From the IMG/VR virus record IMGVR_UViG_3300026119_000001: 20,000 nucleotides of DNA; one strand, given 5' to 3'. The stretch is from an uncultured virus (IMG/VR IMGVR_UViG_3300026119_000001) (taxonomy: Duplodnaviria > Heunggongvirae > Uroviricota > Caudoviricetes). Under the pieces are notes generated by a model. That model made no database searches. It was not told where the DNA came from and was given only the letters and a program-made list of their open reading frames with translations. Positions 1 through 20,000 of the stretch are shown here, piece by piece. The stretch's first letter is position 1; each line of letters opens with the position of its first letter. Made by a program: the position numbers and the translations under genes.

Positions 1-455
1 ATTAATGCTGTAATACCACCCCAAAGTATGGTACTAATGGTAATGGCTGCTACAGTAGCTAACTTTCCAAAAAAACCTTTTTTGGGTTTTTCAGGATCTT
101 CTCCAAATTTAGCCAGGTCTCCTCCTTCACCTGTTTCACTTGGAATAGGTGGACCTATAAAGTCAGGATCTTTTGCTCTTTCTCTACGTGCCGCATCTTT
201 TTCAAAATCTAATTGTGCCTTTAATACTTCCCAAACTTCAGTCATTTTATCAACAGTTCTTTGTTGTAAATCTCTAACACGTTCTAATACTCTAAAGACA
301 GGAGTAGATTCTTTTGAACCATCTTGAGCTAGACCTTTAAATCCTATTAAGGATTGACCTACTTTGCCTTGTATATTTTCTCCAACCGACTTAATATTAG
401 CTGCTGAAGTAATTTTTTCTGCTAATGTTGATGATAATAGTATTTCGTCTGCCAT
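1..455 (-). CDS. 5' part of a large virion protein (possible tape-measure/baseplate hub protein); runs off the window
   Basis: Manually read ORF from ATG 455 (MADEILLSSTLAEKITSAANIKSVGENIQGKVGQSLIGFKG...KVATVAAITISTILWGG), open to the window edge and coupled to the upstream stop (TAATG). Function inferred only from its position downstream of gp26/gp51. Confidence 0.55.
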   Translation of the reverse strand, partial: MADEILLSSTLAEKITSAANIKSVGENIQGKVGQSLIGFKGLAQDGSKESTPVFRVLERVRDLQQRTVDKMTEVWEVLKAQLDFEKDAARRERAKDPDFIGPPIPSETGEGGDLAKFGEDPEKPKKGFFGKLATVAAITISTILWGGITAL

Positions 456-595
456 TATACACTTTCCATAATTGCTTTAATAAAATCTGCATTTGCTTTT
501 TTAGTTTCATCACATATTGTTCCAGCAGTTTTTACTGTTTCTTTACACGCTTCGTGTGAAATATTAATTAACCATTTCTTTAATTGTTCTAACAT
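455..595 (-). CDS. small hypothetical protein (46 aa)
   Basis: Manually read MLEQLKKWLINISHEACKETVKTAGTICDETKKANADFIKAIMESV*; TAATG overlaps on both sides and it fills the gap exactly. Confidence 0.65.
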   Translation of the reverse strand: MLEQLKKWLINISHEACKETVKTAGTICDETKKANADFIKAIMESV

Positions 596-972
596 TATAC
601 TCCCTCCGTTAATACTTTTATAATTCTTAAACCATATTTAGTTTGAGAATCTTCTTCTAAATCTGCCTGTATAACCCTACAACTAAACATCACTCTCTCA
701 CCACCTATTTCTCTCATCGCCACCCTTTTACTCTTTAGACAAGAAGATACAGTTGGTCTATATACATACTCAATTAATTTTCCATTTAAATGTAATAACA
801 ATGCTGCTGTTTCCACATTCAAATGTTTTTTACCTGGTTTGTATTCTAGTGATTCTGCTCTATTATGTAAAAACATACCAAACAAAATAGCAATTAGGAA
901 AAGGACACCAAGAGCCTTTGTTATCCATTTTAAATCTCCATTGAATTTCTTCCACATATTAATGTTGTCCAT
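595..972 (-). CDS. hypothetical membrane-anchored protein
   Basis: 125 aa; N-terminal hydrophobic helix and two Cys (SCLKSKR...FSC). Confidence 0.7.
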   Translation of the reverse strand: MDNINMWKKFNGDLKWITKALGVLFLIAILFGMFLHNRAESLEYKPGKKHLNVETAALLLHLNGKLIEYVYRPTVSSCLKSKRVAMREIGGERVMFSCRVIQADLEEDSQTKYGLRIIKVLTEGV

Positions 973-1363
973 TCGTTGCTTTAATTTCTCTTTGTCCGTC
1001 CTTTAACTTCTCAATATTTTCTCTAGCTTCTTTTACATCCTCTTGAAGTCTTTTTATATTAACTGCATTGTGCATCATATTATCTAATCTTTTTTCCAAT
1101 TTCTCCACTTGTCCAATGACCATTTCCAATAACATAAATTGTTCAGCATCAGCAGGAAGTGAACCTAATTCTCCTCTTGGCCATTTAATAGAAAACTCAA
1201 CTGCTTTTTCTAAATCAGATTTCATTAAAGTATTTTGTGTTTCTACATTATTAAGTCTTTCAATAACTCCAAAATACGCCCATACACCTACTCCAACTGC
1301 TGTCAATATAGACAACAGATTTCTCATAGGCATTGAAATAGCTGTGTTATCTGATACTTTCAT
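959..1363 (-). CDS. hypothetical protein, one TM helix plus coiled coil
   Basis: 134 aa; hydrophobic LLSILTAVGVGVWAYFGVI followed by a heptad-rich C-terminus. Confidence 0.75.
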   Translation of the reverse strand: MKVSDNTAISMPMRNLLSILTAVGVGVWAYFGVIERLNNVETQNTLMKSDLEKAVEFSIKWPRGELGSLPADAEQFMLLEMVIGQVEKLEKRLDNMMHNAVNIKRLQEDVKEARENIEKLKDGQREIKATNGQH

Positions 1364-1371
1364 AAACTTTC

Positions 1372-1698
1372 TTACTTCTTATTTTTAGGTAATGTTGCAC
1401 CTGGTTTGCCAACATATAATCCAAAGAATGCCGCTCCTGCACCAACTATTGTTGATATGTACATTGCTTGAGAGTTTGTTGGATCAGGTAACTGCATAAA
1501 CCAAGTTACTGATTGATAAAATGCATAAATGTATGCCAACATTATAAGTCTAGGTATAAATCTAAACTTATCCATAATACCTGCTACTTTATTATACCAC
1601 GTAGGCGCATCTTGTCCAGAGTCAGGAACAAGGTCGCTTTTATCCAGTTCGTATGTTATTTCTTTGACTTTAATTTTATCAACTTTTTCGTCTGCCAT
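1372..1698 (-). CDS. two-TM membrane protein, holin-like
   Basis: 108 aa; two hydrophobic segments and a basic C-terminal tail (PKNKK); AGGA upstream of the ATG. Confidence 0.55.
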   Translation of the reverse strand: MADEKVDKIKVKEITYELDKSDLVPDSGQDAPTWYNKVAGIMDKFRFIPRLIMLAYIYAFYQSVTWFMQLPDPTNSQAMYISTIVGAGAAFFGLYVGKPGATLPKNKK

Positions 1699-1704
1699 AT
1701 GTTC

Positions 1705-1842
1705 CTATTTATTCTGTTGGTTTCTAGCCCTAGTCCTATCATTTTCTTCTTTAATATGTTGTGTTAACAAATTCACATATATTTCCCTCTCCCAAGGCAG
1801 CATATTTTCAAGTTCAGTTAGCGAATATTTGTGATGTTGCAT
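1705..1842 (-). CDS. gp51: T4 gp51-like baseplate hub assembly catalyst (open frame extends upstream to the slippery site at 1899-1905)
   Basis: Manually read MQHHKYSLTELENMLPWEREIYVNLLTQHIKEEN...; matches the gp51 signature of T4-like phages and sits directly after gp26. Confidence 0.8.
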   Translation of the reverse strand: MQHHKYSLTELENMLPWEREIYVNLLTQHIKEENDRTRARNQQNK

Positions 1843-1871
1843 TAATGCAAAATTCACTTGATAATAATTCT

Positions 1872-2609
1872 CTAAACTTTCGTGAGAGAGGGCAATACGA
1901 AAAAATCCTGTAACCCTTGAAGAGTCCTTTTACTCTTGACTTTTGTCTTCGGGTTCTCTAGTTCTACCTCTTGCTTCAATTTAGGCATAGTATCAAAAAA
2001 ATTATTAACTTTTTGAAATGCCTTGGAATCTAAACTCTCAATAAACTTGTTTAAATCTTCTTTACTGTAATCAGAAGGTGTATGTATTTTATCACCTTCA
2101 TAAATTTGATAAATTGAATTTACCAATAAATCAAACATTTGTTTTGTCTTCATACCCTTTACATCAACTGTTGGATCAATTGAATTAATTGTAGGATAAC
2201 TCATAATAATCCCAATATTTTTCTTTTCATCAATCACAATCTTATTCGTATGGTCTTCTTCAACGTGTACCTCAACTTTAGACAAATCTACTTCTACTTC
2301 AGCATAAGTTTTATTGTCATCTGGACATAATAATTTAAGTGTTACTACTTCTCCAACTGACTTCGCCCTTATTTGTAAAAATATATATTCTAAATCAAAT
2401 GTAGGTAACTCATCTATGTTAATTGATCCAAAGGTACAAGCGTGACAAACTTGTTTTAAAGCACTAACTAGTTCAATATTTTCATTTGATTCTAGTGCTT
2501 GTAATAAAACCTTTTCTTCTTTTACAAGAAATGGTCTGTACTTAATCTTAACATCTTTGGATGGTAATGTCAATTCATAAGTCGCTGTTTCTACTATAGG
2601 CAATGCCAT
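1872..2609 (-). CDS. gp26: T4 gp26-like baseplate hub subunit/assembly protein
   Basis: Motifs YRPFLVKEEKVLL, FDLEYIFLQIRAKSVGE, FFDTMPKL and LQGLQDFF; AAGGAG RBS; late promoter upstream. Confidence 0.9.
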   Translation of the reverse strand: MALPIVETATYELTLPSKDVKIKYRPFLVKEEKVLLQALESNENIELVSALKQVCHACTFGSINIDELPTFDLEYIFLQIRAKSVGEVVTLKLLCPDDNKTYAEVEVDLSKVEVHVEEDHTNKIVIDEKKNIGIIMSYPTINSIDPTVDVKGMKTKQMFDLLVNSIYQIYEGDKIHTPSDYSKEDLNKFIESLDSKAFQKVNNFFDTMPKLKQEVELENPKTKVKSKRTLQGLQDFFVLPSLTKV

Positions 2610-2632
2610 AATCTATTCTCCTTATTATATTA

Positions 2633-2640
2633 TATTTATA
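2633..2640 (-). promoter_or_regulatory. T4-type late promoter (TATAAATA)
   Basis: Exact TATAAATA in the intergenic gap just upstream of the gp26 RBS. Confidence 0.75.
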
Positions 2641-2645
2641 TTATA

Positions 2646-3599
2646 TTAAAAGAATGGTGGAAATACTCTTCCTCCTGTCGTTCTACCAATTGGTATATCT
2701 CTTCTTATCTTCTCTATTATTGATTTTCCTGCACGTTTAATTTCTGGTGGTAATTTATTTAATATGCCACCAAATATTCCATAGTTCTTACTAGGTTTAA
2801 TATTTGGCATATCAGGTACAGCCTTACCAAGTTCTGCTTTAGAAACTTGTTCTAATGTTAAATTCTCCCAAGTTCTATATGAAAAAGTTATGGGTATCTC
2901 CATAGGCATTTGGTCTTCCGCTAATGACATTAATGCTACCTCTCCAACATTATCAGGATATACTTCGTTCAATCTTACTGCATAAGTAATTCTGTGATTA
3001 TCATTTGGATGTTCAGTTTTTGATTCTCTATACTGTCCTAATTGATAAATGTCCATAGCACCTACATAAGTTTCATAATAACTCAAATTATGAGTATGTT
3101 TATTATATATTTTATTTTGCCAGTTTTCAAAAAATGCTCTTTGTCTTAAAAACTTATCTGCCATAAAGGTAGCTTCCAGAGAAGCAGAACCATAATTATA
3201 TGCAAAAGGCATTTTTCTACCAGGTCCATATGGTGCAAAGTTTGTAGATAAAATGTTGCGTTGTGGAAATTTAACCGCACTACACATCAAGTTCACATTG
3301 TTTATCATATCATTTGTTTCTAAAGAATTTGGTCCGCCTGACTCATCACCAGCACCTCCTAAATTAGTTAATTTTCCTATAGGTGGATATAATCTAATTA
3401 AAAATCTATTGGCTTTAGAAACACCTTCACCCTTGTTTATTTCTGTTATAAACCTACCAATAGATGTACTTACATTAACACCTGGTCTATGTTTTGTTAT
3501 TCTAGGGTCGCCTTCAACATTAACCAATGATTTATCTCTTGGAAGTCCTATTCGGATATCCATATTACCAATACGTTTGCCTGCTCTGAATATTGCCAT
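2646..3599 (-). CDS. baseplate tail-tube initiator/cap (gp54/gp48-like)
   Basis: Tail-tube-fold motifs NRFLIRL..P, YGPGRKMP, FFENWQNKI, YVGAMDIYQL and LNEVYP; lies between gp2 and gp26. Confidence 0.7.
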   Translation of the reverse strand: MAIFRAGKRIGNMDIRIGLPRDKSLVNVEGDPRITKHRPGVNVSTSIGRFITEINKGEGVSKANRFLIRLYPPIGKLTNLGGAGDESGGPNSLETNDMINNVNLMCSAVKFPQRNILSTNFAPYGPGRKMPFAYNYGSASLEATFMADKFLRQRAFFENWQNKIYNKHTHNLSYYETYVGAMDIYQLGQYRESKTEHPNDNHRITYAVRLNEVYPDNVGEVALMSLAEDQMPMEIPITFSYRTWENLTLEQVSKAELGKAVPDMPNIKPSKNYGIFGGILNKLPPEIKRAGKSIIEKIRRDIPIGRTTGGRVFPPFF

Positions 3600-4153
3600 T
3601 AAACTACTTTCCTACTGTCTGACCACACTCTTTGTGGTGTTGCTTTCTTAAATTGTTGTACAGGTAGATATACTGCAATTGCCATTTCATTAATATCTAT
3701 TCTTAAAAAATTTGACCTAACGTGTTTCCACAAATATTTCTTAACTGTTGGTTTAATCATACTTATATTTTTAAGTGTATTATATGACGCATTTATTATT
3801 GTAGTACGGTCAAAATCTGTATTACTAGCATATCTTTGTAACTCTTGTAATAATTTAAATCTCAACCCATAGGGTAAATAATGAAAATTCAACCCTACAA
3901 ACCCACCTCTAAATGTATCTATAGGCAACACTAATGGAAATATATCATAATAAGGTAATGTCTTTTTGCCTTTAGGGTCATAAAAATAAAAATTCAAACG
4001 ACCTGCACTAGGTCTAGCATTCAACTTGCCACTTCTCATAAGAGTACGTGCTCCTGCCCTACCAGAGATAGTACTTACAGCATTTCTATACCAGGACGCT
4101 GCCTTTAACGCCCCCTTTTGTCTATCTATTATGGGGTCAAATATATTTACCAT
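3599..4153 (-). CDS. gp2: DNA end protector protein (T4 gp2-like)
   Basis: Motif FYDPKGKKTLPYYDIFPLVL...GLNFHYLP. Start moved to ATG 4153 because the longer start lies inside the terminator/promoter region. Confidence 0.9.
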   Translation of the reverse strand: MVNIFDPIIDRQKGALKAASWYRNAVSTISGRAGARTLMRSGKLNARPSAGRLNFYFYDPKGKKTLPYYDIFPLVLPIDTFRGGFVGLNFHYLPYGLRFKLLQELQRYASNTDFDRTTIINASYNTLKNISMIKPTVKKYLWKHVRSNFLRIDINEMAIAVYLPVQQFKKATPQRVWSDSRKVV

Positions 4154-4158
4154 ATGTA

Positions 4159-4166
4159 TATTTATA
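4159..4166 (-). promoter_or_regulatory. T4-type late promoter (TATAAATA)
   Basis: Exact motif 5 nt upstream of the gp2 ATG, immediately after a terminator. Confidence 0.75.
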
Positions 4167-4169
4167 ATG

Positions 4170-4198
4170 AAAAAGGGCACCTATTACTAGGTGCCCTT
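4170..4198 (-). terminator. Rho-independent terminator after gp32
   Basis: Perfect 11-bp stem AAGGGCACCTA-GTAA-TAGGTGCCCTT with a GNRA loop, ending in a T run. Confidence 0.85.
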
Positions 4199-4229
4199 AA
4201 AGTTTAACGTATTTTTGAGAGAGAAAGGT

Positions 4230-5120
4230 CTACTCTTCGTCTGCCAATTTACTAAAATAAGACAACGTATCGTCTTCCTCGCTAGCAGGTTTAGAGTGAC
4301 TTACATCAACTTTTTTCACTTTACCGTTAGTCTGTTGTGGGAGGTCTACAGTCTCCACGGTACTGGTGTTTCGTGTTCCCATAATTACCCTATTCAGTTT
4401 CTCTTTGAGTTCGTCATAGGTTTTAAAATTACTAGGGTCCACAAAAGATTTTAAAGGATATTGTTTAGACCATATAGCTTTGATACTTTCATCATTTTCT
4501 GCTAATGGTTTCACTCCTTCAAATTCAGATTTGTCATAGTTCCAATAACCATCAACTTTTCTAATTTTCAGTTTAAAGTTTGCACCTTTCCAAAAATCAA
4601 ATGGGTTGATTGCTTTTTCATCCTCAAATTGAGGTTGCATTGCTTCTGATATCTTATCAAATATTTTTTTACCATATCTGTATAAGAAAACTTTACCTTC
4701 ATTTTCTGGATGTTTTGGATCGCTGACCATATAGATGTTAGAATAGTATGATAATTTTCTTTTTCTCTTACGAGCAATATCCTTATCACTATCTACACCT
4801 GTATTCCACAATCTAGTATTATCTTCACTAACTGGATCTTTAGTACTTAAAGTTGTTAATGAATTTTCAATGTACCAACCACCTTTGTCTTGAAATGCGT
4901 GTGACCATACTCTTTGCCAAGGCATTTCTTCCTTTTCAGACGCAGGTAAAAATCTTAAAACGGCATAACCATTTCCAGTTTTATCTAGTTCTGGTTTCCA
5001 GAATCTATCGTCTTGGTACTTACTCTTGTTTGATTGATCCTCAGGATTGAGGTTCGTTTCAAGTGCCTTTGTTATCTTATCAAAGTTACTTGATGATGAT
5101 TTTAATGTTTCAAAATCCAT
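4230..5120 (-). CDS. gp32: single-stranded DNA-binding protein (T4 gp32-like)
   Basis: Motifs GNGYAVLRFLPA, WYIENSLTT, YGKKIFDKI, PFDFWKGANFKLKI and NYDKSEF; acidic C-terminal tail; AAGGAG RBS. Confidence 0.95.
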   Translation of the reverse strand: MDFETLKSSSSNFDKITKALETNLNPEDQSNKSKYQDDRFWKPELDKTGNGYAVLRFLPASEKEEMPWQRVWSHAFQDKGGWYIENSLTTLSTKDPVSEDNTRLWNTGVDSDKDIARKRKRKLSYYSNIYMVSDPKHPENEGKVFLYRYGKKIFDKISEAMQPQFEDEKAINPFDFWKGANFKLKIRKVDGYWNYDKSEFEGVKPLAENDESIKAIWSKQYPLKSFVDPSNFKTYDELKEKLNRVIMGTRNTSTVETVDLPQQTNGKVKKVDVSHSKPASEEDDTLSYFSKLADEE

Positions 5121-5189
5121 ATAATTATATCTCCTTTGTATTAATTGTATGTTGTATTTGTGTTAGCTATATTATCGCTATCTCTTTCT

Positions 5190-5232
5190 TATTTATACTC
5201 TCTAATATATCATAAACCTAGTATATTGTCAA
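5190..5232 (-). promoter_or_regulatory. tandem sigma70-type and late promoters for gp32
   Basis: TTGACA (5232-5227), 17-nt spacer ending TGa, TATATT (5209-5204); then TATAAATA at 5197-5190. Confidence 0.75.
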
Positions 5233-6051
5233 GCTTGGAATAATCTATGTATTTTAGATTAGAAGTGCTATACCACTCTTCAATCGGTCCACTTACTTTA
5301 TCTCGTCCATCATTATATAGATTAACCTTATAAAACTGTATCTGTGGAAACCTATTAAACATAATCTTCCATTGGTTAATCCAATTGATAGCAGGTGTAG
5401 GACTATTTCCTTCTGCTGTATAATGTTTAGTACTCTTATATAAGTTATTAAGAAATTTATTATGACTATATAAATCGTGTCCTACTAAAAATATTTCATT
5501 AGGTCTCTCTACTTTAGCAGCAACCAAACCAGATGTAGCACCACAAGCCCAACCGTGGTCTTTAGGTTCATCAATATCGTCTAGTGAATGTGAATAATCT
5601 GGCTCTTTAATCCAACTAACTTTAACTGTAGCGTGTTTAACGTTCTTTCTAGTTATATCTCCATCTTTTTTTAATATTGCAACAATACCTTCTAAATTAC
5701 CACCGTGCATAACATATTGCTTTGAATCACCACGTTCATTTGTTATCAATATACCCTTTTTAACTGCCTCTTCAACATCTTCTACAGACAACTATCTGCA
5801 AGTACTTTATCATATGAAAATGCAGGCACAGGTGTCCAACCTCTAAAATAGCAAGGAACCTTTTGTGCATAACCACTATGATATATTTCGTGTATCATTC
5901 CGTGGTCAACGGAAGTTAAACAATCGCATAAATCAGGATGGTCTCTATAAATGGCATTACACCCATACATTTTACCAAATGGTTTATACTTGTATAAATC
6001 TTTATCTTTTCTACTCTCACCATTACCTATACAAAATACTCTATCTGGCAT
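5210..6051 (-). pseudogene. about 280-aa Rossmann-like protein (GNGESR...GCNA...FLVGHD; DUF115/MptE- or GT29-like) split by a 1-nt frameshift near 5790
   Basis: N-half (5782..6051) carries CIGNGESR/YGCNAIYR; C-half (5210..5791) carries GWACGATS, IFLVGHDL and NWINQW but has only a TTG start. One extra T in AGTTGTCT would join the two halves. Confidence 0.6.
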
Positions 6052-6133
6052 TTATACTATCCATCGCTTCTATTATTTCTTTAATAGTCCAAGTACCATT
6101 CATTTTCTTTTCTAAAGTTTCACCGTTTATCAT
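6041..6133 (-). CDS. small hypothetical protein (30 aa)
   Basis: MINGETLEKKMNGTWTIKEIIEAMDSINAR*; ATGA overlap with the upstream mini-ORF. Confidence 0.45.
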   Translation of the reverse strand: MINGETLEKKMNGTWTIKEIIEAMDSINAR

Positions 6134-6234
6134 CTTACAAAATGTCCAAAATAATTGATATGATTATGCGTCATATAAATGACAAAACTTAAATATATAA
6201 ACATACAAGCAAGGTATAATATCATCCATTTCAT
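6130..6234 (-). CDS. small hydrophobic peptide (34 aa)
   Basis: MKWMILYLACMFIYLSFVIYMTHNHINYFGHFVR*; starts 4 nt after the sufB stop. Confidence 0.45.
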   Translation of the reverse strand: MKWMILYLACMFIYLSFVIYMTHNHINYFGHFVR

Positions 6235-6238
6235 TTTA

Positions 6239-7669
6239 CTATCCAACTGCTCCCTCCATACTAACCTCTAATAATTTATTAGCCTCTACGGCAAATTCCA
6301 TTGGTAGTTTTTGAAATATCTCTTTACAAAATCCTGTGATGAGTAAGTTTCTAGCATCTTCATCTTTTAATCCTCTTTGCATTACATAAAATAATTGTTC
6401 ATCATCTAGTTTAGATGTAGTTGCTTCGTGCTTACAAGTACTTGATGAATTTTTATTTTCAATATATGGTACAGTATGAGCAGAACAATGACTACCTAAC
6501 ATTAATGAATCGCATTGTGTAAAATTTTTTGAGTTGTGTGCATTTTTCATAATTTTTACCAAACCTCTATATGTATTTTTAGAATGCCCTGCTGATATTC
6601 CTTTTGATATAATAGTTGATTTAGTATTTTTACCTAGGTGGATCATTTTAGTACCTGTATCTGCTTGTTGTCTACCAGTTGTTAATGCAACAGAATAAAA
6701 TTCTCCTACTGAATTATCACCCATTAATAAACAAGATGGATACTTCCAAGTTATAGCAGAACCAGTTTCAAACTGTGTCCAAGTAATTTTAGAATTACGC
6801 CCTTTACATTTTCCACGTTTAGTTACAAAATTATATATACCACCCTTACCTGTAACTGGATCTCCAGGATACCAATTTTGTATTGTTGAATATTTTATTT
6901 CTGCGTCATCTAGTGCTACAAGTTCTACGTTAGCAGCGTGTAGTTGATTCTCATCCCTCATTGGTGCTGTACAACCTTCAAGGTAACTTACATAACTGCC
7001 TTTGTCTGCTATAATTAAAGTTCTTTCAAACTGTCCTGTATTAGCCGCATTGATTCTAAAATATGTACTTAACTCCATTGGACATCTTATTCCTGGTGGT
7101 ACATATACAAATGAACCATCTGTAAATACAGCAGAATTTAAAGCAGCAAACGAATGGTCATTTATAGGTATAACTGAACCCATATATTGTTTTACAAGAT
7201 TAGGATGATTTTGTACTGCTTCTGAAAATGGACAAAATATAATTCCTAATTCTGCTAATTTACTTTTAAATGTAGTTGCAACTGATACAGAATCAAATAC
7301 AGCATCAACTGCCACACCTGCAAGTCCAGCCCTTTCAGCTAATGGTATTCCTAATCTTTCAAAATCCTTTTTAATTTCTGGATCAACATCATCATATGAT
7401 TCAGGACCTGCTTTTGGTGCTGAATAATATGATATTGCTTGATAGTCTATTGGATTAATATCAAGATTTGCCCAATCGGGTTGTTTTAATATTTTCCATC
7501 TACGATATGCTTTTAATCTAAATTCAAGTAACCATTTAGGTTCTTTTTTAATTTTTGAAATCTGCTTTACTGTACTTTCATCAAGGCCTGGTGGTAATGT
7601 TACTGATTCAACATTTGTTGTAAAACCAGCATCATATTTCTTTTTAAGTTTCTCTTGAAGTATGTCCAT
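6239..7669 (-). CDS. sufB: Fe-S cluster assembly scaffold SufB
   Basis: Motifs [103 protein letters not shown] and EGAVG; full length at 476 aa. Confidence 0.97.
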
Positions 7670-8286
7670 TATCCTTTAACAAGTGGAACAAAAGTACACC
7701 CTATTAAATGTTCTTCTTTAACAATTGGTACACCTGCCTTCTCTTCTTTTTTAATAATCTCTACTATCTTGTCACCAACAGGCACAATCATTTTACCACT
7801 ATCTTTTAATTGTTTAAGTAATTCATATGGTACTTTATCTGCCATTGCTGTTACAATAATTCTATCATATGGTGCGTGTTCTTCCCAACCATTGTGACCA
7901 TCAGCTACTTTAAATTTCACGTGTTCATAACCTAATTTTAACAATAATCTTTGTGTTCTTTGTGATAATTTAAAAATTCTTTCTACTGAATATACATCTG
8001 TTGTTAATTCTGCCAACACAGCAGTTTGATAACCTGAACCTGTACCTATCTCTAACACTTTGTCTAAAGGTTTAATACCAAGTTGTTGAGTCATATATGC
8101 AACCATAAAAGGTTGTGATATAGTTTGACCATAACCTATTTCAAGTGGTCTATCTTCATAGGCAAATGCCCCACCCACACAAAACTTATGTCGTGGTACT
8201 TGTCGCATTGCATAGATAGTTCTCTTGTTGATTTTACAACCCTTGTTCATAAGAGTTTTAATCATTTGGTCCATATCTCTTTTCAT
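7669..8286 (-). CDS. pcm: protein-L-isoaspartate O-methyltransferase
   Basis: Motifs [50 protein letters not shown] and FVPLV. Confidence 0.95.
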
Positions 8287-8834
8287 TAAAAATAGTTAAT
8301 GTTTATATTAACTCTCCTTTGAGTATTTGTTGTGTTTGTACCAGTATGTGTAACAGATGGATCAAAAAGGATTGCTCTGTTTGCAACACTATCAATTTTG
8401 GTACCGCAATCTTTAAACTTTGTGTAGCCATCACAAGTATTTAAAGCAAGCAAACAACCATTGTGTTTATAATCTGTATCTTCGTGCCAAGTATGTTCAA
8501 TTAGTTTGCCTTGATTAGGATATGAATTTATTTTTACTCTTATCAATTCTTTCACCTTTAATTTAGAGGTAATTGGGTTCATTATTTCAAATACGTTTTT
8601 GTCCTTAAAGTGTTGAAACGTTTGATTGTCGTATAACGTATGAACAAAGAAAAAATAATTACCAACTTTCTTATCTTCATTTTCTATTTCCTGTGGGGTT
8701 TTATCCCAATCATACTGGAGATGGTTGAGTACTGGTCGTTCAAAATGAAACCAAGGAAAAGCATTACCCATTATCACTTCTTGCATTTCTTCAAAAATGT
8801 TTTTATCTAAAAAATTATCTATAACTTTAATCAT
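8286..8834 (-). CDS. 2OG-Fe(II) oxygenase superfamily protein
   Basis: HxD (WHED), distal His (THTG) and RVNININY strand; DNFL N-terminus typical of marine phage 2OG oxygenases. Confidence 0.8.
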   Translation of the reverse strand: MIKVIDNFLDKNIFEEMQEVIMGNAFPWFHFERPVLNHLQYDWDKTPQEIENEDKKVGNYFFFVHTLYDNQTFQHFKDKNVFEIMNPITSKLKVKELIRVKINSYPNQGKLIEHTWHEDTDYKHNGCLLALNTCDGYTKFKDCGTKIDSVANRAILFDPSVTHTGTNTTNTQRRVNININYF

Positions 8835-9178
8835 TTTACTTTTTTCCCTACTGACTCTCTAATTATATCGTTATGGTCAAATTCTGCCCAATATAATTCA
8901 AAAGCAATACCGTCTTCCACACCTTCAAATTGATGATATTCTCCTGGTTTAATTCTTGTCCAATCACCAGCATTTAATAACGTTTCATCTACTAGTTCCT
9001 GGTCATCTTTCCAAACTCTTACAATCATTTTACCTGAAACAACATAAAAGCCATTCCATTTATATTTGTGTTTATGTTTAGAACATTTTATTCCTTTTTT
9101 AAAATCTATTCTATGAAATTCTAACACTCCATTAGCGTGTATTAATTCTGTAGAACCCCATATTTTTCCTGACTTCAT
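8831..9178 (-). CDS. cupin-domain protein
   Basis: CSKHKHKYKWNGFYVVSG and PGEYHQF cupin motifs; probable start MKSGKIWG at 9178 (ATGA overlap). Confidence 0.8.
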   Translation of the reverse strand: MKSGKIWGSTELIHANGVLEFHRIDFKKGIKCSKHKHKYKWNGFYVVSGKMIVRVWKDDQELVDETLLNAGDWTRIKPGEYHQFEGVEDGIAFELYWAEFDHNDIIRESVGKKVK

Positions 9179-9954
9179 TTTAAACGTTCTTTCCAAAACT
9201 TTTTTATCTTATTATAGTTAACTGTAAAATGTTGTTTTAACATTAAATAAGTTATTCTTTCATCTTCTCTATATTTAGAGTCAGTTATAACATTTAAATT
9301 TCTATGTTCTATTTCATCTTTAGGTATTAGTATCAATTGTGCTATTGGTGTGCCTGCTTTGATTAACTCTTCTCCTTTTGTGGAGTGCCAAAATATAGGC
9401 ACCATAATACTACCTATTCCCATATCACAATCTAATACTCCTGAACAAGTTGTAAATCTAAAATCATCTAGGTAAAATGGGTGCAACATTAACAGATAAT
9501 GGTCTTTAGGTATTCTTACCTTCCAAGGCATATTAACTTTAAGTATTTTCTTTAATGTGTCTTTCGGCCAGTTCTCATAAAAAGGATATAAATTTCCTTC
9601 TCCGTGATGATTAATAAACTCTTCTTTTACACCTATAGTTTTATCCTCTAAAGGTACTTGCCATCTATAAATTTCATCATCACCACCAATTACATCTATC
9701 TTAACGTCTTGATGTAGTCTTACAATATATCCTTGATTTCTATAATCAATAATACCTGGACATTTTGATGTATGTCTTTGTTTTTCTTTTGATAGGTAAG
9801 GTGAATTTTCAAATTCACTTCGTTGTGTCAATGTCCCAAGTTTTTTATAATCTTGCGCCATCTTAATCATCCATTTGTGTCTGTATTCACTTGCCTTAAT
9901 TATAGGCATAGTCGTTTCAACACCTGCTACTTGTGCTATAAAATCAATTTTCAT
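9175..9954 (-). CDS. hypothetical protein, possible dUTPase-like beta fold
   Basis: KCPGIIDY...GY, PW.VRIP, HPFY, SGVLDCD and IKAGTPIAQLILI; probable start MKIDF at 9954. Confidence 0.55.
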   Translation of the reverse strand: MKIDFIAQVAGVETTMPIIKASEYRHKWMIKMAQDYKKLGTLTQRSEFENSPYLSKEKQRHTSKCPGIIDYRNQGYIVRLHQDVKIDVIGGDDEIYRWQVPLEDKTIGVKEEFINHHGEGNLYPFYENWPKDTLKKILKVNMPWKVRIPKDHYLLMLHPFYLDDFRFTTCSGVLDCDMGIGSIMVPIFWHSTKGEELIKAGTPIAQLILIPKDEIEHRNLNVITDSKYREDERITYLMLKQHFTVNYNKIKKFWKERLK

Positions 9955-10603
9955 TTTGGAATCCTTCACGTATTGTTTCTTTTAATATTAATTGTGCTTC
10001 TACTTCATTGTATCTTAAAAATGGTTTTAACTTTTTGAGTTTAGAGGAGATATGAGGCCAGACAACTTTTTCCTTAATTTGTGTATCCCAATCTTTGATA
10101 AACGCAATAGTTTTATCAAGTATGATGGCGGTCTGGTAGTTAATTTTTTCTTGAATAAGTAATCGTAGCATTCTTGGGTGTTGACCATTATGAACGCCCA
10201 TACCACTATCAAAAGTAATACCACGCTTGTTAAAATCGTAAACAATACGACCAAGGTCACCTCGTAAATTGTAATTAAAAGATTCCCCATATCCTTTGTA
10301 TCGTAAGTAGGTTTTGTGTCCTGTATCTTCAAGTAAATTTCCTATCCATTTTTTATTATTACTTGCAAAATTAGAAACAAAATAATCAACAATACTATCT
10401 TTAGTATATCTAGTTGAAAGTTTATAAAAAAAATATCTATCATTTCGTCTTGTAAATTGTTCCAAACTCGCATTCACCTTTCCGTTATATTTATGATAGT
10501 CATAAGCACTTGTAGTAAAATGTAATTTAACTGCTACATATGTCTTATAGACATCAAATCCTCTATTTCTTGTATAACCTTCTACTACCCCAACATCAAC
10601 CAT
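9944..10603 (-). CDS. gp59: helicase loader (T4 gp59-like)
   Basis: Motifs YVAVKLHFTT..YDYHKYNGKV, RNDRYFFYKLS, GQHP and KLKPFL. Confidence 0.88.
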   Translation of the reverse strand: MVDVGVVEGYTRNRGFDVYKTYVAVKLHFTTSAYDYHKYNGKVNASLEQFTRRNDRYFFYKLSTRYTKDSIVDYFVSNFASNNKKWIGNLLEDTGHKTYLRYKGYGESFNYNLRGDLGRIVYDFNKRGITFDSGMGVHNGQHPRMLRLLIQEKINYQTAIILDKTIAFIKDWDTQIKEKVVWPHISSKLKKLKPFLRYNEVEAQLILKETIREGFQNEN

Positions 10604-11213
10604 CTAACAAATACCTTACACATATTGGAAAATGGTCTCTCATATGTTTTTCTATATTATGTGTCACCATTCTTGTTTCAACTTGAGCATTATCTTTATT
10701 TCTTAAATTACACACTCTACTAAACGCATATAAACTACCTGACCATAACCACTCCGTCATCATACATTGTGGTAATATCATACGTGCCATTTCAGGTGCA
10801 ATACCTGACTCTAACATATCCTTATATGTATCTTTAGTAGTATCTATCACGTTCATAATATCATATTCTATTTCTTCTTTACTTGAACCTTGTTTAATAT
10901 TCTTATCAGGTCGTTTTCTCCATACAAAAGGTATATAAAATTCTGGTTTATCTGAAACATATCGTCTGCTCACTTCATTCCAACTTAAACCAACTTGGTG
11001 TTTAACTAATTGTCTTGCAACAAAAACAGGTGCCTTAATTCTAAATGATAATGAGGCGTGAGCAAAAGGTGACCAGTGTCCGTGTACCGCTAAATATTTA
11101 ATTAACTTTTCATCATTATCATCAAGTTCATCTTTAATTTTTGCAAATGACACTCTAGCAGCATTTACTACTGATAGGTCACTACCCATTTTATCTATAA
11201 GTTCAACGTCCAT
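10596..11213 (-). CDS. thyX: flavin-dependent thymidylate synthase
   Basis: Motifs VVNAARVSF, GHWSPF, APVFVARQLVKHQ..SWNEVSRRY and APEMARMILP; probable ATG start at 11213. Confidence 0.95.
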   Translation of the reverse strand: MDVELIDKMGSDLSVVNAARVSFAKIKDELDDNDEKLIKYLAVHGHWSPFAHASLSFRIKAPVFVARQLVKHQVGLSWNEVSRRYVSDKPEFYIPFVWRKRPDKNIKQGSSKEEIEYDIMNVIDTTKDTYKDMLESGIAPEMARMILPQCMMTEWLWSGSLYAFSRVCNLRNKDNAQVETRMVTHNIEKHMRDHFPICVRYLLDG

Positions 11214-11221
11214 AAACAACT

Positions 11222-11371
11222 CTAATCATATTTTATTCTTTTTCCGTGTTCATCTCTACCATCTGGAGCATATAAAACTTTATAACAATCGTGTGTCTTA
11301 TTCCATTCACGATATCTTGCATATCGTTCAAAGGTATCATCTTTTTGTTCTTCTTTATTCTTATCTATCAT
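11222..11371 (-). CDS. small hypothetical protein (49 aa)
   Basis: MIDKNKEEQKDDTFERYARYREWNKTHDCYKVLYAPDGRDEHGKRIKYD*; ATGA overlap and GGAGG upstream. Confidence 0.6.
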   Translation of the reverse strand: MIDKNKEEQKDDTFERYARYREWNKTHDCYKVLYAPDGRDEHGKRIKYD

Positions 11372-12180
11372 ATATTGCCTCCAATGTTCCAAAATAAAAT
11401 ATCACCTTTAAGTTTTTCTATGTTATGTTCTAACCATTTCCACGCTTTTCTATCCCAAGTTCCGTTGCAAGGAAATGGTACTTCATAATCTTCCATCATA
11501 TCATCAAATTCAAATTGTGATTTATAAACATTAATATTGCTAGAAGAAATAGAATGACTTTTATATTTTTTATTAATTGTATTCTCATTTGATACTGTAA
11601 TAACTTGTGCTTGTTTAATAGAATTAGAAAATAAATCACTACCTGGTGCAAATGCTTGGACAATTCCTGAACTTGTTACACCTGACCCAGCAGAAATAAC
11701 TAAATTGTCAACTAAATGTTTTTTAAATACTTCTTCAGCACGCCTTTTTAATGTATTAATATAATTAATATGGTCAAAAGCATACGGCAACATTTGTATA
11801 TCTTTTTGTTTGGCATATGTCTTAACTCTATTATATAATATAGCCATCATATTAGGTTTTAATTCGTGGAACTCACAATCATTTTTTCTTGCTTTATTTA
11901 ATATAAATTCTGAATATGTTTTTGATGGTGGGTATGCGTAAATAAATTTAATACCTTTTTGCTTACAAAGATATGATAATGCCCAACCACTCCAAGAACC
12001 ATTGACAGCAAGATGTATTAATGGATATTTAGGATTTAAATTATCTAACAATTTATTAATACCAGACATTTTACCCCACGGTGGTAATACATAACCATCA
12101 CCCATAAGGTCATCCCTTTTAACAAGTATCTTCCGACCTTTTAAATTATATTCTTTAACTGGTGTATTTAAATTCAACAT
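11368..12180 (-). CDS. PLP-dependent fold-type II enzyme (ACC deaminase/D-cysteine desulfhydrase-like)
   Basis: TPV...VKRDDL...WGK (PLP lysine region), SAGSGVTSSG phosphate loop, C-terminal LFWNIGG. Confidence 0.75.
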   Translation of the reverse strand: MLNLNTPVKEYNLKGRKILVKRDDLMGDGYVLPPWGKMSGINKLLDNLNPKYPLIHLAVNGSWSGWALSYLCKQKGIKFIYAYPPSKTYSEFILNKARKNDCEFHELKPNMMAILYNRVKTYAKQKDIQMLPYAFDHINYINTLKRRAEEVFKKHLVDNLVISAGSGVTSSGIVQAFAPGSDLFSNSIKQAQVITVSNENTINKKYKSHSISSSNINVYKSQFEFDDMMEDYEVPFPCNGTWDRKAWKWLEHNIEKLKGDILFWNIGGNI

Positions 12181-12965
12181 TAAAACATAACCCTTTCACT
12201 CCGATTTAAAATAGGTTTTGAAATCAAACCATTCAAACAATCTTTTATTTGCTGTTCTAAATCCTCAAAATATGTTGTGTTATTTTCATATGAAAAATTA
12301 TGTTCCCAAGCAGTATGTTTTGTATAGGTGACTTTACCTGTATCTAATATTTCTTTTCTATATTCATTTCCTAAAGTATCAATATAAGCGTGGGAGATAT
12401 TATCTATATTATCTAATAATGCTTTATTATCTATAACATCTGACCGACTAATTGATATTAATTTACCTTTAAATTTAGAAAGAATATCATCATTAATAAG
12501 ATGTTTATTTTTCTTTGGTGGGACGGTTACAATTAATGTATTATAATTATGCCAATAGAATCCATCTATATTTCTTCCTACTATTCTTATGTTATCTGAT
12601 TTTACTTTTGACCCAACTGATCCATTACCTATTAATGCAATTTTATCATCATCTTTTATATACTGATTTATCCAATCAGCAGTTGGTTGTGCAAATGGTT
12701 TTGTAGTAACAACTCCTATATTTCTTCTCTCACATTCTTTAAGATTGATGTTATCATATCCGTGCTGGCGTACTACAATCCATTCTAAATTAGGAAATGC
12801 TTTATAAGTTTTTTCACCAACAACACTAAATTTTACTGATAAAACTTTTACATCTTTATTGATAAAATTTAGACTATCATATTGACCGTGAGATTCCCAC
12901 TCATAATCTTTCAAAAATATTTCTGGTGCAAACTTTATATCTTTTTTATCTTTTAATATTATCAC
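12180..12965 (-). CDS. D-2-hydroxyacid dehydrogenase-like protein (compact)
   Basis: RQHGYDNINL, NAD-binding IGNGSVG, catalytic Arg region SISR and catalytic His region TKHTAW. Confidence 0.7.
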   Translation of the reverse strand: MIILKDKKDIKFAPEIFLKDYEWESHGQYDSLNFINKDVKVLSVKFSVVGEKTYKAFPNLEWIVVRQHGYDNINLKECERRNIGVVTTKPFAQPTADWINQYIKDDDKIALIGNGSVGSKVKSDNIRIVGRNIDGFYWHNYNTLIVTVPPKKNKHLINDDILSKFKGKLISISRSDVIDNKALLDNIDNISHAYIDTLGNEYRKEILDTGKVTYTKHTAWEHNFSYENNTTYFEDLEQQIKDCLNGLISKPILNRSERVMF

Positions 12966-12980
12966 TATTCTTATCCATCA

Positions 12981-13145
12981 TTAATCTCCAAATCCATCTA
13001 TTGCTCTTGGATGAAATGCCTCTTTCTTTTCTTCTTCTTTCAATTCATCCCATAGCTTTTTCTTTTTTTTATATTCTTTTTCTGTCAAACTATGCCACCC
13101 AATACAAAGATTTGTTGGTGACCTACCACATTGACATACCGACAT
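12981..13145 (-). CDS. CDGSH-like small Fe-S/metal-binding protein (54 aa)
   Basis: Manually read MSVCQCGRSPTNLCIGWHSLTEKEYKKKKKLWDELKEEEKKEAFHPRAIDGFGD*; 3Cys-1His motif; TAATG coupling. Confidence 0.65.
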   Translation of the reverse strand: MSVCQCGRSPTNLCIGWHSLTEKEYKKKKKLWDELKEEEKKEAFHPRAIDGFGD

Positions 13146-13300
13146 TATTCTTCATCCTCATCTTCTATCTCTTTTGTTGCAAGTTTAGTTTCCCATTTGT
13201 AAATTATGTTTGTTAAAGATTGAAAATGTGGACTAGCTTGTGCTACTAAACCATCCCTAACTTTTCTTATATCATCTAATAATTCTTTAATATCACTCAT
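13145..13300 (-). CDS. small hypothetical protein (51 aa)
   Basis: MSDIKELLDDIRKVRDGLVAQASPHFQSLTNIIYKWETKLATKEIEDEDEE*; overlaps both neighbours. Confidence 0.65.
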   Translation of the reverse strand: MSDIKELLDDIRKVRDGLVAQASPHFQSLTNIIYKWETKLATKEIEDEDEE

Positions 13301-13515
13301 TGTGGTAATGTTCCTGGTTTACCACCTTTTAATAAGTTTAATTTTTGTGCTTGAAATTGGATTTTTTCTTTGAGTGGTTTAGTAATTAATCGTCCTGCTG
13401 ATTCTACTTCAAAATTATTCTCTTCACAATAAAGTACTATAGCATCTACGTATGACATTCCTTTATGTTTCTTTACAACATCCTCTATAATCAGCGAAAA
13501 TTCTTTTGAGTTCAT
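13297..13515 (-). CDS. gp33: late transcription coactivator (T4 gp33-like)
   Basis: FSLIIE...SYVDAIVLYCEEN...LITKPLKEKI...LNLL signature. Confidence 0.9.
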   Translation of the reverse strand: MNSKEFSLIIEDVVKKHKGMSYVDAIVLYCEENNFEVESAGRLITKPLKEKIQFQAQKLNLLKGGKPGTLPQ

Positions 13516-13521
13516 TACATT

Positions 13522-13550
13522 ACTATAACATATTTATATTAAAATGTAAA
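13522..13550 (-). promoter_or_regulatory. sigma70-type promoter with a nested late promoter
   Basis: TTTACA, 17-nt spacer ending TGt, TATAGT; TATAAATA at 13538-13531 lies inside the spacer; gp33 ATG is 6 nt downstream. Confidence 0.7.
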
Positions 13551-13797
13551 GCGCCTGACTTCTGTTGCCACCTGTCAGGCAAGGCCGTCACCTATTAACT
13601 AGGCAGCAAGAGCAAACTGTTCGTTTGCATTTATGATTTAACAGTACGTTGTCAGCGATTTAACTCCAGATAGGTTTAGTTAGTAGTCGATTCTAGCTCA
13701 CCCCCTTACAGCACATTTTAATGTGTTCTAAATTGGTGGAGGTGGTGGGAATCGCACCCACGTCCTCACTAATTATTAACTATCCTTCAACGTCAAA
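13550..13797 (-). ncRNA. ssrA: circularly permuted two-piece tmRNA
   Basis: Acceptor piece ends GTGGG-TGCGATT-CCCAC-CACCTCC-ACCA at 13734. After a 28-nt intervening segment the coding piece starts GGGGGTGAGCTAGAATCGAC at 13705. The 7-bp acceptor stem has G3.U70. Tag ORF 13628-13599 reads ANEQFALAA*. Outer ends are approximate. Confidence 0.92.
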
Positions 13798-13801
13798 TTC
13801 A

Positions 13802-14218
13802 TTAAATAGATTGTCCACCCAGTGCTTTTACATCAAATGTTAAATCAAATGATTTATATAACATACACGATTCAGCATTATCTAATGTTGACATAACTAC
13901 AATTGATTCTTTATAAGTTGGATCAACATAATAACTCACTACAAAAACTACTGGTCCATCTGGTTTTGCTTTTTCCCTACCAACAGAAACATTTACTAAT
14001 TTAAAATTGAATTTTTTAAGATAAGCGTCAATATCTTTACTAGCACCACATATGACAGGCAGTTGTAACCAATATAATCCAGGACCTTGTTCTGGTGCAG
14101 GTTTATAATCATAAGGAATATTTGGCATAGGATTTGCACCTTCGTGCTCCGCTACAGCAAACGTACTCATTGTTATGAGTATCGCTCCTACTAACGCTCC
14201 TATTATTTTGTCTAACAT
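13802..14218 (-). CDS. hypothetical exported protein
   Basis: Signal-peptide-like N-terminus ending AVA; PVICG...SCML Cys pair; GAAGG upstream. Confidence 0.7.
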   Translation of the reverse strand: MLDKIIGALVGAILITMSTFAVAEHEGANPMPNIPYDYKPAPEQGPGLYWLQLPVICGASKDIDAYLKKFNFKLVNVSVGREKAKPDGPVVFVVSYYVDPTYKESIVVMSTLDNAESCMLYKSFDLTFDVKALGGQSI

Positions 14219-14253
14219 AAGTGACCTTCCGTGGATAAATTGAAGCCACTTTG

Positions 14254-14949
14254 TTAATGTTTTTGCTTGATTTTATCTTTGTTTAGTTCTTCGTAATATT
14301 TATAAAAGTATTTGATACTTTCTTCTAATTTTGGCTCAAAATCTTTTTTATTTTTGATAAAGGATCGCATTGTACCGTCTTCACCTGCCATTAATATGAC
14401 AAGTTGTTCTATGCGTTTGTTAAATAACTCTTCATACATAATTGCATAGGCACAAGTTTGAATAAAGTAGTTTTCTATCCAATCTTCTTTACGTTCCTTG
14501 TTTGCTGTCTTAAAATCTAATACAGATAATTTACCATTGTAGTCAGCAACACAATCTACCTGTCCTGCAATAGTTAATTTGTTACTATACATTATTTCTT
14601 CTGACAGTTGAACATTATCAATTTGGTCTAAATAAGGTTTCATTAATCTAAACAAACCTAACGGTAAAACATCCCTTATCGCTGGTGTTTCACCTTTAAG
14701 ATACTGTTCAACAAGTGTATGAGTTGCTTTGCCTCTACGTGCCGCTCTACCCATTTCCCAATTAGCAGCTTCTTCACCTACTGCCTTACGCCACTTCTCT
14801 AGTCCTTCTTTTTTCTGAACACCAAGTACAGTTGTAATGGATGGATAATTCCTACCATCTATTTGATAGAAACGAAAACCATCTATACGCTTACCTTTGG
14901 TTGTTGGAAGTTTTGTTTTATCTACAGCAACCCAATTAAACTCTTTCAC
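14254..14949 (-). CDS. PD-(D/E)XK exonuclease (T4-like phage exonuclease)
   Basis: YPSITTVL, RGKATH, AGQVDCVA...LDFKT and YFIQTCAYA motifs. Confidence 0.88.
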   Translation of the reverse strand: MKEFNWVAVDKTKLPTTKGKRIDGFRFYQIDGRNYPSITTVLGVQKKEGLEKWRKAVGEEAANWEMGRAARRGKATHTLVEQYLKGETPAIRDVLPLGLFRLMKPYLDQIDNVQLSEEIMYSNKLTIAGQVDCVADYNGKLSVLDFKTANKERKEDWIENYFIQTCAYAIMYEELFNKRIEQLVILMAGEDGTMRSFIKNKKDFEPKLEESIKYFYKYYEELNKDKIKQKH

Positions 14950-15101
14950 TTTTTCATCCTCAATTCTTTTCTTAATGCACTTACTCTATACTTTAAACCA
15001 TCAATAGTCGTGTACATCCATCCACAATCGTGTGGTTCTATTTGTTTTCTGAACCAAGTAATTGTTTCTTTTAATATTTCAATCTTATTTTTTATACTCA
15101 T
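14946..15101 (-). CDS. small hypothetical protein (51 aa)
   Basis: MSIKNKIEILKETITWFRKQIEPHDCGWMYTTIDGLKYRVSALRKELRMKK*; GTGA overlap with the exonuclease; directly after a promoter. Confidence 0.65.
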   Translation of the reverse strand: MSIKNKIEILKETITWFRKQIEPHDCGWMYTTIDGLKYRVSALRKELRMKK

Positions 15102-15107
15102 ATTAAT

Positions 15108-15136
15108 AATATAACATATCTTCTATGCTTTGTCAA
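15108..15136 (-). promoter_or_regulatory. sigma70-type promoter
   Basis: TTGACA, 17-nt spacer ending TGt, TATATT. Confidence 0.75.
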
Positions 15137-15219
15137 TGCTATATGCCTTTCATTGCGTACATATCAATGATTTTGTTCTTATCTGCGACAGTATCACTAT
15201 TATACCAACGAGCAATCTC

Positions 15220-15690
15220 TCAGCTGGGGTCATATTTCTCATATAACGTCTTGCCATCTTCATTTCTATATGCCCTTAATACTTCTTTTCTATTGTCATC
15301 TGAATTCTTGTAAGAACAATGGATCCAGCCGCTGTGCGGTTCATCTGTATTATGGTACTCTAATATGAGTTGGTCAAAACCTAAATTTTCAATAATATAT
15401 TTTGCCAATTCAGCATTCGCTACTCCAAATATTTCAAAGTCCGCTGCTTGCCCTTTAGCGTGTTGTGATTTAAGACTAGAACCAATTTTAACACATAACT
15501 CTGGAGAACGGTACCCACTTGATACAGTTACCACTTTCTTATAATGGTCTCTTATTGGTTGTAGTACTTTCTCACACAAATTTTTTAACGAGTCAATATG
15601 GTCTTCGCTAGGATTATTATTAATACCGTGTCTTTCTGCCGTCTGACTAGAAGTCAACTCCTTCAAAGAAAAATTTTCTGTTAAATGCAT
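15220..15690 (-). CDS. peptidase M15A (Zn-dependent D-Ala-D-Ala carboxypeptidase family), endolysin-like
   Basis: LTENFSLKEL, SSGYRS, SQHAKGQAADF and WIHCSY zinc-ligand motifs. Confidence 0.9.
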   Translation of the reverse strand: MHLTENFSLKELTSSQTAERHGINNNPSEDHIDSLKNLCEKVLQPIRDHYKKVVTVSSGYRSPELCVKIGSSLKSQHAKGQAADFEIFGVANAELAKYIIENLGFDQLILEYHNTDEPHSGWIHCSYKNSDDNRKEVLRAYRNEDGKTLYEKYDPS

Positions 15691-15693
15691 TTA

Positions 15694-16089
15694 TTATCCT
15701 CTTGTTAATTTTAATATTTTTTCTATTTGACCTTTTATAATTGGACCTCTATTCGGCCAATGTATATAAGGTTCATCACTTTTTGATAAATTATATAAAA
15801 ACGGTAATACAATCTTTTCAATATCTTTAAATTTTTGTAAGGTATCTTCATCACTAATTTCTTTTGTTACAGTTTCTTTATCATTTACTATTTGCATAAT
15901 TTCGTTCATCATAGATTTAATAGTAGAAACATCTGATTTAACTTTAGATAGTTCTATGTTTGTTCCTTCTACTAATTTTGGGTCAATGCCAGGTTGTTCA
16001 TCTTTAGGTTTACTAGATACTGGAGTAAAACCCCAATCGTTATCTAGGTCAAACCCTCGCATATAATCTGGTATATCTTTATCTGCCAT
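15694..16089 (-). CDS. conserved hypothetical phage protein
   Basis: 131 aa; DWGF and LPFLYNL...YIHWPNR. Confidence 0.75.
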   Translation of the reverse strand: MADKDIPDYMRGFDLDNDWGFTPVSSKPKDEQPGIDPKLVEGTNIELSKVKSDVSTIKSMMNEIMQIVNDKETVTKEISDEDTLQKFKDIEKIVLPFLYNLSKSDEPYIHWPNRGPIIKGQIEKILKLTRG

Positions 16090-16397
16090 TATTTTTTATT
16101 CCTTTTTAATTTATGTCTTTTCACCGTCTCCCTAGTTTTCACCTCTTTAATACTTGGTTTACCATATTTGGCTGCTAGGGGTGAATTTGGATGTGCTTCT
16201 GCTATTCTGGATAAGTTGTCCTTCCAACCTCCATCTGTTTTATAAGACATACCTTGAACACCAGATACTATATTTATTGGTTGTATGACTTGTACAATGT
16301 GTTTATTATTTTTAAGATAGTTTTCCATTTCTGTAATCATCATAAAGTCTACCCACACCTTACCAGTTTTTTTATTTTCAAACGTGTATCTTGGCAT
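16089..16397 (-). CDS. hypothetical protein with FmdB-like N-terminus lacking Cys
   Basis: MPRYTFENKKTG...GWKDNLSRIAEAHP. Confidence 0.7.
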   Translation of the reverse strand: MPRYTFENKKTGKVWVDFMMITEMENYLKNNKHIVQVIQPINIVSGVQGMSYKTDGGWKDNLSRIAEAHPNSPLAAKYGKPSIKEVKTRETVKRHKLKRNKK

Positions 16398-16527
16398 TTC
16401 TTAAATATTTCCTTTTGTACCATAAATAAAATTTAGGATTTGCCTCAAACTCTTCTACTACTTGTTTAGCAGATAATTGGTCCGACCTAATACAATCTGC
16501 AAGGTCTTGATACTTATTTTTTATCAT
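16378..16527 (-). CDS. small hypothetical protein (49 aa)
   Basis: MIKNKYQDLADCIRSDQLSAKQVVEEFEANPKFYLWYKRKYLRNAKIHV*; fills the gap. Confidence 0.6.
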   Translation of the reverse strand: MIKNKYQDLADCIRSDQLSAKQVVEEFEANPKFYLWYKRKYLRNAKIHV

Positions 16528-16774
16528 ATTTGTAAATATCTTTTGTACTCATTTTAGCAACTCGTTTTTCTGCCTCATAAATAACTTTATGCGTATCGGT
16601 CACGCTGTTTTCTTTTATTTTTCCTTCTTCACGAATTTTTTCCATTTCTCTTGTAATCATTGTACCATAATCAGACGCATTCATAGACCATTCCAAATCT
16701 TCTTTTTGAGATTCTAAAGTTTCTACCTTCACCTTTTTATCTTGTAAAGCTGGGTGTATATGTTCTATTGTCAT
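16514..16774 (-). CDS. hypothetical protein
   Basis: ORF track; coupled to neighbours. Confidence 0.65.
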   Translation of the reverse strand: MTIEHIHPALQDKKVKVETLESQKEDLEWSMNASDYGTMITREMEKIREEGKIKENSVTDTHKVIYEAEKRVAKMSTKDIYKYDKK

Positions 16775-16965
16775 TTTTCTTTCAATGCTTTCTTATGTCG
16801 CCTATCATATTCTGCTTCACTTAAAAAACCAAATTCATCATCAGCTGCCCCAAAGTTATAATATTTTTTAATCATAGGAGCAATCGTACCTTTTTGACGA
16901 CCTCCTATATTTCTATGTATCCTTCTAGGAGTCCTATTAGTGTACATATTTTTTTTAGATGTCAT
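16771..16965 (-). CDS. small basic hypothetical protein
   Basis: ORF track; coupled to neighbours. Confidence 0.55.
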   Translation of the reverse strand: MTSKKNMYTNRTPRRIHRNIGGRQKGTIAPMIKKYYNFGAADDEFGFLSEAEYDRRHKKALKEK

Positions 16966-17533
16966 TTTTCTTTTTTTCTATTTTAAAAAAGAAAGATAAT
17001 GTTAATCTTTCTTCAAAAGTATAATCTAAACACGGAGCGTGGTATCTACCACCGTGATATAAAACTAGTCTATTTGGATAAGCACTTATATAAATGTCTG
17101 GCACTTTCTCCATTTGATTATTAAAAAATGCCGTGCCACCATCATATGCCTGGTCAAAGTACATCATACCTGCTATTAAAGGTTCAGACTCAGCTTCAGG
17201 TAGATAATCCCTATGTATAAAACCATATTTACCAAAATTTTGTGTAGATTCTTTTATTTCACTCAATATGATTCTTCTAGCAATTGTCTTGAAATCAGTA
17301 ATTTTAGTTTGTAATATACTTTCTATATTAGTTTTGATATAATCGTTCTCTTTATCATATTGATTTTCATAACAAGGAAACGCCTGCATTCTATTGCCAT
17401 AAGACGAACCTGCTGGTTGATGTACTTTGTCCCATTTCAAACTATCTAAATCTGATTTAATACTATTAAATTTTTCTTTTGTGAAAAAATTATAATGAAT
17501 TGTTATTCCACCATCTAAAAGATTTTTAATCAT
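16955..17533 (-). CDS. 2OG-Fe(II) oxygenase superfamily protein
   Basis: HRD, GGTAF, NRLVLY, distal YH and RLTLSFF. Confidence 0.8.
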   Translation of the reverse strand: MIKNLLDGGITIHYNFFTKEKFNSIKSDLDSLKWDKVHQPAGSSYGNRMQAFPCYENQYDKENDYIKTNIESILQTKITDFKTIARRIILSEIKESTQNFGKYGFIHRDYLPEAESEPLIAGMMYFDQAYDGGTAFFNNQMEKVPDIYISAYPNRLVLYHGGRYHAPCLDYTFEERLTLSFFFKIEKKKNDI

Positions 17534-17738
17534 TTTTAAAATGTTTATCTAAAACTTCAACAATTTCTGCATTATCGGACATTATTTTTAACTGCTTATT
17601 GATTTCTTCTAACACATCTCCGTGTGTTGCAACACCAACAGCATTACTTAAAAATATTTCAACATTTGCCCTTGCTTTAGATATGTTACCTTCAGCGTGG
17701 TCTTTTAATGCGTCCAATATTTGTTGTCTTTGACTCAT
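17526..17738 (-). CDS. hypothetical protein
   Basis: 70 aa; strong GGAGG RBS. Confidence 0.75.
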   Translation of the reverse strand: MSQRQQILDALKDHAEGNISKARANVEIFLSNAVGVATHGDVLEEINKQLKIMSDNAEIVEVLDKHFKND

Positions 17739-17746
17739 ATACCCTC

Positions 17747-18010
17747 CTAATGTAATGTTCTACTAGGTATAATGTTCATACCATACTTGTTTAAAACTTT
17801 TAATTGATAATCTCTATTCTCTGGTTTTTTCATAAGTTCTGTTAACTTCTTTTTCCACATAGTTTTCAACAACTCATTTTTAGCATTTTTTAATGCCGTT
17901 TCTAAATTGTGTATTCTATGCCAAAATATATGTTCACCATCTAACACGTTTATCCAATCTTTTATCATTATATCATTTCTCCTTCTTCTTGTCAATGTTT
18001 GTCTGCCCAT
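17747..18010 (-). CDS. hypothetical protein (true start probably MIKDW, about 17968)
   Basis: ORF track; AAGGAG lies upstream of the internal ATG. Confidence 0.6.
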   Translation of the reverse strand: MGRQTLTRRRRNDIMIKDWINVLDGEHIFWHRIHNLETALKNAKNELLKTMWKKKLTELMKKPENRDYQLKVLNKYGMNIIPSRTLH

Positions 18011-18293
18011 TTTCTGGTGGATGTACTTTTACATCTTGGCATACATACTCTATACCTTGTTCAATTATTCTACTGACTTTACACTCATAACCAGTTATAC
18101 GTGACAATACCATATCGTTAGTTGTGGGTAAATTTGCTAAACTTAAAGTAAAATCTACACCTGTCTTTAGTACAGACATAACTTTATATTCTGAATACGC
18201 ACCTGTACTAGTCGCTAATAACGCTGGTGCTGTAGCGCCACACGCATTTAACAATAACAATAACAATAAACTAACTGTAAGCTTTTTCGCCAT
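17973..18293 (-). CDS. predicted lipoprotein
   Basis: MAKKLTVSLLLLLLLNAC lipobox; GGAG RBS before ATG 18293. Confidence 0.7.
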   Translation of the reverse strand: MAKKLTVSLLLLLLLNACGATAPALLATSTGAYSEYKVMSVLKTGVDFTLSLANLPTTNDMVLSRITGYECKVSRIIEQGIEYVCQDVKVHPPENGQTNIDKKKEK

Positions 18294-18519
18294 ATTTTTT
18301 ACTTCTCCAACCTGAATCAGGTGTAAACACATCTTTATTAGGGTCTGATATTTCTTTTATATCAGTAACCTTATGTGGAACAAAACGTTGTTCTATGTCC
18401 TTACCTGTATCACTATATACAAACGTTGTAATAGTTTTAGGTTCTGGAACATCTGCACCAAATGGTGTAGGTTCTAAATGTAATTTAAATTCATAACATT
18501 TACTACTTATTTCACTCAT
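18271..18519 (-). CDS. hypothetical protein
   Basis: ORF track; AAGGA RBS. Confidence 0.6.
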   Translation of the reverse strand: MSEISSKCYEFKLHLEPTPFGADVPEPKTITTFVYSDTGKDIEQRFVPHKVTDIKEISDPNKDVFTPDSGWRSKKYGEKAYS

Positions 18520-19555
18520 TTATTTCCTTTTTTGGTTTATAATTAGGGTCATTCCATTCCATTATCTGGTCTAATTTAATTCTAATCTCATCTGGATCCA
18601 AACCTAATTTCAGTAACTCATCTGTACCAATACTCTTAAAAAAGTCTTCATAATCTCTATTCTTTAAATCTCTCTTACCTAACTTTGCAAAAAATGTTTT
18701 GTAAAAGCCTTGCTTATCTCGTAAGTTTTTCGCCGTAGCTTTTGACGTAGCAGCAACCCTTTGCCAATTAATTTCTTTTGTTTCTTTTTTCTTTTTTGCT
18801 TCTTTCGCAATTTTCCTCTCTCTCATTGAAATATTAGCAGCAATCAATAACAATACTGCTAATGGATCAAATACAAATATCAATACTATAATTATATACC
18901 TAACTGCTTTATCAAAATGGTCTTTTGCTTGGTCCCCATATATTAATTCTGCAACATATTTAAGTGGACCTACATCTGCTTCTATCTTTAGTTGTGCTAA
19001 TTCTAAATTACCTTTGTCTAATGTTAATTCTGCAATTCTCTCCATTGCAAATTTTATTTCGTTAGTTAATAATTCTCTCTCTTCTTTTAATTTCTTACGT
19101 TCTTTTAATCCTTTAGTAACACGTTCTCTAGTTATATAAACTTCTATTGCACGGTCTATTTGGTCTAACGTTAATTCTGCTCGTTTTATAACCTTCTCTT
19201 GTTGTATGACCTGTTTATCTATTAATGCTATATATACTGCATTATCACTTGTTGGTCGTACTTGGTCTAGGTGTGCCTTTGATAAAAAACCAAAGATACC
19301 CATACTTGTAACAAATACTAAAACAAGAACAGCAGTTGTTAAATATATCTTAATTGATTTTGGTAGTAATGGATTTCTCCAATTCTGATATAACCAACTG
19401 GCGGCAACTAACTTACCTACCTCTAAAGCAGTCCCCATAGCAATAATTGCTACAGTTGCACCTGCAAATAGAGTTGCTAATCCTACAATACTATACCCAG
19501 CGGCAATCGCTGATATAGCGATAGCAGAAAAAAATACTAATAAAATAAAAAGCAT
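18512..19555 (-). CDS. multi-TM membrane protein with coiled coil
   Basis: Three N-terminal hydrophobic segments, a coiled coil, then VGPLKYVAE and FVFDPLAVLLLIAA. Confidence 0.75.
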   Translation of the reverse strand: MLFILLVFFSAIAISAIAAGYSIVGLATLFAGATVAIIAMGTALEVGKLVAASWLYQNWRNPLLPKSIKIYLTTAVLVLVFVTSMGIFGFLSKAHLDQVRPTSDNAVYIALIDKQVIQQEKVIKRAELTLDQIDRAIEVYITRERVTKGLKERKKLKEERELLTNEIKFAMERIAELTLDKGNLELAQLKIEADVGPLKYVAELIYGDQAKDHFDKAVRYIIIVLIFVFDPLAVLLLIAANISMRERKIAKEAKKKKETKEINWQRVAATSKATAKNLRDKQGFYKTFFAKLGKRDLKNRDYEDFFKSIGTDELLKLGLDPDEIRIKLDQIMEWNDPNYKPKKEINE

Positions 19556-20000
19556 TATTTAGGTTTATCTTCTGGTAAAATTGTATTCTTTTTTAATAGA
19601 TTTGAATTCTCCTCTACAGTTGCTAATACTTTTTCAATCTTTGCTATCATATCAATAACTCGTTTATCATAATCTTCGGTAGTTGAAAATTTATCTAACG
19701 TAGAGATTAACTGTACTGAATCCAATAGTTCACCTTTTTCTAATAATTTTGTTCTTAATTCTCTAAACTCTTTATATGCTGGGTGTTCATTTAATATTCT
19801 AATATATTCTTGAACACTATTACATTTTGTTGTAAAAACTCTTACACGCCAAGGTGTATCTTTACTCATACCTTGAGGTAATAAACCCTTACCCTTGTCC
19901 CAAGTCTTAATACCAAATAAATTATTTGCTTCTATAGCAAATCTACTTGTACCCCAACCACTCTCTAATGCCGCTTGTGCTGTCACCATTTGAATTGGTA
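19555..20000 (-). CDS. GH73 glucosaminidase (Bax/FlgJ-like peptidoglycan hydrolase); N-terminus outside the window
   Basis: AQAALESGWGTS..A..ANNLFGIK and LNEHPAY motifs; frame is open to the window edge. Confidence 0.85.
   Translation of the reverse strand, partial: PIQMVTAQAALESGWGTSRFAIEANNLFGIKTWDKGKGLLPQGMSKDTPWRVRVFTTKCNSVQEYIRILNEHPAYKEFRELRTKLLEKGELLDSVQLISTLDKFSTTEDYDKRVIDMIAKIEKVLATVEENSNLLKKNTILPEDKPK

What the first reader, a model, noticed from the sequence alone, without database searches (positions are those of the whole stretch)
13550..13797. Phage-encoded, circularly permuted two-piece tmRNA (tag ANEQFALAA)
Seen in sequence (minus strand): the tRNA-like 3' piece (T-arm GTGGG/CCCAC, encoded CCA at 13734) comes BEFORE the 5' piece (GGGGGTG at 13705), with a short hairpin-containing intervening segment (CACATT/AATGTG) between them. 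The acceptor stem is intact with the alanyl G3.U70 pair. Inter-piece pairings exist (CTATCT/GGATAG, CAACGT/ACGTTG, ACTAA/TTAGT). The resume context ATAAAT-GCA-AAC leads to ANEQFALAA*, a ClpXP-type LAA end, followed by a GCCTGAC/GTCAGGC stem with a competing TTGCC/GGCAA pairing. Established: permuted ssrA occurs in Alphaproteobacteria and a few cyanobacterial and betaproteobacterial lineages. Inference: the phage supplies its own ribosome-rescue RNA in host-style architecture. It sits among core lytic genes with no integrase nearby, so it does not look like an attP remnant. The T-loop (TGCGATT) is non-canonical.
Basis: partly seen in the sequence, partly recalled or inferred. Interest (0 to 1): 0.85.

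Follow-up and report, generated by a model that had tools for sequence, protein, structure and literature searches.

The report
Two-piece tmRNA gene in marine phage
A T4-like marine phage related to those that infect SAR11 bacteria carries an intact, rearranged (two-piece) gene for tmRNA, the RNA that frees stalled ribosomes; it is real and conserved, but the same gene at the same place is already published for cultured relatives.

Summary
Window 13800-13550 (minus strand) is an intact, circularly permuted, alphaproteobacterial-type tmRNA gene: ARAGORN calls it with tag ANEQFALAA*; Rfam RF04321 scores 95.9 bits and RF01849 77.9 bits. The window is from a T4-like marine myophage; the closest isolate found is Pelagibacter phage Mosig. 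The gene sits just upstream of gp33, where Mosig has an annotated SsrA; Melnitz has one in the same block. 75 of 80 IMG/VR gp33 loci carry it, all ending in ALAA-stop, with covarying stems. Four complete relatives lack SmpB and tyrosine integrase. Two details were poorly supported: the third inter-piece helix and the 'competing' 3' pairing; the 3' end is the usual terminal pseudoknot. Two-piece ssrA in this phage group is published (PMC9004378), and the scan met it before on other DNA. Expression, processing and tagging were not shown. One small addition: a conserved T4 late-promoter motif upstream suggests late expression. New member of a known kind; low interest.

The parts
13734..13800 (-). 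Acceptor piece (tRNA-like 3' part; first in the gene). Its 5' end is inferred, just after the stop of the upstream ORF
   Evidence: RF04321 match begins at 13784; conservation among 32 homologs starts at about 13800
13780..13785 (-). Inter-piece helix strand GGATAG, pairs with CTATCT 13673-13668
   Evidence: 94% of cells paired, 2 of 6 pairs with two-sided changes in 32 homologs (helix 1)
13765..13772 (-). Inter-piece helix strand next to the tRNA-like domain (TTAGT-GAG), pairs with 13686-13680
   Evidence: 87.6% paired, 6 of 7 pairs with two-sided changes (helix 2; some reflect imperfect alignment of distant rows)
13745..13761 (-). T-arm: GTGGG / TGCGATT / CCCAC
   Evidence: 100% paired, 3 of 5 pairs with two-sided changes; same stem as 12 of 13 Pelagibacterales loci, whose loop is GGCAGTA
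13734..13744 (-). Acceptor stem 3' strand CACCTCC, discriminator A and encoded CCA; U70 at 13740
13706..13733 (-). 28-nt intervening segment with a short hairpin, predicted to be cut out; holds no ORF here
   Evidence: sequence; weak hairpin, -3.5 kcal/mol, z -0.98; 27-30 nt in most close relatives and up to 122 nt in others
13550..13705 (-). Coding piece (tRNA-like 5' end, tag frame, two pseudoknot regions)
   Evidence: RF01849 match ends at 13550
13699..13705 (-). Acceptor stem 5' strand GGGGGTG; G3 at 13703
   Evidence: a fully pairable partner strand was found in 74 of 74 related loci examined, with position 5/68 as G-C, A-U or C-G
13639..13654 (-).
   Evidence: one position is C-G in 10, U-A in 8 and U-G in 13 of 32 rows; hairpin in the local fold, not more stable than shuffles; assignment is inference
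13599..13634 (-). Resume context ATAAAT and tag frame GCA...TAG, ANEQFALAA*
   Evidence: ARAGORN; ALAA-stop in 75 of 75 related loci; same peptide in a Candidatus Fonsibacter locus L223
13590..13604 (-). Hairpin over the tag stop codon (GCCTA/TAGGT)
   Evidence: about 94% paired, one-sided changes only (helices 7-8)
13553..13585 (-). Terminal H-type pseudoknot: stem 1 GCCT 13585-13582 / AGGT 13573-13570, stem 2 GCCTGAC 13580-13574 / GTCAGGC 13559-13553, conserved GGCAACAGAA loop
   Evidence: stem 1: 2 of 4 pairs, stem 2: 6 of 7 pairs with two-sided changes; loop motif matches RF01849 and is present in 75 of 75 loci
13522..13550 (-). Sigma-70-like promoter (TTTACA-17-TATAGT) for gp33, with an embedded TATAAATA at 13538-13531
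   Evidence: 10 of 12 consensus matches (such matches are no more frequent than in shuffles); a loose form in 77 of 80 related loci
13297..13515 (-). gp33-type late-transcription coactivator gene, downstream neighbour
   Evidence: phrog_254 E 1.4e-22; PF16805; 60.6% to Mosig
13802..14218 (-). 138-aa ORF of unknown function, upstream neighbour; its stop abuts the acceptor piece
   Evidence: no PHROG or Pfam family; an ORF stands at the same place in Mosig
14297..14304 (-). T4 late-promoter motif TATAAATA inside the end of the PD-(D/E)XK nuclease gene (14949-14254); candidate promoter for the ORF-tmRNA transcript
   Evidence: present 494-592 nt upstream of the CCA region in 64 of 68 related loci with enough sequence, also in Mosig; function inferred

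Best explanation
A working, phage-borne two-piece tmRNA of the alphaproteobacterial (SAR11-like) type in a Mosig-related T4-like myophage. Shown by sequence: an intact permuted gene with alanyl identity pair, encoded CCA, inter-piece helices, resume context, ALAA-ending tag and terminal pseudoknot, conserved at one locus across the phage group, with no smpB in complete relatives. Inferred steps: (1) it is transcribed as one precursor, probably by read-through from the T4 late-promoter motif at 14304, since no own sigma-70 promoter is visible; (2) host tRNA-processing enzymes (RNase P at G13705, a 3' trimming activity after CCA 13734) remove the 28-nt spacer and leave two base-paired pieces; (3) host AlaRS charges it through G3.U70; (4) with host SmpB and EF-Tu it enters stalled ribosomes, resumes at GCA 13628 and adds (A)ANEQFALAA, which sends the product to ClpXP/ClpAP. 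The gain to the phage is free ribosomes when host RNA supply fails during infection.
For: ARAGORN and two Rfam families above cut-off. Same locus annotated as SsrA in Mosig and Melnitz, and a permuted tmRNA is also found in HTVC008M. 75 of 80 gp33 loci carry it; 2 misses are truncated contigs and 3 have no tmRNA at all. All 75 end in ALAA-stop, in 7 codon spellings. 46 named pairs: 90.8% of cells paired against 80.3% in shuffles and 38-43% when slid; 143 two-sided changes against 43. SmpB found in 0 of 5 relatives, 4 of them complete. The commonest phage tag, ANESYALAA (27 of 75), is also that of 5 of 13 Pelagibacterales loci. Mechanistic steps follow the two-piece tmRNA pathway as summarised in PMC3985003 (passages).
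Against: No direct evidence of expression, processing or tagging. The host is not known; Melnitz shows that an alpha-type ssrA can sit in a phage of a non-alphaproteobacterial host (PMC9004378). The structure was drawn from the window, and the homologs are related, which inflates the covariation counts. The gene is absent at this site in 3 of 78 related loci with enough sequence, so it is dispensable in some lineages. The late-promoter motif is common in this AT-rich DNA (5 on the minus strand against 3.7 expected) and lies on conserved Tyr-Lys-Tyr codons.
Confidence: 0.8

Rival explanations
1. It is a tmRNA used mainly to redirect or compete with host trans-translation: it titrates host SmpB or tags host nascent proteins for degradation to recycle amino acids, and is not a plain supplement.
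For: PMC9004378 section 8 raises selective degradation of host proteins as an option. A TLD-only phage form and a similar molecule that inhibits tmRNA are described in PMC4131195 and PMC11915505 (passages). The phage encodes no SmpB of its own.
Against: The full tag frame, resume context and pseudoknot are conserved, unlike the TLD-only form. The tag is of host type, in many relatives identical to Pelagibacterales tags. tmRNA has no known way to choose host over phage mRNA (recalled knowledge).
Confidence: 0.08
2. Counter-defence: the phage copy replaces a host tmRNA that is cleaved or disabled by an RNA-targeting defence, or clears ribosomes stalled by host tRNA/mRNA nucleases; its different T-loop helps it escape.
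For: T-loop is TGCGATT or TGCAATT in 59 of 75 phage loci, while 12 of 13 Pelagibacterales loci have GGCAGTA under the same T-stem. Defence systems predicted to touch tmRNA exist (PMC11090510, passages).
Against: No such defence system was tested for in candidate hosts. One bacterial locus of 80 (L272) has the same loop and Melnitz has the host-type loop, so the loop may be plain lineage history. The phage loop is close to the general consensus.
Confidence: 0.08
3. A non-functional relic: an attP-type or recently captured host ssrA fragment.
For: ssrA is a common integration target (PMC9004378 section 8; PMC11915505).
Against: The gene is whole; it is kept with compensatory changes in 75 of 80 loci; it falls in a well-supported set of 17 phage sequences, not among host sequences; PF00589 integrase was found in 0 of 5 related records and none among 30 window proteins scanned against PHROGs.
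Confidence: 0.03

Closest known systems
SsrA of Pelagibacter phage Mosig EXVC030M (MT647606.1, Mosig_00148)
   Same: Permuted form, RF04321 93.6 bits; same order PD-(D/E)XK nuclease - ORF - ssrA - gp33, with thyX, gp59 and gp32 further on; 9-residue tag ending FALAA; same terminal pseudoknot motif; upstream TATAAATA in the nuclease gene. Window gp32 83%, ThyX 70%, gp33 61% identical to Mosig.
   Different: Tag GEDNFALAA, T-arm GAGGG/TGCAACT/CCCTC, longer spacer; too diverged for blastn at E 0.01; extra genes between gp33 and thyX in the window.
Two-piece ssrA of Methylophilales phage Melnitz (MZ577097.1, gene 86; PMC9004378)
   Same: Permuted alpha-type tmRNA between the PD-(D/E)XK nuclease and the late-transcription coactivator.
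   Different: Melnitz has a 142-nt spacer, a 14-residue tag, the host-type T-loop, its own TTGACA-17-TATAAA promoter and a glutamine riboswitch just downstream (52.8 bits). The window has no glutamine riboswitch in 13000-14400 even at E 10.
Permuted tmRNA of Pelagibacterales and other Alphaproteobacteria (Rfam RF01849, RF04321)
   Same: Gene order, acceptor stem and T-stem identical to 12 of 13 Pelagibacterales loci; short 9-residue tags; ANEQFALAA itself occurs in a Candidatus Fonsibacter locus.
   Different: T-loop TGCGATT instead of GGC(A/G)GTA; different helix-2 and pseudoknot-1 sequences; separate branch in the tree; no smpB in the phage.

Membership tests
Permuted two-piece tmRNA (RF04321 / RF01849) | Covariance-model score above the curated cut-off | tested here: met
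   95.9 bits against 47; 77.9 against 50
Permuted two-piece tmRNA (RF04321 / RF01849) | Acceptor piece precedes coding piece, with an intervening segment between CCA and the tRNA-like 5' end | tested here: met
   CCA ends 13734, GGGGGTG starts 13705, 28 nt between; ARAGORN 'Permuted'
Permuted two-piece tmRNA (RF04321 / RF01849) | 7-bp acceptor stem with G3.U70, discriminator A and CCA | tested here: met
   the search motifs fixed G3 and U70, but the 3 loci without the motif had no Rfam tmRNA hit either
Permuted two-piece tmRNA (RF04321 / RF01849) | T-arm and reduced D-loop ending in UCGAC, no anticodon arm | tested here: met
   alignment to RF04321; ARAGORN calls no tRNA here
Permuted two-piece tmRNA (RF04321 / RF01849) | Resume consensus and open tag frame ending in ALAA-stop | tested here: met
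   ANEQFALAA*; ALAA-stop in 75 of 75 relatives
Permuted two-piece tmRNA (RF04321 / RF01849) | Base pairing that holds the two pieces together | tested here: met
   two helices with two-sided changes; a third proposed helix not supported
Permuted two-piece tmRNA (RF04321 / RF01849) | Two pseudoknots flanking the tag | tested here: inconclusive
   terminal pseudoknot covaries in both stems; for pseudoknot 1 only one candidate stem was found
Permuted two-piece tmRNA (RF04321 / RF01849) | Processing into two mature RNAs | tested here: inconclusive
   only assembled contigs of four RNA-type runs were available, at low depth, with no ends or joints to read
Permuted two-piece tmRNA (RF04321 / RF01849) | Alanylation, SmpB binding and protein tagging | not testable with these tools
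   needs biochemistry or genetics
Pelagimyophage / Melnitz-group ssrA locus | ssrA between the PD-(D/E)XK nuclease and gp33 in a T4-like marine myophage | tested here: met
Pelagimyophage / Melnitz-group ssrA locus | Adjacent glutamine riboswitch (Melnitz; optional in the group per PMC9004378) | tested here: not met
   none in window 13000-14400; the same search finds it in Melnitz
attP-type ssrA remnant of a temperate phage | Partial, host-identical ssrA end next to an integrase | tested here: not met
   whole gene, own branch, no PF00589 in 5 related records; serine integrases not searched

The most novel reading that the evidence does not exclude
The phage tmRNA is a late-transcribed counter-measure and not a passive supplement: an old phage-specific lineage of tmRNA with its own T-loop that takes over ribosome rescue when the host's tmRNA or tRNAs are destroyed by an RNA-targeting defence. 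The window would show the minimal form of a module whose excised spacer in relatives doubles as a slot for small protein genes.
Probability: 0.12. Interest if true: 0.6.

Novelty: new member of a known kind. Interest (0 to 1): 0.18.

Why it matters
It confirms that phage-borne two-piece tmRNA is close to a core gene of this marine myophage lineage (75 of 80 nearest gp33 loci) and is under structural selection, so it probably works. The presence of the gene is already in print; what is still open, as far as my searches show, is its function in infection. The conserved late-promoter motif gives a simple test against the published guess of early expression, using the cultured relative Mosig.

Tried and rejected
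RNA evidence: 9 runs were listed, 4 were laid. All were contigs at depth 2-6 over the unique parts. One 151-nt contig (run X4, 1 difference) covers 13546-13696, inside the predicted coding piece; contigs in X1, X2 and X3 run across the spacer, which fits precursor or DNA; neighbouring genes are covered as well. No ends or joints could be read, so this says nothing for or against processing.

blastn of the gene against 50,697 phage records gave only a 40-nt piece in a Bordetella phage; isolates were reached through neighbouring proteins.

Own sigma-70 promoter: TATAAT stands just before the acceptor piece in 45 of 55 loci with the window-type 5' end, but it is the Leu codon and stop of the upstream ORF, there is no -35 box at 17 nt in the 25 distinct loci printed, and the window has TTTAAT. 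Rejected.

Riboswitch or conformational switch at the 3' end: no Rfam riboswitch; the last pair of TTGCC/GGCAA is broken in 16 of 32 rows. Rejected in favour of a pseudoknot.

Third inter-piece helix ACGTTG/CAACGT: 85% of cells can pair, mostly by one-sided G.U changes, but it fails in the 8-row subgroup of L146 and overlaps a local helix. Left open.

Whole-gene folding (z -2.06, 8 of 200 shuffles as good) does not recover the T-arm and was not used as support.

Count of TATAAATA in the window is not above chance.

The window's own genome is not held, so smpB and integrase could be sought only in relatives and in 13-kb or smaller near records (0 of 5). One helix had wrong coordinates and was redone; the T-arm print-out is shifted by one base.

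Full report
Observation. ARAGORN calls one permuted tmRNA with tag ANEQFALAA* and none in 500 shuffles of the 700-nt region. Rfam gives RF04321 at 13784-13599 (95.9 bits, cut-off 47) and RF01849 at 13842-13550 (77.9 bits, cut-off 50), the only two hits in the window at gathering score. The gene is 44% G+C in a 32% window. Order along the strand: acceptor piece (about 13800-13734; T-arm, acceptor 3' strand, ACCA), 28-nt spacer, coding piece (13705 to about 13550; acceptor 5' strand, D-loop, tag, terminal pseudoknot).

Context. Of 30 minus-strand proteins scanned against PHROGs, hits include baseplate hub, tail tube, DNA end protector, gp32, gp59 helicase loader, ThyX, gp33 and a PD-(D/E)XK exonuclease; none is an integrase. 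The best isolate match for gp33, gp32 and ThyX is Pelagibacter phage Mosig (61%, 83%, 70%). Mosig has an annotated SsrA directly upstream of gp33, behind the same nuclease and an ORF; Melnitz has SsrA in the same block; HTVC008M has an unannotated permuted tmRNA there (ANFNEYALAA). A SAR11 host is therefore likely but not shown.

Conservation. A gp33 search of IMG/VR found 527 relatives, of which the best 80 were kept. ARAGORN called a permuted tmRNA in 66 of 80, and the CTCCACCA end lay within 450 nt upstream in 75 of 80. Two misses are contigs cut off within 170 nt of gp33; three (L199-L201) have no tmRNA by motif or by Rfam. Six of the nine ARAGORN misses that hold the motif were checked with Rfam and all six scored above cut-off. 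In 74 of 74 loci with enough flank a fully pairable acceptor 5' strand was found (the motifs used fix G3 and U70, so this shows an intact stem, not an independent test of that pair). All 75 end in ALAA-stop, in 7 codon spellings; tags are ANESYALAA 27, GEGNFALAA 15, ANDNNFALAA 9, ANEQFALAA 7, ANESLALAA 6, DNASYALAA 4, ANNNNFALAA 4, GNENFALAA 2, ANDNSFALAA 1.

Structure. On 32 distinct sequences (window plus 31 of the 46 distinct homologous regions; long-spacer forms and some near-copies left out), 46 named pairs were 90.8% paired against 80.3% in shuffles and 38-43% when slid, with 143 two-sided changes against 43. The structure was read from the window and the rows are related, so these numbers are generous; three rows are misaligned at the acceptor stem. 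T-stem, both inner inter-piece helices and both stems of a terminal pseudoknot (13585-13582/13573-13570 and 13580-13574/13559-13553) show two-sided changes. CAACGT overlaps a local TGACA/TGTTA helix that I take as part of pseudoknot 1 (inference). Two pseudoknots around the tag are the expected layout of a two-piece coding piece (PMC3985003, passages).

Relation to hosts. Among 80 bacterial loci fetched by motif (scan cut at 120), the 13 Pelagibacterales took the top 13 local-alignment scores against the window among those with enough flank. Twelve share the window's T-stem and acceptor stem but have the loop GGCAGTA; phage loops are TGCGATT in 47 and TGCAATT in 12 of 75. One bacterial locus (L272) has TGCGATT, and the RF04321 consensus is UUCGAUU, so the loop is unremarkable as a tmRNA loop. 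ANEQFALAA is also the tag of a Candidatus Fonsibacter locus. In a 51-row tree the window lies in a set of 17 phage rows (99/99) that includes Mosig and HTVC008M; Melnitz is a long branch, the bootstrap had not fully settled, and base composition differs among rows, so the tree shows a phage lineage apart from hosts but not the donor.

Dependence on the host. SmpB (PF01668) was found in 0 of 5 related records, four of them complete, while the control rang in 10 of 14 genomes, and in 0 of 5 near fragments. Tyrosine integrase (PF00589) was found in 0 of 5 (control 14 of 14). The window's own genome is not held.

Transcription. No sigma-70 promoter is seen in front of the gene; the best one in the region (TTTACA-17-TATAGT, 13550-13522) follows it and points at gp33, and no terminator is found on the minus strand. 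A T4 late-promoter motif TATAAATA lies at 14304 inside the nuclease gene; it is present 494-592 nt upstream in 64 of 68 relatives with enough sequence and in Mosig, and in the 17 distinct contexts the following Tyr codon is free (TAT 10, TAC 7). The motif is common in such DNA and sits on conserved codons, so late expression is a suggestion only. PMC9004378 postulated early expression for Melnitz, and its method left out promoters inside ORFs. RNA data were inconclusive.

Mechanism. Most likely the precursor is cut by host tRNA-processing enzymes into two paired pieces, charged with alanine, and used with host SmpB to rescue stalled ribosomes and tag products for ClpXP/ClpAP. The anatomy and its conservation are shown here; expression, processing, charging and tagging are inferred from the known pathway (PMC3985003, passages). 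Rivals are a decoy or host-protein recycling role, a counter-defence role, and a relic; the last is contradicted.

Literature. PMC9004378 (abstract, outline, passages, sections 8 and 24 read; supplements not opened, and its Table S1 of phage tmRNAs may hold closer sequences) reports the two-piece ssrA of Melnitz directly upstream of the coactivator, 53 two-piece forms among 133 unique phage tmRNAs, and permuted tmRNA in 17 of 47 related contigs. PMC11915505 (passages) lists 79 phage tmRNAs and defines RF04321. PMC4131195, PMC2704228 and PMC11090510 were seen as passages. My searches showed no experimental test of a phage two-piece tmRNA in the listings; the library lacks most subscription journals. 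Two earlier notes of this scan reached the same verdict on other genomes; I had the paper and the Mosig locus before looking.

Side result. The window's spacer is short and holds no ORF. In relatives the same stem-closed spacer reaches 97-332 nt. In a scan not selected for start signals, 44 of 53 distinct long spacers (from 80 of 85 loci) hold an ORF of 25 or more codons starting in the first 45 nt, against a mean of 11 in shuffles; 23 have a Shine-Dalgarno-like motif, against 1. Crude pN/pS was 0.20, 0.34 and 0.43 in three ORF families. The scan has noted this on other DNA; two paper searches did not show it. It is not a property of this window and does not raise the score.

Verdict. Observation confirmed, interpretation supported, novelty low: a new member of a published kind. 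Interest 0.18.

Noticed in passing
L195:2172-2293 region, L197, L198, L204 (Melnitz ssrA spacer), L326-L453: In relatives the tmRNA intervening segment is enlarged (97-332 nt) and often holds a small ORF with a Shine-Dalgarno-like motif: 44 of 53 distinct long spacers against 11 in shuffles; several unrelated families; pN/pS 0.2-0.4. Melnitz has an unannotated 54-codon one. The window's 28-nt spacer is the empty form. Already noted by this scan elsewhere.
   Followed up: partly
L205:8121-8462 (Pelagibacter phage HTVC008M, KC465899.1): A permuted tmRNA (tag ANFNEYALAA, RF04321 90.6 bits) that the record does not annotate, two ORFs upstream of gp33.
   Followed up: partly
window 6239-8286 (-): A full-length sufB (476 aa) and a protein-L-isoaspartate methyltransferase gene between gp59 and gp32. 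SufB matched only 22 of 50,697 phage records, best 63.9% in a Microcystis phage; Mosig lacks them at this site.
   Followed up: partly
window 5210-6051 (-): Two overlapping ORFs (89 aa and 193 aa); the second matches phrog_30607 only from profile position 143, so they may be one frameshifted or split gene.
   Followed up: no
L130, L140, L152, L160, L161, L175, L202, L121 (Mosig): The tag starts with Gly or Asp instead of Ala in 21 of 75 related loci and in Mosig; tag type, spacer type and 3' pseudoknot type occur in mixed combinations, which suggests recombination within the gene.
   Followed up: no
L199, L200, L201: Related gp33 loci that keep the gp33 promoter but have no tmRNA upstream, so the gene is lost or elsewhere in some lineages.
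   Followed up: partly
L121:11098-11305 (Mosig): A manA RNA motif (RF01745, 64 bits) upstream of the rubrerythrin gene; none in the window at gathering score.
   Followed up: no
L189 spacer and L205 (HTVC008M) spacer; L137, L171, L190 spacers: Medium-length spacers (47-62 nt) share conserved internal-loop sequences between distant phages, beyond what a simple stem needs.
   Followed up: no
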